From Bacillota bacterium (GTDB lineage Bacteria > Bacillota > JAAYKD01), in assembly GCA_963666425.2 (NCBI GenBank), contig OY762825.2:2176001-2240000 (forward strand): a stretch of 64,000 nucleotides of DNA, read 5' to 3'. Below, one piece after another: positions 1 to 64,000 of the stretch. Made by a program: the position numbers and the translations under genes. The first letter of the stretch is position 1, and each line of letters begins with the position of its first letter. Below the pieces are notes generated by a model. It did not search any database and was not told the DNA's origin. It worked only from the letters and a program-made list of their open reading frames with translations.

Positions 1-2199
1 TTTAGAAGAACGCGGCTTACGCTGCATCAAATTCGGTTCGGCTTTTTCCATACCGAGCGCTAGAGCGGGGAAGCAATCGGTTACCAGGTTGACCCAAAGC
101 AAGTGGGCCGGCTTCAGGATGGTGAATCCCAGCATTGTCGCGATGAAAATACTCAAGACTTCACTCAAGTTGGAGGCGAGTAGGAATTGAATCGCTTTGC
201 GGATATTATCATAAATCCGGCGTCCCTCTTCCACAGCACCGACGATGGTGGCGAAATTGTCATCGGCTAACACCATATCGGCAACATTTTTCGTGACATC
301 GGTGCCGGTGATACCCATGCCGATGCCGATATCGGCGTTTTTAATGCTGGGAGCATCGTTGACACCATCGCCGGTCATGGCTGTAATCATGCCGTTTTTA
401 CGCCAGGCATTGACGATTCTGGTCTTGTGTTCCGGCTGAACCCGCGCATAGACATGATAAGTTTCAATATTCTTTGCCAGTTCTTCGTCGCTCATTTCAT
501 TCAGTTGAGAACCGGTAATTGTTTGAGAAGCGTCACTGACCAAACCCAATTCTTTGGCAATGGCGACTGCCGTATCATGATGATCACCTGTAATCATCAC
601 GGTCTGAATCCCTGCTTCATAACAGCGTTCAATCGCGCTTTTCACTTCCGGGCGGACCGGATCGATCATACCGGTCAAGCCGATGAATGTAAGATCCTCT
701 TCCAAGGTTGTCGGTTCGTAATCGGCAGGCAGCACTGACCACAGCCGGGTTGCACAGCAAAGCACGCGCAGGGCACCGCTTGCTAAGGCTGCATTGGCGT
801 CAATGACTTGCTGACGCAGCTGATCATTCATCGGCAGATTGACCCCATCTTGGCTGTAGTAAGTGCAATGACTAAGAACAACCTCCGGAGCACCTTTGGT
901 ATATTGCACAATGCCGTCTTGAGTCTGATGCACCGTGCTCATCATCTTACGGCTGCTGTCGAAGGGAGCTTCCCCGATGCGCGGGTTGGCTGCTTTCAAT
1001 TCTGCCTGCGGTAATTGCTGCACATGAGCAAAAACCACCAAAGCCGCTTCTGTGGGTTCACCGGTAATTAACTCACCTTTTCCGTCGATTTCAGCGTCGT
1101 TACAGAGCGCCATAGCGGTGGCAATGGCTTTGATATCACTGCCAAAGGTATCAACGACTGTCATTCTATTCTGGGTCAGGGTGCCTGTTTTGTCGCTGCA
1201 AATGACTTGAGAGCAGCCAAGTGTCTCCACTGCACTCAGTTTACGGATGATTGCATTCTTCTTGGACATATTGGTGACCCCGATACTCAAGACAATGGTC
1301 ACGACGGCAACAAGACCCTCCGGAATAGCGGCTACTGCCAAACTGACAGCAATCATAAATGTTTCCAGAATCACAGATCCGCTGAAATCGCCCGATTTCA
1401 GTAAAGCGAAGACAAAGATGAAAGCACAAATACCAAGGACAGACCAGCTCAATACGCGGCTTAATTGGGAGAGCTTGATCTGTAAGGGGGTTTCGCCCTC
1501 TTCCGCGTTGGCCAGGGCGTCCGCGATTTTTCCCATTTCGGTGTCCATACCAATATTGGTGATGACAACCTTGCCACGTCCATAAACAATTTCACTGCCC
1601 ATATAGACCATATTTTTACGGTCGCCCAGCGTGATTTCTTTTGCTTCTGCTAATGCTTCAATCTGCTTGGTAACCGGAACACTTTCTCCTGTCAGCGCGG
1701 CTTCTTCCACTTTGAGGCTGGCACAAGCAAGTACGCGGCCATCGGCCGGAACCGCATCGCCGGCTTCCAGCATCACGATATCACCGACAACCAGATCTTC
1801 GCTTTTCAGTTCTGTGATTTTACCGTTGCGCAAGACCTTGCTCATGGCTGCTGACATGGCTTGCAGAGCTTCGATGGCTTTTTCGGCTTTGCTTTCCTGA
1901 TAGACACCTAAAGTAGCATTGATGATGACAACCGTAAGAATAATGAAGACGTCGGCCATACTTTCGCCGGAATAAAAAGAAGTCACCCCGGAAATCGCTG
2001 CCGCAGCCAGCAGAATCAGGATCATTGGATCGCTCATTTGTCCTAAGAATCGCTGCAGTAAGGTTTCTTTTTCGGCTTCCCGCAGCTTGTTTTTTCCTTG
2101 TTCTTCCTGCCGTTTGAGCGCTTCCTGACTGGTTAAGCCTTGTTCTGTTGCATTTACATACTGCAGAACAGAATCTTGATCAGTAGTATAAAATCTCAT
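1..2199 (-). CDS. Cation-transporting P-type ATPase (type IIA, Ca2+-like); 3' end runs off the window
   Basis: Not in the ORF track because it has no stop in the window. Minus-strand translation from ATG at 2199 (MRFYTTDQ...) gives LTGES, IPEGL, CSDKTGTLT, KGAPE, MITGD and TGDGVND motifs. Confidence 0.93.
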   Translation of the reverse strand, partial: MRFYTTDQDSVLQYVNATEQGLTSQEALKRQEEQGKNKLREAEKETLLQRFLGQMSDPMILILLAAAAISGVTSFYSGESMADVFIILTVVIINATLGVYQESKAEKAIEALQAMSAAMSKVLRNGKITELKSEDLVVGDIVMLEAGDAVPADGRVLACASLKVEEAALTGESVPVTKQIEALAEAKEITLGDRKNMVYMGSEIVYGRGKVVITNIGMDTEMGKIADALANAEEGETPLQIKLSQLSRVLSWSVLGICAFIFVFALLKSGDFSGSVILETFMIAVSLAVAAIPEGLVAVVTIVLSIGVTNMSKKNAIIRKLSAVETLGCSQVICSDKTGTLTQNRMTVVDTFGSDIKAIATAMALCNDAEIDGKGELITGEPTEAALVVFAHVQQLPQAELKAANPRIGEAPFDSSRKMMSTVHQTQDGIVQYTKGAPEVVLSHCTYYSQDGVNLPMNDQLRQQVIDANAALASGALRVLCCATRLWSVLPADYEPTTLEEDLTFIGLTGMIDPVRPEVKSAIERCYEAGIQTVMITGDHHDTAVAIAKELGLVSDASQTITGSQLNEMSDEELAKNIETYHVYARVQPEHKTRIVNAWRKNGMITAMTGDGVNDAPSIKNADIGIGMGITGTDVTKNVADMVLADDNFATIVGAVEEGRRIYDNIRKAIQFLLASNLSEVLSIFIATMLGFTILKPAHLLWVNLVTDCFPALALGMEKAEPNLMQRKPRSSK

Positions 2200-2243
2200 T
2201 GGTAGTTCCCTTCTTTCTTTCATTCGTCGGTTTTGACTGTTTC

Positions 2244-2271
2244 ATTATACTATGAGGAAGTTTTTTGTCAA
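2244..2271 (-). promoter_or_regulatory. SigA-type promoter of the P-type ATPase gene
   Basis: TTGACA-16 nt-TATAAT on the minus strand, about 45 nt upstream of the ATG. Confidence 0.7.
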
Positions 2272-2855
2272 GACTAAGCAACGAGCATATGTTGTAATAG
2301 AACTGATCATAGGTAGCTACTGTGACTATCAACTGATGATAACTATTCAATTTCTGAAAAGAATGCTGTTAAGCATATATACCTAAGTTACTAAACACAT
2401 ATAGTGTCTACTATAAACAAGAAAAAACAAAGTCGGAACTGAAAATAGAGTCATAAAACCTGTTAAAAGAGTGGAAAAAAGTGCAAAATGTGATCTTTGT
2501 GAGTATTGCGATGTCATATTCTGCTCGTAGCACCGCAAATAGAAAAATACCAAATAAAAGTAAGCAATTCGTTTGATAAAGACTGTATATACTTGTGAAA
2601 AGCAGACCGGAGCCGATTTTGCATACATAATTCAGGCAAAGTTAAAGAAGCAGAAAGCGAGAATTTTTTACTGCTCCAAAGCGGGGAGTACTCCGGCGCT
2701 GCGGATTTTTTACAGAAAGTTGAGATAAAAAGTGACGATATTATTTAAAAAAGGACAAGTGCCTATGACTGTAGAATATTAACCTGGAATGATTGTACGG
2801 ATTAAAAGCTGGAAATGAATTTCTATACGAAACAGCAGACAAAAGAGGTGAAAGA

Positions 2856-4814
2856 ATGGATTTTATCTACGAATATGAATTGTGCGCATTGATTTTTCTT
2901 TGCCTCGTTGCGCTTCGCTTTTTCACCCGGCGTTACTTTTCTGTGATGCAGTATAGAGTGTTTGCTGTTATTATAGTAGCAGCAATGATTGTCCTTTTAC
3001 TCGACAGCATCACATGCTATACCATTCAGTACAGCAGTGTCATTCCCAATTGGTTGAATTATCTGCTCTGCCTGCCGATGTTTTTCTCTCTTATCCTACT
3101 GCCTGCCATGTTTTATCTCTATGTGATGATTTTAACGCGCCAGATTAGCTTTGGTCATTATAAATTTATGCTCGTGCGGATGTTCCCCTTTGTTTTAGAG
3201 GAATTATTCCTGCTTTCAACCCCGTGGACTCACCTGATTTTTAGTTTTAACGCGCAGCATACCTATCTGCATGGTGTAGGTTATCGCTTTTTATATTTTT
3301 GTGCCTTCCTCTATATCTTCTTTGCAGCGATCACTGCGGTTTATGATCGGGCGGCAATGAAAAAGGAGCAATTTCATACGATTTTAGTGGTGGTGGTTTT
3401 ATTGACTGCCGGAATCGGTCTGCAATATCTGTTCCCGCGCTTATTGGTCGCAGGTGTTGCCATGGCTTTATCGATACTGATGATGTATCAGACGATGCAG
3501 AACCCCGATGATCTCCTGGATACCATGACTGGGTTGTTGGATCGGCAAGGCTTTTTACTGATTTTACAGGACCGCATCGATGCAGGAAGCAAATTTCAGC
3601 TGATTATCATTTCTTTGGATGAAATGAAAATAACCAACAATTTGGTTGGGCTGAAGAATGGGGATCGCTTACTGCAGGAAATCGCTGGGTTTTTAAAAGC
3701 GTTTTCCGCTAAGCAGCAGGTCTTTCGTATTGATGGCGACGTATTTGCTTTTATAACCGAAAAAGAAGAAGACTGTTTACAGATCGTCGGAGTGATCGCG
3801 CAGCGTTTCACAAATCTATGGCCGATTGGCAATTTAGAACTGAAGCAGGCAGCGACTGTCTGCTATGCTTTGCAGCCGCACGGTGAGAGCACGGCTCAGA
3901 TTTTACAAACACTGGAGTTTGCCTTGCAGCAAACCAAGAGAGCAGGGAAAAATAAGGTATTTGCCATTACTGATGCGATGTCAGCCGATATCCAACGGCA
4001 ATTGGCGATTGAAAGTGCTTTACGCAGAGCGATCGAATTGGATACACTGGAGGTTTTCTACCAACCGATCTACTCCCTGCAGCAGCAGCGTTTTGTTTCG
4101 GCAGAAGCGTTGGTACGGTTATTCGATCCGGTTTTAGGATCGATTGCACCGGATGAATTCATTCCTATCGCAGAAAAGAACGGTCTCGTGGTGCGGATTG
4201 ATGAGATGATTTTAAAGAAAGTCTGCAGTTTCATTGCCAGGTATCAGCCTGACTGCCTGGGCTTGGATGGTGTGGAATTGAATATGTCCATTGTGGATTT
4301 CATGCAGCAGAACTTGGTTTCAAAAGTCAGTAAGATTATTGCGGAATACCGGATCAATCCGGCGCTGCTGCATTTTGAAGTCACCGAATCAATTGCCAGT
4401 GCTTCGGAAACGATGATTGCGGAGCGGATGGGAGAAATGGTTGAATTGGGCGTGAAATTTTCTTTGGATGATTATGGTACCGGTTATGCCAACTTAGCTC
4501 GTTTGATGCATTTACCTTTTTCTACGGTGAAATTGGATAAATCGTTGCTCTGGGATGCTTTTACCAATGAAAAAAATCAGATTATTCTTACAGTTACAGT
4601 CGATATGATTCAGAGTTTAGGCTATGACTTGATCGTAGAAGGAGTAGAAAATTCAGAACACTTAATAAAATTGCAGTGTATTGGTGCTGACAAAGTGCAG
4701 GGTTTCTTCTTTTCCAAGCCTGTGACAGAAAAAGAGCTGGTTTCTTTTCTTGCGAATGATCAATATAATCAAGTAAAGATCAAAGAGCTGCAGGACTTGA
4801 ACGTATCGAAATAA
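2856..4814 (+). CDS. Membrane-anchored degenerate-GGDEF/EAL protein, probable c-di-GMP phosphodiesterase
   Basis: About 7 N-terminal hydrophobic helices; DTMTGL..R and RIDGDVF (degenerate GGDEF); YQP, EALVR, DDYGTGY, KLDKS, EGVE and QGFFF EAL motifs. Start moved to ATG 2856 after the AGAGGTG RBS. Confidence 0.88.
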   Translation: MDFIYEYELCALIFLCLVALRFFTRRYFSVMQYRVFAVIIVAAMIVLLLDSITCYTIQYSSVIPNWLNYLLCLPMFFSLILLPAMFYLYVMILTRQISFGHYKFMLVRMFPFVLEELFLLSTPWTHLIFSFNAQHTYLHGVGYRFLYFCAFLYIFFAAITAVYDRAAMKKEQFHTILVVVVLLTAGIGLQYLFPRLLVAGVAMALSILMMYQTMQNPDDLLDTMTGLLDRQGFLLILQDRIDAGSKFQLIIISLDEMKITNNLVGLKNGDRLLQEIAGFLKAFSAKQQVFRIDGDVFAFITEKEEDCLQIVGVIAQRFTNLWPIGNLELKQAATVCYALQPHGESTAQILQTLEFALQQTKRAGKNKVFAITDAMSADIQRQLAIESALRRAIELDTLEVFYQPIYSLQQQRFVSAEALVRLFDPVLGSIAPDEFIPIAEKNGLVVRIDEMILKKVCSFIARYQPDCLGLDGVELNMSIVDFMQQNLVSKVSKIIAEYRINPALLHFEVTESIASASETMIAERMGEMVELGVKFSLDDYGTGYANLARLMHLPFSTVKLDKSLLWDAFTNEKNQIILTVTVDMIQSLGYDLIVEGVENSEHLIKLQCIGADKVQGFFFSKPVTEKELVSFLANDQYNQVKIKELQDLNVSK

Positions 4815-4902
4815 GTATAAATATGTTTATGTATGCTGACATTTATCTACTAAATATACAATGCGATTCTGTTTCATTGTGCGGTACTGTCAAAATATGT
4901 CG

Positions 4903-4917
4903 ATGAATAATTATAAA
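4903..4917 (+). promoter_or_regulatory. Possible ARG box (ArgR/AhrC site) upstream of arcA
   Basis: ATGAATAATTATAAA resembles TGAATWWWWATKCA; AT-rich context makes the match weak. Confidence 0.3.
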
Positions 4918-5127
4918 TTTGAAATTAATTTGCTATCGAGAAAGGATTATACATCCACATACTAGAATATACTTTCGCTTACAGAAACCAGAGGGGAATG
5001 TTACCCTGTTTTACCAAAAGAATCAGAGCCGATTATCGGTAAAACGGGCTTCGGTATCATATCACGTACAAGATATGATTATATGGCGACCAAGAGCGAA
5101 CAACACAAAAATAAAGGAGAAGTCGCA

Positions 5128-6342
5128 ATGAGGAAATTTGTACAACTCTATTCGGAAATCGGCAAGTTAAATACAGTGATTCTGCATCGTCCCGGCACGG
5201 AGCTGGAACAGTTGATTCCACCGTATTTAGAATATATGCTCTCCGAGGATACGCCCCATGTCCGCATCGCTGCTGCCGAGCACGATGCTTTTGCTCAGTT
5301 ACTGCTGAACAAGGGCACCAATGTACTCTATTTGTCGAATTTGTTCCGCGAGGTGATTGAAAACCAAGTCATTCGCGAAGCCTTCATCGAGGATTACCTG
5401 CAGGTCAGCAGGGTAGCCTCGGAAGGTTTAAAGAAAGTGATTCGAGAGTACCTGCAGATAAAAACACCCGCACAGTTTGTGGAAACCATTCTGCGCGGTG
5501 TGATGAAACGGGACCTAAACGGGATCCGGGCGCAAGGGCTGCCCATGGTTGTGCAGGAGGATTATCCGTTCTACACCGATCCGCTTTGCGGGATTTATTT
5601 CACCCGCGATATTGGGGTCTGTATCGGCCATGGTATGATTGTGAGCAGCATGAGTATGCCATTCCGCCAAAGAGAGACACTGCTGGTGCGCTACATCTGG
5701 AAGTATCATCCCCTGTTTCGGCGGGATGATACGCCCCTTTGGTATGATTACAATTTGGGGTATGGGATTGAAGGCGGCGATGTGCATGTCTTATCCGATA
5801 AAGTTTTGGCGATCGGATATAGTGAACGTACCTCTTTGGGTGCCATCGAAGCCGTGGCCGGTAATGTTTTGAAATCCGGTTATGAGAAAATTTTGCTGTT
5901 CAATTTGCCCAAATCGCGCCGCTATATGCATTTGGATGTGCTCTTTACCATGGTTGACTATAATAAATTCCTGGTTACACCGCCGATGGCAGAAGGTCAA
6001 TTCGACGTTTACGAAATAACCATGGACCGGCAGGGTGAACTGCGGACCACGAGATGCACCGGTTCTGTCAAAGAAACGCTGCAGTATGCACTGAAACTGG
6101 ATGAAGTGATTTTTATTCCGGTTGGCGCCGGTGATGTGATTTACGCACCGAGAGAGCATTGGAATATGGGTTCCAATGTTTTGACCATTGCGCCGGGAGA
6201 AGTGATTGCTTACGACCGCAATGAGGTGACCAATGAGCAGCTGGATAAAAACGGTGTGCTGGTGCATACCTTCTCCGGATCGGAATTGTCCAGAGGCCGT
6301 GGCGGTCCGCGCTGTATGAGTATGCCAATCAACCGTAATTGA
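5128..6342 (+). CDS. arcA: Arginine deiminase family protein
   Basis: SEIGKL..V.LHRPG, FTRD, EGGD, MHLD, GSELSRGRGGPRCMSMP; ATG 5128 follows AAGGAG. Confidence 0.88.
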   Translation: MRKFVQLYSEIGKLNTVILHRPGTELEQLIPPYLEYMLSEDTPHVRIAAAEHDAFAQLLLNKGTNVLYLSNLFREVIENQVIREAFIEDYLQVSRVASEGLKKVIREYLQIKTPAQFVETILRGVMKRDLNGIRAQGLPMVVQEDYPFYTDPLCGIYFTRDIGVCIGHGMIVSSMSMPFRQRETLLVRYIWKYHPLFRRDDTPLWYDYNLGYGIEGGDVHVLSDKVLAIGYSERTSLGAIEAVAGNVLKSGYEKILLFNLPKSRRYMHLDVLFTMVDYNKFLVTPPMAEGQFDVYEITMDRQGELRTTRCTGSVKETLQYALKLDEVIFIPVGAGDVIYAPREHWNMGSNVLTIAPGEVIAYDRNEVTNEQLDKNGVLVHTFSGSELSRGRGGPRCMSMPINRN

Positions 6343-6405
6343 TCATTAATGAGCAAATTGCGCGGGAAGAAGAAAAAACCATTGCCTGCAATTGTTATAA
6401 TTTTC

Positions 6406-6434
6406 TTGACAAGCAGAAGCGGCAATGATATATT
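6406..6434 (+). promoter_or_regulatory. SigA promoter of the thrS leader
   Basis: TTGACA-17-TATATT with a TG extension. Confidence 0.7.
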
Positions 6435-6439
6435 ACAGA

Positions 6440-6730
6440 AAGAGCGATGCAGAAGAAACGACTTATCATACTGACGATCAGAGAGGGCATGTCACCGGCT
6501 GAAAGCAAGCCTGCGTTCCAATGATAAGGATAACCACTTCCAAGCTGCTGTTCCAAAGGAATGAGGATGTCTCCTTCCGAGTAGTTTCAGCCGTAGGTTC
6601 AGCGTTAAGAACAACGAAGGGATGGATTGAAGACAATGATTTGTTTCAATTCATAATCCGGGTGGAACCGTGCGAAGTAGCACCCCGGACAGAACTGTAG
6701 AACCAGTTCTGTCCGGGGTGTTTTTATTTT
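6440..6730 (+). promoter_or_regulatory. T-box riboswitch (Thr)
   Basis: Stem I features (GCGATG, AGAGAG, GGCTGAAA), probable ACC specifier (GATAACC), AGTA box, T-box AATCCGGGTGGAACCGTG, then terminator CACCCCGGACAGAACTG/CAGTTCTGTCCGGGGTG-T tract at 6681-6730, upstream of thrS. Confidence 0.92.
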
Positions 6731-6796
6731 CGATCGCTTCTGGCGGGTGCTCCGCCATCCAGTAATGCGAAGAGGAAAGAAAGAGGTGTTTTAGGA

Positions 6797-8701
6797 ATGA
6801 TCGGGATTCAATTGAAAAATGGCAGCAGATTGGAATTGGAAGAAGGCGCAAATTGCCTGCAGGCAGCCAAAAAGATGAGCAACAGCCTGGCGAAAGAGGT
6901 TTTGGCAGCCGAGGTCAATGGCTGTGCGGTGGATCTCAGCACAGAGCTGAAGGACGGCGACCGACTGAATTTACTGACATTTAATGATGAAGAAGGAAAA
7001 CATGTCATGCGTCACAGCGGCGCTCATTTACTGGCACATGCCGTGAAGCGGCTTTATCCGGCGGCAAAACCAACCATCGGTCCGGCGGTAGAAAATGGCT
7101 TCTATTACGACTTTGATATGGATACCACCATTTCCAGCAACGAACTGGCGAAGATTGAAGCGGAAATGCTGAAGATTGTCAAAGAGAATTTGCCGATTCA
7201 GCGCTTTGCTTTGCCCCGGAATGAGGCAATCGCCCTGATGCAGAAGAGAGAGGAACCTTATAAGGTAGAGTTGATCGAGAATCTGCCGGAAGGAGAAGAG
7301 ATCTCGTTTTATCAGCAGGGGGAATATGTTGACCTTTGTGTCGGACCGCATGTGCTGAGTACCGGTGCCTTGAAAGCGTTTAAGCTGACCGCCGTTACAG
7401 GTGCTTACTGGCATGGTGATGCCAATAATAAGATGCTGCAGCGGATTTACGGTGTCGTTTATCCAAAAAAAACGGATTTAGATGCTTATCTGACCATGCT
7501 GGAGGAAGCGAAAAAGCGTGATCATCGTAAACTTGGCAGAGAGCTGGATTTGTTCCTGCTGGCGGACGAAGGGCCTGGTTTTCCGTTCTTTTTGCCCAAA
7601 GGGATGATTTTACGCAATTTGCTGATCGATTTCTGGCGTGAAGTCCATCATAAAGCCGGCTATCAAGAAATCAGCACGCCGATTATTTTAAATGAATCCC
7701 TCTGGCATCAATCCGGGCATTGGGATCATTATAAAGAAAATATGTATTTTACCACCATTGATGAGCAGGCGTATGCGATTAAGCCGATGAACTGTCCCGG
7801 TGGAATTTTGGCTTTTAAACGTAAAGCTTATTCTTATCGTGATTTGCCGCAGCGGTTGGGTGAATTGGGTATCGTCCATCGTCACGAATTATCCGGAGCC
7901 TTACACGGTTTGATGCGCGTGCGCTGTTTCACGCAGGATGATGCGCACATCTTTATGACACCGGATCAAATCGAGAGCGAAATCATCAGCACCATCCGTT
8001 TGATCGATTCCATTTATCGCGTCTTTGGTTTTGAATATCATATGGAACTATCCACGCGCCCAGAGAATTCGATGGGCAGCGACGAGCAATGGGAAGCGGC
8101 GACCAATGGCTTGCGCAATGCTTTGGAGATTAATGGTCAACCTTATAAACTGAATGAGGGTGACGGTGCCTTCTACGGTCCGAAAATTGATTTCCATCTG
8201 AAAGATTGCCTGGGGCGGACCTGGCAGTGCGGCACGATTCAGCTTGATATGCAAATGCCGGAACTCTTTGATATCTCCTATATCGCGCCGGATGGCGAGA
8301 AACACCGCCCGGTCATGATCCATCGCACGGCACTTGGCAGTATCGAGCGGTTCCTCGGTATCCTGATCGAACATTATGCCGGTGCATTTCCAACCTGGCT
8401 GGCGCCGGTGCAGGCGATTATCATGCAGATCACGGATAAAAATCTTGCTTATGCGAAAGAAATTTATCAGCAATTGGACAAGGCAGGTTACCGCGTAGAA
8501 TTGGATGCCCGCAATGAAAAAGTAGGCTATAAGATTCGGGAAGCACAGATGCAGAAAATTCCTTATATGCTGATCTTAGGTGATAAGGAAATGGAAGACG
8601 GCAGCGTCTCGGTCCGCTTGCGCAAGACAGGGGAAACAAAAGTGATGACCTTGCTTGAATTTATTGCCATGGTCAACGCTGAAGTTGCAGCACGGATTTA
8701 A
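6797..8701 (+). CDS. thrS: Threonine--tRNA ligase
   Basis: TGS domain, HSGAH editing motif, RDHRKLG, KPMNCP, FYGPKID, IHR..LGSIERF. Confidence 0.98.
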   Translation: MIGIQLKNGSRLELEEGANCLQAAKKMSNSLAKEVLAAEVNGCAVDLSTELKDGDRLNLLTFNDEEGKHVMRHSGAHLLAHAVKRLYPAAKPTIGPAVENGFYYDFDMDTTISSNELAKIEAEMLKIVKENLPIQRFALPRNEAIALMQKREEPYKVELIENLPEGEEISFYQQGEYVDLCVGPHVLSTGALKAFKLTAVTGAYWHGDANNKMLQRIYGVVYPKKTDLDAYLTMLEEAKKRDHRKLGRELDLFLLADEGPGFPFFLPKGMILRNLLIDFWREVHHKAGYQEISTPIILNESLWHQSGHWDHYKENMYFTTIDEQAYAIKPMNCPGGILAFKRKAYSYRDLPQRLGELGIVHRHELSGALHGLMRVRCFTQDDAHIFMTPDQIESEIISTIRLIDSIYRVFGFEYHMELSTRPENSMGSDEQWEAATNGLRNALEINGQPYKLNEGDGAFYGPKIDFHLKDCLGRTWQCGTIQLDMQMPELFDISYIAPDGEKHRPVMIHRTALGSIERFLGILIEHYAGAFPTWLAPVQAIIMQITDKNLAYAKEIYQQLDKAGYRVELDARNEKVGYKIREAQMQKIPYMLILGDKEMEDGSVSVRLRKTGETKVMTLLEFIAMVNAEVAARI

Positions 8702-8776
8702 TCACTGCGAACGCAGAACAAAGCAAGCCGTTTTCTTCAGGCGCAACGTTTTTTTGCTTTGCCTTCCGTGCTGCTA

Positions 8777-8805
8777 TTGCTAAATTGAGTGCTATGGTGT
8801 AAAAT
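8777..8805 (+). promoter_or_regulatory. Probable promoter of tuf copy 1
   Basis: TTGCTA-17-TAAAAT. Confidence 0.5.
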
Positions 8806-8876
8806 AAGTGTTGTGTATCCAAAGTGATGGCAGAATCATTGCGAGGGACACGAATTATAGTTGGGAGGCGATTTCC

Positions 8877-10082
8877 TTGGCCAAAAAGAAATATGAACGT
8901 ACCAAGACCCATGTAAATATCGGAACGATTGGTCACATTGATCATGGCAAAACAACATTGACCGCAGCCATAACCAAAGTGCTTTCCACCGTTGGTGGTG
9001 CAGCAGTCATGAATTATGCAGATATTGACAAAGCCCCGGAAGAAAAAGCCCGTGGCATCACAATTAACACAGCCCATGTCGAATATGAAACCGCGCATCG
9101 TCACTATGCCCATGTGGACTGCCCGGGACATGCCGACTATGTCAAGAACATGATTACCGGTGCCGCTCAGATGGACGGCGCGATCCTGGTTGTTTCCGCT
9201 GCCGACGGCCCAATGCCGCAAACCAGAGAACATATCCTGCTGGCCTATCAGGTTGGCGTACCTTACATGATCGTCTTCCTGAATAAGGCAGATATGGTAG
9301 ACGACGCGGAATTAATCGAATTGGTCGAAATGGAAGTCCGCGAGTTGCTGACCAGCTACAAATTCCCGGGCGACGAAGTGCCGGTCATCGTAGGATCCGC
9401 TTTAAAAGCCGGCGAATGCGGCTGCGGTAAACGCGACTGCCAATGGTGCGGCGCCATCTGGAAATTGATGGATGCGGTAGATTCTTACATCCCGGATCCG
9501 GTCCGCGCGACCGATAAACCGTTCCTGTTGCCGGTAGAAGACGTCTTTACGATCACCGGACGCGGCACTGTCGCGACAGGCAGAGTAGAACGCGGCATGG
9601 TTAAGATCTCAGACGAAGTAGAAATCGTCGGTTTGGCAGAAAAACCGCGTAAAGTGGTTGTCACCGGCGTAGAAATGTTCCGTAAGCTGTTGGATTCCGC
9701 GATTGCGGGAGACAACGTGGGTGTGCTGCTGCGCGGCGTTGACCGCAAAGATATCGAACGCGGCCAAGTTTTAGCAAAACCGGGTTCGATCAAACCGCAT
9801 ACCTCCTTCAAAGCGAATGTCTATGTTCTGAGCAAAGAAGAAGGCGGCCGTCATACACCGTTCTTCAACGGCTATCGTCCGCAGTTCTATTTCCGGACCA
9901 CCGACGTGACGGGCAATATTGCCTTACCGGAGGGTGTGGAAATGGTAATGCCGGGTGATAACGTGGTAATGGGCGTGGAATTGATCACACCGATTGCTAT
10001 CGAAAAAGAACTGCGTTTCGCAATCCGCGAAGGCGGCCGTACCGTTGGCGCCGGTGTCGTCACCGAAATCAACGAGGTTTAA
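8877..10082 (+). CDS. tuf: Elongation factor Tu (copy 1)
   Basis: [31 protein letters not shown]; TTG start at 8877 after GGGAGG. Confidence 0.99.
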
Positions 10083-10109
10083 GAGGAACGCTCATTCTGG
10101 GAAATCCTA

Positions 10110-10160
10110 AAAAGGCAGACATGCCGCTGAGGAAGCAAAGCGTGTCTGCCTTCTCTTATT
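10110..10160 (+). terminator. Probable terminator after tuf
   Basis: AAGGCAGACATG...CGTGTCTGCCTT stem followed by T-rich sequence. Confidence 0.55.
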
Positions 10161-10282
10161 CGGAAAGCTGGGAAAGTCTAAAAAGGGAAAAGGCTTATTG
10201 ACAGGCCTTTAGTTTGAAAATACCTAAGCCATTTTCATCTTCAAACGTTGAAAAGCGACGTTAAGTTTATTTATAAAATTCA

Positions 10283-10312
10283 TTGACAGGTGGCCTCGGT
10301 TTGTGTTATTCT
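10283..10312 (+). promoter_or_regulatory. Probable promoter of rpmG-secE-nusG
   Basis: TTGACA-18-TATTCT with a TG extension. Confidence 0.55.
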
Positions 10313-10374
10313 AATTTAGTCATAGATACAAGCAGAAATTGACTTGTGTAAATCGCTTAGGAGGTGCTTGATTC

Positions 10375-10524
10375 ATGAGAGTCGGAATCAGTTTAGCTTG
10401 CACAGAATGTAAGCAGAGAAATTACCGGACAGAAAAAAACAAAAAGAAAAATACCGAGCGTCTGGAATTAAAAAAGTACTGCAAATTCTGCAAGACTCAC
10501 ACTTTGCATCGCGAAACGCGCTAG
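10375..10524 (+). CDS. rpmG: 50S ribosomal protein L33 (Zn-ribbon type)
   Basis: Read manually: [49 protein letters not shown]; RBS AGGAGG. Confidence 0.97.
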
Positions 10525-10536
10525 TGAGGTGATGAG

Positions 10537-10746
10537 ATGAAGTTTGTGGACAGATTTAAAGGTTGGGGTAAAGGGATTACAACGTTTTTCCGTGATATCC
10601 GCGGTGAGTTACGCAAAGTACAGTGGCCGGGCAAAAAAGAGACGATTGTTTACTCCGTTCTTGTCGCTGTTTTTACGTGCTTTGTGTCTTTGTTGATTTG
10701 GTTGATTGACTCAATCTTCAGCACGTTGCTGTCTTTCATTATATAA
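10537..10746 (+). CDS. secE: Preprotein translocase subunit SecE
   Basis: ELRKVQWP motif plus one TM helix; synteny. Confidence 0.95.
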   Translation: MKFVDRFKGWGKGITTFFRDIRGELRKVQWPGKKETIVYSVLVAVFTCFVSLLIWLIDSIFSTLLSFII

Positions 10747-10780
10747 TGTCTGCCAGGAAGGGAAGAGGTGAGACTGCGTA

Positions 10781-11317
10781 ATGAAGAGAGAATGGTACAT
10801 TGTTCATACTTATTCGGGTTATGAAAATAAGGTCAAAGATAACCTGGAAAAAAGAGTAGAAACAATGGAAATGCAGGACAAAATCTTTCGGGTTGAAGTT
10901 CCTACCGATGATGAGGTTGAAATCAAAGACTCCAAAAAGAAATTGACCAAACGAAAATTATATCCCGGTTATGTGTTGGTTGAGATGATTTATACCGATG
11001 ATTCCTGGTATGTTGTCCGGAATACGCCCGGTGTAACCGGCTTCATCAGCAGTGACAACAACAAACCAATTCCCATGGAGACAGAGGAAGTGGATCGGAT
11101 TATCGGTCGCCAAGCCCAAAATTTAGAGCATATTGTTTATATTGATTTGGCAGTCGGAGATAAAGTGGAAGTAATCGAAGGCCCTTTTGCCGGTAAAAAC
11201 GGTACGATTCTCGAAATCGATTTGGAACAACAATATTTAAAAGTTTTGCTATCTGTTTTCGGCTTCGGTCGGGAGGTTCCAACGGAACTGGCTTTGACCG
11301 ACGTGAAAAAAGCATAG
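10781..11317 (+). CDS. nusG: Transcription factor NusG
   Basis: WYIVHTYSGYENKVK, YPGYVLV, KOW domain. Confidence 0.97.
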   Translation: MKREWYIVHTYSGYENKVKDNLEKRVETMEMQDKIFRVEVPTDDEVEIKDSKKKLTKRKLYPGYVLVEMIYTDDSWYVVRNTPGVTGFISSDNNKPIPMETEEVDRIIGRQAQNLEHIVYIDLAVGDKVEVIEGPFAGKNGTILEIDLEQQYLKVLLSVFGFGREVPTELALTDVKKA

Positions 11318-11408
11318 AAACGCAAGAAAATCTTATCTTGCGTTGCTTTTGTTGCAATCTAAAATTACTGTAACAGAAGAAATTTTATGAAAAGGAGGTG
11401 GAATAAAC

Positions 11409-11834
11409 ATGGCAAAGAAACTCGTTAAGGTTGTAAAACTGCAATTACCCGCCGCAAAAGCGACACCGGCACCACCTGTAGGGCCTACCCTCGGTCAAGC
11501 TGGTATCAATATGATGGCGTTTCTGAAAGAATTCAATGAAAAGACCGCTGCTCAGATTGGTTTGGTAATTCCTGTTGAAATTTCAGTGTATCAGGATCGT
11601 TCCTTCACGTTTGTATTGAAAACACCGCCGGCAGCAGTATTGCTGAAAAAGGCGTGCAATATCGATACCGCATCCGGAACACCCAGCACGAAAAAAGTGG
11701 GTAAGGTTTCCAAGGATAAAATCCGTGAAATCGCCCAAATGAAGATGCCCGATTTAAATGCCGCTTCTCTGGAAGCCGCAATGCGTATGGTTGAGGGTAC
11801 TGCCCGCAGTATGGGGATTGAGATCGAAGTGTAA
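11409..11834 (+). CDS. rplK: 50S ribosomal protein L11
   Basis: [16 protein letters not shown]. Confidence 0.98.
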
Positions 11835-11864
11835 TTCACCGGGATCCAACACTACCCGCAGCCA

Positions 11865-11893
11865 GTGGGAGGGGTAATCCCCCGTATGACCAC
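11865..11893 (+). promoter_or_regulatory. L1-binding autoregulatory RNA upstream of rplA
   Basis: GTGGGAG...GACCAC stem-internal-loop typical of L1 mRNA sites, next to the rplA RBS. Confidence 0.7.
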
Positions 11894-11909
11894 AAAGGAG
11901 GAAAAATAA

Positions 11910-12623
11910 ATGTCCCAACACGGAAAGAGATTTGCTGAAGCAGCAAAATTAGTGGATCGCAGCAAACAATACGAACCATTGGAAGCATTGGAACTGATCG
12001 GTAAGGTCAGCACCACAAAATTCGTTGAAACTGTGGATATCGCGGTTGTTTTGGGTGTGAATCCCAAACATGCCGATCAGAATGTCCGCGGTGCGGCAGT
12101 AATGCCTGCCGGTTTAGGTAAGACGGTGCGCGTCGTCGCTTTCGCTAAAGGCGATAAAGCAAAAGAAGCAGAAGAAGCCGGTGCCGATGTGGTTGGCGCC
12201 GAAGAATTGGTTGCAAAAATCCAAGCCGGCTGGTCAGATTTCGATGTAGCGGTTGCTACACCGGATGTCATGGGCTTAGTTGGCCGTTTGGGCCGTGTTC
12301 TTGGTCCGCGCGGCTTGATGCCAAACCCCAAGACTGGTACCGTTAGCATGGATATTGCAAAAGCGATTGCTGAGATCAAATCCGGTAAAGCGGAGTACCG
12401 TGTAGATAAAGCCGGTGTCATTCATGCACCGATCGGCAAGGCCAACTTTACGGTTGCTCAACTGGCAACGAACATGGAAGCTTTAATGGACGCTCTGGTG
12501 AAAGCACGTCCTGCAACTGCCAAAGGTCAATATATCAAATCCGTTACCATCACAACAACGATGGGACCTGGCATCCATATAAATCCCCTGCATGCTACAG
12601 GAAAACTTTTGCCGCAAACCTAA
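11910..12623 (+). CDS. rplA: 50S ribosomal protein L1
   Basis: [21 protein letters not shown]. Confidence 0.98.
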
Positions 12624-12629
12624 TTTGAC

Positions 12630-12770
12630 TTGACAAAGTCGAGCAAAGCAATTAGAATAAGTAACAGATCGTAGACAGCAGGTACACTTTTGTTTAAATA
12701 CCCTGCCGAGGTCGGAAATGTCGCTGATTATTAGCGGTATCCGTCTGTCTGCGGATGCCGCTTTTTCTAT
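12630..12770 (+). promoter_or_regulatory. rplJ promoter and L10 leader
   Basis: TTGACA-17-TAGAAT (12630-12658), then AGACAGCAGG...TTAA...CCTGCCGAGG and a downstream GCGG/CCGC-T tract. Confidence 0.8.
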
Positions 12771-12876
12771 AGCATGAATGATGACGAGCGCCTCAGGACA
12801 GTTGCTGTTCAGCTAGCTTTCCATTGCGTTTGCTATTGTTAAAGTGAATTTTGCAAAATAAGGGGGTGTATGTAAG

Positions 12877-13413
12877 ATGAATACGATTCGCGATCAGAAA
12901 ATGGCAGCAGTGCTTGAGATTAAAAACAAAATGCAGAGTGCACATTCCGTGCTTTTTATGGATTATAAGGGTATGAATGTTGCCACGGTAACCAGACTGC
13001 GTCGAAAATGCCGTGAAGCCGGTGTTGAGATGAAGGTTGTAAAAAATACTTTGACTCGCCGTGCCGCAACAGAGTTAGGCGTATCCGGAATCAATTCCAA
13101 ACTCGAAGGAACGACAGCAGCTTTCTTCGGTTTGAACGATCCCGTTTCTCCCGCCAAAGTTCTGGAAGCCTTTATTAAGGAAAACAAGCTGACTTTGGAG
13201 GTTAAAGCCGGTATTGTGGAAGGTAAAGTGATTGATGCAGCAGGCATCAAAGCGCTGGCCAGCCTACCCGATAAAAATGTTCTTATTGCTCAGGTTCTTG
13301 GCACACTCATTGCGCCGATCACCGGATTCTACTCTGTGCTGCAAGGCAATACCCGCAATTTGGTATATGCTTTGGAAGCAATTCGTCAGCAAAAAGAAGA
13401 AGCGGGCAACTAG
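12877..13413 (+). CDS. rplJ: 50S ribosomal protein L10
   Basis: DYKGMNV, VVKNTL; synteny. Confidence 0.96.
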   Translation: MNTIRDQKMAAVLEIKNKMQSAHSVLFMDYKGMNVATVTRLRRKCREAGVEMKVVKNTLTRRAATELGVSGINSKLEGTTAAFFGLNDPVSPAKVLEAFIKENKLTLEVKAGIVEGKVIDAAGIKALASLPDKNVLIAQVLGTLIAPITGFYSVLQGNTRNLVYALEAIRQQKEEAGN

Positions 13414-13464
13414 TTTGCCGGATGCTGCTTACTTTAATAAGAAAAATTTAGGAGGATGTTGAAA

Positions 13465-13839
13465 ATGAATAAAGAACAATTAATTGAAGCCATCAGCAAT
13501 TTGACCGTATTGGAATTAGCCGACCTGGTAAAAGCACTGGAAGAGAAATTTGGTGTTTCTGCTGCTGCTCCCGCCGCTGCTGCCGCTGCTCCTGTAGCCG
13601 CTGCCGCTGCTGTTGTGGAAGAAGAACAAACCGAATTTGATGTAATCCTTGAAACCATTGGCGACAAGAAAATCAATGTTATTAAAGTTGTTCGTGAAGT
13701 CACCGGCCTTGGCTTAACCGAGTCCAAAGCAATCGTTGACGGCGCACCCAAAGCGGTAAAAGAAAAGGTTTCCAAAGCCGACGGCGAAGAAATCGTCAAA
13801 AAGCTTGTTGAAGCCGGCGCTACTGCAAAATTGAAATAA
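13465..13839 (+). CDS. rplL: 50S ribosomal protein L7/L12
   Basis: EEKFGVSA, Ala-rich hinge, [16 protein letters not shown]. Confidence 0.98.
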
Positions 13840-13856
13840 TTGCTGATCTTCAGCAC

Positions 13857-13890
13857 AACGGGATATCCTGTTTGCAGGATATCCCGTTTT
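13857..13890 (+). terminator. Intrinsic terminator after rplL
   Basis: AACGGGATATCCTG-TTTG-CAGGATATCCCGTTTT. Confidence 0.8.
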
Positions 13891-14001
13891 CCATTTACAG
13901 CCCGTTCAGCCCGCTTGCGCGCTGAACGGGCTGTGCTGGCACGTGATCCGAGCACGAGACGGATACCGGTGAATTAGCAGTTGTTTTCTGCTCCGGTACT
14001 C

Positions 14002-14030
14002 TTGACAAAAAAAAGATCCTATGGTAATAT
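14002..14030 (+). promoter_or_regulatory. rpoBC promoter
   Basis: TTGACA-17-TAATAT with TGn extended -10. Confidence 0.7.
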
Positions 14031-14216
14031 AGATAATTGCAATAGTGTAGGATGGACTTATTGTTCTTTCTGCACCTATGTTAATTTGTTCCGTGACAGG
14101 AACTTCGATTTTGAGGATGAAATAAGCGAGGAGTCGTGAGCAGGTATGAAAATTAATAAATACCTGCTTTTTTAGTTACTCTGATGCTTCCGAAATCCAA
14201 ACAAGGGGTGACAAAT

Positions 14217-17200
14217 TTGGACGGTAAGATGGTCAGATCCGGAATGCGCGAGCGCTTTTCTTTCTCCAGAATTGATGAAGTGCTGCCAATTCCGAATCTA
14301 ATTGAGGTTCAACAGAGTTCTTACCAATGGTTCCTGAATGTTGGCTTGAAAGAGTTACTACGGGATATTTCTCCGGTTCAGGATTTTACCAACAATTTGA
14401 GTCTTTTCTTTGGTGATTATCGTTTGGGTGAACCGAAATATACGGTGGACAGCTCAAAAGAACGAGATGTCACTTATGCTGCTCCAATGCGTGTGAGAGT
14501 CATGCTCAGTAATAAGCAAACCGGAGAAGTGAAAGAACAGGAAGTTTTCATGGGGGATTTTCCTCTGATGACCGATCAGGGTACTTTCATTATCAACGGT
14601 GCAGAACGCGTTATCGTCAGCCAATTGGTAAGGTCTCCTGGCGCTTATTTTGTCTGGACCGTTGATGCCAATAACAACCGTGTCTACAGCTCTCAGATCA
14701 TCCCAAACCGAGGGGCATGGCTTGAGTTTGAGACTGATGCGAACAATGCTTTATATACACGGATTGATCGCAACCGTAAACTTCCTGTCACTGTTTTGTT
14801 GCGTGTTTTGGGTTTGGCGCAAAACGCTGAAATCCTGGATTTCTTTAACGATGATCCTCGCCTGAAGATTACGCTGGAAAAAGATACGACAGACAGCCGT
14901 ATCGCCGCTCTTTTTGAAATCTATAAAAAATTGCGTCCCGGTGAACCGCCGACAGAAGACAGTGCCATGAATTTAATCAAGACACTCTTCTTTGATCCGC
15001 GTCGTTATGATTTGATGCAGGTTGGACGCTATAAAATGAATAAGAAGCTGGCTTTGCAGCGCCGTGCGCTGGGACGCATTGCTTCCCGTGCCATCGTGAC
15101 CGAACAAAATATCTATACGGATCAGGGAGCACTCCTGCTTTCCGCCGGTGAAGTGATTGCCAGCCAAGGCGATGTGCTGACCCGGGATCATTTTCAAAAA
15201 TGTATGGAAGCCGGAATCAACGTAGTTTATGTGTTTGCCGGCGACGGCGAGCATGAAATCAAGGTAATTGGCAACGGTTATCAATGTACCACCTGGCAGG
15301 AACGCCTCTTGGGTCAGCGTTTAGCAGAGGCAATGCTGATCGACGATCAAGTCCTTGTCAGCGCCGGTGAGGTGCTGGATGAGAATCATCTGGCCGCTTT
15401 CCTGCCCTCTGTTGAGGAAGGCAGCCTAAGGCAAGTCACGATTCAAGTTGATGATGCTGTCCAGACGGTTTATTTAGGGGATCAATATCATTTGAGAGAC
15501 GAAAAGCACCTGACCATCGAGGATATTTTAGCTGCTGTCAGTTATCAGCTGAACATTATGGATGGTTTAGGTAATCGGGATGATATCGATCATTTAGGCA
15601 ATCGCCGCCTGCGTTCAGTGGGAGAATTACTGCAGAATCAGTTCCGGGTTGGCTTAGCTCGGATGGAACGTGTCATTCGCGAGCGGATGTCAATCCAGAA
15701 TACCGAACAGGTTACACCGCAGGCCTTGATTAATATTCGCCCGGTGGTAGCTTCAATCAAAGAATTTTTTGGTTCCAGTCAGTTGTCACAATTTATGGAT
15801 CAAACCAATCCTTTGGCAGAATTAGCGCATAAGCGACGTTTAAGTGCGCTTGGTCCCGGCGGTTTGAGCCGAGACCGGGCTGGATTTGAAGTCCGCGACG
15901 TGCATGCCAGCCATTATGGCAGAATGTGTCCGATTGAATCTCCCGAAGGTCCGAACATTGGCTTGATTGGCTCGCTGACCACCTATGCCCGGATTAACCA
16001 GTATGGTTTTATTGAAACGCCGTACCGCCGGGTCAATCAGGAAACCGGACAGGTAACCAGTGTGATCGATTATCTGACTGCCGATGAAGAAGATGAATTC
16101 ATTTGTACGCAAGCCAATACACCTCTGACGGTAGACCATTATTTTATCCAGGATAAAATCACTGTGCGGCTGCGCAACCTGGAAATCAAACAGGTATCAC
16201 CTAAAGATGTGGATTATATGGATGTATCCCCCAAACAATTGTTTTCTGTGGCTACCACCATGGTCCCCTTCCTGGAGCATGATGATGCTTCCCGCGCTTT
16301 GATGGGCTCCAACATGCAAAAACAGGCGGTCCCTCTGCTCGTGCCAAAGGCTCCTTTTGTTGGCACCGGTATGGAAGGAAAAGCCGCGATTGACTCCGGT
16401 GTCTGTGTGATCTCCCGCCGCAAAGGTGTGGTCATCCGCGCCACCGCCGATCAGATCAAAGTCTTGGGTGACGATAATGAAGTCGATACGTTCAAACTGA
16501 CCAAGTTCACCCGCTCCAATCAGGGAACTTGCATGAACCAACGCGTGATCTGTTACAAAGGTCAGCTTGTCGAAAAAGGTGACGTTCTAGCGGACGGCCC
16601 TGCCACCGAAAGCGGCGAATTGGCGCTCGGCAAAAATGTTCTGGCGGCTTATATGCCTTGGGAAGGCTATAATTATGAGGACGCGATTCTTTTATCCGAA
16701 AAAGTAGTGCGGGAAGATATTTTCACCTCCATTCATATTGAAGAATACGAATCGGATGCGCGGGATACCAAACTCGGACCGGAAGAAATTACTCGTGATA
16801 TCCCCAATGTCGGCGAAGATCAGCTGAGAGATTTAGATGACCGCGGTATCATCCGCATCGGTGCGGATGTTCGCTCCGGAGATATTTTGGTCGGCAAGGT
16901 CACTCCCAAAGGAGAAACCGAACTAACATCGGAAGAACGTTTGCTGCGCGCGATCTTTGGTGAAAAAGCCAGAGAAGTCAGAGATACTTCGTTACGCGTA
17001 CCAAATGGTGAATCCGGTAAAATTGTGGATGTGAAAGTGTTCTCACGCGAGAACAATGATGAATTATCCCCTGGCGTCAATGAATTGGTCCGTGTCTATA
17101 TCGCACAAAAGCGTAAAATCAGCGTTGGCGATAAAATGGCCGGCCGTCATGGCAACAAGGGTGTTGTCTCCCGTATTATGGCGGAAGAAGATATGCCTTA

Positions 17201-18161
17201 CCTGCCGGACGGCACCCCGATCCAAATTGTGCTGAACCCCTTGGGTGTTCCTTCCCGAATGAATATCGGACAAATCATGGAAGTTCACATTGGTGCTGCC
17301 GCACAGAAATTAGATATTCACATTGCGACACCTGTTTTCGACGGGGCTGATGAGCAGGACGTGCTGGACGCCTTAAGGGAAGCAAAAATGGAAGAAGACG
17401 GCAAGAGCATCCTATATGACGGCCGCACCGGCGACCCCTTTGAAAATCGTGTCACGGTTGGTTATGTCTATATGCTGAAGTTATTCCATTTGGTCGACGA
17501 TAAGATCCACGCCCGTTCGACCGGACCTTATTCGCTGGTAACCCAACAACCGTTGGGAGGGAAAGCGCAATTTGGCGGACAGCGTTTCGGTGAAATGGAA
17601 GTATGGGCCCTGGAAGCCTATGGCGCTGCCTATACCCTGCAGGAATTACTGACTGTCAAATCAGACGATGTCATCGGCCGCGTTAAAACATATGAAGCGA
17701 TTGTCAAAGGCGAGAATGTCCCGGAACCGGGCATCCCTGAATCGTTTAAAGTTTTAATCAAAGAGCTGCAGAGTCTGTGTCTGGATGTAAAAGTGTATTC
17801 TGCCGATAACAATGAAATTGTCATTCGCGAAACGGACGATGACATCGGTGAAACCGCCCGCGAGTTGGATCTCAATATCGAGGCTCCGGAAGCAGACCTG
17901 ATGCTGGACGGAATGGAAGAACCGGAGGATCCATTGGATAATGAAGATTTACCTTTGGATTACCCGATGCTCGATTCGACGGAAGAAATTGGCCGGCATG
18001 AGGGAACAGCAAAGAAAGAATTGATTATTGATGATGCAAAATTGGCACAATTGGCGAAACTGGTTGCTTCAAGACTGGAAGACGAATTCCTGGATGAAGA
18101 TCTTCTTGATTCTGATGAGGAAGAAGACGAAGAAGAAGATGAGAATCCGAAATCGCGTTAG
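14217..18161 (+). CDS. rpoB: RNA polymerase beta subunit
   Basis: [20 protein letters not shown] region [30 protein letters not shown]; likely TTG start at 14217 after AAGGGGTG. Confidence 0.99.
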
Positions 18162-18212
18162 TTTGTCTAATCTGTGCACAATTGGCTGTACTATAGAAGG
18201 GAGATAATGCTC

Positions 18213-21200
18213 ATGCTGGATGTCAACATTGCTTCCATGAAAATTGGACTTGCTTCCTCAGAGCAGATTCGCAAATGGTCTCGCGGTGAGGTAAAAAAAC
18301 CGGAGACGATCAATTACCGTACTTTAAAGCCAGAAAAAGATGGGTTGTTTTGCGAGAAGATTTTTGGGCCTACCAAAGATTGGGAATGCTATTGCGGTAA
18401 GTACAAGAGAATTCGCTATAAAGGCATTGTTTGTGATCGATGCGGTGTGGAAGTGACCCGCGCCAAGGTTCGCCGTGAACGGATGGGTCATATTGAATTG
18501 GCGGCACCCGTCTCGCATATTTGGTTCTTTAAAGGAATTCCAAGCCGTATGGGTTTGATTTTGGATATGTCTCCCCGTATCTTAGAAAAAGTGCTTTATT
18601 TTGCCGCTTATATTGTGTTGGATCCCGGTAAGGGGACCGAGCTGACGGAGAAAGAAATCCTCAACGAAGCGCAATATCGGGAAGCACGGGATAAGTATGG
18701 TTCTGCCGGATTCAGAGCCGGGATGGGTGCCGAATCGGTACGGGAATTGCTGGAAAAAGTGAATCTGGAAGATCTTTGCGCCGAATTACGCAATGAGATC
18801 AAGACAACATCCGGTCAGCGCAAGACACGCGCCAGCCGTCGCTTGGAGGCAGCGGAAGCGTTTCGTAAATCCGGTAACCGTCCGGAATGGATGGTGATGG
18901 ATGCGGTGCCGGTGATTCCTCCCGAATTGCGTCCGATGGTACAGTTGGACGGCGGGCGCTTTGCCACCTCGGATCTGAATGATCTCTACCGCCGTGTGAT
19001 CAACCGCAACAATCGTTTGAAAAAATTGCTCGAGTTGGGTGCTCCTGATATCATTGTTCGCAATGAAAAACGCATGCTGCAGGAAGCCGTTGACGCTTTG
19101 ATTGATAATGGCCGGCGCGGTCGGCCGGTAACAGGCGCCGGCAACCGTCCTCTGAAATCCTTAAGTGAAATGCTGAAGGGAAAGCAGGGGCGTTTCCGTC
19201 AGAACTTGTTGGGGAAACGCGTCGACTATTCCGGGCGTTCCGTGATCGTGGTTGGGCCGGAACTGAAGATGTATCAATGCGGTTTACCAAAAGAAATGGC
19301 TTTGGAGCTGTTTAAACCTTTTGTGATGAAGGTTTTAGTGCAAAGAGGTTTGGCGCATAATATTAAATCAGCCAAACGAAAAGTGGAACGGGTCAGTGAC
19401 GAAGTTTGGGATGTCTTGGAAGAAGTCATCAAAGGTCACCCGGTGATGTTGAACCGTGCTCCCACTTTGCATCGTCTTGGTATTCAGGCATTTGAACCGA
19501 TTTTAGTCGAAGGACGCGCCATCAAGCTGCATCCTCTGGTCTGTCATGGTTTCAATGCCGACTTCGATGGTGACCAAATGGCTGTGCATGTGCCGCTTTC
19601 TCCGGAAGCGCAGTCAGAAGCTCGCTTCCTGATGATGTCTACCAATAATATTTTGAACCCCAAAGATGGCAAACCGGAAATCACACCGCAGCAGGATATG
19701 ATCTTGGGCAGTTATTATCTAACCATCGTGCGCGATGGTGCGATCGGCAGCGGCAATATCTTTATCAATTTTGAAGAAGCTTTAATGGCGTATCAAACCG
19801 GTGTCCTGCATTTGCAGGCACCAATCAAGGTGCGCCGCCGCGTGACGATGGCAGACGGTACGCCAGTGACGAAAATCATTCCTACCACAGTAGGACGGAT
19901 GATCCTCAATGAAAAAGTACCGCAGGATCTTGGCTTTGTGGATCGGACCAATCCGGAGACCGTCTGTAATTTGGAAGTAGATTTCCCGATCGATAAAGGT
20001 GCCTTGGGTGAAGTGGTCTGGCGCGTTTACCAGATTCATGGCAATGCCGGCACAGCGGAAGTCATCAATAATATCAAAAACTTGGCTTTCAATTATGCCA
20101 CCCGCGGCGGTATCAGTATCGGTCTGCAGGACGTAGCCGTGCCGAAAGAAAAACCAGAAATTCTGGAACGCGCGGAAAAAGAAGTAGAAAAAGTCGAACG
20201 CTATTTTGCCCGCGGCCATATCAGCGAAAAAGAACGCTATGACAAAGTGGTTGCTCTGTGGAGTGCGGCTACCAAGGAAGTTCAGTCTAAATTGGAAGGT
20301 TCCATGGATAAATTCAATCCGATTTATATGATGGCAACTTCGAAGGCCAGAGCGAATATGTCTCAGTTGGGTCAGTTGGCCGGTATGCGTGGTCTGATGA
20401 CAGATCCCACCGGACGTATCATCGACTTGCCGATCAAATCGAATTTCCGGGAAGGACTTTCCGTACTGGAATACTTCATTTCTACCCATGGTACAAGAAA
20501 AGGCTTAGCGGATACTGCGCTGCGCACCGCCGACTCCGGTTATTTGACCAGACGCCTGGTTGATGTCTCTCAGGATGTGATCATCCGTGAAGATGACTGT
20601 GGGACAACCAATGGAATAGAGATGATTGAGATCCGCGACGGACGTCAATTGATCGAAAAATTGGAAGAACGTCTGGTTGGACGCTATTCTTCTATTGACA
20701 TTGCGGTTCCCGAACTGGTGGCTGCAGATACGGGTGAGCTGATTGCAGAAGCGACAGCACAGACGCATGGCACCATAGACGAAGAGAACCAGTTACTCTT
20801 TGTGCAGAGCGGTGAAGCGATCACGGTGGATATCGCCAAAGAAATCTGTAGCTATGGCATCATCAAGAGCAAAGTCAATGGGATGGCGCGGATTGTGAAC
20901 AACAGTGTGGTGGTAACCGATGCTGAGGGCCTTGAACATATCTACTATCTCTATCTGAAACCGGATGGGCAGGTGCAGAAACCAGCTGCTGTTGATCAGA
21001 TGAAAGTAAAAGTCGGCGACGCCTTAAGCGAACCGCTGATTACCAAAGTGCTCTGTCGTTCTGTCCTGACCTGCGCGACCCGTCATGGTGTCTGCGTGAA
21101 ATGCTACGGCCGCAATATGTCCAACGGTCGGATGGTCGATGTAGGTGAAGCGGTGGGTATCATCGCGGCACAATCCATCGGCGAACCGGGAACACAGCTG

Positions 21201-22010
21201 ACCATGCGGACCTTCCATACCGGCGGTGTCGCCAGCAGTGAAGATATTACACAAGGTTTACCGCGTGTAGAAGAGGTTTTTGAGGCGCGTAAACCCAAAG
21301 GTCAGGCCAGCATGACGGTGATTACCGGTAAGGTGAAAATCATCGAAAATAAAGGCAAACGCGAAATCGAAGTCACTGCCGATGATGGTGAAGTGCATGC
21401 TTATCCGGCGCCATTCGGCGTTAATCTGTTGGTCAAAGACAATGATTTGGTGAACATCGGTGATCCTCTGACTTCCGGCAGCTTGAATCCTCACGATTTA
21501 CTGACCTTCAAAGGGGTCAATGCCGTGCAGAATTATATGGTGCAGGAAATCCAAAAGGTCTATCGTAACCAGGGTGTTGAAATCAATGATAAGCATATTG
21601 AAGTCATTGTCCGGCAGATGCTGCGCAAGGTGCGGGTGGAAGAAGCCGGCGATACCGATCTGTTGACCAATGGCATCATCGACATCTTTGATTTTGAAGA
21701 TGCCAATGCCAATGCCTTCGCTGCAGGATTGGAACCTGCGGTGGCTAATCCAATTTTGTTAGGAATTACCAAAGCATCCCTGGCAACCGATTCCTTCCTG
21801 TCGGCCGCTTCCTTCCAGGAGACGACCAGAGTCTTAACGGAAGCTGCGATCAAAGGCAAGAGCGATCCCTTGCTTGGTTTAAAAGAAAACGTGATCATCG
21901 GCAAATTGATTCCGGCCGGAACAGGGATGCCGATTTACCGCGACGTTTTGCTGGAAGATCCCGCCGAAGAATTCCTCAGCAAGTCCGGATCGGATGAGAT
22001 TGATCCCTAA
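18213..22010 (+). CDS. rpoC: RNA polymerase beta' subunit
   Basis: Zn-binding Cys clusters, [24 protein letters not shown]; start 18213 chosen on RBS spacing. Confidence 0.99.
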
Positions 22011-22070
22011 CAGGGTCAATCGTGTCTCTATAGATAGATTATGTAATAATTAAAAACATTGCACAATTGA

Positions 22071-22100
22071 TTGACAGCGGCTCCCCGAAAGATGTATAAT
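22071..22100 (+). promoter_or_regulatory. Promoter of the L7Ae/str operon
   Basis: TTGACA-18-TATAAT. Confidence 0.75.
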
Positions 22101-22153
22101 CGGAGAGTCGCTGTTTCTGGAATGGATAACTATGCCCAAAAAGGAGTGGTTAG

Positions 22154-22417
22154 ATGACATTGGAACTGTTGAAGCAGGCTAAACGGAAAACGATCGGCTC
22201 GAAACAAACCATGAAAGGGGTTTGCTCGGGACGGGTTGCAAACGTTTTTCTGGCCAGTGATGCGGAGGACCATGTAATCAAACCCTTACAACAGCTTTGT
22301 GATGAGAAAGCAATTCCTTATCTGATGGTTGAGAGTATGCTCAGCTTGGGAAAGGCTTGCGGAATTCGGATCGGCGCTGCCGCAGCAGGGATCATGAAAG
22401 AAACAGACTTAAATTAA
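22154..22417 (+). CDS. L7Ae/YbxF-family K-turn RNA-binding protein
   Basis: IGSKQTMK, LASDA, LGKACGI; usual position before rpsL in Bacillota. Confidence 0.92.
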   Translation: MTLELLKQAKRKTIGSKQTMKGVCSGRVANVFLASDAEDHVIKPLQQLCDEKAIPYLMVESMLSLGKACGIRIGAAAAGIMKETDLN

Positions 22418-22499
22418 TTCACACTTTACATCCATGAATTGAATCAATCAACTGGAAGCCAATTGAAAACAAAACGACAAAGAAGGGTGGTGTAGATAT

Positions 22500-22874
22500 A
22501 TGCCAACAATCAACCAACTGGTCCGTAAAGGCCGCGTGAAAGTAGAATACAAGTCTAAATCACCAGCGCTGGACAGCTGCCCTCAAAGACGCGGTGTTTG
22601 CACAGTGGTCCGTACGACGACCCCAAAAAAGCCGAACTCCGCTTTGCGTAAGGTTGCCCGTGTGCGTCTTACCAACGGAATTGAGGTTACCGCTTACATT
22701 CCGGGTATCGGTCACAATTTGCAGGAGCATAGCGTAGTATTGGTGCGCGGAGGCCGTGTGAAAGATTTACCTGGTGTCCGTTATCATATCATACGTGGCG
22801 CGCTAGATACCGCCGGTGTACAAAAACGCCTGCAGAGCCGCTCGAAATATGGCGCCAAACGTCCCAAGAAATAG
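22500..22874 (+). CDS. rpsL: 30S ribosomal protein S12
   Basis: [22 protein letters not shown]. Confidence 0.99.
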
Positions 22875-22924
22875 CTGAAACTGAAAATCTCTACCCTACT
22901 ATGCAATTGTGAGGAGGAAGAACC

Positions 22925-23395
22925 GTGCCAAGAAAAGGTCCAGTGCCAAAACGGGAAGTACTGCCAGATCCGGTTTATAACAGTGTTCTGGTTACCCGCG
23001 TCATAAATAAAATCATGATGGATGGCAAACGTGGTGTCGCACAATCAATCTTCTACAACGCATGCAATATTATTCAAACCAAAACCAACAAAGACCCTAT
23101 GGAAGTTGTTGATACCGCTTTGAAGAACATCATGCCTGTATTGGAAGTAAAAGCGCGCCGGGTTGGTGGTGCTACTTATCAGGTTCCAATTGAAGTAGCT
23201 CCTGATCGCCGCCGCACGTTAGGAATTCGCTGGTTGATCGACTATGCGCGTAAACGTAACGAACGCACCATGGAAGAGAGACTTGCCGGTGAATTTATGG
23301 ATGCTGCCAACAATGTCGGCAACTCTGTCAAAAAACGTGAAGATACTCATAAAATGGCTGAAGCCAACAAGGCTTTTGCACATTATCGTTGGTAA
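22925..23395 (+). CDS. rpsG: 30S ribosomal protein S7
   Basis: [26 protein letters not shown]. Confidence 0.99.
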
Positions 23396-23442
23396 GAAAA
23401 AAATAATCGCCTAAAGGATTTAAGCGAAAGGAGGAAAAACGC

Positions 23443-25521
23443 GTGCCAAGAACTATACCATTAGAAAAAGTAAGAAATATCGGGATTATGGCTCATATTG
23501 ATGCGGGTAAAACTACCACAACGGAACGTATTTTATATTATACGGGTCGTGTGCATCGGATGGGTGAGGTGCATGACGGTGCAGCCACGATGGATTGGAT
23601 GGTCCAGGAAGCAGAACGCGGGATTACAATTACTTCGGCAGCTACGACTTGTCAATGGCATGATTGTTCGATCAACATTATCGACACACCAGGGCACGTT
23701 GACTTTACTGTAGAAGTCGAGCGTTCGCTTAGAGTCCTTGATGGCGCTGTAGCGGTCTTCTGTGCTAAGGGAGGGGTTGAACCCCAATCGGAAACGGTTT
23801 GGCATCAGGCTGATCGGTATAATGTGCCAAGGATTGCTTATGTGAACAAAATGGATATCACCGGTGCCAATTATCAGCGCGTGATTGAAATGATGCGGGA
23901 ACGACTCGGAGCGAAAACCATGCCGGTTCAGCTGCCGATCGGGCAGGAAGATACTTTTATCGGTATTATCGATCTCGTAGAACAAAAAGCCTTTTATTAT
24001 ATGGATCATGAAGGCAAAGATGTCCAACTGCGTGAAATTCCTGCCGATATGCTGGAAGCAGCACAAACCGCAAGAGCTGAATTGCTGGAAACAATTTCCG
24101 AATTCGATGATGATTTACTGGCGCAGTTGTTAGAAAATGAGGAGCCCAGTATTGCGGAGATCAAAGCGGCGATTCGTAAAGCAACGATCTCTGTGAAGTT
24201 TTTCCCGGTGTTCTGCGGAACCTCGTATCGTAACAAAGGTGTTCAACTTTTACTGGACGGCATTGTTGATTACTTGCCGTCACCCAAAGATATCGGTGAA
24301 GTCAGAGGAATTGATCTGGATACCGATGAGGAAACTACCCGGAAGTTTGGCGATGACGAACCGTTATCCGCGCTGGCCTTTAAAATCGCAGCGGATCCTT
24401 TCGTTGGAAAACTTGCTTTCGTACGCGTCTATTCCGGTAAAATCAGTGCAGGTTCTTATGTCTATAATTCCTCCAAGGGGAAGAGAGAAAGAATCGGCCG
24501 TGTTTTAAGAATGCATGCGAACCACAGGGAAGATATGTCGGATGCCTGCGCGGGTGATATCTGCGCAATCGTCGGTTTAAAAGACACCTATACCGGTGAT
24601 ACGCTGTGTGATGAAAAGCATCCGATTGTGCTGGAGTCGATGAACTTCCCGGAACCGGTCATCAATCAGGCTATTGAGCCGAAAACGAAGGCCGATCAGG
24701 AGAAATTAGGGTTGGCTCTCAATCGTTTAACCGAGGAAGATCCCAGCCTGCGTGCTTACACCGATCCGGATACCGGCCAAACAATCATTGCCGGCATGGG
24801 CGAACTGCATTTGGAAATCGTTGTTGACCGCCTGAGACGCGAATTCAATGTCGATGCCAATGTCGGAAGTCCCATGGTTGCCTACCGCGAGACGATTTCT
24901 CGTCTGGCCAAAGGCGAGGGTAAGTTTGTGCGTCAAACCGGTGGCCATGGTCAGTATGGTCATGCAGTGATTCAATTGGAACCGTTGGAAGCGGGTTCGG
25001 GGTATGAATTTGTCAATAAAACCGTTGGCGGTTCAGTCCCCAAAGAATTTATTAACCCGATTGATAATGGTATCAAAGAAGCGATGGGTAATGGTATTTT
25101 AGCCGGTTACCCAGTGATTGACATTCGGGCAACTTTGCTGGATGGTTCGTTCCATGAAGTGGATTCCTCGGAAATGGCGTTTAAAATCGCCGGTTCGATG
25201 GCATTCAAGAATACTGCTGAAAAAGCAGGACCGGTTTTACTGGAACCGATTATGAAAGTAGAAGTTGTTGTTCCCGAGAATTTTCTGGGCGATGTGATTG
25301 GCGATATCAATAGCCGCCGTGGTCACATTGAAGGAATTGAAGCCAGACCCGGCGTGCAGGTAGTTCATGCTCATGTGCCGCTTGCCTCGATGTTTGGTTA
25401 TGCCACTGTGCTGCGTTCCAGCACACAGGGGCGCGCAATCTATTCCATGGAGCCCAGCCATTATGCCGAAGTGCCGAAGAGTGTTTCGGAAGGTGTTATA
25501 CAAAAAACAAGAGGCGTATAG
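23443..25521 (+). CDS. fusA: Elongation factor G
   Basis: [31 protein letters not shown]. Confidence 0.99.
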
Positions 25522-25550
25522 CTTCGCAACAGTTAAGGAGGAACGTTGAA

Positions 25551-26756
25551 TTGGCCAAAAAGAAATATGAACGTACCAAGACCCATGTAAATATCGGAAC
25601 GATTGGTCACATTGATCACGGCAAAACAACATTAACCGCAGCCATCACTAAAGTGCTTTCCACCGTTGGTGGTGCAGCAATCATGAATTATGCGGATATC
25701 GACAAAGCCCCGGAAGAAAAAGCCCGCGGCATTACGATTAACACAGCCCATGTTGAGTATGAAACCTCACATCGTCACTATGCCCATGTGGACTGCCCGG
25801 GACATGCCGACTATGTCAAGAACATGATTACCGGTGCCGCTCAGATGGACGGCGCGATCCTGGTTGTTTCCGCTGCCGACGGCCCAATGCCGCAAACCAG
25901 AGAACATATCCTGCTGGCCTATCAGGTTGGCGTACCTTACATGATCGTCTTCCTGAATAAGGCAGATATGGTAGACGACGCGGAATTAATCGAATTGGTC
26001 GAAATGGAAGTCCGCGAGTTGCTGACCAGCTACAAATTCCCGGGCGACGAAGTGCCGGTCATCGTAGGATCCGCTTTAAAAGCCGGCGAATGCGGCTGCG
26101 GTAAACGTGACTGCCAATGGTGCGGCGCCATCTGGAAATTGATGGATGCGGTAGACGCATACATCCCGGATCCGGTCCGCGCGACCGATAAACCGTTCCT
26201 GTTGCCGGTAGAAGACGTCTTTACGATCACCGGACGCGGCACTGTCGCGACAGGCAGAGTAGAACGCGGCATGGTTAAGATCTCAGACGAAGTAGAAATC
26301 GTCGGTTTGGCAGAAAAACCGCGCAAAGTGGTTGTCACCGGCGTAGAAATGTTCCGTAAGCTGTTGGATTCCGCGATTGCGGGAGACAACGTGGGTGTGC
26401 TGCTGCGCGGCGTTGACCGCAAAGATATCGAACGCGGCCAAGTTTTAGCAAAACCGGGTTCGATCAAACCGCATACCTCCTTCAAAGCGAATGTCTATGT
26501 TCTGAGCAAAGAAGAAGGCGGCCGTCATACACCGTTCTTCAACGGCTATCGTCCGCAGTTCTATTTCCGGACCACCGACGTGACGGGCAATATTGCCTTA
26601 CCGGAGGGTGTGGAAATGGTAATGCCGGGTGATAACGTGGTAATGGGTGTGGAATTGATCACACCGATTGCTATCGAAAAAGAACTGCGTTTCGCAATCC
26701 GCGAAGGCGGCCGTACCGTTGGCGCCGGTGTCGTCACCGAAATCAACGAGGTTTAG
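25551..26756 (+). CDS. tuf: Elongation factor Tu (copy 2)
   Basis: Near-identical to copy 1 (3 amino-acid differences by my comparison). Confidence 0.99.
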
Positions 26757-26825
26757 GAGAAGGTAAGCCGTTTCGGTGCGATAATTAGGGTTGCAACTTT
26801 ATCGCACCGGACGGAACCGATAATT

Positions 26826-26895
26826 TGCGATGAAGCAGAAGGTTGCCTGGTGAAATATCCTTTGGCATCAGGGGAATTTTTGCTGAGTTGTCAGT
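26826..26895 (+). promoter_or_regulatory. S10 (rpsJ) leader RNA
   Basis: GCGATGAAGCAGAAGGTTGCC...GGAATTTTTGCTGAG resembles the conserved Bacillota rpsJ leader as I recall it. Confidence 0.6.
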
Positions 26896-26926
26896 CCGCA
26901 TAGATCGGACGAAGGAGGAAACAAGA

Positions 26927-27235
26927 GTGGCACAACAAAAAATCCGTATTCGCTTGAAAGCTTTTGACCACAATCTCTTGGATGCCTGCGCTGAAAAAAT
27001 TGTGGAAACAGCAAAACGTACCGGTGCACAAGTATCGGGACCAATTCCGTTGCCTACCGAGAAAAACTTGTATACCATTCTCCGTGCTGTGCACAAATAC
27101 AAAGATTCGCGGGAACAATTCGAGATGCGTACACACAAACGTTTAATCGATATCTTGGAACCGACGCAGAAAACAGTGAATGATTTAATGAAACTGGATC
27201 TACCTGCCGGCGTTGATATTGAGATTAAACTTTAA
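26927..27235 (+). CDS. rpsJ: 30S ribosomal protein S10
   Basis: [24 protein letters not shown]; GTG start after AAGGAGG. Confidence 0.98.
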
Positions 27236-27258
27236 CGCCATCAGGGAGGTGAAAGTGG

Positions 27259-27885
27259 ATGAAAAAAGCAATCATTGGTAAGAAACTAGGTATGACTCAG
27301 ATTTTCTTGGATAATGGTCAAGTCGTTCCTGTTACCGTTGTAGAAGCCGGCCCCTGTGTGGTCGTGCAGAAGAAAACGGTGGAGAACGATGGCTATTCCG
27401 CTATTCAAATCGGTTTTGGCGAAATCGCCGAACGGAAAGTGAATAAGCCGGAAACAGGCCATTTCAAAAAAAGTAATCTTGCACCCAGACGTGTTTTAAA
27501 AGAACTGCGTTTGGAGAATGCACAGGATTATGAAGTGGGTCAATCTCTCACTTGCGATCTTTTCGCAGTAAATGAGTTCATTGATGTCAGCGGGATCAGC
27601 AAAGGTCATGGTTTTACAGGCAGCATTAAGCGCTGGAATCATCATCGCGGCAAAATGACTCATGGTTCCAAATTTCACAGGGCTCCCGGTACTTTAGCAG
27701 CTCGTGCAGCAGCACGTGTGCCAAAGGGTCGTAAGATGCCCGGACATTACGGCGTTGACAACACGACGATTCTCAATTTGAGAGTTGTTCGCGTGATTGC
27801 CGATCGTAATTTGTTGTTAGTCAGAGGCTCCGTACCCGGTCAGGTAGGTTGCCTTTTGACCATCAAGAACGCTGCTAAAAAGTAG
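27259..27885 (+). CDS. rplC: 50S ribosomal protein L3
   Basis: [21 protein letters not shown]. Confidence 0.98.
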
Positions 27886-27915
27886 CGGGATGATGACAGG
27901 AAAGGAGGATAGGCT

Positions 27916-28539
27916 ATGCCTCAAGTAGCTGTATACAATACCCTGGGAGAAAAAGTTGGCGAAATGAGCTTGTGTGAATCGCTTTTCGCAACTGAAGTCA
28001 GCGAGCCGAGCCTGCATCAAGCCGTTGTTGCTTATTTAGCTGCACAAAGACAGGGTACCCATTCCACACTGCTCCGTTCGGAAGTCCGCGGTGGTGGTAA
28101 AAAACCTTGGCGTCAAAAGGGAACCGGTCATGCCAGAGCTGGCTCCAGCCGTTCACCGATTTGGCGTAAGGGCGGCGTTGCTTTCGGACCAAAACCGAGA
28201 GACTACCGCATTAAAATGCACAAAAATGTAAAACGGATCGCCATGCGTTCTGCTTTTACCAGTAAAGTCAATGATCAGGATCTGATCATCTTAGAAAATC
28301 TGGATATGACTTCGCCGAAAACCAAAGAAATGGTCACCTTATTAAAAAACCTTAAGATTGATCGCAAAGCTTTGTTCATTACGGCGGGTCCTGAAAAAAA
28401 TGTTTACCTCTCCGCAAGAAACCTTCCCGGTATCAGCGTAACTTTTTCCGGCAGTGTGAATGTTTATGACATTCTGCTCCATGATAAGCTGATCATCGTG
28501 AAAGATGCGGTCGGTAAGTTAGAGGAGGTATTTGCGTAA
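27916..28539 (+). CDS. rplD: 50S ribosomal protein L4
   Basis: [13 protein letters not shown]. Confidence 0.98.
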
Positions 28540-28829
28540 TGCGTGAACCTCATGAAGTTCTGGTAAAGCCCATTATCACTGAAAAAACCAGTGCAATGAT
28601 GGCTAGCAAAAAATATGTTTTCAAGGTACATCCGGATGCCAACAAAATCGAAATCAAATATGCAGTGGAAAAGGTTTTCGAAGTTCAGGTAGCCGATGTC
28701 AATACGATGCATGTTAAAGGCAAAAAGAAACGGGTCGGAGCACATTTCGGTTACACTTCCGATTGGAAGAAAGCCATTGTTACTTTGACCAAAGATTCCA
28801 AGACTATCGGCTTCTTCGATGGGCTATAA
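28539..28829 (+). CDS. rplW: 50S ribosomal protein L23
   Basis: [14 protein letters not shown]. Confidence 0.97.
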
Positions 28830-28844
28830 GGAGGAGGATGACAA

Positions 28845-29672
28845 ATGGCTGTAAAAACATACAAACCAACCTCTCCGGCCCGCCGTGCAATGACAGGTTA
28901 CTCTTTTGACGAAATCACTCGCACAACCCCGGAGAAGTCTTTGCTGGCTCCTTTGATCAGTCGCGGCGGCCGCAACAATCACGGCCACTTAACGGTTCGT
29001 CATCAAGGCGGCGGCGTCAAACGGATGTATCGCTTGATTGACTTTAAACGCATCAAAGACGATATTCCTGCCAAAGTATTCAGTATTGAATATGATCCCA
29101 ATCGTACTGCCCGTATCGCCCTGATCTGCTATGCGGATGGCGAGAAGAGCTATATTCTGGCTCCTGTTGGTTTGAAGGTTGGCGACACCGTTATTTCCGG
29201 TGAAAACGTTGATATCAAACCCGGCAATGCATTACCTTTAAGAAAAATTCCCGTTGGCACTTTGATTCACAATATCGAATTAAAAATCGGTAAAGGTGGT
29301 CAATTGGTGCGCTCCGCCGGTGTATCTGCTCAGTTGATGGCGAAGGAATCGGAATACGTTCACGTTCGCCTTCCCTCCAACGAAATGCGCCTGATCCATG
29401 GCAACTGCAAAGCTTCCATTGGTGAGGTAGGTAACCTGGAGCATGAAAATGTAAAAATCGGTAAAGCCGGTCGCTCGCGTCATATGGGAATCCGTCCTAC
29501 CGTCCGCGGTGTGGTTATGAATCCTGTGGATCATCCGCATGGTGGTGGTGAAGGCCGTTCTCCTGTTGGCCATAAGAGCCCTATGAGCCCGTGGGGTCAG
29601 AAAACAAACGGTTTCAAGACTCGCAAGAAGAAAGCATCCGATAAGTACATTGTTACAAGACGGAGCAAGTAA
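28845..29672 (+). CDS. rplB: 50S ribosomal protein L2
   Basis: [22 protein letters not shown]. Confidence 0.99.
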
Positions 29673-29692
29673 TAGACAAGGGAGGCTAGACA

Positions 29693-29989
29693 ATGTCCAG
29701 ATCCATTAAGAAGGGTCCTTATATTGCCGACCACTTGCTCAAGAAGATCCAGGCAATGAACGCGAATCGTGAGAAAAAAGTTATTAAAACTTGGTCTCGC
29801 GCTTCTACGATTTTCCCGGATATGGTTGGCCATACCATCGCAGTGCATGATGGAAGAAAACATGTACCTGTATATATTTCGGAAGACATGATCGGTCATA
29901 AACTTGGCGAATTCGCTCCCACCCGCACATTCCGCGGACACAGTGGCGGCGCCGAGAAGGCAACCGGTACGAAAAAGGTAGGGGTGTAA
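29693..29989 (+). CDS. rpsS: 30S ribosomal protein S19
   Basis: KTWSRAS, GHKLGEF. Confidence 0.98.
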
Positions 29990-29993
29990 GAAT

Positions 29994-30338
29994 ATGGAGA
30001 GTAAAGAGAGTAAAGCAATTGCTCGTTATATCCGGATAGCCCCCCTGAAAGTCCGTATTGTTATGAACAATATTCGTGGCAAGAGTGTTGACGAAGCTTT
30101 AACGATTTTGCGTTATACCCCGAAAGCCGCTTCGCCAATCATTGCGAAAGTTGTGAAATCTGCTGTCGCGAATGCGGAAAACAATTTCGATATGGACGGT
30201 TCCCGTCTTTACATCGCTGCTGCATTTGTAGATCAAGGCCCAACGATGAAGCGGGCGCAGCCTCATCAACGTGGTCGTGCGTTTCCTATTTTAAAACGCA
30301 GCAGTCACATCACGATCGTAGTAAAAGAGCGTGCATAG
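29994..30338 (+). CDS. rplV: 50S ribosomal protein L22
   Basis: [17 protein letters not shown]. Confidence 0.97.
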
Positions 30339-30373
30339 CGACGGAGCGCAAGTAAGCAAGGAGGGAAAATAGA

Positions 30374-31042
30374 GTGGGTCAAAAAATTCATCCTTACGGT
30401 CTGCGTCTTGGCATCATTAAGGACTGGGAATCTCGCTGGTTTGCAACTAAAAATTTCTCAGATCTTTTGGTCGAAGACTATAAGCTTCGTAAGTTTCTGA
30501 AAGATAAGCTCTATCAAGCCGGTCTCTCGAAAATTGAAATCGAGCGGACTGCAAACCGGGTCAGTGTGATCCTGTTTACTGCTAAACCTGGTATTGTCAT
30601 CGGCAGAGGCGGTGCGGGTATTGAAGATCTGCGCAAACAACTCGAGACGATGGTCAACAAACCGGTCAATATCAAAGTAAACGAAATCCGTTTTGCCGAA
30701 GGGGATGCCCAATTGGTAGCGGAGAATATTGCGGCTCAATTGGAAAAGAGAATCGGATTCCGCCGTGCCATGAAACAATCGATCATGCGTGCGATGCGGT
30801 CACCCGGAGTCAAAGGCTGTAAAGTCCAATGTTCCGGCCGACTGGGCGGCGCCGAAATTGCCCGGGACGAAAAGTTCCATGAAGGCACCATTCCGCTGCA
30901 TACCCTGAGAGCAGATATCCAATATGGCATAACCGAAGCCAAGACCACCTATGGTCGCATCGGTGTCAAAGTTTGGATTTATAAAGGTCAAGTATTACCG
31001 AAGCCGAAAGTGAGAACTGAAGCTAAGGAAGGGGGCAAATAA
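30374..31042 (+). CDS. rpsC: 30S ribosomal protein S3
   Basis: [26 protein letters not shown]. Confidence 0.98.
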
Positions 31043-31044
31043 AA

Positions 31045-31479
31045 ATGTTACTCCCCAAACGTGTCAAGTATCGCAAACAACATCGCGGTAAAATGCGTGG
31101 TCTAACCAAGGGTGGTGCAGAATTAAGCGGCGGCGAATTCGGATTGCAAGCTTTAGAAGCCTCCTGGATCAGCGCTCGTCAGATCGAAGCAGCCCGTGTC
31201 GCCATGACTCGTTTTATCAAGCGTGGCGGTAAAGTATGGATCAAGATTTTCCCGGATAAACCGGTTACACAAAAACCGGCTGAAACCCGTATGGGTTCAG
31301 GCAAAGGTGCTCCTGAGTATTGGGTAGCGGTTGTGAAACCCGGCCGTATCATGTTTGAAATCGCCGGTGTGACGGAAGAAACTGCCCGTGAAGCTTTCCG
31401 GTTAGCTGCCCATAAGTTGCCGATCAGAACGAAATTTATTAAACGTGAAGAAGTGGGTGGTGAAATCAATGAAGGTTAA
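31045..31479 (+). CDS. rplP: 50S ribosomal protein L16
   Basis: RQIEAAR, RMGSGKG. Confidence 0.98.
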
Positions 31480-31678
31480 TGAATTGCGCAAGCAGATCAG
31501 CGATATGAACGCTACCGAGCTTGAGCAAAAGCTCGCGAGTTTAAAGGCTGAGCTATTTAACCTCCGTTTCCAAATGGCTATGGGGCAGTTGGATAATCCA
31601 ATGCGCATCCGTGAAGTCAGAAAAGCCATTGCCCGCGTCAAAACCCGCATTCGTCAGCGGGAACTCAATATCGGTTAA
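31469..31678 (+). CDS. rpmC: 50S ribosomal protein L29
   Basis: [14 protein letters not shown]. Confidence 0.96.
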
Positions 31679-31707
31679 TGGCAGGAAACAAAAAGGAGGA
31701 GCCAAAT

Positions 31708-31965
31708 ATGATTGATCGCGCTCGTCGTAAAATGAAGACCGGTGTGGTTGTCAGTGATAAGATGGATAAAACCATTGTTGTTTCTGTAGAAAGAATGGTA
31801 CAACATCCTCTGTATGGCAAACGCATTCGTCTTACTACGAAATTCAAAGCCCATGATGAAAACAACGAATGCCATGAAGGCGATACGGTGACCATAATGG
31901 AAACAAGACCGCTTTCCAAAGACAAACGCTGGCGGTTGGTTGAAATCGTCGAACGGGCAAAATAA
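31708..31965 (+). CDS. rpsQ: 30S ribosomal protein S17
   Basis: [21 protein letters not shown]; ATG 31708 after AAGGAGG (31678 is an alternative start). Confidence 0.97.
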
Positions 31966-32004
31966 TCTAAAAGCCCATTGCAGACGAAAGGGGGATGAAA
32001 CCAC

Positions 32005-32373
32005 ATGATTCAACAGCAAACTGTTTTGAATGTTGCTGATAATTCCGGTGCGAAAACAATTATGTGTATTCGCGTGAAAGGCGGTCATTACCGTCGTTAC
32101 GGTAATGTCGGTGATACTATTGTTGCTGCCGTCAAATCCGCCACACCCGGCGGCGTTGTTAAAAAAGGCGAAGTTGTCAAGGCTGTCATCGTCAGAACCC
32201 GTAAGGGTATGGGACGCGACGATGGTTCTTATATTCGCTTCGACGATAATGCGGCCGTTATTATCAAAGAAGATAAGAGTCCGCGTGGCACTCGTATCTT
32301 TGGGCCTGTTGCTCGGGAATTACGCGAAAGAGATTATATGAAAATCATTTCGCTAGCTCCCGAAGTTCTGTAG
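32005..32373 (+). CDS. rplN: 50S ribosomal protein L14
   Basis: [16 protein letters not shown]. Confidence 0.99.
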
Positions 32374-32390
32374 TCAGGAGGTGTACTAGT

Positions 32391-32720
32391 TTGACAGCAC
32401 CTAAAATGCATGTTAGAAAAGACGATACCGTCGTTATTTTACAGGGAAAAGATGCAGGCAAGCAGGGTAAGATCTTAGTAGCGATGCCAACTGACCGTAA
32501 AGTCATTGTTGAAGGCATCAACATTATTAAGCGTCATACGCGTCCTTCCAATACAAATCCCAAAGGCGGAATTGTGGAGAAGGAAGCGCCGGTTTTCGCT
32601 GCAAGAGTGCAGGTCGTTTGCAAAAGCTGCGGAAAACCGACCAGAGTCGGCCGCAAAATTGCCGAAGACGGCAGTCACGTTCGTTATTGTAAAAAATGCG
32701 GACAGTCCCTTGATAAATAG
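32391..32720 (+). CDS. rplX: 50S ribosomal protein L24
   Basis: KOW motif GKDAGKQG, GGIVEKEAP; CxxC pairs. Confidence 0.97.
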   Translation: MTAPKMHVRKDDTVVILQGKDAGKQGKILVAMPTDRKVIVEGINIIKRHTRPSNTNPKGGIVEKEAPVFAARVQVVCKSCGKPTRVGRKIAEDGSHVRYCKKCGQSLDK

Positions 32721-32740
32721 AGGAAGGGAGGTAAACTATC

Positions 32741-33280
32741 TTGTCCCGATTGAAAGAAAAATATCAAAATGAAGTGACACCAGCTTTGATGGAGCGCTTC
32801 AAATACAGCAGTGTGATGAGTGTTCCCCGTCTATCGAAGATTGTTATTAACATCGGCGTGGGAGACGCATTGCAAAACTCAAAACTGCTGGACGCATCGG
32901 TCAGTGATCTGACAACAATTGCCGGACAAAAACCGGTAATTACGAAAGCTAAGAAATCGATCGCAAACTTTAAACTGCGTGAAGGCGTTTCGATTGGCAC
33001 CATGGTGACTTTACGCGGCGAGCGTATGTGGTCTTTCCTGGATAAGCTAATGAATATCAACCTTCCCCGCGTTCGTGACTTCCGCGGAGTTTCTCCGAAA
33101 GCTTTTGATGGTCGTGGTAACTATTCCCTCGGCGTGAAAGAGCAATTGATCTTCCCCGAAATTGAATATGATAAGGTCGATAAAATTCGGGGTATGAATA
33201 TTTCTATTGTCACCACGGCAAGAACAGACGAAGAGGCCTTCGAGTTGCTGAAAGCACTCGGCATGCCTTTCCGTTCCTAA
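32741..33280 (+). CDS. rplE: 50S ribosomal protein L5
   Basis: [16 protein letters not shown]. Confidence 0.98.
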
Positions 33281-33295
33281 TGAGGAGGAAGCTTT

Positions 33296-33481
33296 ATGGC
33301 TAAGACTTCACTAAAAATCAAACAGAGCCGTCCGCAGAAATTTAAGGTTCAGGAATACAATCGCTGTAAAATTTGCGGTCGTCCTCATGCCTATATGCGG
33401 AAATTTGGCATCTGCCGCATCTGCTTCCGCAATCTGGCGCATCAGGGACACATTCCCGGTGTCACGAAAGCCAGCTGGTAA
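33296..33481 (+). CDS. rpsN: 30S ribosomal protein S14 (type Z, 61 aa)
   Basis: [22 protein letters not shown]. Confidence 0.98.
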
Positions 33482-33508
33482 TATCGAAACAGGGAGGAGG
33501 TCGTTTAC

Positions 33509-33907
33509 ATGGCTATGACCGATCCGATTGCTGATATGTTAACTCGCATTCGCAATGGTAATGTGGTTTACCATGAAAAGGTAGACATTCCGGCGTCAAA
33601 GATGAAAGTGGCGCTGGCGGAGATCCTGAAAAATGAAGGATTTATCCGTGATTTTCAACAAATCAGCGACAATAAACAAGGCGTTATTCGGGTTTTTATG
33701 AAATATGGTGCAGAACGCGAACGCGTAATCACCGGCATCAAACGTATTTCGAAACCCGGTTTACGTGTGTATGTTCACAAAGATGAAATTCCTCGTGTCC
33801 TTGGCGGGTTGGGTGTTGCGATTATTTCCACAACATCTGGTCTAATGAGCGACAAACAAGCTCGCGCAGCAGGTCTGGGCGGCGAAGTGATTTGTTATAT
33901 CTGGTAG
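33509..33907 (+). CDS. rpsH: 30S ribosomal protein S8
   Basis: [20 protein letters not shown]. Confidence 0.98.
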
Positions 33908-33921
33908 AGGAGGTGCCGTAA

Positions 33922-34458
33922 GTGTCTCGTATAGGTAGAATGCCGATTGTAATTCCGCAGGGCGTAAACGTTACTGTGGAAGGTAACTTGGTAAGCGTAA
34001 AGGGACCCAAGGGCACCCTGACACGTGCTTTACATCCGGAGATGAAAATTACTTTGGAAGACGGAGCTCTGCATGTCAGCCGTCCCAGTGACGCTCCGAA
34101 GCACCGTGCGCTTCATGGTTTGACCCGCGCCTTGTTGAATAACATGGTTGTTGGTGTCACCAAAGGTTTTGAGAAAAATTTAAACATTGTTGGTGTTGGA
34201 TACCGTGCTTCAAAACAAGGAAGAACCCTGGTACTCAATATGGGATATTCCCATCCGGTCGAGATTACTCCTGAGGAAGGCGTAGAAGTTGAAGTTCCCG
34301 CTCAGGCCAGAATGATCGTTAAGGGAATCGACAAAGAAAAAGTCGGTGCTCTTGCCGCTGAAATTCGCAAGGTCCGCGAACCGGAACCCTACCTCGGTAA
34401 AGGAATCATGTATGAGGGCGAAGTCATTCGTCGTAAAGTCGGTAAGACCGGTAAATAA
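33922..34458 (+). CDS. rplF: 50S ribosomal protein L6
   Basis: MSRIGR, VKGPKG, PEPY.GKGI. Confidence 0.98.
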
Positions 34459-34490
34459 AGGGATTTGATCAAGAAAGGAGTGACTCCGCT

Positions 34491-34859
34491 TTGATCCAAA
34501 AGCCGGATGCGAATAAAGCTCGTCTGGTCCGTCATTTTCGTGTGCGCAAACATATCAGCGGCACAGCAGAACGTCCTCGTCTCTGCGTTTACCGCAGTAA
34601 CAAGCATATTGTTGCACAAGTCATTGATGATAACAGCGGTCACACCCTGGTTGCTGCTTCTTCCTTAGAAAAGGCAGTCCGGGAAGAATTAAAATACGGC
34701 GGTAATATCAGTGCCGCTAAAGTGGTTGGCAGTATCGTTGCCAAACGTGCTCTCGAAAAAGGTATCAATCAAGTAGTCTTTGATCGCGGTGGATATCTCT
34801 ATCACGGCCGTATCGCCGCGTTAGCTGATGCCGCCCGTGAAGGCGGTCTGAAATTCTAG
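34491..34859 (+). CDS. rplR: 50S ribosomal protein L18
   Basis: RPRL.VYRSN, VFDRGGY.YHGR. Confidence 0.98.
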
Positions 34860-34881
34860 GACGATTGGGAGGGAATTTTCA

Positions 34882-35382
34882 ATGCAAAAGATTGATTTAA
34901 CCAATCTGGAACTGACAGAAAAAGTAGTCTCCATCGGTCCTGTATCCAAGACCGTAAAGGGCGGACGTATTCGTCGGTTCAGAACTCTGGTTGTAGTCGG
35001 TGACCAAAAGGGTCACGTAGGAATCGGCGTCGGAAAAGCCAGAGAAGTACAGGAAGCCATCAAAAAAGGTACGGACGACGCAAAGAAAAATGTTGTAACG
35101 ATTCCTATGGTAGGAACTACGGTTCCTCATGTTAATATCGGCCGTTATGGTTCTGCAGAAGTCTTACTGAAACCGGCAGCAGTCGGAACCGGTGTTATTG
35201 CCGGCGGTCCGGTGCGTGCGATTCTGGAAGCAGCAGGCATACACGACATTTTAACAAAATCCAATGGATCTTCTAACCCTATCAATCAGGTACAAGCAAC
35301 TCTCAAGGCTTTAATGACCATGAAGACAGTTGAACAAGTAGCCAAATTGCGGGGTAAAACCGTGGAAGAAATCCTCGGTTAG
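34882..35382 (+). CDS. rpsE: 30S ribosomal protein S5
   Basis: [15 protein letters not shown]. Confidence 0.98.
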
Positions 35383-35396
35383 GGAGGAAAAAAATC

Positions 35397-35585
35397 ATGG
35401 CAAAACAGATTAAAGTGACTCTATTCCGTGGTTTTGCCGGACGTACCGAAAAGCAGCGCAAAATTGCCCGGGCTTTGGGATTAACCAAACGCGAGCATGT
35501 TGTTATGCATGACGATAACCCGGTAATCCGCGGTATGATCAACAAAATCCCCCACATGTTGATTGTGGAAGAAATTGAAGAATAG
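35397..35585 (+). CDS. rpmD: 50S ribosomal protein L30
   Basis: ALGLTK, IRGMINKI; synteny. Confidence 0.95.
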   Translation: MAKQIKVTLFRGFAGRTEKQRKIARALGLTKREHVVMHDDNPVIRGMINKIPHMLIVEEIEE

Positions 35586-35597
35586 GAGGTGCCCTTC

Positions 35598-36038
35598 ATG
35601 AAACTTCATGAATTAAAACCGGCTGCTGGTTCGCATAAACCCCGTCGCCGCGTTGGACGCGGTCTGGGTTCCGGGATGGGCAAAACCTCTACCCGCGGAC
35701 ATAAAGGCCAATGGAGCCGAACCGGTGGTGGTGTACGAATTGGTTTTGAAGGCGGTCAAATGCCGATTACCAGACGGATGCCGAAGGTCGGTTTCACCAA
35801 TATTTTCAAAAAAGAATACGCGTTAGTCAACGTAAAATTCCTCGATTGCTTTGAAGCTGGTACCGAAGTGACGCCTGAACTGATGTATCAGGAAGGTCTG
35901 ATCAATAAACTCCAGTTGCCGGTAAAAGTGCTCGGCCATGGTGATTTAACAAAAGCGCTCACCGTGAAAGCTCACAAATTCTCGGCATCAGCCTTGGAGA
36001 AAATTGAAAAGGCCGGCGGCAAAGCAGAGGTGATTTAA
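35598..36038 (+). CDS. rplO: 50S ribosomal protein L15
   Basis: [19 protein letters not shown]. Confidence 0.98.
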
Positions 36039-37297
36039 TGTTTAACACCTTTGTAAACGCGTGGAAAATACCGGAACAACGGAAGAAAATTCTCTATACC
36101 GGCTTGCTGATCTTCCTATTTCGTTTAGGCTGTCACATCCCGGTACCATTGGTTGATGCTACGGCAATCCGCAGCATCTTCAGTGAAAGTAATTTCTTTG
36201 GTTTCTTGAACGTGATGTCCGGCGGTGCACTCAAGCAAATGAGCTTCTTTGCGCTTGCCGTCAGCCCTTATATTACATCCTCCATTGTGGTGCAATTATT
36301 GAGCATCGTCATCCCGAAATGGGAAGAGATGTCCAAAGAGGGCGAAGAAGGCCGGAAGAAATTACAAGAGTATACCCGCTATATCACACTGCTGCTTGCT
36401 TTGATTCAAGGTTATGCTACCGCTAATTATATCGGCAGCTTAGGTGCAGTGAAAGATCCTGGATTCTATTCCTATTGTGTGATCGCTCTTACCTTTACTG
36501 CCGGCACAATTCTTTTGATGTGGATGGCGGAAACGATTGGCGAAAAAGGCGTTGGCAATGGTGTTTCTCTCCTGATTTTTGCAGGTATCATCTCGCAAAT
36601 GCCGGATGCTGTGGTCACTATGGTCAAAGGTGTCATTGCTGGCACTACTCCTTGGTGGGGCATGGCGATTCTCATCGTGATCGCTGCCGTGAGCGTAGTA
36701 GGTATTGTTTTTGTCACCCAGGGCACCCGGAAAATTCCGGTGCAATATGCCAAACGTGTGGTTGGCCGTAAGGTCTATGGTGGACAAAACACACATATTC
36801 CTTTCAAAATCAATCAAGCCGGTGTCTTACCTGTTATTTTTGCCTCCAGTTTGTTGATGTTTCCGGAAACGATTCTGCAATTCGTCAACGCCAGCTGGGC
36901 AGAGAAAGTCAGTTCATTTATGGGCACTGGTACCTGGTTCCATACAATCTTGTATGTGCTTCTCATTTTCTTCTTCTCTTTCTTCTATACGATGATCCAA
37001 TTCAATCCGATTGATACTGCGAAAAACATGCAGAAGAATGGCGGATTTATTCCCGGGATTCGTCCCGGTAAACCGACTTCTGATTTTCTTAGCCGTATCA
37101 TGAGCCGTCTTACGGTTGTAGGCGCTGTTTTCCTTTGCGCTTTGGTTCTACTGCCAATGATGTTGTCTGCTGTCACGACCATGAAAACCGGTTTCGGCGG
37201 AACAACCATTTTAATTGCAATCAGTGTGGCTTTGGAAACGATTAAAGCGATTGAAGCTCAAGTAATGCAGCGTCATTACAAAGGTTTCTTACAATAG
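36038..37297 (+). CDS. secY: Preprotein translocase subunit SecY
   Basis: PYITSSIV, G.GNGVSL, FIPGIRPG; multiple TM helices. Confidence 0.98.
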   Translation: MFNTFVNAWKIPEQRKKILYTGLLIFLFRLGCHIPVPLVDATAIRSIFSESNFFGFLNVMSGGALKQMSFFALAVSPYITSSIVVQLLSIVIPKWEEMSKEGEEGRKKLQEYTRYITLLLALIQGYATANYIGSLGAVKDPGFYSYCVIALTFTAGTILLMWMAETIGEKGVGNGVSLLIFAGIISQMPDAVVTMVKGVIAGTTPWWGMAILIVIAAVSVVGIVFVTQGTRKIPVQYAKRVVGRKVYGGQNTHIPFKINQAGVLPVIFASSLLMFPETILQFVNASWAEKVSSFMGTGTWFHTILYVLLIFFFSFFYTMIQFNPIDTAKNMQKNGGFIPGIRPGKPTSDFLSRIMSRLTVVGAVFLCALVLLPMMLSAVTTMKTGFGGTTILIAISVALETIKAIEAQVMQRHYKGFLQ

Positions 37298-38724
<1,427 letters not shown>

Positions 38725-38765
38725 TTTGAATTGTAAGATTTTAGAGGAGGATTGAGCTATAAAAT

Positions 38766-38984
38766 ATGTCCAAAGAGGATGTAATCGAAGTAGAAGGCAA
38801 AGTTGTGGAACCATTGCCCAATGCAATGTTCCGGGTTCAGTTGGAAAACGGTCATATCGTATTAGCACATGTGTCCGGCAAGTTGAAACTGAACTTTATC
38901 CGTATCCTCACGGGAGATAAGGTGAAGTTAGAGATTTCACCTTACGATCTCAGTCGAGGCCGCATTACCTATCGGTTGAAGTAA
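38766..38984 (+). CDS. infA: Translation initiation factor IF-1
   Basis: [17 protein letters not shown]. Confidence 0.98.
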
Positions 38985-39010
38985 CCTAAAACCTAAGGAG
39001 GTAAAAACCC

Positions 39011-39124
39011 ATGAAGGTTCGGCCGTCTGTTAAAAAGATGTGTGAAAAATGCAAGATCATTAAGCGCCATGGTCGTGTTATGGTGATCTGTGAGAATCCC
39101 AAACATAAACAAACACAAGGTTAA
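39011..39124 (+). CDS. rpmJ: 50S ribosomal protein L36
   Basis: Read manually: [37 protein letters not shown]; RBS AAGGAGG. Confidence 0.97.
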
Positions 39125-39207
39125 CCAAGCACAAAGAGCAAAGGGCTTCTGTAAAACATCATGGCTCTTGACTGCTTTATGCAAGTCAATGGAGGTGTAC
39201 GACAAGT

Positions 39208-39576
39208 ATGGCACGTATTGCCGGTGTAGATTTACCCAGAGAGAAACGTGTAGAAATCGGATTAACGTATATCTTTGGCATTGGTCTTTCAAGATCAAGA
39301 AAGATTCTGGGACAAACCGGAATCAGCCCCGATACCCGTGTTCGCGACTTAACTGAAGGTGACGTAGCGAAATTACGTGAGGTTCTCGACCACGATTATA
39401 AGGTCGAAGGGGATTTACGGCGTGAAGTGACCGCCAGTATCAAACGCCTGGTAGACATAGGCTGCTACCGTGGCATCCGACATCGCCGCGGCCTGCCGGT
39501 AAGAGGACAGCGCACCAAAACCAATGCGAGAACGCGCAAAGGCCCACGTCGCTCCATGTCCGGTAAAAGGAAATAA
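39208..39576 (+). CDS. rpsM: 30S ribosomal protein S13
   Basis: [21 protein letters not shown]. Confidence 0.99.
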
Positions 39577-39609
39577 GCGGTAAAACCCCAAAGGAGGGAT
39601 TAGCGATAA

Positions 39610-40002
39610 ATGGCTAAGGCAAAAGCTGTTCGCACCAAACGTCGTGAACGTAAAAACATTGAGTTCGGCGTTGCGCACATTCAATCTACCTTCAACAATA
39701 CCATTGTTACCATTACTGATCGAACCGGTAATGCAATTTCCTGGGCTACTGCCGGGGGAATGGGTTTTAAAGGTTCTAAAAAGAGTACTCCCTTTGCTGC
39801 TCAACAAGCTGCAGAGAAAGCTGCTGCAGCTGCGATGGAACATGGTATGAAAGAAGTAGAAGTATTGGTCAAAGGACCCGGTTCCGGCCGTGAAGCGGCA
39901 ATTCGTCAGCTTCAAACGTCCGGTTTGAACATCAGTCTGATCAAAGATGTTACATCAATTCCCCATAATGGCTGCCGGCCACCCAAACGGCGCCGCGTTT
40001 AA
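39610..40002 (+). CDS. rpsK: 30S ribosomal protein S11
   Basis: [18 protein letters not shown]. Confidence 0.99.
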
Positions 40003-40022
40003 TCTGAAGGAGGAAAAGTTAT

Positions 40023-40652
40023 ATGGCTAGATATACCGGACCTGTCTGCAGATTGTGCCGCCGCGAGGGCATTAAGCTCTTCTTGAAGAGTGAACGTTGC
40101 TATACCGGCAAGTGCGCTCTGGAGCGCCGTGCAACGATTCCTGGACAACATGGACAGGGTCGCCGCGGTAAAGTATCTGACTATGGTCTGCATCTGCGCG
40201 AGAAACAAAAAGCCCGCCGTATTTATGGCATTTTGGAAAGTCAATTCCACCGTTACTTCGCCCTTGCCAAACGTAAAAAAGGTGTTGCCGGTGAAAACTT
40301 ATTACAATTACTGGAATGCCGTTTAGATAACGTAGTTTATCGTCTTGGCTTTGCCGGCAATCGAATTGAAGCCCGCCAGTTGGTTCGACATGGACACTTC
40401 AAAGTGAATGGTCGTCGGGTGGATATTCCTTCCTACATTTTGAAAGTAAACGATGTCGTTGAAATCAGATCCAAGAGTCGGGCCAGTACTAAGTTCGTTG
40501 GTCTGGTGGAGGCACTCGGAGCAAAAGCCGTGGTGTCTTGGCTGCAATTGGATGTTGAGAATTTAAAGGGTTCGGTTTTGCGCATTCCGAGCCGTGAAGA
40601 AATTGACATACCGGTAGCCGAAAACCTGATCATCGAGTTTTACTCCCGTTAA
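40023..40652 (+). CDS. rpsD: 30S ribosomal protein S4 (Cys-containing type)
   Basis: [24 protein letters not shown]. Confidence 0.98.
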
Positions 40653-40682
40653 TGCATCGGGAACAAGTAGGAGGGTTGGCCT

Positions 40683-41642
40683 ATGTTGGAGAAATTTGAT
40701 CGCCCAAAAATTGAAATTGTCTCCATAGCGAGTGACGATCGCTATGGGAAGTTTTGTGTGGAACCTCTCCAACGGGGTTACGGACACACTTTAGGCAATT
40801 CTCTTCGTCGTATCCTCCTTTCAAGTATCGACGGAGCCGCAGTTACTGCGGTTCGGATTCAGGGGGTTGAGCATGAATTCACGACGCTTCCGGGAATGCT
40901 GGAAGATATCACGGAATTCGTACTGAACCTGAAGGAACTTCGCCTCAGAATCTTCAGTGATGAAGTGAAAACGTTACGAATTGAAGCGCAGGGTGAAGGA
41001 ATCGTTAAAGCAGGAGATTTGAAGCTGGATGCTGATGTGGAAGTCTTAAATCCGGAACTGAAACTGGCGACATTGGATACCGACGGTCGTCTCTTTGCCG
41101 AATTAACGGCAGAGAGAGGGCGCGGATATGTATCGGCCGACCGGAATAAGAAGAACGATACAACGATTGGTACTATTTGGGTTGACTCTATTTTTTCACC
41201 CATTATCCGCGTGAATTACGTTGTTGAAAATGCGCGTGTCGGTCAAGTCACAGACTTTGATAAGCTAACGCTCGAAGTTTGGACCGATGGCAGCATCAAA
41301 CCGCAGGAAGCAGTCAGCAACGGGGCTCAAATCATCTGCGATTTATTGAATCCTTTTGTCGCCTTGACGGAGACTCATACGGAAGCAGAGGAATCTGTGA
41401 TCCATGAAGCCGGCGAGACGAGACAGAAGGAAGATAAATTGCGCATGACGATTGAAGATCTGGACCTATCGGTTCGTTCCTACAATTGTTTAAAGCGGGC
41501 GGGTATCAATTCGGTATCTGAATTAGTCAACCGTACTGAAGATGATATGATGAAAGTGCGCAATCTGGGAAGAAAGTCTTTGGAAGAAGTTATTATCAAA
41601 CTTCAAGTCCTTGGCTTATCCTTAAGGAAACAGGAAGAATAA
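40683..41642 (+). CDS. rpoA: RNA polymerase alpha subunit
   Basis: [30 protein letters not shown]. Confidence 0.99.
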
Positions 41643-41664
41643 AAGTGACGAAGGAGGGAGAACC

Positions 41665-42033
41665 ATGGGCTATCGTAAATTAGGTCGTAATACCGGTCAT
41701 CGTAAAGCCCTTCTCCGTAACCTGGTGACTTCATTATTGGAAATGGAACAAATTGAAACCACGGAAACCCGTGCAAAAGAAGTTCGTTCCATTGCTGAAA
41801 AAATGATTACCTTGGGTAAAAGAGGAGATCTCCATGCTCGCCGTCAGGCTGCCGCATATCTTACCAAAGAGAGTGTAGCAAAGAAAGTCTTTGACGACGT
41901 AGCAAAACGTTGTGCGACCCGCCCAGGCGGCTATACACGAATTTTGAAATTAGGTCCCCGGCGCGGGGATGCTGCCCCTATGGTGCTGCTGCAATTGGTG
42001 GACGGCAAAGTAGAAGCAGCCAAAAAGGAATAA
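41665..42033 (+). CDS. rplQ: 50S ribosomal protein L17
   Basis: RKLGR, GGYTRI, RRGD. Confidence 0.98.
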
Positions 42034-42037
42034 TAAC

Positions 42038-42883
42038 ATGACAGGCCAAACTCTGCTGATAGAAACCAGGAACTTGAGCCATACGTTTCAAGGTCCGGAA
42101 AATCAGGAGATTCAAGCGCTTGATTCTGTTAACTTGACAATCTATTCCGGGGAATTTGTGGTGATTTTAGGTGCCAACGGTTCCGGTAAGTCTACTTTAG
42201 CCAAACACTTGAACGCTCTCTTGCTTCCAACAGAAGGAACTGTGTGGGTGGATGGCTTGGATACTGCCAGCGAGGAAGCACTTTGGACGATTCGGCAAAA
42301 TGTCGGGATGGTCTTTCAAAACCCAGACAATCAGATCGTGGCAACCATCGTAGAAGATGATGTCGCTTTCGGTCCGGAAAACTTAGGGCTTCCCCCTGCT
42401 CTCATCCGTGAGCGGGTTGCGGAAGCCCTTGTCATGGTTGGCATGAGTGAATTCAGGCAGCATGCTCCTCATTTACTATCCGGCGGTCAGAAACAACGTG
42501 TGGCAATTGCCGGAATTGTTGCGATGCGTCCGAAAGTGGTCGTTTTGGATGAAGCCACTGCCATGTTGGATCCACAGGGCCGCAGGGAAGTCATGGCTGC
42601 GATTCAACGGCTGCGCAGTGAAGGAATGACCGTGATTCTGATCACTCATCACATGAACGAAGCGGTGATGGCGGATCGGATCATTCTGCTGGATCAGGGT
42701 CGGATTGTTGATCAAGGCACACCGCATGATATTTTTCAAAAACGAGAGCAAATGAAGGCATTGGGTTTGGATATTCCCCAGATAGCGCAATTGGCGGCAT
42801 TGCTGAAGGCCGATCATCTGATCGAGCGCGATGATTTGCTCAGTGTGGAAGAGATGGTGAAGCAATTATGTCCATCATCTTAA
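42038..42883 (+). CDS. ecfA1: ECF transporter ATPase A
   Basis: GANGSGKST, FQNPDNQ, LSGGQKQR. Confidence 0.93.
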   Translation: MTGQTLLIETRNLSHTFQGPENQEIQALDSVNLTIYSGEFVVILGANGSGKSTLAKHLNALLLPTEGTVWVDGLDTASEEALWTIRQNVGMVFQNPDNQIVATIVEDDVAFGPENLGLPPALIRERVAEALVMVGMSEFRQHAPHLLSGGQKQRVAIAGIVAMRPKVVVLDEATAMLDPQGRREVMAAIQRLRSEGMTVILITHHMNEAVMADRIILLDQGRIVDQGTPHDIFQKREQMKALGLDIPQIAQLAALLKADHLIERDDLLSVEEMVKQLCPSS

Positions 42884-43725
42884 AAAACGTCGGACTGGTC
42901 TACAGCCCCGGCACTCCTTTTGCTGCCTTTGCCTTACAAGAGATCAATTTGGAAATCGGCAGCGGCAAGCTGGTGGCAATCATTGGGCATACCGGTTCCG
43001 GAAAATCAACGCTCGTGCAGGTCATGGCCGGTCTGGAGCAGCCCAGCAGCGGCGAAGTGATACTGGACGATATTGTCTTGTACAAAAGAAATACAGATAG
43101 AAAACAACTGCGCAGGAAAGTCGGTATGGTCTTTCAATACCCGGAGCATCAGTTATTTGAAGAAACCGTCGAAAAAGAACTCGCATTCGGTTTGCTGAAG
43201 CAGGGCAGAAGTGAAGAAGAGATTCGCGTTCAAATGGAAAAGGCGATGCAATTTGCCCAATTAGCACCGGATTTGCTCAGCCGGTCTCCTTTTGAATTAT
43301 CCGGCGGTCAAATGCGGCGCTTAGCGATTGCCTCCGTCATTGCGATGGAGCCGGATTATCTGATCATGGATGAACCGACAGCCGGTCTCGATCCGGCTGG
43401 CAGGGACGAGATCTTGAGCGGTTTGGCTAAATGGCAGCGTCAAACGAAGAAGACGGTCATCTTAGTCTCCCACAGTATGGAGGATGTTGCGAAACTGGCA
43501 GAGGAAATTCTCGTCTTAACCGATGGTCGTTTAGTAATGTCGGGCGATACGAAGAGCATCTTTGCACGTGGGGAAGAACTGCAGCAAGTGGGACTCGATG
43601 TCCCGCAGGTAACCGCTTTGATGATGGAACTGAAACGGAAAGGTTGGCCAGTTCCCACCGATGTGATCAGTGTGGAAGAAGCTTATGCCAGCATTTCTGC
43701 ACTGCTCAGGAGGGGAAGGCCATGA
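42868..43725 (+). CDS. ecfA2: ECF transporter ATPase A'
   Basis: GHTGSGKST, FQYPEHQLF, LSGGQMRR. Confidence 0.93.
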   Translation: MSIILKNVGLVYSPGTPFAAFALQEINLEIGSGKLVAIIGHTGSGKSTLVQVMAGLEQPSSGEVILDDIVLYKRNTDRKQLRRKVGMVFQYPEHQLFEETVEKELAFGLLKQGRSEEEIRVQMEKAMQFAQLAPDLLSRSPFELSGGQMRRLAIASVIAMEPDYLIMDEPTAGLDPAGRDEILSGLAKWQRQTKKTVILVSHSMEDVAKLAEEILVLTDGRLVMSGDTKSIFARGEELQQVGLDVPQVTALMMELKRKGWPVPTDVISVEEAYASISALLRRGRP

Positions 43726-44558
43726 ATTTATTACGGGGTGTAACCATTGGCCAGCATTATCCTCTCAATTCACCGATTCACCATCTGGACCCGCGCTTTA
43801 AAATCTGCTTTGTATTTCTCTATATTACGGCCCTGTTTACCGCCAGCGGGCCGCTCGCTTACGCAGTCCTGCTTCTGTTTTGTTTATTGATCATCTATCT
43901 GTCTAAAATCCCTTTTAAGCTGATTTTGCGTGGGCTGAAGCCTGTCCTATGGATCGTTGGCTTTACCCTGCTCCTGCACAGTTTTAGCACCGCTGAGGGA
44001 GAGATCCTCTGGCAATGGTGGCGGTTTACTCTTTACAGCGGCGGTATCCTGCGCGGTGTGATGATGTCAAGCCGTCTGATTCTGCTGATCAGTACGACCT
44101 CGCTGCTGACCTTAACTACCTCGCCCATTGCCCTAACCGACGGCTTGGAAGTGTTGATGAAGCCGCTGCAGCGTTTTGGTTTACCGGCTCATGAATTGGC
44201 GATGATGATGACCATTGCTTTGCGTTTTGTACCGACGCTGATTGAAGAAGCGGATAAGATCATCAAAGCGCAGACAGCCAGAGGTGCGGATTTTGAACAG
44301 GGCGGTTTGATCGCCCGTGCCAAAAATCTGCTGCCTGTCTTGGTCCCTCTCTTTATCAGCGCCTTTCGCCGAGCCGATGATCTCGCCATGGCGATGGAAG
44401 CGCGCTGTTATCGCGGCGGTGAACACCGTACCCGCATGAAAGAATTGAAAAGCGGCAGCAATGATTGGATAGCCTTGCTGATTCTCCTGGCTCTCTTTGC
44501 GCTCGTTCTTACACTCAGACTGACAGGGATGGATGTCTGGCAGGTTGCGGGGAACTAA
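43722..44558 (+). CDS. ecfT: ECF transporter transmembrane subunit T
   Basis: LDPR.K, IALRFVP, AQTARG and MEARCY motifs; real start is ATG 43722. Confidence 0.93.
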   Translation: MNLLRGVTIGQHYPLNSPIHHLDPRFKICFVFLYITALFTASGPLAYAVLLLFCLLIIYLSKIPFKLILRGLKPVLWIVGFTLLLHSFSTAEGEILWQWWRFTLYSGGILRGVMMSSRLILLISTTSLLTLTTSPIALTDGLEVLMKPLQRFGLPAHELAMMMTIALRFVPTLIEEADKIIKAQTARGADFEQGGLIARAKNLLPVLVPLFISAFRRADDLAMAMEARCYRGGEHRTRMKELKSGSNDWIALLILLALFALVLTLRLTGMDVWQVAGN

Positions 44559-44559
44559 A

Positions 44560-45336
44560 ATGAAGACCATTCGTTTGAATATACAGTATGACGGCAGCAG
44601 GTATCATGGCTGGCAGCGTCAGCCAAATGTTTTGACGATCCAGCAGCTGATTGAAGAAGCCATCACACAGTTAAGCGGTGAAAGCGTTATTCTCAACGGG
44701 GCAGGCCGTACCGATGCCGGCGTACATGCGATGGATCAATGGGCTCAATTTAAAACAGAAAGCCGCATTCCACCGGAAAAGTGGTATCCGGCGCTGAATA
44801 GCATCCTGCCCGGAGATATCCGTATCATGCATTCCGAAATGTGTGAACCGCTTTGGCATGCCCGTTTTGTACCGCATCAGAAGACCTATCGATATACGAT
44901 TGAAACAGCTCAGGTGGTTTCTCCTTTTCGGCAGGCGTATGTTTGGCATCGCCGTGGAGATTTGCCATTCGTCCGCCTGCAGGCGGCGGCTGAGTTGGTG
45001 CTGGGAGAGCATGATTTCAGTGCTTTCTGTGCGGCACACAGCGAAGTGAAGAATAAAGTGCGCCGGATTGCCGCCTCGGAGTGGCGGCAGGAAGAAACGC
45101 GTTTGATCTACAGTATCACCGGAAACGGATTTCTTTATAACATGGTCCGTCTGTTGGTTGGATTTATGGTGGAAATTGCCTCCGGAAAGCGGGAGCTGCA
45201 GCAAATGCAGAGTTTTCTTACCGCTGCCTGCCAAAGCAAAGCCAGCTTTACGGTACCGCCGCAGGGACTTTGTCTGTATGAGATAGTTTATGAAGAAATG
45301 CCTGCACTACTTGACATAAGCACAAATATTGACTAA
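44560..45336 (+). CDS. truA: tRNA pseudouridine(38-40) synthase
   Basis: YDGS.YHGWQ, AGRTDAGVHA, GFLYNMVR. Confidence 0.96.
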   Translation: MKTIRLNIQYDGSRYHGWQRQPNVLTIQQLIEEAITQLSGESVILNGAGRTDAGVHAMDQWAQFKTESRIPPEKWYPALNSILPGDIRIMHSEMCEPLWHARFVPHQKTYRYTIETAQVVSPFRQAYVWHRRGDLPFVRLQAAAELVLGEHDFSAFCAAHSEVKNKVRRIAASEWRQEETRLIYSITGNGFLYNMVRLLVGFMVEIASGKRELQQMQSFLTAACQSKASFTVPPQGLCLYEIVYEEMPALLDISTNID

Positions 45337-45400
45337 AATAGTAATGTTCTGTATTTCTGTCATCCGGTAACCCCGATATCTGACGGCAGAAAGCGAAAAA
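45311..45400 (+). promoter_or_regulatory. rplM-rpsI promoter (inside the truA 3' end) and probable L13 leader
   Basis: TTGACA-17-TAAAAT at 45311-45339; downstream hairpin containing CCCCG. Confidence 0.6.
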
Positions 45401-45442
45401 CCCAAGATACAACAACTTTGAAAAATAAACGGAGGGAATACC

Positions 45443-45883
45443 GTGCGTACGACCTATATGGCCAAATCTTCTGAAGTGATCGACAAATGGTGGATCATTG
45501 ATGCAAGTGGTTTGGTGTTGGGACGCGTTGCAGCCGATGTGGCAGCGATTCTGCGTGGCAAACACAAACCAACCTTTACTCCTCACGTCAATTGCGGTGA
45601 TCATGTGATCATTATCAATGCCGACAAAATTGTTCTGACCGGTAATAAATTGGATCAGAAATTTGACGAGCATTATTCCGGATATTGGAGCGGTTTAAAG
45701 CGCGTTCCTTATCGTATTCTCATGGACAAGCATCCTGAACGTGCTTTGGAAAATGCCGTCAAAGGCATGTTGCCGCATACTCGTCTTGGCAAACAAATGA
45801 TGAAAAAATGCCGCATCTACGCCAGCCCTGAACATCCCCACGAAGCACAATGCCCTGAAGTCTGGGCAATCGGCAACAAATAA
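45443..45883 (+). CDS. rplM: 50S ribosomal protein L13
   Basis: LRGKHKP.FTP, AVKGMLP. Confidence 0.98.
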
Positions 45884-45901
45884 CGAAAGGGAGAAACGAC
45901 A

Positions 45902-46300
45902 GTGGTACAATATCGCATTAAAAATTATGGTACCGGCCGCCGCAAAAGTTCTGTGGCTCGGGTTCGTTTGATTCCCGGAACCGGTAATATCATCGTAAAT
46001 AATCGTGGCATTGACGAATATTTTGGTCTTGCTACCCTAAAGCTAATCATTCGCCAACCCTTGGTCCTCACCAAGACCGAAGGCGACTATGATGTCATCT
46101 GCAAAGTGGAGGGCGGCGGTAATTCCGGTCAAGCCGGTGCGATCCGTCATGGCATCTCCCGCGCGCTCTGCTCGATCGACGCGGAAATGCGTCCGATCTT
46201 GAAAAAGGCTGGTTTTCTTACCCGTGATCAACGGATGAAAGAACGTAAGAAATATGGCTTAAAGAAAGCACGCAAAGCGCCGCAATTCTCCAAACGTTAA
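45902..46300 (+). CDS. rpsI: 30S ribosomal protein S9
   Basis: [24 protein letters not shown]. Confidence 0.99.
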
Positions 46301-46334
46301 TTCTCCCGCAAACAAAACTTACGAACAAAACACG

Positions 46335-46373
46335 AGCAGCTATCGGATTTGTGGAATCCGACAGCTGCTTTTT
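46335..46373 (+). terminator. Intrinsic terminator after rpsI
   Basis: AGCAGCTATCGGATT...AATCCGACAGCTGCT-TTTT. Confidence 0.75.
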
Positions 46374-46583
46374 GTCTGTACAAAATTTGGTCAATGGTTT
46401 TTTCCGGCTCGGGATTGTCGGACGATTAGAGCTAATTAGATTGCATAAAAAATAAAGCTGAGAAATAGTTATAATATTTAGAAGGAATTTTAAAAAAAGT
46501 GTCAAAAGAATATACAAAGACCTACTGACAGAGATGGCGATCACAAAGTTTGCCAAATCACAGCGAATCGAAGGAGGAAAAAA

Positions 46584-47432
46584 ATGAAACCATTGATCCT
46601 GATCACGGGGGAAGACGAATTTGATCCCAAATCGCACAACCCATTTTATCTGATTAAGCGCAGCTATGGCACGGCAGTGGCCGGCGCGGGCGGCACGGCC
46701 GTGATGCCGCTGGACCCGGCGCAGTGGGCGAGTTATGCCGAAATGGCGGATGGATTGCTGCTGACCGGCGGCGTGGATGTCCATCCGGCACGTTATAATG
46801 ATATCTTTATGGATTACGATCCGAATTCCGGAGCACCGGCGCCTTTTGTTATCAGCGTCACCCGGGATTCCATGGATATCCTGCTTTGCCAGGCATTTTT
46901 GCGGGCGGGTAAGCCAATCATGGGAATCGGACGCGGTTTGCAGGTGATCAATGTCGTTTTAGGCGGCACGATGGTCCAAGATATTGCGATTTTACTGCAG
47001 CAGGAACACCCGATTGGCCAGCACCACTGGGTTTCCACTACAGCCGGCAGTCAAATGCAGCAATTACTGGGAGAGAAGCTGGAAGTAAACAGTTATCATC
47101 ACATGGCAGTCAAGACGTTGGGTAATAATCTCAGCGTCAGCGCCTGGTCCGAAGATGGTCTGATCGAAGCCATCGAACATACCAGCCTGCCTGTTTTTGC
47201 GGTGCAGTGGCATCCGGAGACTTATCACACTGACGACGAAGAAATTCGAGCCCTGCATGCCGGTGTGACAGAACCGATCATGACGCTGGATGTCGAAGAA
47301 CTCGCAAAGCAGATCACGGCGACCGAACATAAAAAAGCCATTCCGGGTACTAAGACCGATGCGGATGTGGAATTGCCAACCGATAACGCATTGTTTAACT
47401 ACTTTATTGCTTTATGTCAAAAGGAGGGCTAA
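46584..47432 (+). CDS. Peptidase C26 / PuuD-like class I GATase-fold protein A1, nucleophile Cys replaced by Gly
   Basis: DGLLLTGG.DVHP..Y, PIMGIGRGLQ.INV..GG, VNSYHH, AVQWHPE. Confidence 0.85.
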   Translation: MKPLILITGEDEFDPKSHNPFYLIKRSYGTAVAGAGGTAVMPLDPAQWASYAEMADGLLLTGGVDVHPARYNDIFMDYDPNSGAPAPFVISVTRDSMDILLCQAFLRAGKPIMGIGRGLQVINVVLGGTMVQDIAILLQQEHPIGQHHWVSTTAGSQMQQLLGEKLEVNSYHHMAVKTLGNNLSVSAWSEDGLIEAIEHTSLPVFAVQWHPETYHTDDEEIRALHAGVTEPIMTLDVEELAKQITATEHKKAIPGTKTDADVELPTDNALFNYFIALCQKEG

Positions 47433-47436
47433 TAAA

Positions 47437-48162
47437 GTGAAAAAACCGATTATCATGATCATGTGGGGCTCTTGTTTGGAGAATCAGTTTCTCTCTCATG
47501 CTAATATGCTGACCAAGGCCTACAGCGCGGCGATTACCGCCGGCGGCGGCATTCCGCTTTTGCCGCTGGTGCAAAGTCAGGTGAAGGAATATGCCAAGCT
47601 GGCCGATGGTTTGCTGCTGCCGGGTGCGATGGGCTACTCGCCCAAACCGGAGCTGGCAAAACACCTGGCAGCAGAGCGTTTTTCACGTCAATCGGATTTT
47701 GAGAGTGAATTGTATCAGGCTTTCAAGGCCGCCGGCAAACCGATCCTGGGGATTTGCGCCGGCTGCCAGAAAATGAATTGTGAAGAAGGCGGCACTTTAC
47801 AGCTTGATTTTCGAAAAATGTTTGGTATAGAACATAGTGTCGGTGTGACGCATGCGGTAGATGCGGTCGCCGGCTCGCTGCTGAATGAAATTTGGGGTGA
47901 GCATTTTTTCATCAACAGTTATCATGGCTTTCGCATCGCGCAATTAGGTAAAGGTTTTAGAATTACAGCCTATTCGCCGGAAGGGATTCCCGAGGCGATT
48001 GAGCATCAGGAATTGCCATTCTACGGAACACAGTTCCATCCGGAGCGGATGCGCGGTGATTTTCCCAATCCACCGGAAGGGCCCAATTCCGATCCTCTTT
48101 TCCAGCGCTTTGTTGAATTGTGCGCCACGGCTGCGGCTCAGAACGAACTGCACGGGTGCTAA
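47437..48162 (+). CDS. Peptidase C26 / class I GATase-fold hydrolase B1 (Cys-His-Glu intact)
   Basis: DGLLLPG, PILGICAGCQ, INSYH, GTQFHPE; GTG start after an AAGGAGG inside the A1 3' end. Confidence 0.85.
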   Translation: MKKPIIMIMWGSCLENQFLSHANMLTKAYSAAITAGGGIPLLPLVQSQVKEYAKLADGLLLPGAMGYSPKPELAKHLAAERFSRQSDFESELYQAFKAAGKPILGICAGCQKMNCEEGGTLQLDFRKMFGIEHSVGVTHAVDAVAGSLLNEIWGEHFFINSYHGFRIAQLGKGFRITAYSPEGIPEAIEHQELPFYGTQFHPERMRGDFPNPPEGPNSDPLFQRFVELCATAAAQNELHGC

Positions 48163-48239
48163 AGAGACGTTCGTTCTCGCGTGGATGGTTGCAGCTTTCG
48201 CGTAAAATGATTTAAAAAACAGAGAATGGAGTGAATGAC

Positions 48240-49091
48240 TTGAAACCATTGATCCTGATCACGGGGGAAGACGAATTTGATCCCAAATCGCACAACCCAT
48301 TTTACCTGATTAAACGCAGCTATGGCACGGCAGTGGCCGGCGCGGGCGGCACAGCCGTAATGCCACTGGATCCGGTGCAGTGGGCGAGTTATGCCGAAAT
48401 GGCGGATGGTCTGCTGCTGACCGGCGGCGTGGATGTCCATCCGGCACGTTATAATGATATCTTTATGGATTACGATCCGAATTCCGGCGCACCGGCGCCT
48501 TTTGTTATCAGCGTCACCCGGGATTCCATGGATATCCTGCTTTGCCAGGCATTTTTGCGGGCGGGTAAGCCAATCATGGGAATCGGACGCGGTCTGCAGG
48601 TGATCAATGTCGTTTTAGGCGGCACGATGGTCCAGGATATTGCGATTTTGCTGCAGCAGGAACACCCGATTGGCCAGCACCACTGGGTTTCCACCACAGC
48701 CGGCAGTCAAATGCAGCAATTACTGGGAGAGAAACTGGAAGTAAACAGTTATCATCACATGGCAGTCAAGACGTTGGGAAAGGATCTGAGTGTCAGCGCC
48801 TGGTCCGAAGATGGTCTGATTGAAGCCATCGAGCATACCAGCCTGCCTGTTTTTGCGGTGCAGTGGCATCCGGAGACCTATCGAACCGATGACGAGGAAA
48901 TTCGAGCCCTGCATGCCGGTGTGACAGAACCGATCATGACGGTGGATGCCGATGAACTCGCAAAGCAGATCACGGCGACCGAACATAAAAAAGCCATTCC
49001 GGGTTATAAGACCGATGCGGATGTGGAATTGCCAACCGATAACGCATTGTTTAACTACTTTATTGCATTATGTCAAAAGGAGGGCAAATAA
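48240..49091 (+). CDS. C26-like protein A2, Cys->Gly (near-identical to A1)
   Basis: Same motifs as A1; TTG start after GGAGTG. Confidence 0.85.
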   Translation: MKPLILITGEDEFDPKSHNPFYLIKRSYGTAVAGAGGTAVMPLDPVQWASYAEMADGLLLTGGVDVHPARYNDIFMDYDPNSGAPAPFVISVTRDSMDILLCQAFLRAGKPIMGIGRGLQVINVVLGGTMVQDIAILLQQEHPIGQHHWVSTTAGSQMQQLLGEKLEVNSYHHMAVKTLGKDLSVSAWSEDGLIEAIEHTSLPVFAVQWHPETYRTDDEEIRALHAGVTEPIMTVDADELAKQITATEHKKAIPGYKTDADVELPTDNALFNYFIALCQKEGK

Positions 49092-49092
49092 A

Positions 49093-49809
49093 GTGAAAAA
49101 ACCGATCATCATGATCATGTGGGGCTCTTGTTTGGAGAATCAGTTTCTCTCTCACGGTATGATGCTGACCAAGGCCTACAGCGCGGCGATTACCGCCGGT
49201 GGCGGCATTCCGCTCTTGCCGCTGGTGCAGAGTCAAGTGATGGAATATGTCAAACTGGCCGATGGTTTGCTGCTGCCGGGCGGCATGGGTTATGTGCCGC
49301 GGCCTCAATTGGGAAGACATCTGGCAGCAGAACGCTTTTCACGTCAATCGGATTTTGAGAGTGAATTGTATCAGGCTTTCAAGGCCGCCGGCAAGCCGAT
49401 CCTGGGGATTTGCGCCGGCTGTCAGAAAATCAATTGTGAAGAAGGCGGCAGCCTGGAATTGGACTTTCGACGGAATACCGGCATAGAGCATCATATGGGC
49501 AGCAGCCACGCTGTAAAAGCAGCTGCGGGCAGTTTATTTGACCAATTGTTTGGTGATCATTTCCGCATCAACAGTTATCATGGTTATAAAATCAGCCAAT
49601 TGGGTGAGCAGCTAAAAGTGACGCTGCTGTCACCGGAAGGAATTCCCGAGGCGATTGAGCATCTGAAATATCCTATTTTTGGCACGCAATGGCATCCGGA
49701 GCGGATGCGCGGTGATTTTCCCAATCCACCGGAGGGCCCGGATACAACAGTGCTCTTCCGTCATTTCATTCGATTGTGTGGGGATCGACGGGATCAAGAG
49801 CAAGCTTAA
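49093..49809 (+). CDS. C26-like hydrolase B2 (Cys-His-Glu intact)
   Basis: PILGICAGCQ, GTQWHPE; C-terminal half diverged from B1. Confidence 0.85.
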   Translation: MKKPIIMIMWGSCLENQFLSHGMMLTKAYSAAITAGGGIPLLPLVQSQVMEYVKLADGLLLPGGMGYVPRPQLGRHLAAERFSRQSDFESELYQAFKAAGKPILGICAGCQKINCEEGGSLELDFRRNTGIEHHMGSSHAVKAAAGSLFDQLFGDHFRINSYHGYKISQLGEQLKVTLLSPEGIPEAIEHLKYPIFGTQWHPERMRGDFPNPPEGPDTTVLFRHFIRLCGDRRDQEQA

Positions 49810-50328
49810 GAAGAAGAAAACAAATAGTACGCCAGCGATAAAAGCTCGGTAGAATGCTGCAGTCCAAAGAGGTAAAGAATACAAAAGCTGGATCCTGGCA
49901 GCAATTCCAAGCAAAAAAACTTGTCATAAATTTACATATACATACGATTTATCAGAAACAGAAATTAAACAGGTCAATGAAATTAATTAGTTCTAAATAA
50001 AGCAACATTCAGCCAATTTTTCGAGCATCTAAAGAATAATATTAGCTAAATTTTATAAAAATGCAGAATGCTGCAAACCGACATTTACCAAAATATGTAA
50101 TTAATACAACATAATTTTCAAAATAAATAAGATCATCAAAGGCACCCCGACGAACTCTACGTTTAAAATGCATATCCGACAGAAAGAAATAGTATTAAAA
50201 AAAAAGGAATTCGATATGTGGTTGCATAATGAATAAGAAGACAGATTTCTGTCAATGGTTGTTCTATTTCGAATGGAATCGATGTGCGACCCGAATAAAA
50301 CGGAATGCATTAAAGGAGGAGTGTTGCG

Positions 50329-51660
50329 ATGAAGACAGGAATTGTAGGTCCAAAGATTACTGTTGAGAGAATCATATCGAACTTGGAAACCAAAAAACTC
50401 TTTGTTGAATATGTTCCCATCATTTATGAAAAACTGCAGGATGCTGTGGCACTGGTACGAGCACATATCGGAGTCGTGGATAATTTTTATTTCACCGGTC
50501 CGATACCGTACCACTATATCCGGACAAAAATGACCTTGCCATGTCCGGTGGAATACCGTACGGTAGATAGTAATGCCTTTGTTGTGATGCTGTTTCAAGC
50601 CAATTATCATTTTCACTGTGATATCAAAAAGGTGACTGCAGATTTTTACGATAACACGAACCTTGCCAAAGCTTATAACCTTTTAGAAATACCCGCTTCC
50701 CAAGTAAAGATCCTGGAAGCGCAATATGATATTTTCGACAATGAGTATCCGGAAAAAAACGCGGAATTTCATATTGCCAACATTGCGGAAGGAAATGCAA
50801 ATTTCTGCCTGACCGGAACCGAGCGAACTTACGAAATACTGAAAGCAAAAGGTTATCCCGTTATTATGGCCCAGCCTTCTCAGGAGCAGCCGGAAATGCA
50901 GATCAATCAGCTGCGCTTGCGTAATGTGATGGCTTTACGGGATGAAAATGAATCTTCAGTTATTTCTATCGCGGTGGAATATGGTGTTGAACAGGAAGGT
51001 GCCATTACCACCGAGCTGCAGAATTATCAGATCCGCGGACAGATTATGGAGAAGATTTATTATTACGCTCAGAGATTGGATGCGGCAGTGGAAAAGCAGG
51101 AGAATGGTGACCTGATCTATCGCATCTACACCACCAAATCGATTCTCAGCGATGAAACCAGCGGCTACCGCAAACTGCGCTTGTTGGATGAATTGCCGGG
51201 TCTCTTTGGGGTCGTCAAAGTCGGCATTGGCATCGGCCTTGGTGAGACGACGGCAGAAGCGAAGAGGAATGCTGATTTTGGCTGTGAACGGGCGAGTAAT
51301 TACGAAACCGACTGCTTCTTTATTGTCTATGATGACCAGAAAATCGCTGGGCCGATCATCCAGACCGAAGTGGTCAAAAAGAATGAAGAAATTAATGGCG
51401 AACTCTATTTAATCTCCCGGGATACGCAGGTGGGTTTGGATAAATTGATCATTATCGATGCAGTCCTCGACCAATATGGGGTTGATGTGATCACCCCGGG
51501 AGAATTGGCACGTTTATGCGAATTGCCTCTGAACAGAGTGAATCGTCTGATCACCAAATTAGAATCATCGGGTTACGCTAGAGTCATCGGCAAAAAGCCG
51601 TTGAATGGTTCGGGTCGTCCCAGCCGTCTCGTCCAAATTAACCTTAAAAAGCGGATTTAA
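50329..51660 (+). CDS. Putative ligand-responsive transcriptional regulator with C-terminal winged HTH
   Basis: ITPGELARLCEL...RVNRLITKLE..GY...GRP wHTH; central VGIGIG.G.T..EA segment like degenerate cyclase/GGDEF-like domains; RBS AAGGAGG. Confidence 0.72.
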   Translation: MKTGIVGPKITVERIISNLETKKLFVEYVPIIYEKLQDAVALVRAHIGVVDNFYFTGPIPYHYIRTKMTLPCPVEYRTVDSNAFVVMLFQANYHFHCDIKKVTADFYDNTNLAKAYNLLEIPASQVKILEAQYDIFDNEYPEKNAEFHIANIAEGNANFCLTGTERTYEILKAKGYPVIMAQPSQEQPEMQINQLRLRNVMALRDENESSVISIAVEYGVEQEGAITTELQNYQIRGQIMEKIYYYAQRLDAAVEKQENGDLIYRIYTTKSILSDETSGYRKLRLLDELPGLFGVVKVGIGIGLGETTAEAKRNADFGCERASNYETDCFFIVYDDQKIAGPIIQTEVVKKNEEINGELYLISRDTQVGLDKLIIIDAVLDQYGVDVITPGELARLCELPLNRVNRLITKLESSGYARVIGKKPLNGSGRPSRLVQINLKKRI

Positions 51661-51672
51661 TCCGCTTTTTTG
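51646..51672 (+). terminator. Terminator overlapping the regulator stop codon
   Basis: AAAAAGCGGAT-TTA-ATCCGCTTTTTT. Confidence 0.7.
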
Positions 51673-51879
51673 GTTGTTTTGGCAGAGGGTTTCGATGATA
51701 CAAAAACAAAATCATGCAAGGGAGGGTTGTAGCGGTATTGCCGAGTTCAATTTTTAATCGGAATTATTCGTTGAGATCTTATTATCGGCAGCAATGTGTA
51801 AAATGAAAAGAAATGATGGAATCAAGACAGCTCTTGTAGGGACAAACTGTCTGACAGAACTCAGAATGGAGGATTTGAT

Positions 51880-52665
51880 ATGACCATTATTCCAGGGAAG
51901 ATTTTTTCCTTTCTCGTCCTGATCGTGCTGAGCATAATAACGGTTTACATGATTAAGAGGATGCAGACGAGCAGTGAACCGGTGGATGTTCGTCGTTTAG
52001 CCGGATTGGATGCGCTGCAGGAAGTGGTTGGCCGTGCTACGGAAACCGGACGCCCCATCCATTACAACCCCGGCATGGGTTCCGTTGAAAGCGCCAGTAC
52101 CGGCGCACGTGTTTTGGGCGGTATGGAAGTTTTGGGCTGGCTGAGTAACCAATGTGCCCGCTATGATACACGCTTGATTTCAACTTACTGTGCACCTTCC
52201 ACTTACGCAATCGCGCGCGAAGTCATTCGGAACGGATACGTGCAGGCAGGAAAACCAGAAAGTATGAATGAAGAAACCGCACAATTTTTATCCAGCGACC
52301 AAATGGCATTTGCTATGGGCGCAGTATCCATTATGCAGCGGGAACGCATCGCCTCTAATGTGCTGATCGGCAGCTACGGCGCAGAATGCCTGCTGTTGGC
52401 GGAAGCCGGCAATACCCTGGGCGCGATCCAGATTTCCGGTGATACCAATGCTTACCAATTGCCTTTCCTGATTGTTACTTGCGACTATTCTTTGATTGGT
52501 GAAGAGCTCTTTGCCGCCGGCGCCGTTTTGAGCAACAATCGCGATGTTTACGGTTCTTTGATTGCGCAGGATTACGGTAAATTGGCCGCTGTGGTCTTGA
52601 TCATCGCCGGCAGTGTGATGGCGACCTTCGGCAATACGGTTTTAACAAAATTATTCAGTTGGTAG
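51880..52665 (+). CDS. Uncharacterised membrane protein, DUF6754-like (TM-soluble domain-TM)
   Basis: N- and C-terminal hydrophobic helices; RRLAGLDA..E.VGRATE.GRP, E.LLLAE.G, QLPF...CDY.LIGEELFAAGA, GSL.AQD motifs that I recall from DUF6754-annotated proteins. Confidence 0.7.
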   Translation: MTIIPGKIFSFLVLIVLSIITVYMIKRMQTSSEPVDVRRLAGLDALQEVVGRATETGRPIHYNPGMGSVESASTGARVLGGMEVLGWLSNQCARYDTRLISTYCAPSTYAIAREVIRNGYVQAGKPESMNEETAQFLSSDQMAFAMGAVSIMQRERIASNVLIGSYGAECLLLAEAGNTLGAIQISGDTNAYQLPFLIVTCDYSLIGEELFAAGAVLSNNRDVYGSLIAQDYGKLAAVVLIIAGSVMATFGNTVLTKLFSW

Positions 52666-52678
52666 GAGGTGAGCGTAA

Positions 52679-53299
52679 ATGAAAAGAACAGTTCCGTTGA
52701 TCATTGCCTTTATAGTTGGTATGGGTTTATTGTTGGATAACTTTATTAAACTTACTCCGTTGAATACTTCCATGGTGACTTTGCGTTCCTGGCTGGTTAT
52801 CATTGCCTTGTTTTCCCTGATGGTGGCAGCGCTCAACCTTTTAATGGTGCATATCCCACGGATCATCAAACGCAAAGGTACTTGGTCACAGAGTATTGTC
52901 CTGGTTACTTTTATGCTGCTGACCATTATTAGCGGTATTTTCATCGGTACCAAAGGGACAATCTATCAGACTCTTTATACCGGTATTATGACGCCGGGCG
53001 GTTCTACCGTCAATGCGTTATTGGCCTTCTTTATTGCTTCCGCAGCAGTGCGGACCTTCCGGGCTAGAAATCTGGAATCCACACTCCTCTTGATTACTGC
53101 CATTATTCTGATGTTATCCAATGTCACCATTGGTAATGCGATCAGTCAGTACATTCCCGTTGTTGGTAATTGGATCACCAATGTACCGAATGCGACTGCA
53201 CAGCGGGGCTTGATTATTTCCAGTTCACTGGCCTTTGTCACCATTAACTTAAGAAATATCCTCGGCTTCAGCACCCAGTGGCTGGGCGGCAAAGATTAG
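52679..53299 (+). CDS. Uncharacterised polytopic membrane protein (operon gene 2)
   Basis: About 6 hydrophobic segments; LLAFFIASAA.R.FRARN motif; AGGAGG RBS. Confidence 0.75.
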   Translation: MKRTVPLIIAFIVGMGLLLDNFIKLTPLNTSMVTLRSWLVIIALFSLMVAALNLLMVHIPRIIKRKGTWSQSIVLVTFMLLTIISGIFIGTKGTIYQTLYTGIMTPGGSTVNALLAFFIASAAVRTFRARNLESTLLLITAIILMLSNVTIGNAISQYIPVVGNWITNVPNATAQRGLIISSSLAFVTINLRNILGFSTQWLGGKD

Positions 53300-53311
53300 G
53301 GGGGCGGGCAG

Positions 53312-54154
53312 ATGAAAAAGTTTAACATCTTCGATCTCGATAAAAGAATTACTTATCTCTTACTGCTGATTATGATTGTTTTCCCCTTGCTCTATCCGAT
53401 TGGGATTGCCATCAAACCATCGGAAAACACCATCCTTGCCTATAATTATGTGGAATCCTTAAAACCAGGTTCTTCCGTCATTCTCTTTATTGACTTTGGC
53501 ATGGGCAATAGTGCAGAACTGACACCGCAGGTGATCGCTTCTTTAAAACACTTTGCCAGGAAAGACCTGAAAGTATATGCCGCTACGCAAGTGCCGGAAA
53601 TGGCGACCGCCCTTGAATCGTATTTGGAGCAGACTTATGGGGCAGCAGGCAAGGTCTACGGTGAAGATTATATCGACCTAGGCTACTTTGCCGGTGCAGA
53701 ATCTGCCATCGGCGCCATGGGTGATAGCCTGATTGCTGTCTTTAAAACGGATAGCAGAGGCACTGATCTGACCAAGATTCCGATGATGAAATCTGTTGTG
53801 AAATTGCCTGATATTAACGTGGTTTTTGCTGTGACGGCATCCGGCACAATTCCATTCATCCGTCAGTGCAATGCCAAGTTCGGTATGCCGATTATTTTCT
53901 CGGTCAATGCCGTCATGGGACCTGCCAATGTACCTTATGTTCAATCCGGACAAGCGGTATCCGTGCTGGTAGGTAGTCCCGCTGCCGCGCAATATGAAAC
54001 GATCATCGGCGAGCCGGGTGTAGCAACTGCCGCCATGGATGCGCAATCGCTGGCTCATGTTATCATCATTCTTTTGATTGTTTGGGGTAATATTGGCTAT
54101 TTTGTGGAAAAACGTCAAAAGCAAGCAAAAAAATCAGAAGAAAAGAAAGCCTAA
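53312..54154 (+). CDS. Uncharacterised membrane protein (TM-soluble alpha/beta domain-TM; operon gene 3)
   Basis: D.RI.Y N-terminal TM, K.YG.DY..LGY.AG, AA.YE, AMDAQS..H, GNIGY motifs. Confidence 0.75.
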   Translation: MKKFNIFDLDKRITYLLLLIMIVFPLLYPIGIAIKPSENTILAYNYVESLKPGSSVILFIDFGMGNSAELTPQVIASLKHFARKDLKVYAATQVPEMATALESYLEQTYGAAGKVYGEDYIDLGYFAGAESAIGAMGDSLIAVFKTDSRGTDLTKIPMMKSVVKLPDINVVFAVTASGTIPFIRQCNAKFGMPIIFSVNAVMGPANVPYVQSGQAVSVLVGSPAAAQYETIIGEPGVATAAMDAQSLAHVIIILLIVWGNIGYFVEKRQKQAKKSEEKKA

Positions 54155-54166
54155 GGAGGTGCACTA

Positions 54167-54781
54167 ATGCAAATCAGTAATAATCCTGTCGTTTGGTTGG
54201 CCGCCTTTGTTACGGTCTCGATCCTCAGTTTCGTTTTCTGGAATGACAGTCCGTTTTATAAATATGTGCAAAGCGCTTATTTAGGCGTAGCTGCTGGTAT
54301 CACGGTGGTGGTTGGCTGGGGCAATATAAAAAGTCAGGTGATTGCTCCTTTAGCAAAAGGTGACTACAGCATGGTTGTGCCGATTATTTTCGGCTGCCTC
54401 CTGCTGATCCGCTTTATTCCCGGTTTAAATTGGGTCGCACGATATCCGGTCGCAATCTTAGTCGCCGGCGGCGCCGGCCTAGGCTTGGCCAATACCGTGC
54501 AGGCACAGTTTGTCAGTCAGATCAAAGCTGCTTTACTGCCTCTCAACAACATCAATAATCTGATCATGTTTGTCGGTTTAATCGCGGTGATTGCCTTCTT
54601 TTTCCTGACCGGTCGGACCACGCATGCGATTGAGAAATTTAAACTTGGTTGGCTGACCTATCTTGGCCGCCTCGTTTTGATGATTGCTTTCGGTGCAGCC
54701 TTTGGTACCACGGTCATGGGACGCTGTTCCATACTGATTGGCCGTATGCAGTTCCTTTTGACCGATTTACTCGGTTTATAA
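54167..54781 (+). CDS. Uncharacterised polytopic membrane protein (operon gene 4)
   Basis: About 6 hydrophobic segments; SF...D.P.Y, GR..LM..FGA.FG.TVMGR motifs; AAGGAGG RBS. Confidence 0.75.
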   Translation: MQISNNPVVWLAAFVTVSILSFVFWNDSPFYKYVQSAYLGVAAGITVVVGWGNIKSQVIAPLAKGDYSMVVPIIFGCLLLIRFIPGLNWVARYPVAILVAGGAGLGLANTVQAQFVSQIKAALLPLNNINNLIMFVGLIAVIAFFFLTGRTTHAIEKFKLGWLTYLGRLVLMIAFGAAFGTTVMGRCSILIGRMQFLLTDLLGL

Positions 54782-54802
54782 AAAGTAAATTTTACTTTCA
54801 AT

Positions 54803-54843
54803 GAACATCCTTCCTCTTACTAAAGAGGAAGGATGTTCGTTTT
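54803..54843 (+). terminator. Intrinsic terminator closing the four-gene membrane operon
   Basis: GAACATCCTTCCTCTT-ACTA-AAGAGGAAGGATGTTC-GTTTT. Confidence 0.85.
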
Positions 54844-54941
54844 ACGGTAATCAGCAGAAAATGCAGGAAAGCAGCGGATCCGACACGAATTAAAAAGCAT
54901 CGCTCATGCTTTTGAGTGAAATACGAACTTGGAGGTTCTTC

Positions 54942-55178
54942 ATGAAGACCTTTTTGGAATATTGTTCTGCTTATTTTAAAAGAATGTCACTGATCGATAG
55001 CATGCTGTTGAAAGTGAGCATTTTTTCTCTTGCTCTGCTGATCGGGATGGTGCTTTCACCAAAACAGCGTGATGCAAAGATTACCGTGATCACCGCAGTG
55101 TTCAGCGCTTCTACTCTGATGCTGATGAAAGGGCTCTTGCAGTTTTTCCAGGCGCACCGTCTGCATGCCATGGAATAA
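54942..55178 (+). CDS. Small two-TM hypothetical membrane protein
   Basis: ATG after GGAGG; two hydrophobic helices. Confidence 0.65.
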   Translation: MKTFLEYCSAYFKRMSLIDSMLLKVSIFSLALLIGMVLSPKQRDAKITVITAVFSASTLMLMKGLLQFFQAHRLHAME

Positions 55179-55180
55179 GC

Positions 55181-55615
55181 ATGCCAGGCAGCAGCATCGA
55201 ACAAACGATCGACGAAAAAGGCAGTTTGCTGATCATACCGTATGGTCATAGTATGTGGCCATTGCTGCGCAGCGGCATAGATCCGGTCTACTTAAAAAAG
55301 CCGGTGATTTTACGGAAATATGATGTTATCCTTTTTCGGCGCAATCAGGCACAACTCGTTCTGCATCGTATCGTGGCTGTCGGGAAAGACAGCTACCTTA
55401 TCTGCGGCGATGCAGAAAGTGGACGGGAGTGGATCCGTCCAGAGCAAGTGAAAGCGGTGATGGGCGGCTTTTATCGCGGAAAAGCCTATATCGGCTGCGA
55501 TCATCCGCTTTACCGAATCTATGTGCAGCTCTGGTGTGCCGCTTATCCGCTGCGGGTTGGTTTGCTTTATCTGCACGCTTTGCTTGCTAAAAAAAACGTC
55601 GCCAGAAAAAAATAA
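55181..55615 (+). CDS. S24/S26-family peptidase-like protein
   Basis: G.SMWPLL (Ser), YDVILF, VLHRIV (His), ICGD. Confidence 0.75.
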   Translation: MPGSSIEQTIDEKGSLLIIPYGHSMWPLLRSGIDPVYLKKPVILRKYDVILFRRNQAQLVLHRIVAVGKDSYLICGDAESGREWIRPEQVKAVMGGFYRGKAYIGCDHPLYRIYVQLWCAAYPLRVGLLYLHALLAKKNVARKK

Positions 55616-55642
55616 GATAAAATTGAGCGGAGGTGCGAAAGG

Positions 55643-56293
55643 TTGAAGTTTCAGACCATCCTTTTTGATTTAGACGGTACCTTGACCGATCCGGCGATCG
55701 GCATTACGAATTCGATCATGCATGCTCTCAAGCATTTTCAGATTACAGTCAATGATCGCAGCGAATTATATCGCTTTATCGGACCGCCTCTGCTGCCGGC
55801 CTTCATGCGCTTTTACGGATTTACTCAAGAAGAAGCCGCTCTGGCCGTGACGCTCTATCGGGAGTATTTCAGTGAAAAAGGCTTATTTGAGAATACGGTT
55901 TATCAGGGCATCCCGGAATTATTGGCTGCTTTGCAAAGCGAAGGCAAAACGCTGTTGGTCGCTACCTCCAAACCAACTCCTTATACCGAACGGATTTTAA
56001 AGCACTTTCAGTTGGAGCGTTACTTTCATTTTATTGCCGGCAGCAATCTTGATAACAGCAGAACCGATAAAGCAGAGGTGATTCGCTACGCCTTGGCAAA
56101 CGCTCCGGCCGCAGATCCGAGCTGTACCCTGATGGTTGGTGACCGTGAGCAGGATATCCTGGGCGCTAAAAAGAATCAAATTGCAGCTGCGGGCGTTCTA
56201 TATGGTTATGGCAGTAAAGCAGAATTAGTAACAGCCGGTGCGGATTATCTGTTGGATTCGGTGCAGCATTTGCAGGATTTGCTGCTGAAGTAA
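55643..56293 (+). CDS. HAD-IA phosphatase (phosphoglycolate phosphatase/5'-nucleotidase-like)
   Basis: FDLDGTL, IGPPL, ATSKP, MVGDR..DI. Confidence 0.88.
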   Translation: MKFQTILFDLDGTLTDPAIGITNSIMHALKHFQITVNDRSELYRFIGPPLLPAFMRFYGFTQEEAALAVTLYREYFSEKGLFENTVYQGIPELLAALQSEGKTLLVATSKPTPYTERILKHFQLERYFHFIAGSNLDNSRTDKAEVIRYALANAPAADPSCTLMVGDREQDILGAKKNQIAAAGVLYGYGSKAELVTAGADYLLDSVQHLQDLLLK

Positions 56294-56317
56294 AAAAAAT
56301 GTTGCCAGCTGAAACAT

Positions 56318-56356
56318 GAAACCGCAGAACGATCACTTCGTTTTGCGGTTTCTTCT
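56318..56356 (+). terminator. Probable terminator
   Basis: GAAACCGCAGAACGA/TCGTTTTGCGGTTTC hairpin. Confidence 0.6.
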
Positions 56357-56424
56357 GCCTCAGCGATCAAAAAACCGCCGATCGCGGATCTATTTTCAAG
56401 CAATAAGAGAAAGCAGGGAATGAA

Positions 56425-57240
56425 ATGAGTCTAGTCGCAGAATTGCCGCCGCAGTGGCTGAAAAAAGCCAAAGTGTTTATCTTGGATATGGATGGAACCA
56501 TCTATCTGGGTGGACGGCTTTTCCCTTTCACACAGAACTTTTTGCAGGAAATCAGCAACAGCGGCCGACGCTATGTCTTCTTTACCAATAACTCTTCCCG
56601 CAGCGTGGCAGACTATCGGGAAAAATTGGCTGGTATGGGCATCAAAACCGCAGAGAATCAGCTCTATAATGCAACACAGGTTTTGTTGGAAGATTTACTG
56701 CAGAGACAGACAAGTCCTACGGTTTTTGTAGTCGGCACGCAAGTCTTGCAAAAAGAATTCATTCAGGCGGGATTTCAATGCAGCGAGGCTGCCGATCTTG
56801 TCGTGTTGGGTTTTGATACGGAACTAACCTACGATAAAGTAAAAACAGCCTGTGATTTGATTCGGCAGGGGGTTGCTGTCGTTGGGATCAATCCGGATTT
56901 GAATTGTCCGGTGGAGAACGGTTTTCTGCCCGACTGCGGTTCCATCGCCGCGCTGATCACGGCATCGACCGGCGTTAAAATAGAGTTTTATGGCAAACCA
57001 AGCCGCTATACCTTAGACTTTCTCAAACGAAAAACCGGTGTTCGCGAAGAAGAACTCGTCTTTGTCGGCGACCGCCTTTATACGGATATTGCGATCAGCC
57101 AAGGCAGCCAGGCACACAGCATTTTGGTTTATTCCGGTGAGACAAAAAAAAGCTCTGCCGAGAATCCGCACTGCAAACCGGATTTGGCTTGCGCAGATTT
57201 AGCAGAGCTGGCCATCTTGCTAAAAAAAGCAGACGGTTAA
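56425..57240 (+). CDS. HAD-IIA (NagD-like) hydrolase
   Basis: LDMDGTIY, FTNNS, NPD..CP, GKP, VGDRLYTDI. Confidence 0.9.
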   Translation: MSLVAELPPQWLKKAKVFILDMDGTIYLGGRLFPFTQNFLQEISNSGRRYVFFTNNSSRSVADYREKLAGMGIKTAENQLYNATQVLLEDLLQRQTSPTVFVVGTQVLQKEFIQAGFQCSEAADLVVLGFDTELTYDKVKTACDLIRQGVAVVGINPDLNCPVENGFLPDCGSIAALITASTGVKIEFYGKPSRYTLDFLKRKTGVREEELVFVGDRLYTDIAISQGSQAHSILVYSGETKKSSAENPHCKPDLACADLAELAILLKKADG

Positions 57241-57878
57241 ATGTTGATTCCTTTTAAGAAAAGCTCCGTGTTAAAATACTTGGCGGCATCATCAATCAAG
57301 AGTGCATCTGGCGTTAGAAATTTCAGCAGCAAGCGGGCGCTGCCTTTGCCACCGCCGGAGCCGGGTGCAGCCACGAGAGCACAGGAGAAATCGCTGCCGC
57401 GCAGTGCGATGCTATAGCGCTCCTCACTGTAAAATAAAAAAGGTGAACGGAGCTTAACGCAGGTCAGTGGTGTCAGCTGAACTTGTTCTATTTCACTGAC
57501 TGCGGTGCGGTTGGATTTGATCACGAGATCGAAGCAGCCGCTGAAGCCAAAATAGACAGCCAGTTGATCCGCAGCTTCCAGACCAAAAATACGGCTGGCA
57601 TGATCAGCCAACCATTGCGGCAAACGTGCGTTGCTGTCATTGCTGAGATCGAGCACTTCTCTCTGCTTCATTAACTGGCGCTCGAGTCGGCTAAGGACTT
57701 GAGAGACACCATTCTGTTCTTTCTCAATCAGAAAAGCGATATCCTCTGTCGTTAAGCTGGAAAAAAGCAGGCTGGGTATCTGGTAAAATTCTCCCAGATG
57801 GCGCATGCTCAAAGGCTGTGAAAAATGGATCGCCCGGTAGACGGAGGCGGGAATGAGGGCTGCATTTTGATTTTTCAA
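57237..57878 (-). CDS. Hypothetical protein
   Basis: 213-aa ORF, TTG start after GAAAGGAAG, directly downstream of the HD gene; no motif recognised. Confidence 0.6.
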   Translation of the reverse strand: MKNQNAALIPASVYRAIHFSQPLSMRHLGEFYQIPSLLFSSLTTEDIAFLIEKEQNGVSQVLSRLERQLMKQREVLDLSNDSNARLPQWLADHASRIFGLEAADQLAVYFGFSGCFDLVIKSNRTAVSEIEQVQLTPLTCVKLRSPFLFYSEERYSIALRGSDFSCALVAAPGSGGGKGSARLLLKFLTPDALLIDDAAKYFNTELFLKGINI

Positions 57879-57895
57879 GATGGTTGCTTCCTTTC

Positions 57896-58555
57896 TTACA
57901 TCATAACCATTTGATTGACAATCAGGCTGAAGCGCAGTTTTAGAAATTCTGCGGCGCGGCGGCAGAGCAGCATGCGGCTGATGAAAATCTCAAAATACTC
58001 CATCGGCGGGCAGATTTGGGGATCGATGGTGATATTCAGCGTAATCAGCTTTTTTTCTGCTTCGATCAGCAGATCGCAATGTTCCACGGCATAATTGACT
58101 CGGTCATGTATATCAAAAGCAGTGGAATTTCGGTTCCGTACACGACTGCGGCGCACATCACTCTTGTCGGCGATGATCAAAGCGGCGCTGATCGGATTGA
58201 CGGCGACCGCAGTCGCCTCATCATGCGTTCCGATGGCGGAGACAATCAAAGCAATTTCATCTGCCGGCAGCGCCAGGTTTTGCAGCAGCGTGAAGGCCAT
58301 AATACCGCCGCTGTGCGCATGATCCACCCGGTTGACCAAATTACCGATATCATGCATGTAACCCGCAATTTTGGCTAATTCCACCATCCTCGCGCTGTAA
58401 TCCAGGGCTGTGAGGATTTTAGCGGCGCGGTCGGCACTCAGCAAAGCATGCGGGAAGGAATGCTCGGTATAGCCGAGTTCCTTCATCATCTGATCGCTTT
58501 GTTCGATATAGGTATGCAAATTCGAGTTTTCTTTAACTTGTGCAAAAGTGACCAT
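57896..58555 (-). CDS. HD-domain phosphohydrolase
   Basis: GYTEH...H, MHDIGN, H, IIADKSD. Confidence 0.88.
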   Translation of the reverse strand: MVTFAQVKENSNLHTYIEQSDQMMKELGYTEHSFPHALLSADRAAKILTALDYSARMVELAKIAGYMHDIGNLVNRVDHAHSGGIMAFTLLQNLALPADEIALIVSAIGTHDEATAVAVNPISAALIIADKSDVRRSRVRNRNSTAFDIHDRVNYAVEHCDLLIEAEKKLITLNITIDPQICPPMEYFEIFISRMLLCRRAAEFLKLRFSLIVNQMVMM

Positions 58556-58819
58556 CGTGTTTCTTTTCTCCTTTGAATTCCTCTGCTTCTATTATACCTG
58601 TTTTTCTGTTTCTGACAAGTAGCAGCCGCAAAATCAGCGCAGGGTAATCAACCCGGCAGTGGGCCGGAAGCTGCGCTTGCCTGGACGGGCAGCAATAAAA
58701 AAACAATCCACCCGCCGTGGATGGAAAAGAATTTTCAGTGGCAGCCGGCTGAGACAAGCAGGAGACAGTCTTTTCTTTCTCGAATGATAAGCAGCATCAA
58801 CCGCAAGGAGGAAATTGAC

Positions 58820-59995
58820 ATGGAAAAAATCTATCAGGGCATCCAGGCTGCCGTTGAAGCGGACAAAGAGCGACTGTTTGAAATCAATGATGCAATTTAC
58901 GCCCATCCGGAATTGGGCAATCAGGAATTCTATGCTGCCGATCGTTTGACTGCAGCGCTGCAAGAAGCAGGTTTCAGCATTGAACGTCCTTACCGCGAGA
59001 TCGCCACCGGTTTTCGTGCGACCTATGATACCGGTAAACCGGGTCCCACCCTGGCGATTATGGGTGAATATGATGCTCTGCCGGATATCGGTCATGGCTG
59101 CGGTCACAATATGATCGGGACAATTGCGCTGGGTACGGCTTGTGCTTTGGCTAAAAATGCAGCGGCTCTGCGCGGTAGGATTGTGATGCTGGGCACTCCT
59201 GCGGAAGAAACCAACGGTGCTAAAGTCGTTTATGCGGCGACTAAGGTCTTTGATGATATCGATGCTGCGATGATCGTGCATCCCGGCAGTGAAAATGCGC
59301 TCGGTTCGACATCCCTGGCTTTGGAACCGCTGGAGTTCATCTTCCATGGCAAGACGTGTCATGCTTCCGGTAATCCGGAAGATGGCATCAACGCCCTGGA
59401 CGGAGCTATCCTGACTTTTAACAATATCAATGCGCTGCGCCAGCATGTGACTTCGGATATTCGCATCCATGGCGTGATTACGGAAGGCGGCAAGACGCCT
59501 AATGTTACGCCGGACTATGCGGTTGCCCGTTTCTATGTGCGCGGCAAAAAACGCGATTATCTGGATACCATCGTTGAAAAAGTCAAAAACTGTGCCCAAG
59601 CCGCCGCTTTGGCGACCGGCTGCAGTCTGGAAATCAAGACCTACGAATTTCCCAATGACAATATGCGCCCCAATGTGCGGATGACCGCTGTCTGGGAGAA
59701 GCATCTGCGCGCCTTGGGCATCACAGAATTCAAACCGCTCGATTTGACGGCAGCCGGGGGTTCCACCGACTGCGGCAATGTTTCACAGCAGTTGCCGGCC
59801 ATTCATCCCCATATCGGCATTACCGGCGGAGTGAAAGTCAGCGGTCACAGCCGCGAATTTGCCGCGGCGACGCAGACCGAAGCAGGACATGCCGCCATGT
59901 TGGTTGCCATCAAGGGTGCAGCCTGCACGATGGCGGATCTCTTGATGAATGATGCGCTTTTGCAGGAAGTCAAAGACGAATTCGACCGGCACTAA
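58820..59995 (+). CDS. M20 family amidohydrolase (M20D/AbgB-like)
   Basis: HPELG..E, EYDALP.IGHGCGHN, GTPAEE, G.NALD, GSTD.GNVS; ATG 58820 after AAGGAGG. Confidence 0.9.
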   Translation: MEKIYQGIQAAVEADKERLFEINDAIYAHPELGNQEFYAADRLTAALQEAGFSIERPYREIATGFRATYDTGKPGPTLAIMGEYDALPDIGHGCGHNMIGTIALGTACALAKNAAALRGRIVMLGTPAEETNGAKVVYAATKVFDDIDAAMIVHPGSENALGSTSLALEPLEFIFHGKTCHASGNPEDGINALDGAILTFNNINALRQHVTSDIRIHGVITEGGKTPNVTPDYAVARFYVRGKKRDYLDTIVEKVKNCAQAAALATGCSLEIKTYEFPNDNMRPNVRMTAVWEKHLRALGITEFKPLDLTAAGGSTDCGNVSQQLPAIHPHIGITGGVKVSGHSREFAAATQTEAGHAAMLVAIKGAACTMADLLMNDALLQEVKDEFDRH

Positions 59996-60012
59996 GACCG
60001 GATGATCAAGAC

Positions 60013-60052
60013 ACCGGAGAACCAAGACCATGTGGTTCTCCGGTCTTTTTTC
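60013..60052 (+). terminator. Intrinsic terminator after the M20 gene
   Basis: ACCGGAGAACCA...TGGTTCTCCGGT-CTTTTTT. Confidence 0.8.
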
Positions 60053-60112
60053 TAGGCAAATCTAACTGTAGAGCGGCCCTTACAGCAAAAAATGAGGAAA
60101 ATGAGGTGAAAT

Positions 60113-60754
60113 ATGATTCGCTATTCACATATTCTTTGGGATTTTAATGGTACTTTGCTCAATGATGTCCAGACAGGACTGCAAAGCGCCAATGTCTTAT
60201 TGCTGCGCCGAAATTTGAAACCGATTGAAAGCATCGCCAGCTATCGCCAGCTTTTTTGCTTTCCGATTATTGAATACTACCGAAAAATCGGCTTGGATTT
60301 GACGGCGGAATCTTTTGAAGCTTTAGCCGAAGAGTGGATGGAGCAGTATCGCTATTTTTACCGCAGCGCGGCTCTCTTTGCCAATGTCGTAGAAGTATTG
60401 ACCACGATTCAGTCTCTTGCTCTGCCGCAGATCATTTTGTCCGCGACGGAAAAAAACATGCTAACCGTTCAATTGAGCGAATTGGGCATCCGCAACTATT
60501 TCGCTGAGATTCTGGGCTTGGATAATATCCATGCCTATAGCAAAGTGAATCTCGCAATAAGTTGGCAGGAACGTGTAAAGCCAAGCAAAATGTTGCTGAT
60601 CGGAGATACGGCTCACGATTTTGAAACTGCTGAAGCAATCGGAGCGGATTGTATTTTAGTCGCCAATGGACATCAAGCCAAAGAAAATTTACAGAAATTG
60701 AACTGTCAGGTACTGAACGATCTGACGGAACTGCTCTCGCAACTGACCAAATAA
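60113..60754 (+). CDS. HAD-family hydrolase (DFNGT variant)
   Basis: WDFNGTL, ILSA, LIGDT.HD. Confidence 0.85.
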   Translation: MIRYSHILWDFNGTLLNDVQTGLQSANVLLLRRNLKPIESIASYRQLFCFPIIEYYRKIGLDLTAESFEALAEEWMEQYRYFYRSAALFANVVEVLTTIQSLALPQIILSATEKNMLTVQLSELGIRNYFAEILGLDNIHAYSKVNLAISWQERVKPSKMLLIGDTAHDFETAEAIGADCILVANGHQAKENLQKLNCQVLNDLTELLSQLTK

Positions 60755-60890
60755 AATCACAGCTGAGGCGTTCACTGCTTCAATTTTCTGCCTGCAGTGC
60801 AGCTAAAAACAGATTGATGGATGAAATTGCATCCCGAGCAAAGCAGTACAGGAAGCGATGAAAAAATTTGAAATAGAGCAAGAAAACCAC

Positions 60891-60948
60891 TTGACAGTTG
60901 AGCCAGTATTCAATTATAATGCAGGCAAAGGTTGAATCATGATTCAAC
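60891..60948 (+). promoter_or_regulatory. Promoter with two SmtB/ArsR-type operators
   Basis: TTGACA-18-TATAAT; TTGAGCCAGTATTCAA between -35 and -10; perfect palindrome GTTGAATCATGATTCAAC at 60931-60948. Confidence 0.8.
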
Positions 60949-60974
60949 TGAGAAAACGGGAGGGAGGAAATCAA

Positions 60975-61358
60975 TTGGTGAAAGCGGATGTATTTTGTGA
61001 TTGCGATGTGATCCACGCAGAAGCAGTCAACGCGGTCAGGCTAAAAATGCCGGATGAGAATAAATTAACCGATCTAGCTGATTTTTTCAAGGTGCTGGGT
61101 GACAGCACGCGAGCGAGAATCATCTGGGCACTGGATGAAAGCGAATTGTGTGTCTGTGACCTGGCGGTATTGCTGAACATGACAAAATCTGCAATTTCCC
61201 ACCAACTCAGTGCTTTAAAACAGGCAAATCTTGTCAAGTCCAGAAGAGACGGCAAAGTCATCTTCTATTCTCTTACCGATGATCATGTCAAAGAGATCTT
61301 CGAAAAGGGATGGCAGCATGTCACGGCATGCAATCAAATGGAAGCGGAGGCAATATAA
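60975..61358 (+). CDS. ArsR/SmtB (CadC/ZiaR-like) metal-sensing repressor
   Basis: CDCDVIH, FFKVLGD.TR, ELCVCDLA, SAISHQL, DDHV; start TTG 60975 or GTG 60978. Confidence 0.92.
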   Translation: MVKADVFCDCDVIHAEAVNAVRLKMPDENKLTDLADFFKVLGDSTRARIIWALDESELCVCDLAVLLNMTKSAISHQLSALKQANLVKSRRDGKVIFYSLTDDHVKEIFEKGWQHVTACNQMEAEAI

Positions 61359-61359
61359 A

Positions 61360-61581
61360 ATGAAAAAGACTTATAAGCTTGAAGGCTTGGATTGCGCCAA
61401 TTGTGCGGCAAAAATAGAAAGAGCCGTCAATGGCCTGGACGGAGTCACGTCCGCCACACTGAATTTTCTGACGACGAAATTGGTGATTGAGGCTGACGAA
61501 GCAAAAATCAGCGAAATCGTAACCGCTACAGAAAAAATCGTAAAAAAATTAGAGCCTGATGTCATCTTGAAAAAGGCTTAA
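61360..61581 (+). CDS. Stand-alone heavy-metal-associated (HMA) domain protein
   Basis: LEGLDCANCAAKIE; ATG 61360 after GGAGG. Confidence 0.9.
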   Translation: MKKTYKLEGLDCANCAAKIERAVNGLDGVTSATLNFLTTKLVIEADEAKISEIVTATEKIVKKLEPDVILKKA

Positions 61582-61593
61582 TCGAGGTTAGCA

Positions 61594-63438
61594 ATGAAGA
61601 AACGTTTTTGGCGGATCCTGGTTGGGGCATTGATCTTTGTGGCAGCCTTATTGATCCAAACCTCAAATCCCTGGCTGCAGCCGCTGATCTTTCTGATCAG
61701 CTATTTGGTCTTAGCCGGCGATGTGCTTATCTTGGCATTGCGGAATATTCTGCATGGTCAGATTTTTGATGAGAATTTTTTGATGGGGATCGCTTCACTG
61801 GGAGCATTTTGCATTCGGCAATACTCCGAAGGCGTTGCTGTCATGCTTTTTTATCAAGTCGGTGAGTTGTTTCAAAGCTATGCCGTCAGTAAATCCAGGA
61901 AATCGATTGCCGATCTGATGGATATTCGGCCGGATTATGCCAATGTTCAGCAGGGACTTGAGTTGATCAGAATGGATCCGGACGATGTAAAGATTGGCGA
62001 CCTGATTGTGATTAAAGCCGGGGAGAAAGTACCGCTTGACGGCACCGTGCGGGAAGGCAGTTCGATGATCGATACTTCGGCTCTGACAGGTGAATCACTG
62101 CCGCGTGAAGTGGCAGTCGGTGGTGAAATCCTCAGCGGCTGTATCAATCTCAATGGTGTCCTGACTGTGGAAGTGACAAAGGAATTCGGTGAATCAACCG
62201 TCAGTAAAATCCTGGATTTAGTGGAGAATGCCAGCAGTAAAAAATCGAAATCGGAGCAATTCATCACCAAATTCGCCCGTTATTATACACCCATCGTGGT
62301 GACACTGGCTGTGCTGTTAGCCATTCTGCCGCCTCTGCTGATCCGGGGAGAGAACTTTGGCAGCTGGATCTATCGGGCATTATCCTTTCTCGTCGTATCC
62401 TGTCCCTGTGCCCTCGTGATTTCGATCCCGCTCAGCTTTTTCGGCGGCATTGGCGGAGCTTCCCGCCGGGGGATTTTAGTCAAAGGCAGCAATTACCTGG
62501 AAGCTTTGGCGCAGACGGAGATCGTGGTTTTTGATAAGACCGGTACCCTGACCAAAGGTGTCTTCAATGTGCAGGAGATCCGGCCGCAGGGGCTGACCAG
62601 AGAAATATTGCTGGAATTGGCCGCTTATGCGGAAAGCTACTCCAATCATCCGATTTCTTCCTCTCTCAAGCGTGCCTACGGTAAAGCCATTCAAAACGAG
62701 CGCATTAGCGGAGTGGAGGAAATTCCGGGGCAGGGAGTCCTGGCAACGGTTGATGGGAAAAAAATCATCGCCGGTAATGTCAAACTGATGAAAGCCAAAC
62801 AGATCTCCTATTTCACGGGAGAATTGATCGGGACAGTGGTTCATGTTGCCGTCGACGGCAGTTATGCCGGCTATCTGCTGATTTCCGATGAAGTTAAAGA
62901 AGATGCGGCGCAGGCAATTCAAGCCTTGAAGAAAAATGGGATTCAAAAAATCATCATGCTGACCGGCGATAATCAAAATGTCGGAGCAAAAATCGCTGCG
63001 GAGCTTGGCATCAATCAAGTCTATGCTGAACTGCTGCCTGCGGATAAAGTCGACAAGCTGGAAGAACTCTTGCGGGAGAAATCCGGTAAAGGCAAATTGG
63101 CTTTTGTCGGTGACGGCATCAATGACGCTCCGGTATTGGCGCGGGCGGATATCGGTATTGCCATGGGGGGGTTGGGTTCGGATGCCGCCATTGAGGCAGC
63201 GGATGTGGTGATCATGACCGACGAGCCTTCGAAAATTGCCACTGCCATCAAGATCTCTAAAAAAACCTTGAGGATTGTTTACCAAAACATCATCCTGGCA
63301 ATTTCTATTAAAGTCATCGTCTTAATTCTCAGCGCTTTGGGAATTGTCTCGATGTGGGCCGCGATCTTTGCCGATGTTGGCGTCATGATCTTAGCAGTCC
63401 TCAACTCCTTCCGTGCCTTGAATATGCGCAATCTCTAA
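61594..63438 (+). CDS. cadA: Zn/Cd-type heavy-metal P1B ATPase
   Basis: LTGES, SCPCAL, DKTGTLT, SNHP, GDGINDAP, FADVG. Confidence 0.9.
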   Translation: MKKRFWRILVGALIFVAALLIQTSNPWLQPLIFLISYLVLAGDVLILALRNILHGQIFDENFLMGIASLGAFCIRQYSEGVAVMLFYQVGELFQSYAVSKSRKSIADLMDIRPDYANVQQGLELIRMDPDDVKIGDLIVIKAGEKVPLDGTVREGSSMIDTSALTGESLPREVAVGGEILSGCINLNGVLTVEVTKEFGESTVSKILDLVENASSKKSKSEQFITKFARYYTPIVVTLAVLLAILPPLLIRGENFGSWIYRALSFLVVSCPCALVISIPLSFFGGIGGASRRGILVKGSNYLEALAQTEIVVFDKTGTLTKGVFNVQEIRPQGLTREILLELAAYAESYSNHPISSSLKRAYGKAIQNERISGVEEIPGQGVLATVDGKKIIAGNVKLMKAKQISYFTGELIGTVVHVAVDGSYAGYLLISDEVKEDAAQAIQALKKNGIQKIIMLTGDNQNVGAKIAAELGINQVYAELLPADKVDKLEELLREKSGKGKLAFVGDGINDAPVLARADIGIAMGGLGSDAAIEAADVVIMTDEPSKIATAIKISKKTLRIVYQNIILAISIKVIVLILSALGIVSMWAAIFADVGVMILAVLNSFRALNMRNL

Positions 63439-63496
63439 AAAAAACACCATGCTATTCTGACTTGATAAGGAAAAATGATTTTATTTCGCCGTGACG

Positions 63497-63544
63497 AACA
63501 GAAGAATCGCCGACTAGGCTAGCCTAGTCGGCGATTCTTCTGTT
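63497..63544. repeat. Perfect 48-bp palindrome with no spacer
   Basis: AACAGAAGAATCGCCGACTAGGCT|AGCCTAGTCGGCGATTCTTCTGTT. Confidence 0.97.
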
Positions 63545-63942
63545 TGCAGTTGTTCTTTTAAGTTTCTGACCTTTTGCTCGATGACCGCGATGGTTTTGAG
63601 CATCTCGTCGTCCGGTTTGCCGCTGGGATCGGCCAATCCCCAGTCTTCGCGCCGTTTGCAGGGCAGATAAGGACAGGTGACGTTGCATCCCATTGTGATG
63701 AGTAGATCTATCGCAGGCAGTTCTGCCAGCAATTTGGGGTGCTGCGTGAGTTCCATGTCGATGTGATAGATTTCCTTGATCAATCGGACCGCATCGGGAT
63801 TGATTTGCGCAGCGGTTTCTGTCCCGGCAGAATAGCTTTCGAAGACATCTCCTGCCAAATGCTTAGCCAAAGCTTCCGCTATTTGAGAACGGCAGGAATT
63901 ATGTACACAGACAAAAGCTACTTTTGGTTTGATTTGTTTCAT
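63514..63942 (-). CDS. arsC: Arsenate reductase, LMW-PTP (thioredoxin-type) family
   Basis: CVHNSCRSQ P-loop, SAGT, TMGC...CP, DW.L.DP; RBS GGAGG. Confidence 0.85.
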   Translation of the reverse strand: MKQIKPKVAFVCVHNSCRSQIAEALAKHLAGDVFESYSAGTETAAQINPDAVRLIKEIYHIDMELTQHPKLLAELPAIDLLITMGCNVTCPYLPCKRREDWGLADPSGKPDDEMLKTIAVIEQKVRNLKEQLQTEESPTRLA

Positions 63943-63964
63943 GCTTAACCTCCTGGCACATTCC

Positions 63965-64000
63965 TCATTTGAGTTCAGACACGTGGGGTTTCGGAAACCA
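63965..64000 (-). CDS. 3' end of an upstream gene (possibly an Acr3-type arsenite exporter)
   Basis: Minus frame ...WFPKPHVSELK*; only 12 codons are visible, so the identity is guessed from position before arsC. Confidence 0.25.
   Translation of the reverse strand, partial: WFPKPHVSELK

Follow-up and report, generated by a model that had tools for sequence, protein, structure and literature searches.

The described entity closest to the locus reported here is Pfam family DUF6754 (PF20539), which spans bacteria and archaea. The entry assigns no function and covers one subunit (g1) alone of a four-subunit membrane module, and the likeness consists in the membership of that subunit. In ECF (group II) transporters and the PTS, as in the module, many diverged membrane units (1-13 per genome for the module) stand against one or a few cytoplasmic partners encoded elsewhere. 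This likeness is one of modular logic only, with no relationship in sequence or family; in place of an ABC ATPase or a phosphotransfer chain, the module has a GlmL-like protein with an actin fold as its candidate partner, whose sharing is deduced from copy numbers only. The ECF S component, EcfT and EcfA/A' families had no match in the four proteins (Pfam, NCBIfam). TRAP and TTT transporters resemble the module in having a variable external receptor (a putative one in the module), orphan receptor genes and an operon without an ATPase. Their receptor is two-lobed and soluble or lipid-anchored, whereas g3 of the module is a single Rossmann-like lobe with a TM anchor at both ends, and the module has an extra conserved cytoplasmic subunit, g1. 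The DctP/Q/M and TctA/B/C families gave no match in the four proteins (Pfam, NCBIfam, E up to 0.01). Likewise, the four proteins had no match to ABC_tran or related families, and the stretch between the two terminators encodes no ABC ATPase. GlmL/MutL of the glutamate mutase operon has PF13941 in common with the cassette-linked GlmL-like protein, which is ~150 aa longer (about 600-630 vs about 460 aa) and, unlike the GlmL of that operon, has no B12 mutase gene adjacent to it in the scanned loci.

One copy of the module is encoded at positions 51880-54781, on the + strand, of the window, the 64,000-nucleotide stretch of DNA that was analysed. It consists of g1 (subunit A, 51880-52665, 261 aa, Pfam DUF6754), g2 (subunit B, 52679-53299, 206 aa), g3 (subunit C, 53312-54154, 280 aa, candidate cargo receptor) and g4 (subunit D, 54167-54781, 204 aa), all on the + strand; g2 and g4 are polytopic membrane proteins without a family. 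The intergenic gaps are 13 nt (g1/g2), 12 nt (g2/g3) and 12 nt (g3/g4), and a purine-rich RBS lies ahead of every start: GGAGGA (g1), AGGAGGTG (g2), GGGGGG (g3) and AAGGAGGTG (g4). A terminator-like hairpin at 51646-51670 (+ strand, 11 pairs then a T run, from the terminator scan) ends the upstream regulator-like gene, leaving a leader of 210 nt before g1. The likely terminator of the four-gene operon (54803-54844, + strand) is a perfect 15-bp hairpin with a 6-nt loop (54803-54838) that starts 22 nt past g4 and is followed by GTTTTA; this hairpin was read directly from the sequence and is missing from the scan because only four T follow. An earlier note on this DNA had described four tightly spaced, co-directional genes, each with an RBS, with a terminator on both sides, and the ORFs are exactly as it claimed. 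Its division of the products into two TM-soluble-TM proteins (g1, g3) and two polytopic proteins (g2, g4; 4-6 hydrophobic segments) agrees with hydropathy and, for g1 and g3, with the AlphaFold2 models. An Rfam search of 49700-52000 gave no match at E up to 1. No riboswitch or T-box was found at gathering score upstream of any cassette in the genome to which the window belongs (the own genome); the leaders of its twin cassettes A1/A2 and that of the window cassette had none at E up to 1, and 13 loci of the Bacillota type had none ahead of a cassette.

The module, of which the window genes encode one copy, is conserved in bacteria and archaea and uncharacterised. Other genomes (many bacterial phyla, some archaea) supplied 78 loci, of which 70 keep the order g1-g2-g3-g4; four of the remaining loci are cut by contig ends, one is permuted and three have g1 alone. 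That similar four-gene sets occur in diverse bacteria and archaea, as the note had stated, is confirmed for both co-occurrence and order, and such recurrence of the same families in the same order is far beyond chance. The 78 loci contain 84 complete cassettes; 13 loci hold two or more, and tandem cassettes often number two or three per locus. The window cassette fits all four positional profiles, with its genes adjacent, on the same strand and in the same order. The own genome has four complete cassettes and one orphan g3. Among 41 related genomes, g3 and DUF6754 are present in exactly the same 11. DUF6754 copy number ranges from 1 to 13 per genome, and the highest values (11-13) are found in related genomes of 2-4 Mb. 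In a collection with one genome per species, relatives of DUF6754 occupy at least 604 loci, which are spread over many bacterial phyla and no fewer than two lineages of archaea. None of the 14 model genomes taken as controls has the module, which would explain why it has gone unstudied; a literature search by family name and accessions yielded no paper on the module or its DUF6754 member.

The four genes most likely encode a modular solute importer, a reading we favour tentatively and rate slightly short of an even chance. In the mechanism envisaged, the external Rossmann-like domain of g3 would bind the cargo and set specificity, polytopic g2 and g4 would form the path across the membrane, and the conserved cytoplasmic domain of g1 would connect this membrane unit with a GlmL-like actin-fold (ASKHA) protein of the cytoplasm and the barrel-sandwich partner of that protein. 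One GlmL-like pair would probably be common to several cassettes, as is the energising module in ECF transporters or the PTS. The cargo of the window copy would probably be a gamma-glutamyl or similarly amide-linked derivative of an amino acid or peptide, which the C26 hydrolases encoded immediately ahead of the cassette would cleave in the cytoplasm. We infer uptake from sequence comparison: the transporter role suggested in the note agrees with the expansion of paralogues, the variability of the external subunit, the orphan g3 and the conserved position behind the C26 genes, and the ATP-independence of that suggestion is not supported. The three loci with g1 but without g2-g4 count against an importer.

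Subunit g1 is a clear member of Pfam DUF6754, as the note had stated (PF20539; 248.4 bits against a cut-off of 27, E 8.5e-74, model positions 10-257 of 257 covered). It is built of an N-terminal TM helix, a Rossmann-like domain (DUF6754) and a C-terminal TM helix (AF2 pLDDT 94.3). Its mean column entropy of 1.70 is the lowest among the four subunits, and in 10 of the 13 tandem cassette pairs g1 ranks first in conservation. Residues 41-60 and 181-220 form near-invariant patches; the near-invariant polar residues are E48, R52, T54, E55, Q193 and D202, and C201 and Y203 are also nearly invariant. Long forms of g1 found elsewhere carry an extra N-terminal signal-like helix and fn3-type domains ahead of the TM helix (above the Pfam cut-off in 2 of 12 long forms scanned), which places the DUF6754 body in the cytoplasm. 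The short Bacillota-type g1, the window copy included, has no external domain. Structure searches with g1 (Foldseek, VIA-align) returned generic Rossmann folds, with no enzyme family prominent.

In g3, a basic N-terminal tail and a TM helix precede a Rossmann-like domain (~36-240), which is followed by a second TM helix and a basic C-terminal tail (AF2 pLDDT 95.7). The basic tails flanking both TM helices predict an external Rossmann-like domain and cytoplasmic tails. Generic Rossmann matches alone were found for g3 (Foldseek, VIA-align; best Z 10.1). The lists for the soluble domains of g1 and g3 are flat, at Z 8-10.7, a range classed by the search tool as a common arrangement, so the fold gives no indication of cargo or ATPase binding. 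RCK/KTN domains superpose on both (Z 8.2-9.9, rmsd 2.7-4.6 A over 114-140 residues), in rows tied with SDRs, sirtuins and glycosyltransferases, and have the general Rossmann arrangement alone in common with them; TrkA_N had no Pfam match in g1 or g3.

Variation of g3 is high and concentrated in the ectodomain. Of 13 tandem pairs, 9 have g3 as their least conserved subunit, and between the twin cassettes of the own genome it is 74% identical, against 95-98% for g1, g2 and g4. Relatives of g3 have insertions at a single ectodomain site, one of them bearing a CARDB surface domain; the longer forms arise from N-terminal extensions, ectodomain insertions or a duplicated ectodomain, and those examined include no fusion with g1, g2, g4 or the GlmL-like pair. 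The family comprises 5,654 clusters at 50% identity. The orphan g3 of the own genome stands beside an M20-like peptidase. These features make g3 the candidate cargo receptor, or specificity subunit, and the number of paralogues, the variable ectodomain and the orphan variable subunit together point to evolution of the nutrient-uptake kind.

The surface domains also suit a module that imports nothing and serves at the envelope or cell surface, either as a machine (which might, for instance, export, insert or anchor polymers or proteins of the surface) or as a trans-membrane sensor. The actin/Hsp70-fold protein would then be a motor or chaperone acting on cytoplasmic g1, with g3 and the fn3 domains of g1 outside the cell. 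Long g1 forms carry one or more fn3-type domains and a g3 relative carries the CARDB domain; some loci have PMT-type glycosyltransferases (L063, L072, L078), dockerin-like proteins (L077) or a GH57 enzyme (L035) nearby. The known membrane systems that dock actin-fold proteins, such as PilM with PilN/O, FtsA, and MreB with RodZ, serve in assembly, not in import, and the enrichment of hydrolase neighbours did not pass the distal control (see below). We nevertheless consider such a machine unlikely: 11-13 diverged copies per small genome and tandem arrays are unusual for one and typical of nutrient uptake, as are an orphan variable subunit and a fast-evolving ectodomain. Furthermore, the window copy stays behind cytoplasmic hydrolases in four of four relatives, and its short type of g1 lacks the external domain.

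For the path across the membrane assigned to them in the importer reading, g2 offers ~6 hydrophobic segments and g4 offers 5-6. Invariant positions of g2 are P6, A122, R125, R176 and G196. For neither protein did Pfam, NCBIfam or PDB sequence searches show similarity to a transporter family. Together with g3 they lack a family match in Pfam, NCBIfam and PDB sequence searches; PDB sequence profiles of all four subunits reached at best only E 1.2. Against PDB sequences, g2 gave nothing below E 4.5 and g4 no match at E up to 10, and in the ESM Atlas both fall in unnamed clusters only. Of 73 relatives of g2, 14 have sub-threshold TMD0_ABC matches (best E 2.7e-4), which the window g2 itself lacks; among g4 relatives no weak Pfam family recurs. 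An origin of the operon by A-B-A'-B' duplication was considered and rejected (hhalign probability 0.8% for g2 vs g4; 4.8-11%, not significant, for g1 vs g3 over 63-81 columns at equivalent positions). Internal repeats are common in transporters; comparison of the halves of g2 and g4 revealed none (best hhalign probability 17%). The note had proposed an undescribed transporter, and the profile and Foldseek checks are in keeping with this to the extent that no characterised family was matched; the folds recovered (g1, g3) are generic Rossmann only. Its statement that ABC, TRAP, TTT, PTS and MFS signatures are lacking is borne out for all four proteins in Pfam and NCBIfam. The DUF6754 module may represent a new kind of transporter.

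A long GlmL-like gene is present in 18 of the 78 loci and a partner gene in 20 (fetched flanks, within 9 kb). At cassette loci the GlmL-like gene is always accompanied by this partner, of 340-470 aa. A PF13941 protein is among the two nearest ORFs in 13 loci, and 58 loci have neither gene within the fetched flanks. Ten genomes lacking a GlmL-like gene among the two nearest ORFs of the locus were tested, and all ten encode the long form (open frames of 601-632 aa), as a single copy in nine, compared with 1-8 copies of DUF6754. Among relatives, the long form was detected in 10 of 11 DUF6754-positive genomes and in none of 30 negative ones, a contrast drawn from kin genomes and representing few independent events. 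Ten of the 30 negative genomes have only PF13941 forms of 443-491 aa; one positive relative (genome 78% complete) has no PF13941 match. In the own genome a GlmL-like pair is located at C1:2275788-2278815, outside the window and 45 kb downstream of the window cassette, and comprises a protein of 624 aa (C1:2275788-2277662; full-length match to PF13941, E about 1e-125) and a partner of 373 aa. Four further diverged pairs are present, and no complete cassette of this genome is adjoined by a GlmL-like gene. PF13941 proteins show weak matches to Hydantoinase_A and the hydantoinase/oxoprolinase families, and the partner shows weak matches to biotinyl/lipoyl-type barrels.

The note had called the complex ATP-independent. 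This is doubtful, given that the cassette co-occurs with a GlmL-like protein of the actin-fold (ASKHA) type and its partner, a pair that adjoins it in 18-20 of 78 loci and is encoded at another place in all 10 of the further genomes tested. Judged by this pattern, the module seems dependent on a separately encoded actin-like ATPase; we know of no actin-fold ATPase that drives a solute transporter. The pair could alternatively be a cargo-metabolising enzyme of the hydantoinase/oxoprolinase type. Its usually single copy, against several cassettes with different neighbours, argues for a shared machine part over a cargo-specific enzyme.

If the pair were a co-located catabolic enzyme, the cassette could be a self-contained, ATP-independent secondary importer, driven by an ion gradient and dependent on a binding protein, like TRAP or TTT. 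Consistent with this, the cassette encodes no ATPase, the complete cassettes of the own genome lack an adjacent GlmL-like gene, as do 58 of 78 loci (with the partner also missing from the fetched flanks), and the hydantoinase/oxoprolinase families weakly matched by PF13941, which are ATP-dependent amide-cleaving enzymes, would suit a catabolic role. We regard it as distinctly unlikely in view of the long GlmL-like gene in all 10 tested genomes, usually in single copy beside several cassettes. In addition, a pure secondary carrier would have no evident use for the cytoplasmic domain of g1, the most conserved subunit, and few invariant columns hold the membrane-embedded acidic residues that ion coupling would call for.

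Very unlikely, in our estimate, is a membrane-bound enzyme or group translocation, in which the GlmL-like protein would activate or phosphorylate the entering cargo with ATP and the conserved domain of g1 would contribute to the catalytic site. The near-invariant polar residues of g1 would suit a catalytic or ligand site, and PF13941 has relatives among ATP-dependent amide-activating enzymes (the weak Hydantoinase_A matches). The barrel matches of the partner point the same way, as do a biotin carrier and an OadA-type carboxyltransferase encoded directly upstream in two archaeal loci (L023, L053), which may, however, equal one independent observation. The fold matches of g1 are generic, with no prominent enzyme family, and the searches (Pfam, NCBIfam, PDB sequence profile) brought up no catalytic motif belonging to a known family.

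Returning to the modular importer, the DUF6754 cassette, the long GlmL-like protein and its partner may constitute an unrecognised class of primary transporter in which a shared actin-fold ATPase powers import, which we hold to be possible if rather doubtful. Interchangeable four-protein units, each with its own g3 receptor, would dock via the invariant g1 domain. This would be a third way to energise uptake beside ABC ATPases and ion gradients, in a system widespread in uncultured bacteria and archaea; an actin-fold ATPase driving the module would be a new principle of membrane transport. With up to 11-13 copies in genomes of 2-4 Mb, the module may be a main nutrient gateway of the related organisms, in which case metabolic reconstructions of many uncultured lineages miss a major uptake route.

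The cargo of the window cassette is suggested by its neighbours. Four Peptidase_C26 genes (class-I glutamine-amidotransferase-like, gamma-glutamyl hydrolase type) lie upstream at 46584-49809 on the + strand; the two that were scanned match Pfam PF07722 with E 1.9e-48 and 2.5e-34. In four of four related genomes, two or three C26 genes immediately precede the orthologous cassette, whose proteins are 68-96% identical to those of the window, and the other flanking genes differ; this synteny comes from one taxonomic family and may reflect inherited linkage. The C26 translations have no N-terminal hydrophobic signal-like segment, and their substrate would thus need to be imported. The synteny suggests a gamma-glutamyl type of cargo, and the C26 enzymes are candidate cytoplasmic users of it. 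A general enrichment of peptidase or amidohydrolase neighbours, anticipated in the note, did not emerge, with 26 of 262 proximal ORFs against 7-9 of 82 distal control ORFs (farther ORFs of the same loci), both ~10%; it was dropped as general evidence, proximal peptidases being no commoner than distal ones. Experimental handles are provided by the C26-linked cassette, which narrows the cargo to gamma-glutamyl-type compounds, by the twin cassettes differing mainly in g3, and by the orphan g3.

A regulator-like protein of 443 aa is encoded between the C26 genes and the cassette (50329-51660, + strand). It has a sub-threshold C-terminal winged-helix match (HTH_24, E 0.0044, 17 bits vs a cut-off of 21.9) and no match in NCBIfam, and an orthologue occupies the same position in two of four related genomes. 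In the regulator-hydrolase-transporter layout described in the note, the hydrolase part recurs in all four relatives and the regulator part in only two. The C26 block itself was formed when a pair of one long and one short gene was duplicated in tandem over 1,656 bp; the repeats are spaced 1,656 nt apart.

The cassette comprises four plus-strand ORFs, g1 (51880-52665, 261 aa), g2 (52679-53299, 206 aa), g3 (53312-54154, 280 aa) and g4 (54167-54781, 204 aa), separated by 13, 12 and 12 nt, with a purine-rich RBS ahead of each start codon. A terminator-like hairpin of 11 pairs with a T run (51646-51670) closes the gene upstream of g1. A perfect 15 bp hairpin followed by GTTTTA (54803-54838) lies just 3' of g4; it was found by direct reading of the sequence and is absent from the terminator-scan output. 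The layout in the earlier note, with its 12-13 nt gaps, RBSs and hairpins on both sides, was reproduced with exact coordinates. The DUF6754 membership given there was confirmed for g1, which matched PF20539 at E 8.5e-74 in a Pfam search; g2, g3 and g4 had no family match in Pfam or NCBIfam. The module is uncharacterised to date, with just one of its four subunits catalogued, as a DUF. No published account of DUF6754, PF20539 or PF13941 was found in the literature searched, subscription journals and preprint supplements being outside its reach.

The genome carries four DUF6754 genes, each heading a g1-g2-g3-g4 set: one in the window, one at C1:1465204-1468196 on the genome's contig, and two in tandem at C1:1104427-1111612. 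Diverged cassettes share 30-44% identity, every gene matching its positional counterpart only. In a collection holding a single genome for each species, at least 604 DUF6754 loci were located, and the best 78 of these were searched with profiles from the genome's own four paralogues of each gene. These 78 include Bacillota, Symbiobacterium, Zixibacteria, Poribacteria, WOR-3, Elusimicrobia, Planctomycetes, Methanomethylicia, Bathyarchaeia and other groups. All four genes were present in order in 70 of the 78, bearing out the co-occurrence and gene order expected from the earlier note; a contig end interrupts the cassette in four, with consistent order up to that point, one has the order g2-g3-g4-g1, and three have g1 alone. 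Complete cassettes total 84, two or more of them standing together at 13 of the loci. The same 11 of 41 related genomes carry both g3 and DUF6754, copy numbers reaching 11-13 in a genome, and DUF6754 is absent from all 14 model control genomes. Clustered at 50% identity, the g3 family alone gives 5,654 clusters, 4,616 of them reaching E 1e-10. The four genes are a conserved unit. The g1-only loci (L029, L045, L055) encode a long g1 with g2-g4 undetected, followed in L045 by two dockerin-like small proteins.

AlphaFold2 models of g1 (pLDDT 94.3) and g3 (pLDDT 95.7) share one plan, in which a Rossmann-like alpha/beta domain is preceded by a TM helix and followed by a long C-terminal one. Basic residues follow the first g1 helix, and g1 proteins of other phyla are extended at the N-terminus by 100-900 residues and a signal-like helix, with fn3 above the Pfam cut-off in two and below it in one of 12 long forms scanned; the DUF6754 domain is therefore placed in the cytoplasm. 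Both g3 termini, flanking the two helices, are basic and one g3 relative has a CARDB surface domain inserted in its soluble domain, which together place the g3 domain outside. In g3 relatives (P0065, P0116, P0082, P0134, P0141 and P0026), one fixed ectodomain site (profile position about 113, residues about 110-119 of the window g3) takes inserts ranging from 54 to about 550 aa, one of them containing the CARDB domain, and P0026 has a duplicated ectodomain.

Fold searches with g1 and g3 yielded Rossmann-type proteins only, in flat lists that include KTN/RCK, sirtuins, SDRs, MT0777 and ACDS epsilon; their scores of Z 8-10.7 fall in what the tool labels a common arrangement. PDB sequence profiles found nothing for any of the four subunits. 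Both g2 and g4 are polytopic; profile comparison detected no relationship between them, neither has a detectable internal repeat, and their Atlas matches are unnamed clusters. The sole recurring weak Pfam signal for the two is ABC TMD0, sub-threshold, in 14 of 73 g2 relatives.

Mean column entropy is lowest in g1 (1.70) and highest in g3 (2.19). Near-invariant cytoplasmic patches of g1 lie at residues 41-60 and 181-220, and g3 variability is mostly spread across the ectodomain, the membrane-proximal end being conserved. In 13 adjacent tandem cassette pairs g3 was least conserved in nine and g1 most conserved in ten; the genome's own twins are 98% (g1), 95% (g2) and 97% (g4) identical, with only 74% for g3. 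A fifth g3 homologue (C1:2286251-2287141, L102:14251-15141, 296 aa) lies outside the window beside an M20-like peptidase, 8 kb from the best GlmL-like pair and with no g1, g2 or g4 nearby. This orphan and the divergence of g3 fit the pattern expected of a specificity-determining receptor upon a conserved core. Related genomes tend toward one g3 more than their DUF6754 matches (5 vs 4 in G000-G002). Ahead of twins A2 (L005:9538-10497) and A1 (L005:13614-15002) are gaps of about 1 kb in which Rfam had no counterpart at E up to 1; they could reflect novel leaders, or g1 starts that were mis-called.

When the two ORFs closest to the cassette blocks on either side (262 in all) were scanned against Pfam, 13 loci proved to encode a PF13941 protein. 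PF13941 is the GlmL/MutL family, actin-fold ATPases of the hydantoinase branch. Across the fetched flanks of the 78 loci, profiles from the genome's own copies found the GlmL-like gene in 18 and a 340-470 aa partner in 20, always as a pair. In ten genomes of different lineages whose locus lacks a GlmL-like gene among the two nearest ORFs, the long form (open frames of 601-632 aa) was present in all ten, within about 6 kb of the cassette locus in two, and single-copy in nine, vs 1-8 DUF6754 copies. The long form is present in ten of 11 DUF6754-positive relatives, the remaining genome (78% complete) being without a PF13941 match, vs none of 30 negative relatives, ten of which have a 443-491 aa form only; as the 41 relatives are kin, this contrast rests on few independent events, and cross-phylum adjacency is the stronger evidence for the link. 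The genome itself has five PF13941 paralogues (C1:733047-734435, 1038614-1039993, 1182665-1184062, 1945897-1947288 and 2275836-2277263), each with a homologous partner ORF. In one arrangement GlmL comes first and the partner second; in the other the partner leads and a 270-290 aa ORF separates it from GlmL. The pair nearest the cross-phylum type (C1:2275788-2278815) is the one 8 kb from the orphan g3 and lies downstream of the window cassette at a distance of 45 kb; its partner gave weak biotinyl/lipoyl-type barrel matches. At L071:1690-3804 a GlmL-like protein with a fused N-terminal GntR helix-turn-helix stands directly upstream of two tandem cassettes.

Tentatively, and at somewhat less than an even chance, the cassette is read as a modular importer in which g3 would serve as receptor, the pathway would be made up of g2 and g4, and the conserved g1 would couple them, on the cytoplasmic side, to a common GlmL-like actin-fold ATPase pair. 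A self-contained secondary carrier, working without this pair, appears unlikely, a machine for envelope, export or sensing is considered rather unlikely, and a group-translocating or enzyme complex is judged improbable. No characterised system has the same architecture or candidate energising partner. For the window copy, the earlier proposal of a new complex taking up amino-acid or peptide derivatives is plausible; its description as ATP-independent is doubtful.

Four Peptidase_C26 genes (46584-49809) upstream of the cassette form a 1,656-bp tandem duplication of a long-plus-short gene pair (97% identity across the first 300 nt). At the position where the short type has GICAGCQ, the long type (282 and 286 aa) has GIGRGLQ; both keep HPE. 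The cysteine missing from the long type is at what we take to be the class-I amidotransferase nucleophile position, and by their motifs the two may be an inactive-plus-active pair. In four of four related genomes compared, all of one taxonomic family, the orthologous cassette (proteins 68-96% identical to those of the window copy) directly follows two or three C26 genes. A signal-like segment is lacking at the N-terminus of the C26 proteins, whose substrate must therefore come into the cell; with the synteny, this leads us to propose a gamma-glutamyl-type cargo for this copy. A 443-aa regulator-like protein with a sub-threshold winged-helix match lies between the C26 genes and the cassette; like the HAD, HD and M20 genes on the downstream side, it is retained in only two of the four genomes. 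The general enrichment of peptidase or amidohydrolase neighbours anticipated in the earlier note did not appear: catabolic members made up 26 of 262 proximal ORFs vs 7-9 of 82 in a distal control from the same loci, both about 10%, and there is thus no proximity gradient.

No riboswitch or T-box was found ahead of the cassettes in the genome or in 13 Bacillota-type loci. In two archaeal-type loci (L023:6997-8890, L053:6855-8808) a biotin carrier protein and an OadA-type carboxyltransferase are encoded immediately ahead of g1, where the membrane subunit of a Na+-pumping decarboxylase would be expected. Ordinary RNA elements with no relation to the cassettes are an L10 leader in the window (12651-12776), a T-box (L006:16728-17004) lying 5.5 kb downstream of cassette B, a further cassette of the genome, and a tandem glycine riboswitch downstream of a PBP gene near A1 and A2 (L005:18773-18994).
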